Assembly (NCBI GenBank): GCA_013239625.1
Contig: MU053216.1
Coordinates: 1,950,943 to 2,014,942 of the forward strand
Direction: 5' to 3'
Source of the DNA: Lama guanicoe
Lineage: Eukaryota
Length of the DNA: 64,000 nucleotides
Positions 1-64,000 of this stretch are shown here, piece by piece. Made by a program: the position numbers and the translations under genes. Every line of letters starts with the position of its first letter. Positions within the stretch are counted from its first letter, which is position 1. The notes beneath the pieces were generated by a model, which was not told the DNA's origin, did no database searches, and saw only the letters and a program-made list of their open reading frames with translations.

Positions 1-1360
1 AAGGGTGGCGGCGGCGGAGGTGCCCGAGCCCGCCGCGGGGCCGGGTCGGTCGCCTGGGGATGGTTGTAGGTGGCAGAGGCCGCAGCACGAGGTAGGGGGG
101 CCAAGCGGACCCCAGGAGGGGAAGCAGATGAGATGGGGGTGGGGGAGCAGGGTCTGTGTGGCTGAAACGTCGATGCTGGCGGTGGTCTGCACTCCCAGAA
201 AGATACACCCACCGCCTTGGAATGATAAAGCCCCCGCAGGCGGGCCGACGCCTCCCATCCTCGGCGGGGCCGTCTCACCCACCGCCTCTTAGGGGAGGCA
301 CACTGAAGAATCCACCCCAGCTGCGGGAAGTGTAACAGGTGGGGGCCGGAGACGGGAACCCGGGGGGCCCGGAGAGGCAGCTCCGGCTTCGGCTGCCGTG
401 CGCCTCCTCAGTTTCCTCCCTGTTCTCCTGCCAAGCCCTGGCAAACTTCGCTCCCTTTCCCCGCCACGTCCCCCACGCCCCCACCTTCTTTCCTACGAGG
501 CTGGTCTCCAGGCTCGTCCTTCCCGGCTCTGACTTTGTCTTAAAGCGTTGATTGACGGTTGCAATTACAAAGGATGATGGCTTGGGGAGGCTCCCGCAGC
601 CTTGATGAGCCCAAGAAGACAGTTCTGGCATATTTTATCCGGGCTCAGCGTCACGGGCCGTGCGCCCCATCCACCCGCGGGCAGGGGCTGAGGAGATCTG
701 GGCCTCCCCGCCCGCGAGGAGGTCACTGCCTTGCTCTCCCGCCTCCGCCTTCCCGCGCCTCCGCGCCGCGCTCCCGAGCGCGCGCCTGGAACAGCCTGCC
801 CTTGACCTGACCTGGGGGGAGGGGTGTCGGTCGGCCCCGCGCACTTCCCGCGTGCAGTCTGCAAAGGCACAAAGTGTCAAGACTTTGAGGACAGGTTCGA
901 GTTTCCTGGGCTCAGCAAACACAGGTCCCCGGAAGCACAGCGTGGAAGACCCTCGCCTCCCGCGCGCCCGGGTGGGAAGCCTCGCACCACCCAGCCAGCC
1001 TCGCACGACGCTTGCCCGTCCACATCCTTGCAAACAATTTCGAAGGCCTCCTCCATGACTACTTGGTGCTTTCGAGAGACCAGAACACATTTCTCGTAGC
1101 ACGTGTGTACTTTTCGGCCCCAGAGGAAGCTTAGACACTTTTATCCCCTCCAGAAAGTCTCCACCACCAGGCCGAGAGAGCCCGAGGGCAAAGAGAAGCT
1201 GGTTTACTGGTCTCCTGAAACTTGGACTCTGCCTAATTTTTCGCCCCCCCCCGAAAAGCCCACCGTAAGCCATTTTTGTATTTCTCTGAAAATTAAGTTT
1301 AGTAAGAACAGAGTTTCGCTCCTGAGCTCGGGGGGGGGGTGGGCTCTCCGCCCCTGCCTC
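1..1360. promoter_or_regulatory. CpG island, truncated by the window start; probably the promoter/first-intron region of an unidentified gene
   Basis: Very GC- and CpG-rich with GC boxes and no repeat similarity. The overlapping ORFs are low-complexity G/P/R/A-rich frames with no recognisable protein. Confidence 0.6.
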
Positions 1361-1499
1361 TAGGCGAATATTTCACTGCAGACATAAATTACCAAAGAGC
1401 ATCAAATTGGCCGAACCTTTCAAAAAATAAACTTGAATAGGTGAGAAGTCGTGTCATGTTAAAAAAAAATCCCTTCGCCAATTACTACTTCAGACCTCC

Positions 1500-2730
1500 T
1501 CAGCAACAGTGTCGAGGGCGGTAGGGAGAACTGCCGCCAGTTTAGACACTGCGCCCTGGACGAGGTGGCCCGGGGACGGCGAGGGAACCACATTCACGCC
1601 GGAAGTATCTTAGTTTACCACGCCCCGTCTTCACCCACCAGAAGATGCAAGGTGATGCAGTTATCTGGGTAATCCAGACTCCTCCCCGCCTCCCCCAAAA
1701 CAAACTCCCATCCTAGCCCTGAAGGAAAGTTTGGCCTCAATGATTGGAATCTGCAGCTCTCGCTAATAAGGCTTCGCTGTGGAACTTCTGGACTTCATTT
1801 TCTTTGGGGCAAATTGCCCCAGCCCAGGGGTCCAGGCACGTCCCACCTTGGGAGGGCCGGTGCCCTTTGAAGTGAACAGGGAGATCCGGTCTTAGAAAGG
1901 AGCTGGCGGGGAAATAATCTTGGGTAGGTGGTCCAATCTAATCTATCTCTTCCTCTCTGTAATTGAAATGGAGATGGAAGTCAGCTCCAACTCAGAACTG
2001 GAGACTCCACTTTCGGAACCAACCAGAGCTCTGAGTGAGGGTCTCTGACCCGCCACCCAACCCTTGGCGAAATCAGCTGGACACCCACAGGAAGCAACCA
2101 GAGGGAAGGGGTCACGAGCTGCCTAGCTTCCGAGTCTCCCGCTATGGCCTGGAGGGGGTGGACCACCCAGAGGCTCTTCCCTTAGGAAAGCCCCCACGCA
2201 GGGGGTTTCTGGTTAAGATCCCAGAGTCCTGGACCCGCAGAGCTGCAGGCGTCCAGCAGTTTGGGTCCCTCTGGGACAGCAAAGAAAGTGGGGTTTGGAG
2301 AGGCAAGACTCGCGGTGGTGTCGTCCCCCTGGGGCTTGCCACGCGGACGCAGGGAGAGTGTTGGGGTCCCCGAGGTGCCGCGGTTGCTCGATTCGGAGGG
2401 TATCGGCTCCTTTTCTAACCAGCCTCCAACTTGAAGACAACTTCTGCGGTTAAGAGACGGTGGCCAGCGTGCGCCGAGCCTGGGGAGGAGTTCTTTCGCT
2501 TTCCCTCGGGGTTTCTTGTCTGGAAACTGTGGGACGCTGCTTCAGGGACCTGGTGGCGCGCTCTGACCAGTTCTTTCCAATCCTACACGGACAGCTGGAG
2601 GAGGTGGGGCTTTGGGCCACTGAGGATGTACACGTCCAGATCCGGAGCCAGAATCAGCATTTATTGTGAAAAATATTAGCGCCGCGCGTGAGATCAGCAT
2701 TTCTCGGGAGGAGACACACCCGGGTTTGTC
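1500..2730. promoter_or_regulatory. CpG-island shore / weaker CpG-rich regulatory segment
   Basis: CpGs retained; perfect ETS motif CCGGAAGT at 1599-1606; CCAAT (ATTGG) near 1743. Confidence 0.35.
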
Positions 2731-3414
2731 AAAAGTGTTTCAGAAGGGTAGTGGGTGGAGGTGGTGCTTAACCCATCTTTCCCTGTCTCCTCCCCTCATG
2801 AGACAACATTTGTTTGTTTCTTAGGAATAAAAAGTCCTGTCTAAACTCAGTCACTTACTTTGAGTGACCTCCCTGTCCTGCTACCCACGGACTCTTTAAC
2901 AAGTAAGTGCTCCCATGTCCTCCCGATTTCCTTGCCATGCGCTCAGCGGCCCTGCACCATAAACCGTGAAACTGCAGGCTGAACGTCAGGCTCCAGAAAT
3001 CCTTTCAGGAAATTCCAGAGTGGAAGACCAGAAGTGCCTTCCCACCCATCTCTGCCCTGCCCTCGGGCTCCACAGGCTGCGCCACCCCACCCAGACACCA
3101 CGCCCACCCCACCCTTCTGAACTCTTGTGGGTCCTAAATCAGACTTCCACCGTGGATTGAAGAGGAAAATAAAGAGCCATTTACAAATGTCTTTCTTCAG
3201 CCCAAAATGCCTTTCGGAAGACAGTCTGAGTAGACCAACATTGTTCGTAATCATAATTTGGTTATGACAACAAGGGCAAAAAGGTAACACCTTGAAAGAG
3301 CATGGATTTCAGAATCATATCCATGGGTGTCATTTACAGCTCATTCTTCTGACAAGCTGAGTGATTCTGGGTAAATCACTTGACTGAGAAGTCTATTTTT
3401 AAAATTTAAACAAA

Positions 3415-3960
3415 TGTTTTCTTGTTGAAATATAGTCAGTTATGATGTGCCAATTTCTGGTGTCCAGCATAATTTTTCAGTCATCCATGTACATACATAT
3501 ATTCGTTTTCACATTCTTTTTCATTATAGGTGACTACAAGACATTGTATATAGTTCCCTGTGCTATACAGAAGAAATACTTTTTTAAATCTATTTTATAG
3601 ATAGTAGTTAGTATCTGCAAATCTCAAACTCCCAATTTATCCTTTTCTACCCCCTTTCCACCCAGTAACCATAAATATTTGTTTACTATATCTGTGAGTC
3701 TGTTTCTGTTTTATAAATGAGTTCATTAGTGTCCTCTTTTTTCTTTTTTTCTTTAACATTTTTTAATTGAGTTATAGTCATTTTACAATGTTGTATCAAA
3801 TTCTTTTTTCTTTTTAGATTCCACATATGAGTGACATCATATGGTATTTTTCTTTCTCTTTCTGGCTTACTTCACTTAGAATGATGATCTCCAGATCCAT
3901 TCATGTTGCTGCAAGTATCAAGATTTCATTCTTTTTTATGGCTGAGTAGTATTTCATCAT
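3415..3960 (-). mobile_element. Young L1 3'-end fragment, inserted into a MIR
   Basis: Shares diagnostic blocks (tagttccctgtgctatacag; catatggtatttttctttctctttctggcttacttcacttagaatga) with the L1 at 35935-37110, which carries ORF2. MIR-like sequence flanks it at ~3290-3390 and ~3990-4110. Confidence 0.85.
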
Positions 3961-6199
3961 CTGAGTCCATTTTTTTTAATCAATAAAAAATGTTAAAAAA
4001 ATAAAATGTTAACACAGAAAACTTTTTCTTGTAATAAGTAGACCTTTATGTATGAGCTGGTGCCCCAAGAGGAGCCCACCAGGCTGTCATTAATAGCAGT
4101 TCTCTTTTCTCTTTTTCTTTTTCCCCTTAACTTCCCCCAGATCACCCTTCTGTAAGGAAAAAACCAGGAAGGGAGTCACAGCCATTCTAAGGACCATGAC
4201 AAGTAGATCTTCCCAGTGGGAGGTTCTGGCCAACTCCACCATCTTTTGCAGTGTTTGACACAGTTCTCAGGGCTCAGTCACATGAGCTTCAGCTATTCAG
4301 CTTGTTTGAAGTTTAAAAGTTAAAGTCTGTCTTGTTACTTATCAGTCACACAAAAACACACATAATGGCGCTCCCAAAAGGCCATGAAAGAGGCCTTTAT
4401 TGATCAGTCTGGTCCCCTTGGCTCCCCCAGGCTTAATCTCTCACACTCAGACTGGTCACATTCCAGCTCTTCCCCAGACCACAGTGCTCCCTGAACTCCT
4501 GAAGTTCCTTGAAGCCAACTGGATTTCTCATTCAAGTTATTGTTCCAGCAAGTGGAGAGGAAGGACATACACACTAAGAAGTAGCTTTCTCCTAAAGTGG
4601 GCTCTGGACTTGGGGAGCAAGACGTCTGACTCTTGCCCCACACAGGGCATCCCTGGAGGTGTCTGGGGGGGGGTTGGACCACCAGGTGGGGGACTGTCCC
4701 AGAGCCCATCTCTAGCCCAGCTCAACTTCGGGGTTGAATCCAAGATAACCCTAGGCATTGTGTCTGGGTGGAGGGGTCGAGTAAAGCATTGCTAAGCCTC
4801 TGTTCTCCTGTACTCCACACGTCTCTCTTGGTTTATTAAAAGAGACATTAAGAAATCCTTTAAGTCCCATCACAACTTGAGGATCCAGGCCAAGGAAGAG
4901 ACTCTGGGAAGCATTGTTTTGGAGGTGGGCAGGTGAGGAGGTCCCACGGTTAGCTTCCTGGAGGGAAGTGGCTGCCCATCCCCAGCAGAAAGAATCAGAA
5001 CACGGGTTTGGGTGACTGGTGTTCTAAACTGCATTGCCGATAAATCAGCTAGAGGTTACATACAGGCTGTCTCACTTTCCATGTGTGACATCTACTTCCA
5101 GAGATCTTTAAGGGCACAGAGCTTACTAGAGGTTATCACCAGAAGAAAATCAGACTCCAAGAGTGTGAAGGGGACCAGATAGCAACATTTACATCACGTC
5201 TCGATACGGCATGTGCATTGTGTATTCTGAACCCCTAACTACGCAGACAGAACTTCCTGTGGCAGGCATGCGACGTCAGATTGACTGTTTAATAAATATT
5301 CTTGGAAAATGCACTGAATTTGAAGAACTACATAAACGGAATACAAATCACAGCATAATGTTGGGCACATTGCAGGAGGGTCAATGTATACTTGTCACAT
5401 GATGTATTTCCTATCACACAGACTTGGCCCTTTGGCTGATACGGCACTGAAATTAGTACTGCGTATCATTCAGTAAAGTCACTCCACTCATGAAAAAGAA
5501 AAAAAACCCTAAGGCAGAACCCAAGCATCTGGGCAGCGTCGCAGGGCTGGGGAACGTCAGGGGGCCGATCTGGTACAACCCGAGGCCGCTGCTTTACGCC
5601 CCTCTGGTGATCCTGCAGGCGGGCAGAGAGGAGCAGGCCGTCCTATTTTCACTTTTCTACGTGAGCACAGGCAGCTAAACACAATTTTCATTTAACCACC
5701 AACGTGCATTTTAGAAAAATGCCATGCTCAACTAGGATGAAGAGAGACAGCCTTTTAGACAATCAGAGGCACCTTTCCCGGCAGAACACAGCTGAATTGC
5801 CGAGCTCAAATCCTGACTGGGCCATACATACATTGGGCTCAGTGTTGTGAAATTCTGCCCACCTGATCCCAACGTGCAATTTGCCATCTCAAAGCCGCCA
5901 GGGCCGCAGCTACTCTGAGCTGCACCTGTGGTTTCTCAGTGGGCCTGCCCTGGGCCATCAGACCCCCATCCAAGAGGCAACTGGCCATCAGGGACCCAAC
6001 TGTCCCGTCTGATGGCTCCCCAGTGTCCCCTCATCCTTTCTGTCCGCCTCCCGGGTGACTGTCTAGCCAAGAACCCTTGGGACGGCCCTCAGCTCTGCTG
6101 GGAGGCTTCCCTGTGGACAGACGGGCTCTCGGTGCCAACCGCCACCTCCAGGTGACTCAGACGTCTCAAATGGGGACACCTCTCCCCCATCCTTGGGGC

Positions 6200-6800
6200 T
6201 GCAGTGTCCGGGGACGCGGGAGAGCGCGCGCCTGGGCCGGGAAGTGGCGGCTGGCAGCCAGTGCGTTCCGGAAAGAGGTCCTCTTTAACCGGAAAATTGA
6301 CGGGAACCTCTCCCCTCCCTCCCCCGGTCTGGCGCCCGGAAGTGCCCGCAGGGGTCTGGGCTGTTCGCGGGCACGCGGAGGCCTGGGCGCCTCCTTCGAG
6401 ACTTTCTTGAGGTTCGGCCGCTAGCGGTCGCCCCTCTGGACCCCGCGGCCCCCAGACGTGCAGGTGCTCTGGCTTCGTGCCGGGAGGGACCCCGCGCGGT
6501 GTGAGCGCCCACGGGCTCAGCGAAGATCCGCGTCCGCCGCGTGAAGGCGTCTCCGGCCGCCACCCCGCGTGCGCCCTGGGGCTCGGCGTGCGTGGCCTCG
6601 GCATCCCCTCGCCCGACGTGCGCGTTGGCGGTGGGACGCGCCTCCCCGCGCGCCCCCGCGTCCCCCGCCCGGCCGCGCCTCTCCGCGCGCCCCCGACGTC
6701 AGCCAAGGCCGCCCCTCCAGCTGCCGCTGCCTGGAGGGACCCTTCGCCAGCGCGCCCCGGGGGCTTCGCCCCCAGCAAAGATTTGAAATGGCTCTGCGTC
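6200..6800. promoter_or_regulatory. CpG-island promoter with clustered ETS/GABPA-type motifs
   Basis: CCGGAAGTG 6336-6344, TTCCGGAA 6266-6273, ACCGGAAA 6288-6295, CGGGAAGT ~6238-6245, GC box 6663-6670, CRE-like CGACGTCA 6694-6701; high CpG density. Confidence 0.7.
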
Positions 6801-8296
6801 CTCTTCCAGCTCCCTTCCGTGCCCATAGTTCCTTTTTATCTGCGGAGCACTTGATTCTCTGTTGCACTCTGCCTGCCTTCCCCGCGTTTTCTTTCTCGTA
6901 AGTACAGAACATTTTTTTGTAACCATTTCCTCAATTGATATACTTTAGGGTGTAGTTGGCCCATAAAAAAAGCAATCACTGCATTCAGTGGAGTCATCTG
7001 GCTATCAAGGGAGGAAGAAGAAAAGCCGGAGCCTGGATTTTCCTTCTTGTTCCAGCAGAGCTGGAAGGAACCCAGCGCTGATGACAGGCCTCTGCCAGTT
7101 ACAGGGAAGTTCCAGCCCGACAGCCTCAGGCAGGGCTACAAAACGGCCCAGGCCTCTCGGACACTAGTGGGAAGGAAGCTGGGCATGATTTCCACAGATA
7201 AGAATTACAGACGGCTGGAATCACTTTCCTTCAGTCCTTTGCTTTTAGGCTTAAGTGAAGGTATTCTTGCCGTAACGTTAATGCTTGTGACTCGCCATTA
7301 TTTGTTCTTTCTTAAAATGAAAATTAGCTTTACTTACTTATTCTGTTTATGAAAAGAAGACATGCTTACTATTTTGAGGAAAAAAAAAGAAGACAGTAAC
7401 CTTACCTTCTAATCCTTAACTAATGATGGTATAATTTTTGCTTTTTCTGGCATGTAAAACAGAAGTTTTCTATAGTATCTGCAATGAATGAGACATCGGT
7501 ACTGTGGTGTGATCTGAAACTCCACAGATACTTGAAAGCATTTGTTAAAGTTTGATCAGTGATTACTCCATATGGTTAACTTATTTTAAGTTGTTCAAAT
7601 TTTAGCTTATTGTTTCTCATTTAAAATCGTCAGGAAGTATTGGGATGAAATTGTTATATTACACATTTTGCTTCCTGTCTGTTTTAGGCTAACAGAATGA
7701 CATCCAAAAACAGTGGACCAAATGAATAATATTTGAAATATTCATTTGCCTCTTTTGAGCTTTCAGAAAGATAAATGTGTGATATTTACATGGCCTTATG
7801 TGCTTTTGATAAACACAGTTGGAAGAGCCGTGACTTCTAACAGTAGACACATCAGTGAGGTTGAGTTACTACATGTATTAGCGTAGCAGCAGGATAGTAA
7901 GTAGCTGACAGATAGAGCAACTCCTACTTACCAATAGGTGTAAGCCCGTGCTTTAGAGATTCCTGTAAATCCCCAGTCTCCGAACTAGAAGACATTCTTA
8001 GTGAAATTACAGGCAGTCCTTTGGCTTAAAGCAGAAGTCATTGAGCATAAGAAACAGTGCAGCTTGTCAAGTTTGGTAGTGGTCGGGAGCACACATGCAG
8101 ACTACAGTACTCCCTGAGTGAAAGTTAAGAAAAAGCAAAAAAAAAAAAAAAAATCCAGGAATTCAGAAAGTTACAAGCAAGTCTTTTCCTGGACTCTGTA
8201 CTTTTTCCAGCATCAGTGCCCTGCTGTAAACCATGTGTCGAGTTTCATGATGGTTTCTAATCAGAGGAATGGAAACTTTCGATAGGCTTGGGCTAA

Positions 8297-8375
8297 TCAC
8301 ATGACTCTGTGCGGGCTGATAAGGGGACCCTGTTATAAAGTGACAGCAGGAGAGATAAGAACTCCTGGCAGATAA
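8297..8375. promoter_or_regulatory. Candidate GATA-dependent enhancer
   Basis: Three WGATAA sites on the same strand within 60 bp (8317, 8353, 8370), a CTG-N7-WGATAA composite (8307-8322) and a TCACATGA E-box (8297-8304). Confidence 0.35.
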
Positions 8376-9189
8376 CGGCAGAGAAATGATTAACTCAGAA
8401 GTGGAGAGGTGCTGTGCAGCACAGAGAGCGGAAAGCTGTAAACTGAGGGGTCAGAAGATCACAGTCAGTGGGAGGGGCTCCAAACCAGCTCAAACCCACT
8501 GACTAACCTGAGGCTTGTGACGCGCTCCCTCGATGTCATCACCTCTGCGCAGAGCACAGATGGGGCTCTCCGACCTCTGTAAGTGCATTTTAGATGACAA
8601 CGTTGGCAGACAGTAATTCTTGAAGTGATGACTGGGGATGTGACTGACACTTTGCAGGGCTACAGGCAGCCTTTCCAAGCCTGTGCTGACTGACTTATTT
8701 GTGTTTCGTTAAACAGTTTTTGATCTGCCTCTTCGTTAGCTGAGGAATTCGCCTGAACTGGTTTGCACATTGGTCAGTTGGTTAAGAGGGCAGCCGACCT
8801 ATCTCTTTACCCTTGATAGACTAAAACTTATACTCTGAGGTTAATGCTGGCAAAATGATGAACGTGTAACACATTTCCCATAATTTCAAAATCATCATTC
8901 TTTCTTGAATCCATGGGAAAAAATCTGGATCACTCTTCATCATCAAAGAACTATTACTCAAATGACCAAGGGTTTTAGGCTCTTGTTGAAAATCTCTCTA
9001 ATTCTTCAAACTTACAAAACCTGAATTCTTAGAGCAAAGCATGTCTTTCCATATTTTGTGGGACAGTTAGTTGTTTTCTTGTATGTTTTGATTTTGCTAA
9101 TGGAGCAAACTTTTTTTTTTCTTGCCTGAGATTCTATTTGGAAAACCCCAAATTTTTATATACAGCATTTTCCCCATCAAAATTGTACT

Positions 9190-9580
9190 TTTTGGATTAA
9201 ATTTGACTGTATATAATAGGAAAGCTGGAATGACAATAGTTTAAATAACACATTTATTTCTCTCATAAAAAAAATTCAGAGGTTGGGGTGGTACAGTGGC
9301 CCTACAAAGTTGTTGCAATTTATCATCCTCTGTCTCTTGTCCTCAGGTTCCAGAACAGCTGCGAGGGGTCAGCCATCACTACTGGGAAACAGTATGGAGG
9401 AAGGAAGAAAACACATATTCCTTTTTTAGGACATTCCCTGAAAGCACCACATAAACACTTTGCACATATCTCACTAGGCAGAAATTAGGCACATATCCAC
9501 GCTTAGCTGCAAGGGAGGCTGGGCAGTATTTAGCTGGGCAAGTAAATATGCATTTCAGAGTAAAAAGGATTGGGTGATTA
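9190..9580 (-). mobile_element. MLT1-type (ERVL-MaLR) solo LTR, old
   Basis: Typical MLT1 motifs: 'acatttatttctctca' and 'catatccacgcttagctgcaagggaggctgggcagtatttagc'. Confidence 0.6.
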
Positions 9581-9669
9581 TAATCATCCACGTCAGTCCT
9601 TTGTTGTTATTTCTTTAAACAATCAGGCAATAACATGGCACAATAGCAGAAATGTACCTACGTACAAAC

Positions 9670-10560
9670 TATGCAGCTGTTCCCTTCAAAATTATTAGGA
9701 CTCCAAACGGTTTTTGCTTATGTAAGTCAATGTCTATTAGTGTTTATTGTGTTCAGAGTTAAAACTGAGAATGTAAAAAAATTATTAATGACTTATAAGT
9801 ATATTAGTGTATTGTTCTTAAAAATATGTGACTGAATAACACATTTAAAATTGAAAGCAATTATTTTCCAAATTGAAAAAAAAATCTGTAAAAAGTGGCA
9901 TTTTGAGAAGTCTCTTTAACGTCTAGCTGGATTCTCACATCTGCTTCTGCACTCAGTCTGTAGTGATATATTGTTTTGGTTGAAGTTTATAAGAAAATGT
10001 GGTCTTCAAAATACGAAGTCAGGAAAAAGACGAGTCTCACAACAGCTTCTTCAGCTAATGATTGCCTTTTTCTTTGGCACTACGCCAGAAGCCCACAGGC
10101 GGTGTCTTCTCAGTTGAAATATGGACTCTGAAGCCGTTTCTGTGGACGCCTTGTGCTCTACTGCACTGAAGTTCACTGGCCTTTTCTACACTTCAAATAC
10201 ACCTTTTCCTATGCATGATTTTGTTACATCTTATACTGGTGATTTGAAAAATAGAGGTTCATCAAATGTGGCAAATTTTCCACATGTGGACAAGTGTCAA
10301 AAATTCTACTTGCTAATGTCACCACTGATGTCATCAAAAGTCTTTCAGTCCTGGGAGGCCGTCAGACTCGCAGTGAAATATACAACTTTTCGCTTGAACG
10401 TCTGAATTTTATCAGTGGAAAAATGTTCTATTTTTTCCTTGAAGTAACTGGTTCACTTCATATTTGAGAAGTGTCCCCCAAGCACCCACATCTAAACGAC
10501 GGCAGTTTGTCTGTCGGTCATTCTCAAAATCTAAAGGTAACGTTCCTTTGAAAAAAAGGA
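9670..10560. mobile_element. hAT-Charlie (Charlie1-like) DNA transposon fragment
   Basis: Resembles Charlie1 blocks: 'gctggattctcacatctgcttctgcactcagtctgtagtgatatattgttttggttgaagt' and 'aatatggactctgaagcc'. Confidence 0.55.
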
Positions 10561-11568
10561 GTCATGTTCTTCAAGGGTAGCACGTTAACACATTTTCACA
10601 AAGCGCATCCTGTGTGGAATACACTGGTTGTTCTGGTCAGAGAATACAAGGTTTGGAATCCTTTGTCAAACAAAATAGTGTGTTAATTTTGTCTGTTTTC
10701 ACAATGTGCTTTCATAATTCTATTTTTGGGAAATTCAGGGCAAGGAAGAAATTGGAATTGAATTAAAACAGATGACATCTTCTTTTGTTAAATACACAGA
10801 AACTTCCTGGTGCCGCAGCCTCAGTGTCCTGCCTGGGCTGCCTGCGCCCTGCTATGAAGAGATTTGTGGAACACAGAGGAGTTGGATGCTTACCATAGGA
10901 ACCTGGGATTCTGGCTCTTTTTCTGGCTTTTCATGTCTTTGAAATAAATGTCAAGATTATTTAAAAATGCACCTCCCTACACCTCAAGGTTACATTGTCA
11001 GTTGGTTAGAAGACTGATTTTTAAATCAACAGTTTCATTCATTTTCTTCAGGGCAGTAAAGTTAGCAAGCTCAAGGATGTTTCCTTGAGTCTTTGAAACT
11101 CTCTGGAGAGAAGGACTTGGTGTTTGTGATGAGCCAGAACAAGTGCACCTCTGGCCCAGGACCTAAGAAGAAAAGAGAGATAAATTGACGAGGGGCTATA
11201 TTTATATAAATGGGATATATATATATATATATTCCCTTAATTAACACATTATAACCTAATTAGAGTAATTGTTTAAATCACGGATGCTAATAAGGCTAAA
11301 ATCCAGGTTTTTACTTCTATGGAAAGAAGTTTTATAAATGGAAAAACCATCTGCAAGATCGCGTGGACGACTGGTGTCTCTAGTCGCACGAGAGTCTTGT
11401 GCCTTAATTGGGGAGGGGTCAGTTTGATACACTTATTGTATAGTTGATAAAAGGAAAGGGACCTTTTCTGAATTTTGATTGGATGATGATACCAGGCAAG
11501 TTGGAATGTAAATGTATGACACTAGCTAATTTCAATGTTGAAATTTAAGTTGAATTTTCTTCTTTTAG

Positions 11569-11678
11569 GTTGCTGGAAGAGACTCCTCCTCAGTGAGTGA
11601 CTCGAGCCCATGGGTGCACATTTTCAAGCCTTTATGTGGCTTGAAACAGTATGAACATCGATGCTTCTTTTAAACTGA
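11569..11678 (+). other. Candidate internal exon (110 nt), non-coding or 5'UTR, of a transcript from the 6200-6800 promoter
   Basis: Branch-point-like GCTAAT (11525-11530), pyrimidine tract ttttcttctttt, AG at 11567-11568 and consensus donor GTAAGT at 11679-11684. Contains only short ORFs. Confidence 0.45.
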
Positions 11679-11934
11679 GTAAGTGGGGTGTGTGTACAGC
11701 TGCAGATCATGTGTAACTCTGTATGTGGGCGTTCGTTGCAACATAATTGCACACGTCATAATCGACTGAGCTGTCGTTGTCTGAAGAGTCACATGCAGAG
11801 TCTATAATCCCCTTTTCCTCTTTGCTGTTTGCTCTGATTACTGTTGCTTTCGTTTCTCCTCTCGCTTTGCGTTACTAGGTTGAAATAAATGCTGGAATAC
11901 CACATCGGAATGATGATAGTGCTGTGTGGGTCTA

Positions 11935-12322
11935 CGTGAAGGAAGCCAGAAAGAGAAAGAAAAATGCCACATGGCATCATTTATGTGTGAAGTCTGAAAA
12001 ACAGAAGACACAAGCAAACTTGCTTACAAACCAGAAACAGACTCCCAGACATAGAAGACAAACTTATGGTTACTGGGGGGAGACGGGGTGGGAAGGGATA
12101 AATTGGGAGTTCGAGGTCTGAGATACTATCATGTGTAAAATAGATAAACAACAAGTTCCTACCGTAGAGCACAAGGAGTTCTATTCAATATCTTGCAGCC
12201 TCTGTGATGAAAAGAATATGAAAATGAATATACGTATGTCCGTGTGTGACTGAAACGTGATGCGGTGCACCAGACATTGACCCAGCACTGTGAACTGACT
12301 AGACTTAAGGTTTTTTAAAAAA
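11935..12322 (+). mobile_element. Young L1 3'-end fragment, partly GC-shifted
   Basis: Reverse complement of the L1 3'UTR blocks seen elsewhere (agccagaaagagaaagaaaaat...; aattgggagttcgag...), ending in an A-rich tail. Confidence 0.8.
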
Positions 12323-15024
12323 GCGCCATATGGAGAGACCAGATGGAAGAGAAATGAGAACGGAGAAAGGCCTGCCGCCGCCTCGCTCTGCGCCGCTGAC
12401 TCCGAGCCCCGCCCGGCACGCTCACCTCTGGCTCCGGTTTGGATGGGTGGGGTCTGGGCGCCTCCTGGAAGTCGAGGTGAGAGGTGGCCGTGTGGGCCCC
12501 GTGAGACGTGCATAGAGCCTCCTCAGGGTGGGACTGCGGAGGAGACCTGTCATAGGGGGTGAGCGGTTTAGAACCAGCAGTGGTGCTCCCCGGGTGAGGG
12601 AGCTGTGACCTTGGCTGGTCGCTGGAGATGGCGTTTGACGGACAGGCTGCTTTTCCTTTGAGATGTGAGCTTTTGTGTGCACTCTACTCGGCATTCATGC
12701 AGTAGTAGATACTGTTTACTTAGCTTACATCTTTCCTTTAGATACACAGTGAATTTCAGAATACGATTTTTACTGAAACAACAGTTTCTCCCCGAATTTC
12801 CAGATGGAAATCCAGAAGGGGCATACATTTTTGCAGGCGTAGCTCACGCCTGTAACTGCTTTGGAAGATGTAGGGCTTCTCTCATAGATGCCTGCGTGTC
12901 AGACACACATTTGTTAAGGCTTCACATGTTATTCGGTCCATGAAATAGTGTCGTCCATCTGATCTTCCCACACATCTGTCTTCCTCTGAAAAACCATTCA
13001 GCTGTAGTTGGTGAATGCAGCCCACCTGTGCATGAGAGCCTAGAATTTAGGATCAGAAAGTTCACAACTTTGTCCCCTACTCAGGGGCCAAGTAATGCTT
13101 GACCTCTTTGAGCTTTGAAGTCTTCAAGTAAAAATGACAAAAATTATGGAATCCAGTAGTGTTTGTTGTGAGAAGTGAGATTGTATGTAGAAAGTGCTCA
13201 GTGTGGTGCCAGAGAGAAAGTGCATGTTTTGACGCCATGAGAAACCAGTAGGGACCCTGTGACTGGGGTCCTGGGAGAGACTCGTTTTCCATAGTGGGCT
13301 TTTGGAAGACACACGCAAGCTTCTGTGTGCGTTTGGCTTTGGATGCCAGCTCTCACTCACGGGTGCTGCTTGGCACCCCGCGGGAGACCTTGCGTGTGTG
13401 GCTCAATAGCGTTCCGTGGTGCTCGGCTTCGGTTCTCCTCCTTTTTGTGTGCGGTTGACAAAATATGAAACAGTGAAAAAGACTGAGCTTTGTACTTTGT
13501 TACAGGTCGTGTTTGTTATATGCTATGCTGACAGGATTGTTTACAAAATACTCCATGAACGTTGAGGGGTGACAGCGTTGCTGGGTTCCTAGTGACTCCC
13601 ACCAGAACCTTTAAAAATACTGTTTGTTGTTTGTCACTCTCTGACTCCCTTTCCTGTGGGACTTACTGGCACGCTGAGGAAACGTCACATTAATGAGTGA
13701 CCTCGGTCTTTTGAAGCTTATCTAGCAGGCTAATTTAATAGAAACAGACACTCAGTACTTTGTGAGAAACGAACATATTTTTGTGAAAGAAAGGCTGGTG
13801 TGACATTCACATGTGATACCAACAGCAGGTGCTTGGAACTCAGCCCCGAAGATGGTTAACGGGCGATTTCGGTCCCAGCTATGCTGGAAAAGCACCAAGC
13901 GAATCGCAGCCTCAGTTTTGAGCGATTCTTCTTCTCACTCGAGGCGCGGTCTGGCCGTCTCCTTCGGCGAAGGGGGGCATTCTGTTTTTATCACTTTCAC
14001 CCTCCACTCATCGGGCACCACCTTGGAGCAACGTGCAATGACTCACATTTACAGGGATACATGTTCATAATGAGAAAACACGATTTTGGAGAGGATTTGT
14101 AAATGATTGACAGATAACTAATGACACCTGGGCATCTTTGCCAAAAGCCAAAAGGTGTTCGGTAACATCGACTAAACCCACAGTGCGTGATGACGCTGGA
14201 GTTCGGTTAATGAGTTACAGTCGCTGTAAACTTCCTGCATACACTCTTCCAAGACGTTGAGACATATCCATTAGGAACTGATATTCTTGCAATATTGGAT
14301 TTCTGGTGAGCACCAGGCAGAGGCAGATACCAGAAAGGCCCTTTAGGTGGGTTTACATTTGGATTGATTAAGAACAAGCACCCTAAACTACTCGTCCCTC
14401 GAAGGGACTGATTGCACCAGATCTTTAAGGTGTTTGCAAAGGACTTGTAAATGCAGAAACCAGTTAGCGCCAAGCCGTTGCTTACTGGGGCATTTTTGCT
14501 GGTACCCTTCACTCACAAAGTTATTTGTCGCTGATTTCATTTAGGAGCTGGGCTAGTGTTGTTGAAAAAAAAAAAACCAGCTGCCTTAACAACGCCCAAG
14601 CCTCAAATTATAGAAGATGGTGGGGTGGCAGACTTGGAAAAGTAATGACCGTGTAAAGATTTCTTCCCCTTCTTTTCAATAACGGTGAGAAATACGGCAC
14701 CTGGCAGGGAAGATAAGTTACCTTTACACAGAGCTCTTATGGCCAGGTAAATATTAGTCACTTTTTATAGCACTAATAATTGAACAGAGCCCCAGGCAAT
14801 CTTTCAGCAATTGAAACGTTTGAAACTTTATTCTGTGGGCCTGTGCTGGGTTCCCCACGTTTCTTAGAACCTGAGACCTGAGTCTGATGACGGACGATTC
14901 CTATCAGAGTAAACGAAATAAACTCAGTGCCATTTTGTCTCCATGGAAGGCCATTTAAAACTTTTGGACAAATAACTAAATTATCTAAGCGGTTTTTATT
15001 GTGTATTTATTTAGTGATAGAGTC

Positions 15025-15185
15025 GATTTTTTTTTCTTTTTTGGTTTTTTGATTTTTTTCCTTTTTAAGTATAGTTGATTTACAACGTTCTATTAGTTTC
15101 TGGTGTACAGCATAGTGATTCAGTTACACACAGACATATATATATATACATATTCTTTTTCATTACAAGTTACTGCAAGCCATTG
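15025..15185 (-). mobile_element. Short L1 3' tail
   Basis: T-run followed by 'aagtatagttgatttacaa...gtgtacagcatagtgattcag'. Confidence 0.7.
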
Positions 15186-15276
15186 TCTAAACTGTTTTTA
15201 AAGGGGGATCCGTAGCGTATCCAAAGTGATTTCCCTAGAAATTATATAGTGATTAAAAACAAACTATGGAGACACA

Positions 15277-15410
15277 GAGGGGAGGGCATAACTCGGTCAT
15301 AGAGTTTGTGCATGAGGTCCTGGGTTCAGTCCCCAGGACCTCCACTGAAATGAATAAACCAACCAACAAACAAACCTAATTACGCCCCCCCCAAAAACAC
15401 AAAAAAAATA
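15277..15410 (+). mobile_element. tRNA-Ala-derived SINE (vic-1-like)
   Basis: ggggagggcata...gaggtcctgggttcagtcccc head, aaacctaattac body, A-rich tail. Confidence 0.75.
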
Positions 15411-16339
15411 GACACACAAAATAGATCTCAGACATTCTTAATGCATGAAACTGAACATTATATATTTACTAACTATCATCATCTGATAGACCACCTGAAT
15501 AAAGTAATCATTCTTCTAGACTGAAGCATTTCTCACGGCTAAATCTTACATGGCGCTAACATAACTCAACCTTGATTGTGTTTCAGTTATTCTAAGAGAC
15601 ACTGCTTTACTGGGGTTTTTCTTTTTTTGCCTTTTCAATCCTTTGTGATAAAAGAAAATGTTTAATCAAAAATGATAAAGTATAATTTAAAACTATCTAC
15701 TCCTTACACAATTTCTTAATACACAGCCATCTGTGACTAGTCAAAACCTCAGCCATCCATCTGCTGACGGTAGTAAAGGCATAAACGCACATTGTTTGGG
15801 GAAAGAAAAGATAAAAGAATAAAAGAAAGGGTTAATTGAAAAAAACCTGAAGATACTCAGAAAGGTCGTCTTCAGCTGCATGAAACTGAGGAAAACGCAA
15901 ATGGGCTGGAAGGAGGTAGCCTTACTTTTGACCTTTTATTTTTAATTCCACGAATCTAACAAGTTTACCCTCAAGCATTATTTATTTAGATGCCACTGTC
16001 TTTTAGATTTTTCAAATTCTTTTGCATTTCCCAGAAACCCACAAGCCATCCAATTTTTCTGTTCTTAATATGAAAGAAAAAGACAGTTGATATTACAGAT
16101 AAATAAAAAAATGGAGTTGTCGTGAAATTTTAATTATTGATTCTTTTCCATTAACTTCCATGACTACCCAAACTTAACTGTGCTGTGTTTAAATTTAGTG
16201 CCTTTTTGGCCTTTATTATGATTGTAAAGCTTTATTCCAATTAATTATATTAATGTTAGGATATATATGAGATTTGGGACAGTTGTTACTAGGTAGGTGG
16301 TTTTTGACTAGTTTTTCAACCTTTTTCACCTCTATATAT

Positions 16340-17700
16340 ATCTTCATGTGTTTTCCATTTATCAAGCAGGTATTGTATGTCAGGCCCTCTGTTAAGTGCT
16401 TTACATACACTCTGTCATTTAATCCTAAGACTAATTATTTTATTTACCTCTGCTTTGCATATGAAAATATTGGAAAATTTAAGTAATTTCTCAGCACTAC
16501 AGCAGTGGTATATGACAGAACTGGGTTCAAATCCTAGTCTGACTTCACTGCTCAAGGTCTGAAATTAAATCTTGAGAATGACAAGATTCTGCCTTGTAAA
16601 ATTATTTTCTGAATTAAATACTATATATGCCTGGCTCATGGCAGTCATTCAATAAACACCAGCTAACATGGTTAATTCTGATGGCTGGGGAGACACCCTG
16701 GGGAAACGCAGGCGACTTTAAAGGTAGATTCGCTGATGCGTCATGTCCTGAAACGGTGTAAGCATATATGAAATAGCAACAAATCGTAAGTGTGGCACCA
16801 ACTCCCCACGCCCCAGATGAACTCATCTTTAATTTCAAATACCTTTTTTGGATGAAGGACATCACCAAATTCCTAAATCAGAAATTTGGGTGTCGTCCTA
16901 AAAGTCTCTCTCTCACTTGCCCTGTCTACTCAGTTGCCGAGCTCAGTCCCTTCCGCTTCCTTAACACCCCTCCAGGGCGTCCCCTCCGCTCTAGTCCCCC
17001 CATTGCCTTGGCTTCTGACGTCCACGCTGGGCAGCTCTCCGGCTTTGAGCCAGAGGGGCTTCAGGTCCGGTCTGGGCACCGCACTGATTGACAGCCTGGC
17101 CCTTGGTGAGTTCTCTGTTTCCTTTAACATTGCTTTCTCAGCAGCACCAACCATGACTCTTGAGATGGTGGGAAGGCTGAATGACAACGCAGGTATGGCA
17201 GGTCCAGCCTGCTGATGGGCACACGGAGGACCCTCACCACTCTCCCCTTCGATCACTTCCTTTATCTCCCCATGGTTCTTTGCCCTTGCTCTGGCTTCTT
17301 CTAGAACTCTCCCCACTCTCTTGCTTAAAGATTTTGTAAAATTTAAGAATGATATTCTGCTGCTTAAAATTCTTCAGTGATTTGCCATCCTCTTTAGGAT
17401 AAAGTTCATACTGTTTGAGTTTAATGCACAAGACCTGTTAGGAGCTGACCTTCTTTTTTTTAAACTTCTCCGATCTGTCTTCTCCTCTATCTTCTCTTTC
17501 ATTCTACACTCCAGCTACAAAGAACTACTGGTCATTCCTCCAAAGGGCATAATGTTTCATGCCTCTGTCCATTCAGCCATCTCTTCATTTGTTCATGTCT
17601 CCATCCATCCATTTACTTTATCAGCTAAAACATGCTGGAGCCTCTAACTGGTGCTGACCTCATGAGGTTCAATTTGGTGAAAGACAGAAGTAATGGGAAT
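16340..17700. mobile_element. Cluster of ancient MIR and L2 fragments
   Basis: MIR-like 16340-16560 (aagtgctttacatac...ctgggttcaaatcctagtctgact). L2-like pieces such as 'tgcctggctcatggcagtcattcaataaa' and 'tgcttaaaattcttcagtgatttgccatc'. Confidence 0.5.
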
Positions 17701-18530
17701 TGTTTTTCAGAGCTGAAGATGCTGGGCGACACCTAGATGACCCTAATCCAACTGGGGGGGAATGAGAGGCAGCATCCTGGAGGAGGCAGTGCTGGAGTAT
17801 CCTTGAGGGCAAATCAGAGCGAGCCAAGTCACAAAGGTTCTCCCCAGAGATGCAGCGCACGCAACGCCGTGGGGCCAGGAGCGGCTGTGGAACGCGCAGG
17901 GTCCTCGCCCTGGCCCACGGGAGCTGCGCCCCGCCTGTGTTTAAGATATGTGCTTGGAGCAACTCTTTAACGGGATAAACAAAATGGATACATGCAAGCA
18001 GAGTGGCCAGCAGTTGAGGAATGGCTGCATAAATTACAGTGTCTCCACTTCGTTGGCTACAATGCAGCCATTAAAACAAGCTCAGCAGAGACTTCTGCAA
18101 GGCCAGGCGGGGTCATGTGTGTTTATTGTTGCCTGAGCAATGCAAGGTGACTGTGTCAGTGGGAGATCTGAGCAAAAGAGAAGAAAACAAAGTATAGGCG
18201 TATGATCACATTTGTGCCTTCAGGTGAAAATCTGCGTGCATGTAGATACATATACAGATAGAGAGATTCAAGCAACTTAGAAAATGCAGACCTGCATAAA
18301 GAGGAGACATGCGACTCCCCTGCAATCCTGACTTCTCGAGATCTTAAAGCTTTGAAGTATTTCTTCCAGTCTTTTCCTGTGCATTTGAGTACTTCAACAC
18401 AAGATTGGCACCATATTGTATACACTGTTTTATGTTCAGCCCCTTTAAAGGTTTACCATTATATGATAAATATTTTCCCATCCCACTGCATTTTTTTCTA
18501 AAACATTATTTTAGATTTCTGGCCACTGTT

Positions 18531-18618
18531 TTTATTTTTTTAATGGATGTACTGGGGATTGAACCCAGGACCTCATGCATGCTAAGCACGCGCTTTCCCA
18601 CTGAGCCTTCCCCTCCCC
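18531..18618 (-). mobile_element. tRNA-Ala-derived SINE
   Basis: ctggggattgaacccaggacctcatgcatgctaagcacgcgct...actgagc, preceded by a T-run. Confidence 0.85.
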
Positions 18619-19357
18619 TACTGTTCCTCTAAATGGCTCCTTCATAACTTATCCTTCTTCGGTTGTTGGACGTTTAGTGCTCATGAAGTAATTTTGCTGA
18701 TTTGAACAACCCGGCCTTGTCACTTCTTAGTTGTATGTCTTTCTGTGCCTCAGTCAAATGGCGCTAGTAATAGTACAGGGTAGTTGAAAAGAGTGAAATG
18801 ATTTGAAGTGTGTTTCCTTATCGTTGAGACTGCCGTGCAGCAGGTGCTCAGCGAGCGCTCACCCTCTGGGGCTCTGAAGCAGTGCAGGGAAGTTCTAGTT
18901 GGAGGATGCCAGTGCCCACCTCTGGTCTCTGCTGTGAACACTAAACAGTCTGTTCCAAGTGGTCAGTGTGACACCTGGCACATGACGGGCCCTCGGGGCA
19001 TTTCCCTGGGTCTCTGCACGTCTCCAGTCTCCGCCGAATGTTCTTCCTCTGCCGTTGAGCCCCCGTGTGCTCCCTTATGTACGGCCCGCCGTGTTATTAT
19101 CCACGTTCTGCATTATGTGCAACACTCACGTCTGTGTTGTGACAGCGCACTTTCCCTTTGACTTGCTTGCTTAGAGGGGAGTCTTTTACTTGTCTGTCCC
19201 TGGTCCCCAGCACAAGGCTCACACCTTGTGGGCCCTCAGTGAACATCTGGGGAAGGGATGGTATTGAGAAAGAAGATCTTAGACCAAGAAAGGAAAGAAA
19301 AAGACAAAAAAAAAAAAGAGGGAGATCATGGGAAATGGGATTAAATGTTAGGGAAAC

Positions 19358-19461
19358 TGGGATGACTACAGGTCAGTGGCAGAGCACATACTTAGCAGGG
19401 CACGAAGTCCTGGGTTCAATACTCAGTACCTCCACCAAAAAAAAAAAAAAAAAGAAAAAGA
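19358..19461 (+). mobile_element. tRNA-Ala-derived SINE with TSD
   Basis: SINE head plus poly(A); TSD aaatgttag(g/a)gaaa at 19343-19356 and 19462-19475. Confidence 0.85.
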
Positions 19462-22400
19462 AAATGTTAGAGAAATGGAGAAGGTGGAAAAAGGGGAGAG
19501 ATGGTGAGGACCCTGGTGGTGTGGACTGGGGCTGATCACCTGGGGAAGGAAGTAGGAAGGTGACTCTGTCCTTGGTTGGTAGGGTGCACGGTTGGCTATG
19601 CCATGTGGATTAACCGCTGACTTTTCCCTGCTATGTGGCCAGACTGGGCCCAGTTCCGATGTAGAGGGTCTCGTTTAATCATTTCAAGCATCCTGGTTTG
19701 GGTAAATGATTTTAATTCCTCCATGGGGGAAATATTCACCAGAACTCTTTTAAGAATGAGGACACTGGAGATTTGTGGGGTTCAATCACTTGCCCAGAGC
19801 CAATCAGCTTCAAAGACCTGGAGCCATGATGCGCAGGTCTGTCTGGTCCTAGAGCCTGGGCGCCCATCACTCTGCTTCCCCGATCCTTTATGGAGCTGGG
19901 ACCAGACCTGGCTTCAAATGAGGTCAAGTGTGTCCCGGCAGTGACCGCGGTAAACTCCACAGCCAGCCTGGTCCTCAATGTTCTGCTCTGCTAAGAGGTT
20001 GGCATACGGTCATTGACATTCTTACGGGGCTGCCCGGCGATCTGTGAGGAGACAGGCCTGTCGGAGGAAACCACAAGAAGAAGGTCAGAATGTCCCCTGG
20101 GAGATGGCAGAAGAGCCTGGTCACGTGGACCAGGTGGAAGGACACAGTGGTCGGGCCCTTTTCCTCCCTCGTCCTACAGCCTGGCCTCCCTGCAGAGTCG
20201 CCTCTGTCATCTCACCGCTTATGAGTCATCAGTGAAAAGACAGGAAAACAGGGGACGAGAGCCACAGGGCAGGAGGCCGTATTTTCCTGCGTTCGAGGCG
20301 GGTAGGGCAGCACCGTGCTGGTCCCATAGGCAGGGACATAGTAACAAGGTAAATTGCAAAACCAAAACCTATTTTATTTTTCAACAGAGATAGAAATCTG
20401 AAAACTTCTGACGGTTGAGAAGTGAAGGGTGACAACACCTGAGAAAACAAGTTTTTGAAAAACCCCCAAGCGTGTGAGCTTCAGGGAAGCCACAGCTGAG
20501 ATGCCGGAGATGAAGGATCATTTTAAAAAAGACTTAGAGCTTTTAGACGGAGGGCACCTGGCTTTCTAGTTGCTATTCTAGGGACACGTCTGGGGACAGC
20601 CCATTGCAACAGAACCACAAACAGCTACACGTTCTTGCTGTCCCTGGTTGTGCGTAAATTCTAAGTTGAACACACAGGTTTTAGGGGCTTCTCCCAGCTT
20701 GCAGGGCTCCCGTTCCTGATACGATTGGAGTTCAGATTCTTGCAGAGAGGCTCGGAACTGGAGAAGAATTTGAGGAATGTTTTCCCCTTTATTTAGTTCA
20801 TCAAAAATAAAGACACTTTTACCTTCTCCCAGATGCGGTCTCAGTCGGGGCCCCGTGGCTGGCTGGGGTTTTCTGCGGCTGATCACCGTGCCAGCGGTCT
20901 GCAGCGTCAGTTAAAGAGAGCCAGCGATTTGAACAGTTCACGCCGATTTTCTTTTCATGATAGCACCCAGGGTAAGCGCCATGCTTTGTAACGTGGGTGG
21001 ATGTGACTTCCAGTTTGACTAGCTGGTAAACTGGAGGCATTTGATAAAAATTTTAAAGTGATTTTGGTCTTTGCCATGGATAAAACCCGCAATTCTGTAT
21101 CCCGTACAGCTCAAAGTATTTTTTTATACCAAGTTTATTGAGGGGATGTTGAAAATCAGCTTGGATGTAAGTAAAAGGATAGATCATTCTCACCATGAAA
21201 ACAATAGATGAAAATATATCCTGACTTGTCAAATCGTCCCTGGTGCTTTTATAGAAATGATCTCATTGGAATATTCCTGCCCTGCCTTCTTTCAATCTCA
21301 CTGGCCAGAGCAAACATTTAAATCCTGGTTACTCTGTCCAGACGCTGTTCTAGGCGCTTCATGTGAATTAACTTATTTGTTCCACAGCCCTGTGAGGTAG
21401 GTGCTGTGATTGTCCCCACTTTAAAGGTCAAGAGCGGCCCCACGGCGCGTCTGTGCAACGGCACAAGGTGGGAGAGATGGTAAATGGGGAAAGTGGGACT
21501 CCGCTATGTCCGCTTTGCACTTGGCCTCTGCCCCCGGCTGCCTCTTTAGGGGGCTTGAACCTGCCACGGATGCCGCTTGGATAAGTTTTTGCCTCACCAC
21601 GTTGGGGGCAGGATGTCACTGACTTTGCCGACCTGGCCTTCGCTCGTGAGCACTAGGAGATGGTCGGAGCAGAGAAGGTGTCCTCGTGTCCCCTGTGCAG
21701 GACGTCTGTTTCCCGCCTGCAAATGCTGATGTTCTGTTTTCTGCAGAAAGTACCCATCCATTAATTATTTGATCAACGAAGGCGTGTGGGAGCCACCCAA
21801 GTCTAAAAGTGAAAGGCAGAAGGCAGAGACGTGCTCGCGTCTGTGGAATCAGTTAGGGTTTTGTTTTTTTTTTAAGATTGGGTTTCAAACCCATTTGACA
21901 ACAAATTAGGTATTTCTGGTTTTATCTTGTTTGACATCAGTAACAGCGTTATCGACTATTGGCCCAACTTAGGACCCACAATGCTCTGTGCCTTGTCTTA
22001 AGCCCCCGCTGGATGACTGTCATTGTTCTAGAAGGAGGCTGGACAATTTGATTTACTGCAAGGACTTCAGGACTACTGCCGTAGTCCCAAAGTCACCAAG
22101 AGGTACAAAAGGCCTATTGTGCTGACAACTGCTGAAGTTTTATGTGAATTGCTATTGTGTTAACACCCTCTAAATGTTTTATTAGATCGTTTCAAATGTG
22201 CTTCAAATGCAGCTTCTTAAAGAAATAGTTTTCAAAAACATTTTAGAAAGATGACCTAGACATCTAAAGACCTTTAACTGAGTTTACCATAAACTTGTGA
22301 ATTTGAAAACAAATTCTTTTGTTACACCCAGACATGGGGGAGTGGGATTTCAAGAGCTAAAATTTGAATTTTTCTTTGATGCTGTTTTTTTTTTTATTCA

Positions 22401-22649
22401 ACTTTAGTTACCTCATCTACAAAAACTGGTTAAAATGATAAATCTGCCTCAAGCCCCTGAAAGGGATGATGGAGGAAAATGATTCCAGAACCCTTTACGG
22501 AATATTTAAATATCTTTCTGCATGCAACATAAAAGTTGTACTTTATAACTTTAGGGAATTTTTGTTTGCAGCTCTTGTAATCTGTGATCTCCATGAAGTA
22601 TTTTATTCTTCCCGGCTTATCTTAAAATAGAACTCTGTAACTAGGAACA

Positions 22650-22651
<2 letters not shown>

Positions 22652-22688
<37 letters not shown>
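22652..22688. repeat. (TG)n microsatellite
   Basis: About 17 uninterrupted TG units. Confidence 0.95.
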
Positions 22689-22690
<2 letters not shown>

Positions 22691-22909
22691 AAAACACACA
22701 AAGTGCTATCCATCTTGGAATTTTAAAATCACTTTGAAAGCTAGCTAGTGTTTCATTTTTGTCATTGCTTTTCTACTTTAAATTACAGAATGTAAACCTC
22801 ACCCAATGTCACTCAGGATGGCTGTTAATTCAATGTGTGCGTACATATAAGCACACACACATATGTACATGTATGTACATATATGGCCTCATGCATGTAT
22901 ATACATACA

Positions 22910-23019
22910 TATCTATCTATCTCTGTCTATCTATCTGTGTCTGTCTGTCTATCTATCTCTGTCTATGTCTATCTGTCTGTCTATCTCTGTCTATTTCTAT
23001 CTGTCTGTCTATCTATCTA

Positions 23020-23051
<32 letters not shown>

Positions 23052-23070
23052 CCTACCTATCTATCTATCT
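22910..23070. repeat. Compound (TCTA/TCTG/CCTA)n tetranucleotide repeat
   Basis: Directly visible; preceded by (CA/TA)-rich low-complexity sequence from ~22840. Confidence 0.95.
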
Positions 23071-25494
23071 CCTTTCTCCTGAGGTGTGTTCCAGGAGCCT
23101 TGCAGGATGTCTTTATTTAGATTGCTGAGATTTTAATACTCCGTTCACTTCCACTCCCATTGTGCCAGCAGGAAAGCACAAACACCATTACCTCCGCTTA
23201 ATGAGATGGGAGAACTCGGGCACGAGTGCTCACGCCGGGCAAGTCAGAGCCGCAGATCAGCAGCAGGGCTGAGGTGGTGTGAGAGGGACTCAGGCGGGAG
23301 TGGCCGTGCTCAGCCACCTCTCGCTCCCTGGGTAAAGCTGCCCACAGGTGGGTGTACCCCACCCCCGGAAGCCCGGCCTGGATGCAGCTGCATTTTCACC
23401 CTGGCTTAATGTGAAGAACCTGGCTGTTCCCTTCCTCTGCCTCACACCTGAAAACCAGCAAATGTCGGTCTCCTAACATCTCTCAAAAGGCAGATGACTC
23501 CTGCTCCGTCTGTAATGTCAGAACGGTCACCTAACACAGGTTTCCTCTGTACCGATCATACACCGAAACAATCCAACATCTCTTAGTAAAAACATCCTTT
23601 CTGTGCCTCTGACTTGAGTCTTTTTCCAGGCACTGCTGAGTCCCAGGAAAGGCCTCTGCGATTTGTGAAAGACGACGCCTTTGCCCAGAGTCCGCACATC
23701 ACTGTTGTGAGGCTGGTGGGTGTTCTGTTCACTTATGCCAGCTTTCAGGTTCCCCCTTTTCCTTTTTCTACCTAAAAAAAAAAAAAATACACACACACCC
23801 CCCCACACACACACACACAAGAGAAGACCGCTGTGCCTGCCCTTTCCCTCAGGAGCCAGGTGAGTCCCTGGGCATCTGGGGCAGGTTGCAAGGTCCAGCA
23901 TCTCCCCGAGACGAGGCCGAGCTGGGGGTGCCCACCCCCAGAGAGAGCCCAGCACAGTGGCTCATGCAGCTGCCTGTGTTTCAGTTCTTACAGCGTCTTG
24001 ATTTTGACCTGATTAGTCAAAAGAGAGAAAGAGATAAAATATTCAGAGTTTTCAAGCTACTGGGGAATAAGCACTTTTGGTACAGAAAAAGAAGAAAGCC
24101 TAGCCTTTTAGATAAACAGCACAGTAGTGCACATACTTAGAATCTTAAGATCAAAGATGTTTTGTTACTTTAGAAACAAACCAAAAAATGTATTAAGCAT
24201 AATTAAATTTGCTCGTAAAGATCATTTCTGATTTGTTTAATTAATTAATTTATTTTACTGTGACTAGCTCATTTATTCCAAGAATGCTTTTTTAAAATTT
24301 AATTTTTTTCCCCGTGTTTACACTTCACACTAATGGAACAAAATACCTGCCAACTCAAATCTTCTGTTTTCTTTTAAAATGAAAAGTTTCAAAGAAAAAC
24401 CCAGGACAAAAAAACCCCCCAAATCCTGCATTTCTTCTGTCTCTGGACCACTGTCTCTCATATTTTTGACAAAACAGAGCGGCTCCCTGCACCCTGCTCT
24501 TCCAGATGTCCCTCCCCTGGGTTCTCGTGTCCTCGGCTTTCACACCGCTGATCAGCTTCTACCCTTGTTTTTTCAAGGTTTTTTTGGTTTTATTTTCAAA
24601 AGTTTTTTTTTTTTTTTTTTTTTAATTTGGTAGCCTTCAGGTATTGTAGTGCCAGAAGCAAGCCAAAGAGAGGTCGAATCCTAAAAAGAAAACTTTTCAG
24701 CGTGTGAGAGCCAGCGACCCAGCCTCTGCTCAGGCCCCGCTTCGAGCCGGGCACGCCGTGAGCTGCGGCGGCCAGTCCTGCGCCGGGAGGCCGGGGAAGG
24801 GGCTGTGAGCGCGGGGCCCTGCCTGGCCGTGCTCGCAGCTGACCACCTCCAAACAGCATCACGGTAAAATCCCTGCGTTTTAAAAAAGATCAAATTCTCT
24901 CCAATTTACTCATTCTTTTCATGTTTGAGGAAATTTCCAACATTGAGGTAGAGGCATGAGGTCATAGAAGTGGCTGTGAGCTGTATTTTCAAATTCAGAA
25001 GATTGATCACTCAGCTCCTATTACCAAAGTGTTGTTAACCATCCCTTAGCGTATTGGTGGGTGTTATGGAAAATGCAGTAGACGTTGAAGACACCATCCT
25101 TGCCCTCAAGGACCTCACAGCATGTGAGGAGAGCCTTTTTGCATTTTTCCCTGGTGGCAGGGAAAGGAGTTCAGTTTGGCATTTTGCTGAGCTAGTTAAT
25201 TCCTTTTTCCATTTGGTCAGGACCCAGTCTGTGCGAAAGGCAGAATTGAAGTGCTGTATCCAAGTGTATCATTTACTTACTCTGAGATCTCTGGTTTATG
25301 ATTCCCTTGGCTCTGAAAGTATAGCAGGATAATTCTTCATGTAGATAATCACGAATGCAGCCCTCTTTCATACCATGGGAACATTGGAACACATTTATAA
25401 AAGCTTATACAATCCCCACGTCCGATTTTTATTATTCAGTTGTTTGGGCTTTATAACTCTTAAATGTGATTGTATGAATTGACCCATGTAGTCT

Positions 25495-25743
25495 TTTTTT
25501 ATTTAATTTTTTTTTATTGAAGTGTAGTTGATTTACAATGTTAGCTTCAGGTGTACAGCAAAGTGATTCATATATATATATACACACATATGTATATATA
25601 CACACACACATTTTCAGATTCTTTTCTATTATAGTTTATTACAAGAAATTGTATACAGTTCCCTGTGCTGTACAGCAGGTCCTTGTTGTTTATCGATTTT
25701 ATATACAGGTGTGTATATGTTAATCCCAAACTCCTAATTTATC
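25495..25743 (-). mobile_element. L1 3' tail with TSD
   Basis: T-run plus L1 3' end; TSD ccat(g/a)tagtctttt at ~25484 and 25744. Confidence 0.8.
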
Positions 25744-28099
25744 CATATAGTCTTTTAATTAATCGTCCACAGTTTCCAACTGCATTTTATTTACCTGTTT
25801 GAGTCTAAATATTCTTTTACAATCAGACACGTGCTTTGCATCTTTCATCTGAAATCCCCACCAGTTAAGTTTAAACCAGAGTCGTCCGCAGAGCTGTTCA
25901 CCGAACACATTACTGAGAACCTTTTGAATGACACATGCCGAACGTGGTGCTGGTGAGCAGACAGGCAAGGGGACAGTTCATGCTCACATGGGAGATGACA
26001 TCACATTACAGTCAGCTTCAAAGAGTCCAAATCACTGGTACTGAGAGACTGAGATGTGCTATTAGTTTGAGGAATAAAAATGACTGCTCAGAAATTATAT
26101 TCCTCCCCCTAAACTGTTCTCAAAGGGTCGTTCTTTCACATTGTTCGTCTGCAGGGTTAGTATTTGGCCTTCCCTGTAACAAGACGAGAGGCCGAGCGGA
26201 GCAGAAATGACAGCAGTGAAGGAGCTCTTCTGCCCTGCACGGCTGGGGCGGGTCTTGCTCTCCAGAGATCTCTCCATCCTTGGGGCCACTGTCCATGGGT
26301 GGGCTCTTCTGTCACCAGCAGCTGAACCTGCGAGAGGAAAGATGAGAATTTTGAATGTAACTGAGAGTTTTGCCCTAAAGGGAGTGGCTCCTGGGGAGTT
26401 GAAGGCTTTTTCTTCAACTTCCAGTCTTATTTTGGAGCAAGGTTTGGGGCTAAAAGCACAAGAGTGGTCTGCTGACTTTTTCTTTTTTTTTTAAATCAAT
26501 CAGATACATTGTTTGTTCCTCTGGGTTTGACAGACATGTTGTAATCAGGTCCTGAACTGCTCGCCACCCCTTTATGTACCTTCTGTCTAAAGGCTTGTGA
26601 CCTATATTCATGAAACTACAAACAATGGGTTTAACCATTAACTCTCAAGCCACCTTTAAATGAATTCTTTTATAAGATGAGAATTATAGAGGCTTCCACG
26701 GGTTGCTTAGAGGAAAAAAGGGAAAGGATTCAGGTTGAACTAGGTTTTTAAGGACCCGGGAGTTGATGGTTAGGACGCCTAAGACCAGGCAGATAATTTG
26801 CCTTGACCTGACCATGTCAGATAACACTGTTAAGCTGACATTCCAGTGTCCCTGAGAATCGGAAGACTTTCTCAAGTTGGTCCATCTGAGGGTAAAATTA
26901 AATTGTGGCAATATCTTGTATTCATTGAGTAAAACCTCCCCATCTATGCCAATACTTAGTGTCCATTAAGGGCACAATTTGATGTTAGGTATCTATTTTC
27001 AGGGCCTTGGGAACGTTACAGGCTACAAAGATTACATTGTTTTCTCAAGTGATAGGAAACACCAAAGAGAGTGACTGAAATCCTGCCCCTAAAAGTCCCA
27101 ATTATCTCTACGAATTTTCTCTTCTATTTTCAACTGAGCATCAATTCAAATAAAGGGTATCTTTGCAGAAAACTATACAATCCAATAGTGCCTGATATTT
27201 TGTGCAAAATAAAAGGACCATCCCATCAGAGTGGTGAAACTGACCTGATTTGGACTGAACCGCCATTGGTAACATACAAGCCTGTCTGAGGTCTCCTGAA
27301 GTTTCTACATTTTTACATTCAAGTGGGGTTTAATTTCCACGTGCTGCTTTGAGTCTGCTGAACTTGTGCCATAGTGTAAATTTTGTTTTTTTCCCCCCTC
27401 TATAACATTAGAAAAGCCTTTTCCTGCCCTTCTGGTAGATTAATTATTTTTCAGAATCCATCTCTAGGCTAGTTTAACCTACTGGCCCCAATTTTCAGAC
27501 CGAGAAATAGAAACACTAAGTGATAGTTTCAGTACAGCCCAGGAGTCAGCAAAAGCCAGTCTCCTGGTTCCAACCTGGCTTTACTACCTGAGTCCTCAGG
27601 CAGTTCTTGAGTAATTGTTTGAGTCAATTCTCTGATTTACAAACATACCGGCTGCTTTTGATTAGATTATTTAATCTGCTTCAGCAATGTTTGGACAAAT
27701 TTATTGTATATGCTCTCATCTAGCAATTAATTACATAACTTGCCAGGGTTTTTTTGGGTTTTTTTGGGTTTTTTTTGGCTGGTGTTTTGTATTGTCGTTT
27801 CTTCTCCCCCCCTCCCAACTTCATCGAGTTGTCATTTATTCTTGCTTGTTTCAATTTCTGTTCCTTAGGAAAGACTCTGTCCGTGGCGAATTTCTCAAGG
27901 AAAAGAACTGTGACCTATAAGTCTTTGCAGACTCTCTGACGTGTAGGACCTCACACGCGGTGTGCTGGAATTTGAACTGCTCTCATTGTAATTGGAGAAA
28001 ACGCAGTTTCAGGTTTTGAAGTATTTCTCTGCTAGTATTAATTGATTTAACCTGGTTAGTATCAAAGCAACCAGAAAAATACCTTTAAGTCGGGGGGTG

Positions 28100-29335
28100 C
28101 TGAGAAGCTGTTTGCTCCTGGATATTGCCCCCCCAGTCTGCCGCGGCGTCTGGCCGGCCTGTTTTGGACTTCGCAAAGGCTCCCCCAGGCCAGGTCCGGG
28201 AGCGCCTGCTGCGCGTTGGTCCCGGCGCTGGGTGCGTGGGGAAGAGACGGACGAGCCCTCCGCTTACGGATCGGAGCTCAGCCGCGGGGAGCCGTGGACT
28301 CGAAGCAACGACGAGCGCGGCGCCACGCAGCCTCTAAACCTCAGCTGGCGCTGGACGGCTGGTCTGGATGCAGATGGATGGGGACCCCGGGCGGGGCAGG
28401 GCCGCGGAGGGCGGGCTCTGGAGCCTGAAACTCGAGGGGCAGCCCTTCCACGTAAGCTGCTGACTTTAACTCCCGTTCCTTGGTTCGTGAGCCGGGGCCA
28501 GTTCACGGGGCGCGCCCCACGGCGCCGTGGTGACTCCCTTGGGCGACGAGTGTCACGTCGCAGTGACGCGTGCGCGCGGCGCGCACTCGGCGTTCGCCGT
28601 CTCCAGGCCCTGGAAACCCCGGCATCGGTGCGAAACCCAGAATGAGAAGCGAGGATGTGTGTGACGGTGTCCCTGGGCTTGCAGGCTCCCGTTTATTCTG
28701 ATTCTTTGTTTGAGACGCAGAGGGCGGAGCAGCTCCTGCGAGCGTGGAGGCTTTACCGGTGTTCAGCACACGTGAACGCAGGGCTGCACTGGGTAGACCG
28801 CCCGCGGACAGAGGAGCTGGGGGTCCCTCGGAGAGGGGCCGGGAGGCAGAGGGAGGAGGCAGAAGGCAGGGTGGCTCTGGGATCCCCGCGCCCAGCGTTA
28901 CCAGCCGTCGGTGGGTTTCGTGGAGCGGACGCGGGCGGTGAGCACGGCGGCTGCGCGGAGGCGAGCTGCTCCGCGCGCGTGTGCGGCTTTCACTGCAGGA
29001 AGCCAGGGAGAGGGAAGCGCGTGGGTCTTTGAGTCACACTGATGGAGGTGTAAATCCTGACTCAGTCACCTGCTGTCTGATCTTGCGCCAGTTTCTGAAC
29101 ACGCTTGGACTTCTGCTTCCTCATCTGCACGATGGGGACGATGACCACCTGCGAATTTACGAGGGATGCAGACGGGTGTGCTGAAGGCCCCAGGGCGGTG
29201 ACTCTCACCAGCACCGTGGCTGGTGCCGCCGCTGCCATCCATGGCGGGCCTTGGCGTGGGGGGCTGAGCTCAGTGGCAGAGCTGCGCTCGGCGTGCGCGA
29301 GGTCCTGGGTTAAGTCCCCAGTGCCTCTGTTAAGG
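28100..29335. promoter_or_regulatory. Orphan CpG island, partly built from GC-shifted repeats
   Basis: High CpG density; CRE-like GTCAC/GTGACG and GCGTGCGC motifs at 28550-28590; includes a MIR (~29020-29200) and a SINE (29258-29333). Confidence 0.5.
29258..29333 (+). mobile_element. tRNA-Ala-derived SINE, GC-shifted
   Basis: agctcagtggcagag...gaggtcctgggttaagtccccagtgcctc matches the SINE head. Confidence 0.75.
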
Positions 29336-30013
29336 GGGCAGACCTTAAAGATTGCGGCAAGCGGTCACTGCCAAGATGTGATTTGTGAATTTTTACACCA
29401 CAAGGAGCCTCTAGAGAAGGGAACACTACAAGGAGAGCCTCTTCTAAGTGCTTCGCAGAAGCATCCCCTCCCTCTTTGATTTTTACGAAAAGGGGTAAGA
29501 TCTAGAAGTTTGTAGTAAGAGCGCCAGCCTGCATGGGAAGTGAGCGTTGTGACTTTGCTCATCTCAGTAACCATAGTCTTTCTCGCTATTTAGCTCTTTC
29601 TGAACCGTTCGTTCACGTGCAGCCCTGACGGTCTTGCTTTGTTTGTTCTTGCCGAACTGGAGTGTGTGTCCGTCGTGGCGCTTTCCGCCAGGTCCCGCCG
29701 TCCTGTCTGGTATTCCCTGGGAGGAGCAGCCAGGGCCACCCCGCAGGAGGGGATCTACTCCAGTGGCTAAAACATAAACCTCGAGTTTCTAGGCATTTTT
29801 CTAGTTCAGGAGGCGATTCAGGCAAGTTAGCCAGTAGTCAGAAACGAGGGCTCAGTGGGGAGGGGGCGTCCACGGAGGACGCTGAGTGCCCCCGGCGAGA
29901 AGCGAGCCCTCTGAGCTGCTTCCACACTTGTCACCTGCTGCCTGTGCTACTTCTGTGCATACCTGTCCTTGTTTGTTTGTTTTTTCCCTGAATTATGAGA
30001 CTAACTTTTTTTT

Positions 30014-30158
30014 GGAGGGGAGGGGATAGCTCAGTGGTGGAGCGCATGCTTAGTGTGTGTGAGGTCCCCAATGCCTGCATTCAAAAACAAAACAAAACAA
30101 AACAAAACAAAACAAAAGTTAAAGACAATAAATTACAACAGATAGTTAAACTTAAAAA
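30014..30158 (+). mobile_element. tRNA-Ala-derived SINE with (CAAAA)n tail and TSD
   Basis: Head gatagctcagtggtggagcgcatgcttag; TSD agactaa(c/g)tttt at ~29998 and ~30159. Confidence 0.85.
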
Positions 30159-30684
30159 AGACTAAGTTTTGGGGGGCAAGGACTTTGTCTTACTCACCCC
30201 CACGTCCTCTAACACGCGCAGTTCAGTTCCTAGTGTGTGATAAGCACGCGATGTGTGCCTGCAGGATAAAAGCGTCGTCTCTTCCTCGTGGTATTTGCTT
30301 TATCCAGAGAGATATTACCCAAGTGAGCCCCAGGCTCTGATGTTAATACTGTGAGAACTTTCTGATACCATAAAAGAAATAAAGGCCGTAACACACATGA
30401 TCCCACTTGCCATAACTCATCCCTTAGTAAGTCGACAGCCACAAGGAAGTGAATAAAATGTCAAAAAGCATGCGTGAGCTCCTGCCCTGGGCAGACACTG
30501 CTTCGGTGAAGACCCCAGGCTCAGCCCTCCCTTCAAGGCGCTTAAAGCCCTGGGGAGGAGAAGGTAAACAAACACGGACTGAAATTCCAGTTGTGCTCAG
30601 CCTCCTCCTCTCCCACTGGCTCACGACCGGCCTCAAGATCCAGGAGCCTCTGGTTCCTCTGGTCAGGAGGCAGGGACAGAAGTG

Positions 30685-30910
30685 CAGTTGACCTTCGAAC
30701 AAGGCAGGCGTCAGCGGAGCCCACCCTCTGCACAGCGAGATGTCCCTGTATAATTTATCGTTGGCCCGCCTACCTGTGGAGTCTTCATATCGGCAACTCT
30801 GAATTTGCAGATTCAATCAGCCATGAATTTATTGTGATACTTATTACTGAAAACAAAAACCATTGCATCTCAGTGGACCCAGGCAGTTCAGGCCTGTGTT
30901 GCTCAAGTGT
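30685..30910. mobile_element. Tigger2/MER8-like MITE (TcMar-Tigger)
   Basis: Starts cagttgaccttcgaacaa and ends ...gtggacccaggcagttcaggcctgtgttgctcaag, matching Tigger2-type termini. Confidence 0.6.
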
Positions 30911-31349
30911 AGGTAGAAGGGTGCTCAGGGGAATCTGTGGGGGAGACATCAACCTGAAAGGGAAGCTTCCAGTGCTCAGTTGCCTGCTGGCCCCTCTTGG
31001 GGGGAGTGCCTGGGTGGGCCCTAGCCCTGCAGATGGGAGGCTGCGCCCAGGACAGAGCCCTCCACAAGACGTGGAGTTCCCCGAGAGCAGCCGTCCTGTG
31101 AAGCAGAAAATCGCTTTGCTCTCCACCCATCGGTGTAATGTCTGCTGTGCCGCTTTCCGGAGGAACTTCAGGAAACCAGAGGCAGCCTTTCCGGTTTGAT
31201 TAATGCAGGTTTGATTACTGTGGATGCCCTAGACTAACGTACTGATAAAGCTCCTTCTTTTGATGATGATAAAGATGCCTTCCACGCTGAAGAGAACCCC
31301 GAAGAAACTCCTGAGAAGTGCAGCCATTTCTTTGAGTCAACTGTAACGA

Positions 31350-31640
31350 GTGTGTTAGTTAGGGTTTGTCTCGGCGACACCAGCCCAGACAGCACGTCAT
31401 TTGTCTCCCACACAGATGGAGGTGATCCGGGTCTGCTGTGGCCATGCCAGGCACATCAGTCAAAGACATGAAGATACGGCACATTCCACCGGCAGGACGT
31501 TCATGGGGAATCGGAGCCTGGTGCATCCTGGGGTTTGCACGCACGACTTCTGCTTGCATGCCATTGGCTGGATCTTAGACACACAGCCACACGGTGGCAA
31601 AGGCGGCTGAGAAAAATGTTTCTTTCTTGTAATGATCACA
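31350..31640 (-). mobile_element. MLT1-type LTR fragment
   Basis: 'cacgacttctgcttgcatgccattggctggatcttagacacacagccacac...gcaaaggcggctgagaaaaatgt' resembles the MLT1 LTR at 9190-9580. Confidence 0.45.
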
Positions 31641-31839
31641 CATCTAGTTAAAACAATGACTTACTCCTAATGAAAAGGCAGAGGGGGTATGTGGAGACAA
31701 GCGGCACCTCCTGACGTTCTCGGCCAGCGAAGGACTCCTGCTTCCCCTGGGGCGGCCATGATTCTGCTGGCGGGACTGACGTCATCACTGTTACAGAGCG
31801 CGGGGTTTCTCCAGAGGACATTTAAATCTATTCCAGTCT

Positions 31840-32103
31840 TGACAACAGGATCCTACTGTACAGCACAGGAAACTATATTCAGTACCTGTAATAGCCTATA
31901 ATGAACAGGAGTCTAAAAAGGAACATACACCTGTGAACGTATAGTTGAATCACTATGCACCAGAAATTAACACAACATTGTAAACTGACTACAAAATAAG
32001 AAAATTAAAATTTTTAAATTAAAAATTAATTAAAAAATTTATGCCAAGTAAACATAAATTATTTTTAAAAATTAAATTAAAAAATAAAATAAAATAAAAA
32101 AAA
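31840..32103 (+). mobile_element. L1 3' tail with long A-rich end
   Basis: cctactgtacagcacaggaaactatattcag...caccagaaattaacacaacattgtaaactgactac followed by an A-rich tail. Confidence 0.8.
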
Positions 32104-32129
32104 TCTTTGCCAATCTTGTGCAAATCACT

Positions 32130-33110
32130 GTCTCAGCTAAAGTGTGGTCTGCAGCCAGCAGCACGTGCAGGTGGTGGGATGGAGATGGGCAAGTTGGCAG
32201 CACCAGTCTACACTGATAGTAACACAGGTTAACACTGCACGAGGCCACGGGTTGTTGCAAAGCATTTTATCTAAGTTTTCAATGTGATGCTAACGTATAA
32301 ACTAGGCTTCTGTTGGAACGAACAAATCAACCGAATTGTGATGGAACTGAAACCTGTGTGTACGTGGAGTGTCAGTAATTTCATCCGGGGACTTTGAGTC
32401 AAGCAGTTCGCGGCCGAGTCTTTGACATGGGAACTGAGGCTGTTTAAGCAGACATTTGTCTGATGTTGAAGACGGCGTGTCTGGTTCCAGAGGTGAGAAC
32501 CTCAAGCAGCAAAGGACACGGGCACCCCTGCGGCCGAGGGGCAGGGTGCGCTCAGCCGCTGCTGTCCGACGCCGGGGCCGCTGGCTACCAAGGCTTAGGT
32601 GAGAGTTCCTTCCCCAGCTGCGCTCGCCGCGTGGCCAGCGCTTCACGGCCCTCTGGGGCCAGCGGCTGCAACTATGGGCGGCGCGGGTAGAGAACACTTT
32701 CATCCTGGTAGGGAGCTCAGTTGGATGGTGCTGCTTGTCCTCTGGAGGGAGAACCAAGTTGACGTAGTCGAATAATGTGTTGCATTCATGTTCACCTTTC
32801 ATATTATCGCCAGAATGTTATACAGTCTGATGACGATGATGAACAAGATACCAGAAGAATCAAGACACCAGGGTGTGAACACTGGAGCATATTGTGGGTC
32901 AACAGGATCGCAAAAATATCACGCCCACATCAACTATCCAGAGCTGGACGCAGATCTGATGAGCGTTGTTCCTCTGGCAGCAGCAGATCTGATGTTCGGC
33001 CATGGCCTCGACTGCTTTGTTGAGCACTGCTGTTCTGGAAATTCACGAGTCATTTTGGAGGCCGTCTGAAAAGTCGGTGCTTATACTGCTCCTGCCATTT
33101 TATTTTCAGT
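32130..33110 (+). mobile_element. Ancient hAT-Charlie/Buster transposase fossil, interrupted by a MER3-like element
   Basis: Degenerate remnants resembling hAT motifs: NFI...SRG (~32376-32500, cf. RWLSRG) and YPEL...VVPLAAADL (~32935-32990, cf. YPEL...LLPFATTYL of the hAT dimerisation domain). Confidence 0.4.
32556..32733 (-). mobile_element. MER3-like MITE (hAT-Charlie), strongly GC-shifted
   Basis: Minus strand reads cagcaccatccaactgagctccctaccaggatgaaagtgttctctacccgcgccgcccatagttgcagccgctggcc, colinear with my recollection of the MER3 start; inverted ends present. Confidence 0.6.
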
Positions 33111-33611
33111 GGATCCCAAAGGCCAGGCATCTAGTATGTGATCTTAGACACAGCATGTCATCTCTTCCAGCAAATTAAAAAGCAGGATTTCCCTGTGGTG
33201 GGGGAAAATGTACCAGTTCTTTGCAAAGACCTTGCGCTTGGGAGAGTAGACCAAAATGAAGTGCAGCCCTTGGCTTCTCAGCCAGACTCGATGTAGCTGT
33301 TACTAAATTCAAGACATTTTGTAGGATCTTTTAACTCTGTTCTAGTTTTTAGATGAATTGGCTCAAATGAAACAAGAAAAGAATTATGAGTAGGATATAA
33401 GATCATACTTATCTGTGTTTCCTGTGAAAACATTTAGAATTTTTTATGTAGTTATTTTTCTGTTTTGCAAAATTTGGATAAAGACGGTAAGTGCAACTTG
33501 GACAAGTAGGTTTGAGATGCTCACAAGACATTCAAATACTACAGGTGTTCCTCCTTCTCTGTATTTCCTTTTGATCTTTATTTACATTTATTTATTTACT
33601 TTTTTCAGGAA

Positions 33612-33700
33612 TTTTTTTTTTTAATGGAGGTTCTGGGGATTGAACCCAGGACCTTGTACCCTGCTAAGCATGTGCTCTACCACTGAGCTCTACCCTCCCC
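33612..33700 (-). mobile_element. tRNA-Ala-derived SINE
   Basis: aatggaggttctggggattgaacccaggacc...tgctaagcatgtgctctaccactgagct. Confidence 0.85.
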
Positions 33701-34139
33701 CTGCTGTAATCATGAGCAAGAATAACATTTAAGTGTTACCTTCTATTTTAACATTTTTCTATGTTGTTCTCTGTTGCTACTTTATATTTATAAAGACGTT
33801 TTCTAAGTTGCTTAATTACCCACCATGCATTTGTGCCAACAGTTACTTGATAATTTCTATCTTCCTGAGAGTGGTAGTTTCTGATTATTTGCAGTTTTTG
33901 CCTTAACATGCAATAGACACCTTTCTGAAATCATCCCTTTTTCCTTTTTTAGAATTATTTTCTTAGGATGAATTCCTAAGAAATGAGACTATCAGTACAA
34001 ACAGGACGAGCAACATTATGGCTTAATGCATGTTACCACTTCTCTCACGAGAATTACATCAGTTGGTGCTGATCAGCATATGAGCTGGTGGTTTCACCAC
34101 CATCTGCCCACGTTGCAGATAATCATTTGCAAGTAGGTA

Positions 34140-34390
34140 TCCTGCCTGTATGAGGATCTGTGATCAAGCTGCTTGGGTTCCCGTCCCTGTGTCTCCAGAT
34201 ACAAGTTGTGTGACCTTGGCTAAGTTACTAACATCTGTAAGCCTCAGTTTTGTTATCTGCAAAGTGGGGGGGGGAGATGTTTACCTTTAGGTTTATTGTT
34301 AAGATTAAATAATAGGACATCTATAAAGTGTTCAGCCCAGCGCCTAGCGGATAATATATGCTAATTATGTTTACTGTTGTTATTAGTATT
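34140..34390 (+). mobile_element. MIR (near full length)
   Basis: MIR core tgtgtgaccttggctaagttactaacatctgtaagcctcagttttgttatctgcaaagtgggg...aaagtgttcagcccagcgcct. Confidence 0.75.
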
Positions 34391-35934
34391 TACTTTTATT
34401 TCCTTAGCTGCTCACATGTACTGTTTTATAATTTTCATTTTCTTTCATGTACCTTAGCTGTTTCCATCTCTTGCCTTTTTGTTTTGGGGGTTCTGTTATT
34501 CTTAAACCTTAAGAAGAGATATTTATGACACTCATCAACTGGCAATTTTACGGATTTTCCTCTAATTTTGAATTTTTTATTGTATAAAAATTCAAATATT
34601 TTATCTAGTTATCTTTTCTTTCATATTTTATTCAATTGTGTCAGATCTGAGGGACGTATTGCCATTCTTCCAAAGACCTATATGGTTTTCTGCTAATTTT
34701 TAATGATTTAAAAGTTACTTGATGTACTCTATTTCAAAGTTTGGTTTTATGGCTTAATATAAATTATTGTCTTGCCACCTTTTTTTTTAATTGAAGTATA
34801 GTCATTTACAGTTACAGTGTGTCAGTCTCTGATGCGCAGCACAATGTTGCAGTCATGCATGCACATACACATGCACACATTTGTTTTTGTTTTCCTTTTT
34901 CCTGTCAATGATGTTATCTAGTCATCCTAATACCATTTAAAAATTATCTTCCCTTTTCTATTGTTTTGTGATAACTTATTCTCCACACATCACCTTCTGT
35001 TATGTGATTGTCCTAATCAGCGGTGGGCTGTGATTTGACCATTTCTTTGAGGTCATGGGGGCAAGTGGTGTCCAGGAATTTTCACTGTCTTGGGAGAGTC
35101 CAGCATTTACAAAGAAACTTGGTCACCATGTTCTGTGTCATGAGGTAATTGTGGGTAGGACACAGGAGGTTATTCGTACTTGAAAGCTGTAAATCTTATC
35201 TTAGTAAATAAAATAAACCTGGCTAATGATCACCAACCATATTTTCTTTTCTTCTAAGGGATGGGCTTGAAAAAAAAAAGAGGGGGGGCAGGTTTCTTTC
35301 AACAGCACTAAAAACTGCTTTTAAGCAAAAAGTAGCCTTATGTCAACCAAGCCGGTTTACCCTCATTGCACAGACACGCTGTTCTCAGGTCAGGCCTTTT
35401 AGGTTATGGTTGTCTTCACTCTGTCGAACTCCACGAGAGATTGTGCCAAAAATGGATTTGCTCGTACAAAATATTTTAAAGTACTTTGTTTTCCAGAAGG
35501 ACCAGGAGTGTTGTCTTTTGATAAGGCATGTCAGGGCAGGTTGATTTAGAGGAAATGTACCCTGGTGCTAATAATTTCTCTGTCAGCTACAGTTCCAGTT
35601 ATTGGTGGGGGAATATGGTCAGACAGCTGAGGGAGGAGTTTGGGGGAAAGGCCGGCCTGCTTGGCTGCAGGCTATTTAATCATCTAGGGAAGGTGGAATC
35701 ACAGTGCTTGGTTCTTGACTGGGAAGATTTGCTTGGAGATAAACCTGGATTACTCATCGTGAATTGAACAGGTTCAGGTTATGGTTCTTTTCCTGTTTAA
35801 CTGAGACATAAAGAGATGGTCTTTACCAGCTTCTGACCATCCCTACTTTTCTGATGGTGGAAACACCATGGACTTGGGTTGATGAGAGAAATGTGCAAAG
35901 AATTTCATAAGCTGCATCTCTAAGCATAGAACTA

Positions 35935-37110
35935 TGCTTTCTTTTTCTTTTTTAATTGAAGTTTAGTCAGTTTACAATGCTGTGTCAATTTCTGCTGTCC
36001 AGCATCATGTTTCAGTCATACATACACATAGTCCTTTTCATACTCTTTTTCATTATAGGTGACTACAAGAAATTCAATATAGTTCCCTGTGCCATACAGT
36101 AGAAATGTGTTGTCTATTTTAAATACAGTAGTTAGTATCTGCACATCTCAAACTCCCAGTTTATCCCTTCCCATCCTCTTCCTCCCAGAAACTGTAAGTT
36201 TGTTCTCTATGTCTGTGAGTTTGTTTCTATTTTGTAAAAAGTTCATTTGCATCATTTTTTTTTTAGATTCCACATATGAGTGACATCATATGGTATTTTT
36301 CTTTCTCTTTCTGGCTTACTTCACTTAGAATGATGATCTCCAGATCCATCCATGTTGCTGCAAATGGCATTATTTTATTCTTTTTTATGGCTGAGTAGTA
36401 TTCTATTATATAAATATATCACAACATCTTTATCAGGCCATCTGTTGATGGACATTAGGTTGTTTCTATGTCTTGGCTGTTGTAAATGGCACTGCTGTGA
36501 ACACTGGGGTGCATGTATCTTTTCGAATTAGAGTTCCCTCTGGATATATGCCCAGGAGAGGGACTGCTGGATCATATAGTAAGTCTATTTTCAGGTTTTT
36601 AAGGCATCTCCATACTGTTTTTCAATAAATGGCTAGACCAATTTACATTCCCACCAATAGTGTAGGAGGGCTCCCTTTTCTCCACAGCCTCTCCAGCATT
36701 TATCGTTTATGGACTGCTTAATGATGGCCATTCTGACTGGTGTAAGGTGGTACCTCATTGTAGTTTTGATTTTCATTTCTCTGATCATTAGTGATATTGA
36801 GCACTTTTTCATGTGCCTATTGGCCAATTGTATGTCTTCATTGGAGAATTGCTTGTTTAGGTCTTCTGCCCACTTTTGGATTGGGCTGTTTGTTTTTTGT
36901 TATTACGTTGTGTAAGCTGTTTGTGTATTCTGGAAATTAAGCCCTTGTCAATTGCATCCTTTGCAAACATTTTCTCCCATTCCACAGGTTGTCCTTTTGG
37001 TTGTAGTTTCCTTTGTTGTGCAAAAGCTTGTAAGTTGAATTAGGTCCCATTTGTTTATTTCTGCTTTTATTTCTACTGCCTGGGTAGACTGCCCTAGGAG
37101 AACATTGCTA
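35935..37110 (-). mobile_element. 5'-truncated young L1: ORF2 C-terminus plus 3'UTR
   Basis: ORF 36633-36827(-) [37 protein letters not shown]...[22 protein letters not shown] is the L1 ORF2p C-terminal region; followed by 3'UTR and a T-run. Confidence 0.95.
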
Positions 37111-37749
37111 ATAGGCTTTCTTTCAATGGGAGAACAGAGCCCTTCTGTTTTAGATGTTTACAATTTGACTGGGGAGACAAGACCGACACGTATGAAAATT
37201 TAACTAGCAGTAAAAACCAGTACATAAATCAAACCCAAATGATGGAGCGGCGACCGAGTGAGAGTCCAGAGAGGGGAAAGTCACTGCCCGTGGGGGAATC
37301 AGCAGCAGCATCCCCGGTGAGCTAGGACACAGCTGGGTCTTGAAGGATGGATGGGTGATGAGGTGCAGGATGGAGGGCATTCGGGGAGAAGTAGCCTGAA
37401 GAGAGATAAAGGGGCTTGAATGGACACATGCTGGAGAAGCGGTGGGCAGACCTGATGGGTGGGTTTAGAGGAGATTAGAGGGAGGAGCTTAGAGTCTGAT
37501 TATGAACAGCCTTGAACACCTGACATTTTTTTCCCTAAATAACTAAAAGAAAGCTAATTACTCATATGTAATATATGTAACTATCACTTGTTAATCTTAT
37601 ACAACAGCTCTTTGGATTTGAATGCCACATATCATCATCGATGCATTTGGAATTTTGTCCTTGAACTTTATTGAGTAGGATCACAGTGAGGGGTTCATCT
37701 GGAGTTTTAAGAGACAAAAGAGTAGAAAACAAAAAATAATGGAAGAGGG

Positions 37750-38042
37750 CCAAGCACAGAGGTTTTTAGGGCAGAGAAGCTACTCTGTGTGAGACGGTCA
37801 TGGTGGACTCATGTGGATATGTATTTCTCCAAACCTGTAGAATGTATAACACCAAGAGCGACCCAGATGCAAACTAGGACTCTGCGTGATGATGCACACG
37901 TCCTGCTCCTGGGGAGAGTTGATAAAGGGGTGAGGATGGGGGGCATGTGGGAAAGCTCTGTACCTTCTATTCAATTTTGCTGTTAATGTAAAACTGCTCA
38001 AAAAATAAACCCTATTTTTAAAAAAAAAAGATTTAAAAAAAT
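37750..38042 (+). mobile_element. Old L1M (L1MB/MC-type) 3' end
   Basis: 'agcacagaggtttttagggcag...tactctgtgtga...tgggaaagctctgtaccttctattcaattttgctgt' followed by AATAAA and an A tail. Confidence 0.7.
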
Positions 38043-39964
38043 GCAAGAGAGCAATAGACCAATATAGGTTTCTTTCTTTTAAGGATTGAGAGAACCGAGG
38101 TGAAACTTAAAATGCACACCTCATAGGGAGAAAGATGTGAAGTATTTGATTTTTGACCTGTGACTTAAAATCTCATCTCTGCTTCTTTAAAGCCATCCTC
38201 TTAGACCTAATTTGGCTAGTGGTGTCCAAAGAAGTATATTTCTACTTGTCAACCAGGCTGTCACCTTTCAAACAGGTCCTCACGAGGGACCCCCCAATCA
38301 CCAAGTCTTATTTGCCCACCAGGCTCACAAATCGGTGGGTGTTGATCTCTGCAAAGCAGGTTCCAGGCGTAGGGCTTCAGCCACCTGGCCACGTACAGCC
38401 CTGCACTTGGCCAGACGGTGCAGACGTGAGTCCCTTGGCGCCCAGCACCTGGATGAGCAGGACCAGGGGAAGGCAGCGGGTTCTGCATTATTCGGGACAC
38501 TTTCCCCCCCTTTTGTGTGTACGCTTTTTGGTTCACCTCAGTTCTCCCCCCAGTTGAGGAAATTCGGACACAAGGTTCAGGGAGTTAAGGGATTTGTAAT
38601 GAGAACCAAGAGGTAGCAACGGACCAAATTAATTTATTTTATCTATCTGCTCCATGTCACGAAGTTCTCTCATCTCATATTTCTTATCAACATTTTGACG
38701 TTCCGTTGAGTTTTCTCAGGTTTCTTCCATCTGGAAAAGGAGAATATTCATCAGACAACCACAGACCTTTAATCGCCGGCCATAGAAAAAGTGTGACGTC
38801 TGCTTGCTGAGTTGGGTCATGCACATTTCCATTTTGCAGGGACATTAAAAAAAAAAAGAGTGGGAATCGATCCTAATCAAATAGCAGAAGGAACGGTGGT
38901 TTTCCTTCGCTGGCTGTCAGGACGGCTTTGTCGCTGGTGGAGTCTCGGTCCCGCCGAGAGCATCCCGCCGGTGCGGCGGGGCCCCTGGCCCGCGGGAGGG
39001 GCGCCCGCGGTGGCGACGCGCGGCCGTAGCCCCGCCTCACGGCAGCCGCGCTTCCAGGGGCGCGCAGCCCGTGGACGCGCAGGCGCTCGCGGAGTTTTAC
39101 GCTGGCGATTTTCTGTCTTGCTGCTTTCCCCCTTGCTTCAGCGTTTAGCTTGCACTGTCCCCTCGTTGTCACATGACTCCACGAATATTGTAGACAAAAA
39201 TTTTTTAAATGTAAAAAATTAAAAAATGTATAATCGCCCCGTCCGAGAAGACCCGTGTCTAATTGGAGCGTTTTCCCCTCAGCCTTTTTGGGGATGTAAA
39301 CGTGTACTTGGGAAACGGAAACTCGTGTAGCTTCCTTTTGTTCCTCCTTGACGTTTTACCAGGACGATTTTCTCCTGTCGTGGAACATTCTTTGAAAATA
39401 CGACTTTCGATGGTTGCTTAATATTCCATTTTATTAACCTGGCACTAGTCTAAAAACAAATTTCTATTGTTAGAAATGTACCTTTAGTGATTTGGGGGCT
39501 ATTGTAAATAAGGTGAAGAGGAATAATCCTGTACATAAGCTTTTTGGGTTGTTGCATAAAAAATTGAATGCTTTTAAATTTAAAAGGCTTTCTTGAAAAC
39601 ATTTTTAATACGGAAAATTCAAACAGAAAGGTCAAGTCTAAGACAATGAACTCCTGTACACCTGTCACAGAGTTTCAAAAGTTATTAAGATGTTCATCAG
39701 TATTTCTCCATATTTATGAATGATTACTTTGACTGTTCCTTGTACTCATTGAAAAAAATTCAAGAAAGGTTGTGCCAATTGATATTTCCATGAGCTGCCT
39801 TAGTAAAAATATTAGTGTAAAAAATTTTATAGGCAAAGAAAATTAATGTGTTGTTTTGATTTGCACTTAATTTAATACCCAGGAGTTTGAAGATACTTTC
39901 AAATTTTGTCTGCAGCTAGTGTTTGCTATTTTTGGATGTGCATTCATATTCTTTGCCCAGTTTT

Positions 39965-40197
39965 CTTTTTCTTTGATTTTATTTTTTTATTAAAGTGTAG
40001 TTGATTTACAATGTTAGTTTCAGGTGTATAGCAAAGCAATTCAGGTGTATGTATATACATACATTTTCAGATTTCTTGTATATAATTTATTACAAGAAAT
40101 TGAATACAGTTTCCTCTGCTGTACAGTAGGAACTTGTTTATCTATTTTATATACAGTGGTGTGTGTCTGTTAATCCCAAACTCCAATTTACCACCCC
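39965..40197 (-). mobile_element. L1 3' tail
   Basis: Close sibling of 25495-25743. Confidence 0.8.
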
Positions 40198-40199
40198 TA

Positions 40200-40292
40200 A
40201 TTTATCTTTTTTTTAAATGGAGGCGCTGGGGATTGAACCCAGAACCTCGCGCACACTAAGCACACACTCTGCCCCTGAGCTGCTGCCCGTCC
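40200..40292 (-). mobile_element. tRNA-Ala-derived SINE
   Basis: aatggaggcgctggggattgaacccagaacctcgcgcacactaagc. Confidence 0.8.
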
Positions 40293-40569
40293 TACTTTGC
40301 CCATTTTTCTTTTATAATATCGGTCCTTTACTTGTTTAAAAAGCACTGTATAAAAAGATGGAACTGACATTAGCCTGTCTGCCATGAGTGCTATGTGTTT
40401 TTCTGGATTTTATTTGCCTTCCAAATGATACGTATGCTGTTTTCTGACAGAGCAGTGTTCATTTTTAAGTAGATGCAGCCACATGTCAAAACATTTGATA
40501 CCTTCCTTTAAAAAAGTTTTTCCTTCTCCCCCCTAAGGCTTGCACCATCTCTCCCAGGGGGGGTCTGGG

Positions 40570-40830
40570 AAACTCCCGCACTCAGAGGCTGCAGAACAGG
40601 GGGACTGAGCTTGGCAGCCCGGAGCGGCGCAGGGCTCCCACCTTACCGTGGCGCCGGGGCCGCGTGCCCAGAGGCGGATCATTGCCCGTCCTGTGCCTCG
40701 GTCTCCCCACCTGTAAGAAGGAAATGATTTCTATCATCCCCCGCTTTGTGGAGGGGAGGGGGCTAAAGTGACAGTGTACGTAAGACCCCGGGACACACAG
40801 TAAGCGCCACTAAATAAACGAGAGCTGCTG
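40570..40830 (+). mobile_element. MIR, GC-shifted in its 5' half
   Basis: Core ctgtgcctcggtctccccacctgtaa and tail cacacagtaagcgccactaaataaa. Confidence 0.55.
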
Positions 40831-42188
40831 CTGGTGCACATTTCCCTCTTTGTGCGAGTGAAGCATTTCAGTGGGTAAATGATGATTGTAAAAGCTTTTC
40901 GGGGAAGCCTGCTTACAAAAATCTTCCGTACTTTGTGGTGAACCAAGTTCAGCAGAGGAGGAAACGTATTAAAGCTATGGTTAAAACAACAACTATGCTC
41001 TCTCCCCTGATAATAAAGTAAAAAGATAGACTCCCGCTCACAAACCATCCTAGAGTTATAGGAAAAATATGTGCGCTTTAGAGGTGGGAGAGACTTACCT
41101 AGTTAACCCTTGTTATTCAAAACACAGGAAACTGGGCACAGAGTGGACGGGATCTCAGAGCTGAGTTCATTGCTTTTCCAATTCTTTTCTAAGTAATGTG
41201 TAAAAAGCAAAATCAAGGCCCAAACCCGCCCGCACGTGTAGCCATAACGCATTAGGGCCTCAGCCTCTTGAAACTCCCCAACTGTTGCGGAAGGAGACAA
41301 ACCTCTTGCCCACGGTCAGCGGGAAAGGAGCTGCTGATAGTCGGATTCACACACAGTCAAGGGAGCTGAAGGGACTGGGAAGATTCACTTTCTCTCGAAA
41401 TGGAAATCTGAGTCCAGGGTGGGGGCTTTGCACCTGAACTCCCTGGGTAATTGCCCCAGTCTTTGCTTCTGACTTGCTTATGAGGGGTTTCACCCATGGA
41501 AATGGAGCAGTTGGAAAAATGACCCTCAGACTCCGCCGTAGACCCCCTCAGGTGATGCAGGGCGAGTGCTTGCTCATTGGATGTTGGGTCTTTATTGGGC
41601 ACCGTGCTGGCTGCGAAGGGGAGGACCAGACCCACCAGCCACCTGCACATTCAAGGAAGATTGGGAAAAGGAACAACTGAGATCATTTCACAGTGACCCC
41701 TGCGCCTGTGTCGAAAGGCGGCTGTATCACTGCAGAGGGTGGGGAGGCTGGGGTCCGGGGGGGCAGGTCCTGCTTTGGAAGGAGGGGTGGTGGAGGAAGG
41801 CCTTTCTGATGTGAAGTAAGAGCTCTGGAAGCTTCCAGGAGAAGCAGCCAGCCAAGTAAACCTCTTGGGAAATGGGGTTTCGGGCGGAGGGAACACAGGG
41901 TGCCCGAGGCCTGAGATCTGGGGAGGCTGGCCGTGTGAGCCCCAGGGTTTCCTCCCGACACTCGGTCTTCCGTTGGTGAATCCAGGCAGGTGCGCGAGAC
42001 AGTGACCTGGGGAGGATGCACTGGACAGTTTAGCCGTCGTCCTGGTAGGTGGCCGGGGCTGTGTCCTGCCTTCCATTCCCCTGCGGACACGTCAGTCTCA
42101 CTGACGAGATGTGGGAGGGGGGAAGCTTTTAAGAGGCCCGCCGGCCTGAAGAGCACGGTTTGATTTTCCCGGAGCGTGTGCTAACGTT

Positions 42189-42220
42189 AGCACAAACATC
42201 AGCACAAACATCAGCACAAA
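42189..42220. repeat. 12-bp tandem repeat (AGCACAAACATC) x~2.7
   Basis: Units at 42189, 42201 and 42213. Confidence 0.85.
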
Positions 42221-42898
42221 ACACTGAGCCCCGGGAGGTTCCACACAGGTGGCTGCAGAGAGGACGGAGGCGGGCATTTATTGATTCCAGAAGTTGCACA
42301 ATTTTTTCCTTTCATCTAGAAAACTCGTGTTCTGGCCATTTCTTCCCGGGACTCCTGAGGGAGGGAAGTTTTGTAAGAATTATGTTCCACCTTGATTTCT
42401 CACGTGCTGATGCTCTGGAAAGTGGTCGCGGTGACTACCTGGTTCACAGTCTCCACTGAATGAAAAAACAGACAGACAGACAAACTAACAAGCAAAGTAA
42501 AAGCCAGAGAAACCTTTGAACAGCTCACTTTTTTAATTTTAATTTTTTTTTTTAGCTGAAGTGTAGTCAGTTTACAATGTGGTGTCCATTTCTGGTGCGC
42601 AGCATCATGTTTCAGCCACATGTGTACATACGTATATTCTGTTTCATAGTCTTTTCATTATAGGTGACTACAAGATATTGAACATAGTTCCCTGTGCTCT
42701 GCAGTACACACTTGTTTATCTGTTTTATGTATAGTAGTTAGTGTCTGCAAATCTCAAACTCCCAGGTTATCCCCCTCTTCCCCCCAGCGCCGTAATCATA
42801 AGTTTGTTTTCTATGTCTGTGAATCGGCTTCTGTTTGTAAGTAAGTTCATTTGTGTCTTTTTTTTTTAGATTCCACAAATAAGTGATTTCATATGGTA

Positions 42899-43870
42899 TT
42901 TTTTTTTTACATTGTAGAAAATACTGAAATGCAATTTATTTGCCTTATTTACCAAATGGTTAACTACAAAGGTACAATTTTTGCCTTGGAGTTCAAGGCG
43001 GTTTCATTTTTCAGCACAGTTACTTTTCTGATCATGTGCTGTCGTCAGCATCTTCTGTGTCTCCTCAGGATTCAACTGACCGTTCACGTTTTACACGTTT
43101 GTCCACCGGGGAGCCGTACCTTCCTCATGATCGCTGCAGCTCTGTGATACAACACGTCGTTGTCGTCATATGTTTGCGTAGTACCGATCCCGGTTCTGAA
43201 AGTCTCTGTGAGCGTGTCTTGCATACGTCTTGTTATGTGGGATCCTTCCGAAAGGTTCATGGTCATTGAAACAAGACTCAAAAACTTCATCAACAGCCTT
43301 CTGAGCGACTTCTTTGCTGATGTTCCGAACAGCTAGAATAGAAAGAATGGCTCTGTCTCGCACACAGGTCTAAAAAACCAATCTGCCTAGACTCTGCGCC
43401 GAGGGGCCCGAACTCAGCCCCCGCCACCCCTGGGGCCGAACCCAGAGCCCTTGGCCGAGGGGCGCCCAGGCCCCTCCCTGCCCACCCGGTCTCAGACACC
43501 ACCTCCCCAGACGCCCCGCCTCCCGGTCACGGCTCCTACTTGTCTCCAGCGTCTTCAGGAGCATAAGCTGACACTTTTGGTTACTGGTGAAGAAACTGGA
43601 GAGGAACCCTTGCTGGGGCGTCCCCTGAGCCGGCCGCTCGGGGAAGACTCGGCACCCGACGTGTTGCTGCTGCAGCTGCTCCCTCGCCGCAGGGCCCGGC
43701 CCGCGCTCATCTGGAGCTCCTGCCATGCCGCCCGCGGACCTTGCCGCTGCTTCCTCTCGCGTCGGGGGGCTGGGAGTGAAACAGGGAAGGTAACCTCCCT
43801 CCAGCCTACCCTCTGCCCATGCCTCCCCTCCGCCGGGCCGACCTGGCGCCAAGGACGTACGGCCGGAAGC
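42899..43870 (-). pseudogene. ATP23: Processed retrocopy of ATP23 (XRCC6BP1; mitochondrial metalloprotease/ATP-synthase chaperone) with aberrant exon structure
   Basis: ATG at 43726 gives MAGAPDERGPGPAAREQLQQQHVGCRVFPERPAQGTPQQGFLSSFFTSNQKCQLMLLKTLET (ATP23 N-terminus). 43369-43166 gives [67 protein letters not shown] (ATP23 C-terminus). AATAAA at 42940-42935, A-run at 42908-42899, TSD tcatatggtattttt at 42889 and 43871. The middle of the protein, including HEXXH, is absent. Confidence 0.93.
43370..43726 (-). other. Open 118-aa ORF in the retrocopy: 62 aa of ATP23 N-terminus plus 56 aa read from intron-like sequence
   Basis: ATG in good Kozak context (ggcggcATGG); open to TAG at 43372-43370. 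No evidence of expression. Confidence 0.3.
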
Positions 43871-44159
43871 TCATATGGTATTTTTTTTTCTCTTTCTGGC
43901 TTATTTTACTTAGTATAACAATCTCCACGTCCATCCATGTTGCTGCAGATGGCATTGGTTTATTATTTTTTATGGCTGGGTAGTATTCCAGTGTGTAAAT
44001 ATCCCACAGCTTCTTCATCCCATCATCTGTCGATGGACGTTTAGGTGCTTCCGTGTCTTGACTGTTGTAAGCAGCACTGCTGTGAACACTGGGGTGCACG
44101 CAGCTTTTCGAGTTAGTTCCTTCTGGAACATGCCCACTTCTGGATACATGCAGCTCACT

Positions 44160-44286
44160 TTTTTTCTTTTGGGGGGTAATTAGGTTTATTTATCTTTTAT
44201 TTACTTTTTAGTGGAGGGACGGGGGGTTGAACCCAGGACCTTGTGCACACTAAGCACGTGCTCTGCCACTGAGCTAGACCCTCCCC
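44160..44286 (-). mobile_element. tRNA-Ala-derived SINE abutting the L1 TSD
   Basis: gggtaattaggttt body and ttgaacccaggaccttgtgcacactaagcacgtgctctgccactgagct head; tcactt on both sides. Confidence 0.85.
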
Positions 44287-44821
44287 TTTCACTTACTTTT
44301 CACTCAAGAACTAACCCTCGGGAACGCTCAGGTTTCAGCTCCCCTTTGGATCGGTGGCTCTGCCGCATCACGGGCTCAGAGAAGATGAAACACCTCCCAC
44401 GAGGGCGGAGATTTTTCCTTGTGTTGTTTTCTTCTGTGTATTTGTATCAGCACCTTCCACAGGGCCTGGCACTTCAAAGGCCCTCAGTAAAATAAATGCC
44501 GGCTGAATCAATTAAAGCTAGAAGGATCTAAAAGGCGTCTTTTTCCAGCCCCTCCATACGATTTTCTCCCTCAGGGTGGGCGATCCCGAGAGCGCTCTGC
44601 TCCACTCACCTGGAGGACGGCTGCATGGACCCCTTTCTCTAGTTTTACTGTAAAAGGGCAAGTGAGCCAGGTGGCCAAGAACGTATCCCTTCTTCATATT
44701 CAAATCATGGGCGGAAACTCAGTGAATCAGGAGCAGTTAGGATGACTGACCTCACGGATGTGAGATTCGTTAGAAATCTCAATCCCTAGCTTTATTTTAA
44801 TCTATATTTGCCTTTTTAACA

Positions 44822-44910
44822 ATTTTATTTTAATGGAGGTACTGGGGATTGAACCCAGGACCTCGTGTATGCTAAGCTCACGCTCTACCACTGAGCTACA
44901 CCCTCCCCCC
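44822..44910 (-). mobile_element. tRNA-Ala-derived SINE
   Basis: aatggaggtactggggattgaacccaggacctcgtgtatgctaagc...ctaccactgagctacaccctccccc. Confidence 0.85.
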
Positions 44911-46219
44911 AATATGTGTCTTTCTATTTATAAAAGTGGGTTTCTTGTAGACAGTATATAGTTGGGTCGTGGTTTTTAATCCACTCTGATAATCTCTGCC
45001 TTTTAGTTGACATTCAAAGTGGCTATTAATCCAGTTGGGTTAACATCGACCATAATCCTTACAGTTTTCTATTTGTTGGTGTTCTTTATTCTTATTTTTG
45101 TTTCCCACTCTGTCTTCCTTTTGTGGTTTTTAGTTTTATTATTTATTTTTTTTAAATTGCAGTGTAATTGATGTATTACATTAGCTGCAGGTAGACGACA
45201 TGGTGATTCCATGTTCGTGTATGTTGGAAGCGATCCCCACAAGTCTAGTTAACATGTGTCACTACGCGAAGTTACACTTTGCTTTTCTCGTGATCGCGTT
45301 TATGACTTACTCTCTTAGTAACTTTCAGATACACAACATTAATACACAGTATTGTTACCCACAGTCCACATGTTGTACGTCATGCCCTCCTGACTGACTT
45401 GTTTTGTTTCTGGAGCTTTGTACCTTTAACTCCCTTCACCCATTTTGCCCACTTCCCACTCCTTGCCATTGTGTGTGTTTCTGTGTGTGTGTGGTTTTAA
45501 CTGAGTGTTTTACATGATTCCATTCTCTCTCTCTTCTGAGCAGAGCTGTTGCACTTTGTTACTTTGTTTAGTGGCTGCGCTAGAGTTTGCCATAGACACT
45601 TCCACCGAATCCAAGTCCTGGCGCAAATTGCACGGTAGCTCTTTGCAGGCAGTGCAGGTGCTTCACACTAACAGAGTAACCCTAATTCCTCCCCAGCCCG
45701 CCCCGCACTGTGCCTGGCATCCTTGCTGTCATTCATTCATGTATATAAACACACATAAGCAGAAATATGCATATACATACATGTATAAAATGATATATAC
45801 ATACATAATCCAACATGTTGTTGGTATTATTCTGAACAAATTGTTACCTGGTAGGGCAATTAAGAAAATGAAAAGAAAGTTGTTATTTTACTTTCACTTA
45901 TTTCTTCCTCAAGGGCTTACTTTTTCCATGTAGTTCCAAGTTTGGATTTGTATTAAACTCCTTCTCTCTCAAGAACTTCTTTTAACATTTCTTGCAAGGC
46001 AGGTCTACTGCCAATAAATTCTTCTAATTTTTGTTTGTCTGAGAAAGTATTTATTCTCCATTTTTGGAGGATAATTTCACAGGGAACAGAATTCTAGGTT
46101 GGTAAGTTTTTCTCTTAACTCTTTAAATATTTCACTCCACTCTTCTTGCTTGCAAGGTTTCTAAGGAGAAGTTGGGCATAATTCTTATTTTAAAACCTTA
46201 ACAACAGAGATACACAGCA

Positions 46220-46333
46220 GGGGGGAGGGTGTAGCTCAGTGGCAGAGGGCATGCTTAGCATGCACAAGGTTCTGGGTTCAATCCCCAGTCCCTCCATAAT
46301 AAATAAATGAATGAATAAACCTTATTAAAAACA
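46220..46333 (+). mobile_element. tRNA-Ala-derived SINE
   Basis: ggggagggtgtagctcagtggcagagggcatgcttagcatgcacaaggttctgggttcaatcccc. Confidence 0.85.
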
Positions 46334-47974
46334 AGACAGCAAGCATCAGAACCAGATATGGCAGGGATGTTGGAATTGTCAGACTGGGAATTTAAAATGC
46401 TGTGACTGATACGCGAAGGATGCCAGCGGGTCAAGTGGCCAGCCGGCAAGAACAGGTGGTCAGTGTCAGCGGGCACCTGGAAATCCCAGGACAGAACCAA
46501 GAAGGAGTGTGATGCTTGCTGTGCATCTTCAAGGTGTGCTCTTTGCCTTTCAGTTTGCCTTGGGATTTTTTTCGTGACGGCTGGTTGTGAAATGCCAAGC
46601 TAAAGGAACTGCTGTAGGTTGGCCTTGAGAGGTGTGGGGGAGAGGTGTGGGGGAGGGGAAGCGTAGAGAGGAGCTAACGCTGTGAGTAGGGCCACGGTCC
46701 TGCGAGCAGGTGTCAGCCTTTAGTGGGCCTGTGCCTCTGGGCGGTGGGCTCACAGGTGTTTCTGAGCTGTATTCTCCCGTTAGGTGGAACAAGATGGCTA
46801 GACTGGGCTGGGTTTGCTCCTTCCTCCCCAGGTCGGTGAGGCTCTGATGACCCCACCCCAGCAGGCCAGGCTATGGTTAACTGGCTCCTGCTGAGGGTGG
46901 GCCTCCTGAAGAACAGGGACCAGAGGGCTTTTCTCCAGTATTTCCTGTTGAGCCTGGTTGAGTCCTGGAGGTAAGTCTCACAGTTTCATGGCTTCCCCCC
47001 GCCCCACCGCCATGACTGGTCCCCCTGGACTTTTTCACTCTCAGAGGGGTCTGCACTCAGCTGCCAGCAGTTTGCCAACCGCAGTTCAGGGCTTCCCGCA
47101 GCTCGGTTCCCGTGCCCGGCCGTCTGAGTCCCTTAAGCCGCGACTCTCTGGGTGCACCGGCCTGGCCCTCTGATCTTAAGGTCTGGGGTTTGATTTTTCC
47201 CCATCGAGTGGTGACTTCCAGTCTCCTTATATGTGGAACTAGAAACCGGAAGCCCTCAGCGTCATTTTAGGTGAGCATCAAACAGGCAAAACTTTCAAGG
47301 CCGGATAAAGCGGAGACCCCCAGAAACAAGAGTCTCACATTAATGCTGGTGTCTCCACATCCCTTGTCGCCTGGCTACCCTCTTCCTTTCTGTCCCTCCC
47401 CTGCCCTCTGCCCCTGCCCCTTGGCTGGCCTTTCAGACCCCGAAGCCCCGGCTGCCCCTGGTCCTCAGAGACTCCACTTTCCTCTGGGAATCTGCCCTCT
47501 CCATCCTCACCCCGGGCACGTGCTCATGCCCCCCGGTTCTGCCGTGTGACCCCCCTCCTCGCCCAAGCTGCTTATGCTGAGCTCTGGGAGCATTTTGCTC
47601 CTACCCTGGAACATTGGCATGACTTTATTTTTTATCACGTACCTTTCCTCCCCGTTTATAAATCCCACATGAAGGCTCCCCTGAACTCCGGGATGCCGCA
47701 CAGCGTCTCTGCTGCAAGGCTAAGAACGCCAGCCCACTGGGGCTGCGACTGCGCCCCGGGCCCCTTACCCCGTTCTGCCTGCTCCCAGCCTCCGCGGGCG
47801 GGGAAGCCTCGTTTATTCGGTTGCTCCAGCCAGAAACTTTGGAGACAGCGTTGACTCCCACTTTCTCTCAGGCACCCTGGGGACTCTGTCTTGAAAACAC
47901 GTCCAGAATCTGATCACTGACAACCGCCCCTTGTTCAAGCTGCCGCCATCGCTCACCTGTTGTTGTGGTCGCGG

Positions 47975-48655
47975 TTTTTTAATTGAAGTAGTCAGTTTAC
48001 AGTGTTTTGCTAATTTCTGGTGCACAGCAAAGTGATTCAGTTCTACACACATACATGCGTCTTCATTCTTTTTCATTATGGGCCATTACAAAGTATTGAA
48101 TAGACAGTTCCCTGTGCTGTTCAGTAGGACCTTGTTGTTTATCTGCCTTATATATAGTAGTGTGTCTGCTAATCTCAAACTCCCAGTTTATCCCTCCCCA
48201 GCCCCCTTCCCCTCTGGTAGCCATAAGTTTGTTTTTTGTCTGTGAGCCTGTCTCTGTTTTGTACATAAGTTCATTTGTGTCCTTTTTCTTTTTAGATTAC
48301 ACATATGAGTGACATCATATGGTATTTTTCCTTCTTTTTCTTGCTTCCTTCACTTAGAATGATGATCTCCAGGTCGATCCATGTTGCTGCAAATGGCATT
48401 ATTTCATTCCTTTATGGCTGAGTAGTATTCCATTGTATAAATATACCACAGCTTCTTTATCCAGCCATCTGTTGATGGACACTCAGGTTGCTTCCATGTC
48501 TTGGCTGTTGTAAATAGTGCTGCTATGAACACTGGGTGCATGTGTTATCTTTTCAAATTAGAGTTCCCTCCAGATGTATGTCCAGGAATGGGATGGCTGG
48601 ATCGAAGGGTAGGTGCATTTTCAGTTGTTTTAAGGAATATTCGTACTGTTTTCAT
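47975..48655 (-). mobile_element. Young L1 3' fragment
   Basis: Colinear with 35950-36620. Confidence 0.9.
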
Positions 48656-49218
48656 CTCATGTGGTTTATTATGACAGCTGCCTAACTGGTCTCTCCTTGT
48701 CTAGTTTCTTCTGAAGAAAACAGCCAGACTGACCTGACTTGAGTATCGCCATCGTACCTACATCTGTGTCTGTGTCTGTATCTGACGTCCTTCTGTTCGA
48801 TGGGGCTCCCGTCTCGTTTGGGAAGAACGGAGTCTCCCCGTCGCTCCCAGAGCCCTGCGAGGTCTGCCCCCCCCCCCGCTGCTTGTTACCTCTTGCTCAC
48901 TCTGCTCCAGTCCCACTGGTCCTCTGCTGCTCCTTGGCTGGGTGTGCTGCTGCCCTAGGCCCTTTTCACGGGCTTTGCCCCACCCACCTAATAACTGTAC
49001 GGCTTGCCCTCTCACCTCCTTTAAGGTTTTGCTCAGATAGAACCTTTTCAAGGAGGATTTAAACTTGCAGCCCACTGCTCTGCGGCCTAAGTCCCTCGTA
49101 GCCTCTTCTGTGCTGTTCTCTCGCACTTGTCTCCTTCACAGGCAGTGTAGCCTTTCCATGAGCATTATGCTTTGGCTCTGTCTTTCTTCTGTTCTAAGCT
49201 CCACAAGAACAGGGATTT

Positions 49219-49374
49219 TTTAAGTTTTTTTGGGGGGAGTGTGGGGGTGGGGAGGGTATTTGGCTGGCTGGCTGGCTTATTTATTTATTTATGTTTAATG
49301 GAGGTGCTGGGGATTGAACCCAGGACCCTCTGTATGCTGAGCATGCACTCTACCACTGAGCTGTGCCCTCCCCC
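49219..49374 (-). mobile_element. tRNA-Ala-derived SINE with perfect 15-bp TSD
   Basis: TSD caagaacagggattt at 49204-49218 and 49375-49389. Confidence 0.9.
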
Positions 49375-49599
49375 CAAGAACAGGGATTTCTACCCATTTT
49401 CTTGATTGCTGTAGTTCCTGTGCCTGGAACAGAGTAGGCGCTCAGATTTTCTTTCAGTGAATTAAGGAATTCAGTTATGCTTTCAATACCTGCTTGATGT
49501 CCAATTATGTGACCAAAATGAACTCATTTGTTTCATTTAGCACCTATGGGTGTCAGACACAAGGGAAAACTGATAAGCAAAGGAGATGTGCCCCCAGTA

Positions 49600-49845
49600 T
49601 AGCTGCCATTTATTGAGCATTTCTGTGGGGCAGGCAAAGAGAAATACTCAAGGCTTATAGATCTTATTTTGTTTCATTCTCATAACAACCCCGGGTTTGG
49701 TATTTTTCAGATAATGAAACTGGGGTGCAGGGAGGTTGAGCGACTTGCCCCAGATCCCGCGGCGAGGAAGCCGCGGAGCTGGGACCGGGCCGCAGGCTGT
49801 GCGACTCCGTAGCCCCGGGCGGCAGCCGCCGGCCACGCCGCCTCA
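49600..49845 (-). mobile_element. MIR, strongly GC-shifted in the right half
   Basis: catttattgagc...ctcataacaaccc...ttttcagataatgaaactggggtgcagggaggttgagcgacttgcccc follows the MIR core. Confidence 0.7.
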
Positions 49846-49927
49846 GGGACGCGCTTCAGGCCGGCGACCACACAACGCAGGTTTAATGCCAACTGGAGGA
49901 AACGAGTAGCTCCTAGAGACTGGAGAT

Positions 49928-50147
49928 ATTTTTTTTAATTGAAGTATAGTCCATGTACCATGTTGTGCGAGTTTCTGGTGGACAGCATGGTGATTCAGTT
50001 ATAAATATGTATATGTTCATTTTCAGATTCTTTTTCATCACAGGCTGTTACAAGCTACCGAACAGAGCTCCCCGGGCTCCGCAGCGGGACCTCGCTGCGC
50101 ATCTCTTTACTTGTCGTGGCGCGAGTCTGCTGAGCCCAAAGCCCTGA
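49928..50147 (-). mobile_element. L1 3' tail, strongly GC-shifted
   Basis: ttttttaattgaagtatagt... is colinear with the sibling tails at 25495 and 47975. Confidence 0.85.
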
Positions 50148-50998
50148 GGCGCTGGGTCGGGGAGGGACATGGTTCTTTCCGTGAGAGCCTGGCACCTAGG
50201 AGGCTCCGAGTAAATGGTAACTGGGTGAATAACTCCCCCTTGGTCCGTGAACCGTTGCTCTGAGGGGAAGTTAGCTGTGGGGTGAAGAACCATTCGAGGT
50301 GCGTTAATCTAGAGTGAGAGCTGATGGTCTGCAGGAGGCGCCCTGGCTTCTCAAGGTGCGAGCAACGTGGAGACTCTCACGGGACCGTCGTGGGCTGGGA
50401 GCACGTGGCACTCTTTTGGGGGAAGCATTTTTTGATGATGCTGATAATACGACCCAGTTGTCTAGCACACCTTCAAAAGGCAGCTGCTTTTAAATGAGGT
50501 TGCGTAGAATGCAAAACTCAAGTTTTGCTAAATTTTCAGAAACCACAGGTAATATGGGTGAAAAAGTTCAGAGTTGGCGTCAGCTTTCAAACTGAGGTCA
50601 CCCTCTTCTCACAGGGCCCCCCCCAAGTCTGCGGGAGGCACAGGAGGTCCAGTCGCTCGGCCCCACGTGAGCCCCTTTGATGGGCAGTCTCTGCTCCACA
50701 CGCCCTCAGGGAATTAGGAAGGCAATTTTAAAAAATCAGGTTAGATCTATAGCAGAAAGGAGCCTTCTGCGTGCACGAAGGAGACTGGATTGTGTGGCTG
50801 CAGGGAGGTGAGGGAGCAGTTAAGAAGCTGTTGCAAAATCTCAGGTGACAGATAATGGCTGCTGGGCCTAGAATAATGACAGCTGGGGGGCGTGGATGGG
50901 TGGGTACATGTGATACACGTGTGGAGATGGAAGTGAACAGACCTGGGGAGTGAGGGGAAGGGGGGTTAAGAAAGATGACCAAAAAAAAAAAAAAGGCA

Positions 50999-51131
50999 GG
51001 GGGAGAGTATGGCTCAGAGGTAACCTGTGCTTAGCATGCACGAGGTCCCGGGTTCAATCCCCAGTGCCTCCATTAAAATAAGTAAACAAGTAAACCTAAT
51101 TACTTCCCCCTGCAAAAAGAAAGAAGAAAAA
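50999..51131 (+). mobile_element. tRNA-Ala-derived SINE
   Basis: gtgcttagcatgcacgaggtcccgggttcaatccccagtgcctccatt...aaacctaattac. Confidence 0.85.
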
Positions 51132-51189
51132 TGGCTAAGTTTGTGGCTGGGCAACTGTGGTGGGTCACCACTTACCAACTCCAGGAAAC

Positions 51190-51595
51190 CCGCGATGGAT
51201 GAGATGCTCTCCCGCTGACCTGGGGGTGGAGAGGGCCACACTGCAGGCACGTGGGCGGCCTCCAGCGGCTGCAGGTGGCCCCTGGCTGGTGACCAGCATG
51301 GAAACAGGGTCCGCAGTCCCATAAGTGCAGGATACTGAATTCTGCCTACAGAAAGGATGAGCCTGGAGGTGGTAAATTAACAGTGAGACAAGAAAGCAAG
51401 ACTTCTGGAGGGTGAATATAGCTCCGTGGTAGAGCATATGCTTAGCATGCATGAGGTCCTGGGTTCATCCTCAGTACCTCCATTAAAAACCAAAACAAAA
51501 CGGAGAAAAAAAAAAAAGACTTAAAAAAAAAAAAGCACGACTTCCAGGGAGTAAACAGGAAAGTGGGGCCACCTGATAACCAACCTACTGCTATT
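51190..51595 (+). mobile_element. MLT1-type LTR fragment with a nested SINE (51406-51531)
   Basis: gtgggcggcctccagcggctg...ggaaacagggtccgcagtccca...actgaattctgcc. SINE TSD aaagca(a/c)gacttc at ~51393 and ~51532. Confidence 0.65.
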
Positions 51596-52396
51596 GCCAA
51601 GGAAGCAAAAAGTGCTTTAGTTTGGGGCAGGAAGGATAAAGGAGACTTGTTAAATAAATAAAGGGTTTCTTTGAGTTTCCAGGTCTGAGCTTCCTAGAAG
51701 TGATCAACCAATATTTTCTGAGCAAGGCGAGAGGGAAAAACAAAACGAAACTCTGTGTATCAGCCCTTGAAATATCGTTCCGATCTCTGGGAGGAAAGCA
51801 AGCAGTGACTTTGATGCCTGAAGGCTGCACGGCAGCTCGTGTCTGGCCGCGGTGCCCTCAGGCTGCCCGGAGTCTCGGGGCTGAGCGTGAGGCAGGTGGG
51901 CAGGAACGGCCACCCCGTTCTGCAGCGGGCGTCCCACTGCCCACCCCGCTGCCTGCAACAGGCGCTGGAGGTGGGGGATCGTTCACGGGAAGAGATCCTG
52001 GTTTTCTTCTCTTCCGGCATGTAGGTCAGAACCAGAGTGGCGTTTTGTTGTGGATAATGATGATAATTCTCCTTATAACCCAGGTTTAGGAGGCAGAGCT
52101 GAGGCCGCGTGCAGACTGATGCTCTCCAGCAGGAAAGCCCTTCAGACACCTGTGCTCCCTCCGCGCACTCTGGGGTGACGTGTTTGATTCTCCCATCATG
52201 TTGAGGCCACATCCCCTGGTTTGTGTCAGGGACTTCAGACTGTGTCACAATGACCCATGAGCGGTGTTCATGTCTCTAGTTTGTTTGGTGGGGAGGGGGT
52301 AAGTGGGCTCTTGTAATCTGGAGCTGGAAACATCCAGAAGAAAGGGCTGCTTTTAGTCTGGTTATATGCCCTCCTTTAAAAATGGCAGTTGTTAGA

Positions 52397-52598
52397 TACA
52401 CACTACTACATGTAAAATAGATAAATAACGTGAAGTAACATGGTCGACTGTCCGGCCCAGGGAGCTATATTCAATATCTTGTAATAACGTATAATGAAAA
52501 AGAATCTGAAAAAGAATATGTATCTATGTATCACTGAATCACTATGCTGTCCACAGAAACTAATGCAACATTGTAAATGGACTATACTTCAATCAAAA
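52397..52598 (+). mobile_element. L1 3' tail with TSD
   Basis: TSD-like ggca(g/a)ttgttagat at ~52384 and ~52600. Confidence 0.8.
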
Positions 52599-52997
52599 AG
52601 GCAATTGTTAGATCCTTACAGTAAATACTACTTATTTATACGCTCATGCCTACTACTTTTCTGGGTGCTACTAATTCAACAGTGAATGAAACGGACAAAA
52701 CTCTGCCTTCATAGAGAGGAGACAGAGAACATGTTAAATGAGATCCTGTGTTGGATGCTGGTAAGGACCACAGAGGAAAACACAGTCAGAGTGAGGACGG
52801 GATGGGGAGGGGGGCTGGGGGGGCCCCACCGGTGTCCACGGGGACGCGGGGCGGAGGCTGTCTTGCTGGAGGCATCTTTATCTGGTCCCTTATAAGCACA
52901 TTTTCTTCGTAAGTATTTGAATGGCTCAGTGATAACAGTGACAGGGTTTTAAGTGTAAAAAGCTTTTAAATGTAACTTTAAAATTTTTTATGAGCTT

Positions 52998-53103
52998 GGG
53001 GAGGGGCAGGGTATAGCTCAGTGGGAGGGTGTGTGCTTAGCGTGCACGAGGTCCTGGGTTCAATTCAAAATACTTCCGTTAAAAATTATATATGTATGTA
53101 TAT
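52998..53103 (+). mobile_element. tRNA-Ala-derived SINE
   Basis: gggtatagctcagtgg...gcttagcgtgcacgaggtcctgggttcaatt; flanked by aaattttt(t)atgag. Confidence 0.85.
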
Positions 53104-54794
53104 AAAATTTTTATGAGTTTGACTTGTCTCATGGAGAGAGTCAATTTGTCCCTGTCAGATGGAGAGGTGGTGTGGCTTTATCTCAACTCACAGAGAAACT
53201 CTAATTCTTAATAATTGGACCTGAAATCTAACTTCTGCCATGTCTAAGGACCCTTCCTCTGTAGGAAGCCAGCCTGATGGGCAGCACCACGTCTAGAATG
53301 GAAAGTAGTCTGGTCAGAAAATGCTATAACTACAAAGGATTTCAGAGATTATTCAGTTCACCCCCAACGCCCTTACCGCAGAAGAAACCAAGGGATTGAT
53401 TTAGGCGAGGACTAGCGATGGTTTATCAGCAGACTGGCTCTCAAGACCTTTCTCCATTGGACCACGTGTCTCCCTGAGTGATGATGAGGACAGAATATTT
53501 TCATTACAGACCCTAGGACTGGCCACGAAGGACCCACAGTGGTTTTACCTCCCTGTGGGTTGATCACGCCCAGAGGAGGCGAGCTGTAAAGCGGGTTGGA
53601 AGGAATTACGAAACGCAGACGGCTGGTTGAGTCACTGCCCATCTTCTGAGACGTCTTGCCGGAGGCAGGCTGCCCTCAATGAGCCAAGGAGTAGCAGAGG
53701 CCATGCCAGCGAGCTCGCTGGGCACGGTGTTTTCTGGGTAGCTTCTGCGGACCGCAAAAAGAAAACAAAACACGGTGATTGACAGAAGAAAAGGAATTCT
53801 GTTACTCAGATTATGAATGTGTACAGAGTGGTTTGGATGGGACCTTGGAAAATTCTGCTGATTCCTGTGGAAGTATTTATTTATTTTTTGACGGCATATT
53901 ATTACAGATCATCTACAAAATGAAAATGGAAAATTATGAGTGGGTTGTAGTGAAGGGAGTCATTCTCTGCCCAAGCTGCTCCCCTCGAAGGCCCGAGTGT
54001 TCTGACTACAACCCAGTGTATTTTACTGTCTGTGTTTTCTCCTCCCTACTTCCAGGGATATAATGATTTTCCTTTAAGTCTCCATGTATTTCCTTATATA
54101 AAGAGTTACACGGATGAGATCTGTTGGGTCCTAACTGATCTTTCTGGGGGACGTGGGAGAGGCTGAGGTCAGAATGCGTCAGGACCAGGAAGCAGTTCAC
54201 GAGCGGGAGACACGCCAACGAGCAGGACTGAGACACGAAATCAGAGACCACGGGGGCACGGGGGCCGAGGGGTGGAGACCCGAGTTCCCGCAGGAGTCCG
54301 GACGGCGCGCTGCGGGCTCTGCCCGCGCGCCTGCCTGTGGCGGGGGGAGGACGGGGCTGGGTTTCCCCGGTTTGCAGCCATGACGGGCTAACATCCGCTC
54401 AGTGACATCTTTCCGGGTCCCTTCAGAGCTACGGTCGCTCCTGTCTGAGCTCCCGAAACCACTGTGTTTCCTCCAGTTTCTCCTCCTACTCTCTTGTAGC
54501 GCCCATCTCTTGTGGAGTGACCTTCAGAGCCTCCCAAACACCTCGACCTGCTTCACACGTAGCAGGTGCACAAGAAATGTTTGCTGACTTGAGTAGGCAA
54601 GCCCCGATTCAGAGGGACTGTGAACAGTGGGAATGCCAGTGCTCCCTACCATGTGGGGTTACTGTTAAAATAAAATAAAATAATTTGTGTAAAGTGATTT
54701 GCCCAGTGCCTGGCACAAAGACACACATTTAATATTACCTGTTAGTGTTATGAATGAGAACATTTATTGACTTGAAACAATAAATCAGAATTTA

Positions 54795-54937
54795 GGGGGA
54801 GGGAAATAGCTCAGTGATAGAGTGCCCGCTTAGCATGCTTGTGGTCCTGGGTTCAATTGCCGGCACCACCATTAAAATAAAAAGTAAACAAACCTAGTTA
54901 CCCCCCCCAAATTTTAAAATAGTAAAATTTAAAAAAG
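54795..54937 (+). mobile_element. tRNA-Ala-derived SINE
   Basis: atagctcagtgatagagtgcccgcttagcatg...cctgggttcaattgcc; TSD agaattta. Confidence 0.85.
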
Positions 54938-56465
54938 AGAATTTAAATACTAATTCTGCCAACTGGTCTTTTGGCTTCTAATAATTATTATAAGAACTCT
55001 AGAGCAGGTTTTTTATTTTTGGAATAAGTTTTGGTTATTTAAATAAATTTGTGGTATTTTTCATATCCAGAGAAAAACTGTGTTTTAAAATATTTCTTGT
55101 TCTCTGATAACTGACGTTGAACTAGGGACCAACGTTGAATGGATTGAAACAGACACCATAGAGTTCAGACAGTTTCGGGCCACGGAGGCCATATGTGGAC
55201 CACAACACGATTAAGAATAAGAATAATTAAAACCAACCAACACGGACCACTGAAGACGTATATGGGAAGGCCCTTGAACAACTCAAGTAACTCTCATGGA
55301 GGAACCATAATGTCCACAAGAAATGGGGAAATGGGGATTTTTTTAAAGGCCGGGAATTGCCCCATCTGCGGGATGTGTTTGAGACCAGAGACGAATGGTA
55401 AGGACGGGAAGGGACGGGATTTAGCTGTAGCCTGAGCATCCTCGCAGACACTGACCAGTGACAGCGGTCCCATCCGTGGGCCACTAATTCGACCTTGGAA
55501 GACTGTTCTTTTGTGGCTTGGACACTAACCTGAGACATTTCCAGGGTCCCCATCAGGAGGGCAGGAGACAAGTTTTTCACCCTTTTGCTTTCTTTGTGGG
55601 TGTGACTTATGAAATGAGTTCCCTGAATGTAGGAATGAATTGTGCAGAACGCTTAGCGGTGGGCCCCCCGGAAAAGGACGCCATCACCTTGTGGTGTTGG
55701 GTAACTTGCCATGTGGCTACGCGCCCGTCACAGCCGACGCGAAGCCCGATGCGGGCAGGCCTGTGCGTGATTCCCCGTGTAGCCCTGAGCATCGTACTAT
55801 GAATGAGTGTCAGTTGTAAGTTTACTTTGACTTAAGAACGTGATGGGGTACTTAGGCCAGTCTGACTTAATGCAAAGCCCGGGGAGGGTCTGCCAGTTGC
55901 TCTCCGGAGGCCGCGCCTTAACTCTCTTCTGAAAACTCGTGCTTCCCGGAGATTAACGTCTATACGGTGTATGTCATAAGGGGAGTGAACAAGACAGGCC
56001 ATAAACTGGGAAAAGATACTTGCCACACACAGACGTGACGAGCCCAGGATGCGACGTGGAGAATTCCAATGAATCAGCAGGAGAAAGACCGACGGTGGAG
56101 GAGAGGAGTGGCAGATGGCGTGAGGAGTCATTCCGGGAAATGAAAACCACAGGGAAGATGTCCCTTTACTCCCACTGAATTGACCTGAGGAAAACCGCCT
56201 AGTACTTGGGCAAAGCGGCCGTGTTTCACATGCGTCGTAAGCAGGATCGTTTTTAATTCTCTCAGCAGCCCTATGAGGCACGTCCTAGAATGACCTCCGT
56301 TGAACGGATGAGGCAACGGCGGCACAGAGTGCTTAAGTCAGTTTGCAAGGTGACCCAGCAGAGCCAGGGTTGGAAGCTGACGCGCTGGGTGCCGAGTCCG
56401 TGGTCCTGACCTCTGCTCGCCCCCCCCCGAGAGTGTGGCGGCTGAGGGTGCACATCGTTGGTGCG

Positions 56466-56514
56466 TCCCTGTTTTCCGTGACCTACCTTGCTGCTTCCCT
56501 GTTTTCCGTGACCT
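56466..56514. repeat. 19-bp direct repeat TCCCTGTTTTCCGTGACCT x2 (period 30)
   Basis: Identical copies at 56466-56484 and 56496-56514. Confidence 0.9.
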
Positions 56515-58961
56515 GGCAAAACTGAACACGCGCAGACCGAGGCCCCCCACCCCGCCCCGCGCACGGGCTGCGCCCCGGGGCCGCCGGGGGGAGGGGGCTG
56601 CGGACGGAGCGCGGGTGTCGCGCGGACAGGAGGGCTGCTGCCCTCTCGGGGCCACGGTCCGCCGTGGGAGCTCGGCTCCGCGGCCCGCCCCGGCCGTGGA
56701 AGCACCACAGTCTCATTCTCAGGCTGCAGGGACGCTCTGTGGGGCCTGCGGGCTTTCGTGAGGGCTGAAAACGGGCTCGCTCTGGAGGTCAGACGCGGCC
56801 CTGTGCTCTGCATTTTTTGAGCCGCCTCCAAAGAAGAAAACCCCCCGGAGACCACGGCCAGCGAATACCTGCTTGCCAGTTGCTTACACCAGCAGCTTGG
56901 CTTAAACCTGACCACCGCCCTCCAGCCCAGTCCCGCAGCCGCGAGGAAACGGCCTCCCTCTGCCCACGCAGACAGGAGCGCGAGCGCTGGGGCCCACCCC
57001 CGCTGGGAGCTGTTGTGACAGGGCTGCGTTCTGAGCAATGCTGGCTATTTGTTTTTTGAGCACAAAGCAAGCAATAAATCTGTCACCCTGAAAAATCAGG
57101 TTGTGACCCAGAGGAAGGAGCAAATTGTGACTTTAGGTAAAAAAGAGTGCCCTCCCAGGGAGGAGGATTTATCACGGTAACACAATTGCTGGTACTCTCG
57201 GGCGACCAGGAAGAAGGGCTGCGGTAAGCAGATTCAGGAGACGCAAGCGTCCGAGGGGTTTTACTGATCAGTATTTCCAGGCTTCACAAGCCGCCAAAAA
57301 CCTGCCGTCATTCATTCGAAGTCAGTGCATTGCTCACCTGAGTGGTAAAAGGAAAAGCTGAGAGCTCTAATTATCCTTAAAAAAGGTGTCACCACGCAAC
57401 AATAGGCACTCCTTGTAGGAAGAACATAAATATTCACCTGGGGACTGGAGTGAGAATTCCTGACTTTTACAGGGAAGCGGGAGATAACAGCAGTCCCTGG
57501 AAACGCTTAAGGGAATTGCCCAGTGGAAATTAGCGTCCTTCACTCAGCTGGTGTTAGAACCGGTCCTGCTGGAGGAGAAGCCAAGCAAATAATGTTGCCG
57601 AGGGAATTACGGAGATGAAGATCCAGACAGCACTGGAGGTTGTTTAAAACAGAGTTCTGTCTCTCCCTTTATGTTGGGCATCTTTCACGTTCCCCTTCAG
57701 ATCCCCTCTCCCTGCTGCCCCGACCTGCTCATTCCCACCAGAGGCGGCTTCAGAAGGCTCCCCCGCCCCTCTGCTGTTGACTGGGTTCAGTTAGGGGCAG
57801 CATCTGCTGGAGACAAGAGGGAGGAGAGGCTGGGGACCCGCCACTGTCCTCCCTGTGGGTGCCTGTGCCCCTCTTCTGGGGTCTCAGCTCCTGAGGGGAG
57901 CTCTTTTCTGCAGAGCCTTTCATATCTCTGGATTCCAGTGACCTCCCCCTTCACTGGACACGTCTGTCTCGAGGTGACAGACGTGTCCACTGTCACCGCC
58001 CCGGACTTGCGTGCATTAAGCCCTCCACGTGGGGGTGTGCCCTTCCTGCTTGGTCCCTGACCCACCCGTCCCTCGGGTACCACCTTCCACAGACCTCAGC
58101 ATCGTCTCGGCTTCAGCAGGCCTGGAACGGGGCTGGCGAATGCTATCAGTCACCGGGTGAAGAATGCAAAGTTTACACGATGCGGCTCAGCGCTGGAAGC
58201 CGCACGATACACTCCAGCTTCGGACGTTATCAAACTGTGGTCTTTATCTCCAGATTTCGCTGAAGTGTGCAACCACGATGAGCCCAGCTTTATGTCGTCA
58301 CCGCCTCTGCGTGAAGTTGAAGGCTAGATAAAGCGCTCAGTTTCTGAGCTCTGCCCCCCGTAATCTCAGCTGCTGTTGCCACAAGGCTCTGCTTATCTTC
58401 AGTTCGGTGGCCTACGGGCCCGGCCGTGCTCCTAACAAACTTGGCAGGCTCACCCCGCTTCTCCGAAGAGATTTAACAGCAGTGAGTTCCTGTCCTACAA
58501 AGACTTCAGTGCGTTTATGAGCGCTCCGTGCCCCTGCTTGCCGGCGCGCCGAGAGGTGCTACTGAATAATCTGTACTTGTCAGAAACACAGACGCGCCCT
58601 GGCTAGTGCGGCTTTCACTCCGCCTCTTGTCTCTTCTGGTTTAGGGCGTCTTGGAAGGGGCTAGGCAGACTTTTTCTGTTGGGGAACTTGCAGCAGAGTG
58701 GTGTTGGTTTATGCCCAGTAAATGAGCCAGGCAGGAATTTCTGACTTTCATGTGCCCGTGGTGCCAGACGGAACGCATTCATAATGCCCGTGGCATGTGG
58801 ATTGCCGTCGCTTTTCAGGCAGAAGCAAATTTCCAGGAAGAAAAGACCCTATTGACCAATTCTCTTGATTTTATTATTGACCTTAAACAAGCTAAATATT
58901 TTTGTGCGTCCATCTCCCCACTCATCATATGTGCACATGCATAAATTGTGCCCTGAATGTC

Positions 58962-59054
58962 TTTTTATTATATATTTTCAATGGCGGTGCTGGGGATGGA
59001 ACCCAGGACCTCATACATGCTGAGCGTGTGCTCTGCCAATGAGCCACACCCTCC
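58962..59054 (-). mobile_element. tRNA-Ala-derived SINE
   Basis: aatggcggtgctggggatggaacccaggacctcatacatgctgagcgtgtgctctgcc. Confidence 0.8.
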
Positions 59055-59067
59055 ACCTCTGAACCTT

Positions 59068-59340
59068 TTTATCATTATATTTGCCACGGTGATCTATGAT
59101 CAGTGATCTCATCTTTGCAAAAAGATTATGATTGACTGAAAGCTCAGGTGATGGTGAGCATTCTTTAGCAATAATGTATTTTTTAATTGAAGTATGTACC
59201 TTGTCTTTTTAGACGTAACGCTGTTGTACACACAACAGACTACGGTGTAGGATAAACGTAACTTTCCTGTGCCCTGGGAAAGCGAGACATCCCCGTGGCT
59301 CGCTTTGTTGTGGTGATCTCCGCGTATCCCCAAGAAACGC
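59068..59340 (+). mobile_element. Tigger1-derived internally deleted element (TcMar-Tigger)
   Basis: gcaaaaagattatgattgactgaaagctcaggtgatggtgagcattctttagcaataa...agactacggtgtag...aacgtaacttt matches the Tigger1 3' end. Confidence 0.75.
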
Positions 59341-61379
59341 TTGTGGAGCTCAGGGAGTGTTTTTTAAATTGGTAAAAGGATCTTTTATGTCTCCTTTCGG
59401 TTTCATCCATTGATTTAGTTGGGTAACATGATTTATATAATTGCCTGAAGGAGATTAAATAATCACAAGAGAAGTGAAGTTGACATGTATTACAGAGGCC
59501 CTAACTTTTATAGCTCTATTGCGTTATAATCCATTCAATTTTCTGGCAATTCAGAAGAACAACTATTTAAACGGGGATTAGCCACGTCTTGAGGCTGCCA
59601 AAAACTTTCCCCTGGGAGCCTTTGACGGAGGTTCAGAATGATGTAAAGGAGCGAGGGTAAGTGACACGCTGGTGGCCGCGATGCCAGGGATGGTGTCAGA
59701 TGTTGATTTACTTAATTTCATCATTTTGGGGAACTGTGCTCAGTCCGTAAGTTGTCTGTAGGATGTTACACAGTCATTTGAAAAGTGAGATGTGCATGTG
59801 GATTTTGATTAAAGTGAACAGGTTTGTTGCTAGAAATTCTGGAATCAAACAGCAGTAGAAAGAGCAGCCACAACATTGCTTGAAATTAAGCATGGTTTTG
59901 TGTGTGTGTGTGAATTTTTTTAAATAAGAACCAAACCATTTTGTGTGTGAAAATCTAGTCATATAGCCAGGTGTCTTAATGCTTTGGGTGGTCCCGTCAG
60001 TTCAGACCGAAAGCTGCCCAGCGTGGGAACGGCTGAAGGTGGGAAGGGATGGTTGAGTTCCGGGAGCCCTGCTTCCTGTAATGCTTGGTGGTGGAGCACG
60101 GGGGTTTGCACTGGGTTATTCACACCCAGTGCAAAAATCATGAACATGTTAATTTCCTATGAGTTTCTTATTCTCCTTTATTATGATGGGGCTTCATGCC
60201 ACCACCCCGAGAACAGTACAGTGTGTGCCTTACAGTCCTGGGAGGCATCCCTGAGAACACTGGTGAGAAACAGTTCACTCACTTGTCCTCTTTGCTTAGA
60301 TGGCAGGACTTGCTGAGGCAACAAGTAGAAGCTGAATAATGTCCCCTGAGGATTAATCACATGAGAACAGTGCCGGCTGTCTGGAGGGAGGAGACTGTAA
60401 GACATTGTCTGCTCATAGCATGAATTTAAGAGGACCAGTAAGGATGGGGATAATGCGTGTTAAAGTGTCTGGTCCATGGCAGGCACCGCACACATATCAG
60501 TTGTGATGATCACAACCGGGGGCTTGTCTGTGTTTGCATCATCCTGAATGGAAGACGGGGGCCGACTAGATCCGTGGTGTCCACATCCGACTGATGATCA
60601 GAGTTTCCTGAGAACTTCCCAGATCCTAGATTTCCAGGTTTTGGCATTGGTGACTGATGATTCTTATTCAATAGGTCTTGTCAGCTTGTCTGGAAAGTCA
60701 GCTAAGGTTAGAAACCACTGGAGGAGGAGATTTCTCAGTTCCCTCCTGGCTGCCCCACCCAGAGTTCCCATTTGGAATACTGAGAAGGCTCCTTTCTCAA
60801 TATTTATTGCTCAAGTGCCTGCATATCTGCATTAACCAAGGTCACCTGGCATTGTGCCCTCTCCCAAGGTAGAGACCTTGAAATCTGGTTGAAAACACAA
60901 ACGGAGCTGACCGAGGAAATGGAATGGTCCCATTTTCCTCCAAAGCCAGAATGAAAGGAGGAATCCACTGACTTTCCGGGGGTCCCATCCAGGCGCCGTG
61001 ATTTTGTTAGAGCTGGTGGTTCTCAGAGCAAGTTGGCTAATGGGTTTCAGCCACTCTCATAGCCACGCCCACGTTTCAGGGAGTTGGAGACCTGGAGTGC
61101 CTGGGGGCACACCTCAGCCCTTAGCCCCTCGTTCAAGTTTCACGTCTTCATTTCCACTATATATTATGGTATGAACAGGAGTATGGCGGTGCCAAACTAA
61201 GTATCTACTGCCACATTTTCCAGCTGCCATACAGAGCCATTTATGCCCACATGTGGGGTCTGTCCCCAAACACGCACCCCTGTAACCCCATGCATTTTAT
61301 TCCTAGACAGGAACGCCTCTCAGAATGCAGGTGACTTAGAACAACACATGAATGCATCAGTGTCTGCAATCACAATCAG

Positions 61380-61400
61380 TGTGTGTGTGTGTGTGTGTGT
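61380..61400. repeat. (TG)n microsatellite
   Basis: About 11 TG units. Confidence 0.9.
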
Positions 61401-62604
61401 CAATATGGCCTCTTGAAAAGAAATCACAATATTTGTAAGTGATTGCTTGACACAAGCCACCTAACTAAAAGAGGTGCACCTTTGTGTGCAGACATCACGG
61501 CTGACAGTGGCCAAGAAAGGGGCAGTTTTGGTGCAGGTACCATCCTCTGTTGAAAGTAGAACCGTAGGGTCCTCTTTGCTCTCAGACGAGGTGCTGCCTG
61601 CCTTCTGCTCTGCTGTGGGTGGTACTGGGGAGGACGTCTCTGTTACCCTCCAGAGCAAGAGAAGTTTGTGGAAGACGTGTGGTTTTGGAGGAAATTGGGA
61701 TATTTAGCACATGGTAATTTAGGAATTGTACATTTTTCTGAGTATACATTTGCCAGGATCTTGAACTGAATTGAACCAGGAACCCAAACCAGAGGCTGGC
61801 TGACCAACTTCAGTTTCTAAAACAATAAACCAATTGGTTAACCACAGCCGGTGGAGAAATGTTTCAGTTTTAACCTACTCAACCTGTTGAAACCAGAACT
61901 GGTCTTGAGTATTTTTGTCTAAAACCACAGAACCATAACACCAGAATGTTTTCAAATCAGACCTAAATTAAATTTGGTTTGAGCTCCTGACTTCGACTTT
62001 GATAGTTGAAATGCCTCTGGAACAGCCTACATGCTTAGCATGGATGATCATTTGATAGAATCTTGTGTTTGAAGACCCAAGAAATGTTGCCAAAGCTGAG
62101 AAATAGCACTTCAAATACATTATCGTCGTCAGATGAGTTGAAAACTCCTGTCATAGACTAGATTGACTGAGGGCTCGCTGAAGGTGAGATCTTGGGTCAG
62201 AGGAAGAGGTGGGTGGTCCCGGGGCAGCCTCCTTAGATGTTTGGTGCCTTTGCACTGGTCCCTGAGCCAAGTGGCCAGCATCTAAGTGACACTTTTTCTG
62301 TAATATTCACCGAAGGAGGAAATCATAGATCCGTCCTCTTGTTCATTTACTGCCTGCTGCCTTGCACTCCTGAGGAGTGGATGCTGAGATAATTCAACTT
62401 CATTGATGAATGTGTTTCTTTGGAGCAGAGTTAGAAGCTCCCTTCTTTCCTTACAGGCAGAGGCCCTTAGGCTCTGGGAGGGTCAGGTCACGGGGCTGTA
62501 AGTGGAAGAGCTGAGTTTAAACCCAGCTCTGTTTTGACTCACAGTCCAGTGTTAACTACCATGCTGTGTGCCTTCTGCCTTTTATTCCCATATTTCCTTC
62601 TGTC

Positions 62605-62846
62605 TTTTTTTTTATTCTTCTTTTTTTTGTTGACGTGCAGTCGATTCACAGTGTTAATTTCCAGTGGACAGCACAGTGACTCAGGTGTGCGCATACGCAC
62701 ACATACACATAGACGTGTGTTTCCAGATGCTTTCCCATCACAGCTCACTACAAGGAATTGAATCTAGTCCCCTGTGCGCGACAGTAGTGCCTTGTTGTCT
62801 ATGTATTTGTACATAGTGTGTGTCTGTTAATCCCAAACTCCTAATC
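62605..62846 (-). mobile_element. L1 3' tail
   Basis: T-run followed by an L1 3' end ending gtgtgtctgttaatcccaaactcctaat. Confidence 0.75.
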
Positions 62847-62944
62847 TAGCAAATCTAAGCTGATTACTTTTTTTAAACCCTTCTTTTCTTTTTTTTAAGT
62901 TAGGTCGTGTATTTGGAATGTTTTTTCTTCTTTTTTCTTTTTCT

Positions 62945-63035
62945 TTTTTTCTTAAAAAAATTATTTTTACATCAAGGTGCTGGGAGGTTGAACCCCGCAC
63001 ACACTCTACCACTTGAACTACCCCACCCCCTCCCC
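62945..63035 (-). mobile_element. Degenerate tRNA-Ala-derived SINE
   Basis: aggtgctgggaggttgaaccc...cacactctaccacttgaacta. Confidence 0.6.
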
Positions 63036-64000
63036 AAAGCCGGTTACTTTTATACCTTGACAAAACCATATTAAATTAAGATTTTTTACTCCATGCTCTC
63101 TTCAGAGAGCGTGTGACTGAGAGCCAGTCTGAGGAAGCCCGGCCCCTCCCTTCCTGCCCGGGGGCTGCTGCCCAGCTGGGGGCCCACCTTTCTGCTCTGA
63201 GTGCCGGCTCAGGCCGCTTCCTAAACGAGGTGCATCCAAAGCAGCAGACAGCCAGCTGGTGAACAGAAGCCACAGACCTGACCCAGCCTTCAGTCCGACA
63301 TCATCTGCTCTGAAGCGAACCTCTTAAATCTCTTCTTCCCATTAGTGGGTTGTTTTCAACCATATTCCCAAGGAGATGAATTTGGCTCTTTATTTTTCCG
63401 GGTTTCTCCGGGCTTCTATGGCTTTAACTGCTGGCTTAATTTTCTGAAGTACGTCTGCAGGGAAGCCAGGCAGAGCACATTAACGGAGCCCGCAGGCCAC
63501 GGCTACGGCCTCTGGGCAGAGCAGCCTGGCCCCGCAGCGCCGCGTTCCTAGGACCATTTTCGTTACTGCTGTAATTAGTTCCGCCCCAAGCGGGCCGCAG
63601 GGAATGAGGTTTGTGGAGAGCGTGGGCCGACGCAGGTGAGCGGCGGGCGGGCGGACGGCAGGCAGAGCCTGAAGGAGACACGGGGAGTGTTTCTTCAGGC
63701 TTCAGTTTGGAGCATTTCTGGTTTCTATATGGACATTAAACTTGGGCAGGCTGAAGCGCCGTTGCTCTAAGAGAGGGTGATGTGCACACATCCCCATGAC
63801 TTCTACAAAATTCGCCGAAGCTGGACGTGGCAGCCTAGGGGACGAACAGCTTAGAGTGACACCTGTGTCCCAGGATGCCTGTGATCTCGGGCTCACAAAG
63901 AGGAAAAGAACACGCATATTTTGCCTGTGTAGTTCCAGGTAAAATTATGTTGACCCTTGCCGGATGGTGCACGACCATAGATCGTGTAGTCTTTCTTACA

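Follow-up and report, generated by a model that had tools for sequence, protein, structure and literature searches.

Chimeric retrocopies arise by template switching of the LINE reverse transcriptase, and partially processed retrogenes, which keep a whole parental intron, can be functional genes. Processed pseudogenes have also reportedly been treated, by Shemesh et al. in 2006, as records of splice variants. Among human and great-ape retrocopies, those of AGGF1, ASNA1, IL6ST, RPL10, SKA3, and ZNF664 are named in one source as skipping internal exons, and in its treatment of these copies the missing exons are ascribed to rare alternative splicing or to reverse-transcription events (bioRxiv 10.1101/2020.06.07.139212). 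Partially processed retrogenes form a named category in another source, where Soares 1985 (rat preproinsulin I), Baertsch 2008, and Zhang 2014 are cited for it and where template switching in retrocopy formation is also discussed (PMC5470649). As exon-skipping and partially processed retrocopies are thus both in print, the premise of the original prediction for the locus described here, that ordinary processed pseudogenes hold every exon and no intron, is too strong.

The locus is a retrocopy of ATP23 on the minus strand of a 64,000-nucleotide stretch of DNA (the window), and it combines the two described departures, an exon-skipped and a partly processed transcript, in one very young copy. 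Like the exon-skipping human retrocopies, it is of L1 type, with target site duplications (TSDs), a short A-tail, and missing middle exons; unlike them, it has lost all four internal exons and retains 170 nt of intron 1, which means that no annotated donor was used. It shares with partially processed retrogenes the retention of parental intron sequence and a template RNA that was not fully or normally spliced, but only the first 170 nt of the intron are present and the open reading frame (ORF) is truncated, without the protease domain. LINE template-switch chimeras also have an internal junction with short microhomology, whereas here both halves come from one gene, in natural order, with the junction on a canonical splice acceptor: the 5′ untranslated region (UTR), exon 1, the 170-nt block, and the last exon are all ATP23, and no part was found to come from a different RNA. 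The copy is the same in kind as the pseudogenes treated by Shemesh et al., in which a retrocopy fossilizes the isoform that was reverse transcribed, unannotated isoforms included, and is a further instance, from a camelid. In a literature search for ATP23 or XRCC6BP1 with retrocopies, the 15 papers listed included none on ATP23.

Anatomy of the ATP23 retrocopy

Direct reading of the sequence placed the retrocopy at window positions 42908 to 43870 on the minus strand. Its anatomy in the original prediction (5′ UTR, exon 1, block, C terminus, 3′ UTR, AATAAA, A-run, and TSDs) is right to the base for every element. The copy opens with 144 nt of ATP23 5′ UTR (43727 to 43870), identified by direct reading and by homology to other mammals. 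In frame, this UTR is homologous to the genomic sequence that precedes the ATG in other mammals, as captured in read-through ORFs, which pass from exon 1 into intron 1 on short contigs of unspliced sequence. The homology begins at nt 4 of the copy with P0054 or at nt 22 to 28 with P0041, P0016, and P0020; alpaca isoform P0073 has an N-terminal extension (...SPPTREEAAARSAGGMAGAP) that the UTR matches as well.

The coding part of exon 1 (43540 to 43726; 187 nt, or 62 codons plus 1 nt) is translated as MAGAP...KTLET and ends at the conserved donor A/GTAGG. Its translation is identical at 62/62 residues to alpaca ATP23 P0075, which then runs NPYVKLL. In the copy, exon 1 is followed by the 170-nt block (43370 to 43539), which starts GTAGGAG, ends TTTTTTAG, and has a G+C content of 71% with 12 CpG dinucleotides. 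The coding part of the last exon (43166 to 43369; 67 codons plus the stop, translated as TCVRDRA...YYANI) comes next; it matches Pfam Peptidase_M76 (PF09768) at positions 129 to 169 (E = 2.9e-12) and is identical at 67/67 residues to residues 180 to 246 of Camelus ATP23. Alignment with the parental contig C2940 delimits 258 nt of 3′ UTR (42908 to 43165) running to the parental poly(A) site. AATAAA lies at 42940 to 42935, 26 nt ahead of the templated end, and the terminal A-run consists of 10 A residues.

Residues 63 to 179, about 117 codons from exons 2 to 5 with the HELVH zinc site, are missing. Where a processed pseudogene would hold all exons and no intron, exons 2 to 5 are absent here and 170 nt with intron 1 homology are present. 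Exon 1 and the block together (43370 to 43726; 187 plus 170 nt) make up exactly 119 codons, so the last exon stands in its native frame but for the in-frame TAG at the end of the block (43372 to 43370). This TAG closes a 118-codon ORF and abuts the junction with the last exon. A 70-amino-acid ORF in frame +2 crosses the junction, and a search for homologues of it found none. The copy lacks a protease domain and shows no evident function.

Insertion site

A 19-nt TSD, which reads A9 plus TACCATATGA on the minus strand, is found at the 5′ end of the insert (43871 to 43889) and again at its 3′ end (42889 to 42907), with 19/19 identity between the two. At the 3′ end, the A9 merges with the A-run of the insert. 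Of the 10 terminal A residues, 9 are indistinguishable from the TSD, since A9 is how the duplicated target starts, and the copy has no independent poly(A) tail. Its 3′ end nevertheless lies at the parental poly(A) site, since C2940 continues with non-A sequence exactly where the A-run of the copy starts. A target starting with A9 is the usual kind of L1 endonuclease site.

The empty site was recovered from the repeat into which the copy was inserted. The flanks map contiguously onto two other copies of this host repeat in the window (at about 35943 to 36554 and 47975 to 48540), and in both sister copies the flanks overlap by exactly 19 nt; thus, one repeat copy was the original target. The translation of the upstream flank (43890 to 44099, minus strand) matched the C terminus of LINE-1 ORF2p, at residues 1209 to 1267 of 1275 (E = 1.2e-13; phmmer search of PDB chains), making the host element the 3′ end of an L1 ORF2. 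A Pfam search with the host-repeat flank and six neighboring ORFs gave no match; the L1 label rests instead on the match to the PDB sequence. At least eight dispersed copies of the host repeat are present in the window. Target-primed reverse transcription placed the copy in an A/T-rich stretch of an old L1, leaving the 19-nt duplication. It is an L1-type retrocopy, and the pattern of TSDs, poly(A) site, and elements is beyond chance.

Other repeats were also seen around the locus. L1 3′-end copies that are 72 to 85% identical lie at window positions 35943 to 36554, 47975 to 48540, 3417 to 3956, and 11932 to 12309, among others, and next to the upstream flank, at about 44170 to 44290, is a second short repeat with more copies.

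The parental ATP23 gene

A search of the genome's own assembly (2.05 Gb in 55,231 contigs) showed that an intron-bearing ATP23 parent is present in the same genome, split over contigs. Contig C2940 (2.2 kb) carries the end of the last intron (...ctcctctttctccttag) followed by the last exon and 3′ UTR, the acceptor reading ...ctccttag/ACCTGTG. Contigs C1977 (locus L022) and C6319 (locus L023) each carry exon 2 (residues 63 to 78), exon 3 (residues 79 to 105), and exon 4 (residues 106 to 152), with introns between them. Exon 4 encodes HELVH, which the copy lacks, in agreement with the original prediction that the zinc-protease motif would fall in the missing part. The further claim that the template was not canonical mRNA also holds, as the parent has exons 2, 3, and 4 whereas the copy is without them and has 170 nt resembling intron 1. 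Exon 5 (about residues 153 to 179) was absent from the parental contigs examined; that it exists follows from cetacean isoforms in which exon 4 is skipped.

A run of 6,155 N (C6319:9538-15692) starts 1.2 kb upstream of exon 2, at the place expected for exon 1 and its CpG-rich surroundings, and C6319 showed no similarity to the copy in the 23.6 kb that precede exon 2, these N included. In the 2.05-Gb assembly, exon 1 with the 5′ UTR, the whole block, and the last 21 nt of the block each matched the retrocopy alone. When parental exon 1 and the start of intron 1 were sought in metagenome contigs by exact 29-mer, 0 matches were obtained, and when metagenome contigs and genome contigs were scanned for protein patterns, the patterns matched 340 and 79 times, respectively, with 0 confirmed.

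The copy and C2940 are identical at 465/466 positions. The lone mismatch, at copy position 728 (window position 43143) in the 3′ UTR, is A in the copy and G in the parent and falls at a parental CpG. Judged from this single difference and from the 62/62 match of exon 1 to alpaca P0075, the copy is very young and almost undiverged from its parent. The share of the copy's words present in sequencing runs was 0.86 to 0.91 in 14 DNA runs (four organism labels) and 0.36 to 0.56 in RNA runs, figures that are uninformative on the insertion or on an isoform because a genome with only the parent would contain nearly all of the words.

Apparent duplication of ATP23 and other copies

The alpaca ATP23 proteins (P0071 to P0076, P0081, and P0082) form three accession groups that lie on one chromosome and are each marked by private substitutions, and exons 2 to 4 of C1977 and C6319 are 95.5 to 99.1% identical. 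From these three protein groups and two near-identical contigs, ATP23 seems to have been recently duplicated in New World camelids. Exon 1 of the copy agrees with the P0075/P0081 group, and C2940 matches the frame-shifted tail of P0081 (...YHGAAAIMRKVRLPGG).

In the annotated camel and alpaca isoforms P0038, P0081, and P0082 (261 amino acids), the last exon is entered at an alternative internal acceptor (...tctattctag/CTGTTCGG), which corresponds to window position 43332 on the minus strand, 37 nt into the exon; the frame-shifted tail that results passes the normal stop and enters the 3′ UTR. Two older, 5′-truncated copies consisting of ATP23 3′ UTR only were also identified, L004 (C8676:14664465-14664673; 83% identical to the young copy) and L005 (C3050:552138-552377; 80% identical to it). 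L004 runs to the poly(A) site used in the young copy and closes there with a short A-run, and by their sequences both are probably earlier truncated retrocopies.

Origin of the 170-nt block

The block was tested across species against the read-through ORFs. Residues T62-S63-R64, which span the boundary between exon 1 and the block, were invariant in 15/15 aligned read-through ORFs, and all 15 go from KTLET directly into S-R..., as the copy does; this invariance is that of the conserved donor A/GTAGG being read through. For a test of the block only, exon 1 was removed from both sides, and 20 read-through tails were compared with the block by tblastn, using 200 dinucleotide-preserving shuffles as the control. 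It was found that seven of the 20 tails outscored all 200 shuffles, the best at 41.2 bits against a shuffle maximum of 27.7, and that three further tails were equalled by 1 to 5 of the 200. The summed tail score was 420.7, compared with a shuffle maximum of 350.4. The other 10 tails scored no better than shuffles; these were mostly short (13 to 25 amino acids), with four of them longer, at 43 to 71 amino acids (P0017, P0030, P0033, and P0027).

Alignments were spread over the block, some in shifted frames, as indels would give, and ended at block nt 158 (P0005, ...SAQSLGR) and nt 161 (P0041, ...SAQSLDRL), where the copy reads ...SAQSLGRL. Over the last 9 to 12 nt of the block, no homology cleared the shuffle control, an alignment of P0023 that reached nt 169 being equalled by 5/200 shuffles. 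Taken together, the conserved boundary, the tails that beat the shuffles, and the alignments reaching nt 158 to 161 identify the block, by homology across species, as the contiguous 5′ start of intron 1 along nearly its whole length. The resemblance to an ATP23 intron on which the original prediction turned is therefore present, with 7/20 tails beating all shuffles. Past the homologous point, the distant read-through ORFs P0041 and P0023 continue G-I-M-G-A-G. If the camelid parent were collinear with them, GG rather than GT might follow the block, a weak pointer against a GT that is taken from protein only, in a stretch that is variable between species.

The junction with the last exon

Between the end of the block and that of the parental last intron, identity is limited to the final four bases, TTAG (block, TTGGTTTTTTAG; intron, CTTTCTCCTTAG), so the breakpoint can be placed at five positions, an ambiguity of 0 to 4 nt. 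Of the five, the canonical placement, at the very start of the last exon, is the only one with an AG ahead of it, and the junction falls on the first base of this exon as defined by ...ccttag/ACCTGTG in C2940. The end of the block showed no resemblance to the acceptors of exons 2 to 4, and a derivation from the acceptor of exon 2, 3, or 4 was rejected, as there was no match.

Splicing produces a junction that falls precisely on a canonical acceptor, and the position seen here favors splicing. Under splicing, the TTAG identity would be a coincidence, estimated at a few percent; under a polymerase jump or a deletion, it is the position of the junction on the exon boundary that would be coincidental, at an estimated <1%. 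On balance, splicing is thus favored. Of the two models in the original prediction, the one in which the last exon was joined to a predicted cryptic donor at +171 in intron 1 is therefore the favored one, although not proven; the parts of it that stand are the contiguity of the block with intron 1 and the use of the canonical acceptor.

Donors inside intron 1 are known from annotated ATP23 isoforms. In colobus (Piliocolobus X2, P0036; ...TLETSRSHDLEAGVRPN/SAVNK), exon 1 is longer by 13 codons and exon 2 is skipped, and in cetaceans (X1/X3/X5; P0037, P0007, P0010, and P0018) exon 1 is likewise extended, by three codons in P0007 and P0037 (...TLETSRSH/PYVKLL). As in the copy, A/GTAGG is bypassed in these isoforms. 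From the 3 and 13 extra residues, their donors are placed about 9 and 40 nt inside the intron; their partner is exon 2 or 3, with the protease-encoding frame kept, whereas the putative donor of the copy is at +171 and is joined to the last exon. No camelid isoform with a junction of the form seen in the copy was found among 31 + 34 protein matches and 19 cluster members.

Proposed history and its alternatives

We consider it likely that the copy was dead on arrival, having been made by L1 from a mis-spliced ATP23 transcript in a New World-camelid-like genome. The weak exon 1 donor (CAA/GTAGGA) would have been passed over in the template RNA, and a predicted cryptic donor 170 nt into the GC-rich start of intron 1 (...TTTTAG/GT) would have been joined to the last exon, jumping exons 2 to 5. 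The product would have been a polyadenylated RNA of about 960 nt with a 118-codon ORF and its TAG abutting its only exon junction. By the 50- to 55-nt rule, a stop codon that abuts the last junction is not a target of nonsense-mediated decay, so this RNA should have escaped decay and could have persisted, perhaps lasting in germ line cells until it was copied by L1 ORF2p. The copy itself spans the normal 5′ UTR start to the normal poly(A) site and consists of exon 1, 170 nt of intron 1, and the last exon.

The same structure could have been produced during reverse transcription, if L1 ORF2p working on a polyadenylated, incompletely spliced ATP23 RNA had jumped, guided by TTAG, from the boundary of the last intron and exon to position +170 of intron 1 and then continued to the cap. 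A microhomology-guided jump or deletion would leave just such a 4-nt identity at the junction, L1 reverse-transcription events have been named as a possible cause of missing exons (bioRxiv 10.1101/2020.06.07.139212), and the GT at +171 is a prediction, its parental place being occupied by the N run. However, a jump could begin anywhere, and to land 0 to 4 nt from the first base of an exon would be the coincidence estimated above at <1%. A poly(A) RNA that kept both intron 1 and the last intron would also be required, and the copy contains no further rearrangement, inversion, or filler; a template jump is therefore regarded as unlikely. Exactly the same boundary coincidence would be needed if a duplicated ATP23 paralog had undergone a genomic deletion joining intron 1 at +170 to the last exon and its unspliced transcript had then been retrocopied. 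TTAG microhomology would suit an end-joining deletion, and ATP23 looks multicopy in New World camelids, but both the block and its 3′-end 21-mer are single in the 2.05-Gb assembly, where they lie inside the retrocopy, and we hold a rearranged paralog to be highly improbable.

The chances appear slimmer again that the structure reflects later damage to a longer retrocopy that lost its middle after insertion, or a misjoining of reads by the assembler. The parental region is indeed poorly assembled, in small contigs with the 6,155-N run, but the contig that holds the insert is large, the TSDs are intact, and the empty-site geometry is exact. At about 0.2% divergence the copy has had little time for a deletion, which moreover would need to end on an exon boundary and to start in intron sequence that a processed copy does not have. 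The second model of the original prediction, a block made by nested splicing from the 5′ end of intron 1 and 15 to 25 nt of the 3′ end of the last intron, is scarcely credible and did not survive the comparison with C2940. Although the block does end in an acceptor-like T-run plus AG, its last 15 to 25 nt would have to be those of the final acceptor, and only the four nucleotides TTAG match; the last intron of C2940 does not end ...GGTTTTTTAG, and no other parental acceptor examined (exons 2 to 4) matches either. In addition, homology to intron 1 extends to nt 158 to 161 of the block, and no shifted placement of the junction has an AG acceptor.

If a spliced template is accepted, it is possible, although doubtful, that the junction is the fossil of a real and recurrent short ATP23 isoform, in which exon 1 plus 170 nt is joined to exon 6, rather than of a splicing error. 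Such an isoform would come from a recently duplicated camelid paralog with a lineage-specific donor at +171 and would be plentiful in germ cells. With its stop codon directly at the sole junction, it would not be subject to nonsense-mediated decay, and its product would be a 118-residue N-terminal protein that lacks the protease domain.

Implications

The copy leaves knowledge of retrocopy formation and of the role of ATP23 unchanged. It provides a clean, nearly undiverged example of a retrocopy freezing a noncanonical transcript, and it yields a testable prediction, that one of the ATP23 paralogs of camelids has GT at +171 in its intron 1. As the copy differs from its parent at 1/466 positions, L1 mobilized cellular RNAs very recently in this lineage, and the insertion, young and with its empty site exactly defined, could be used as a presence/absence marker in comparing New World camelids.
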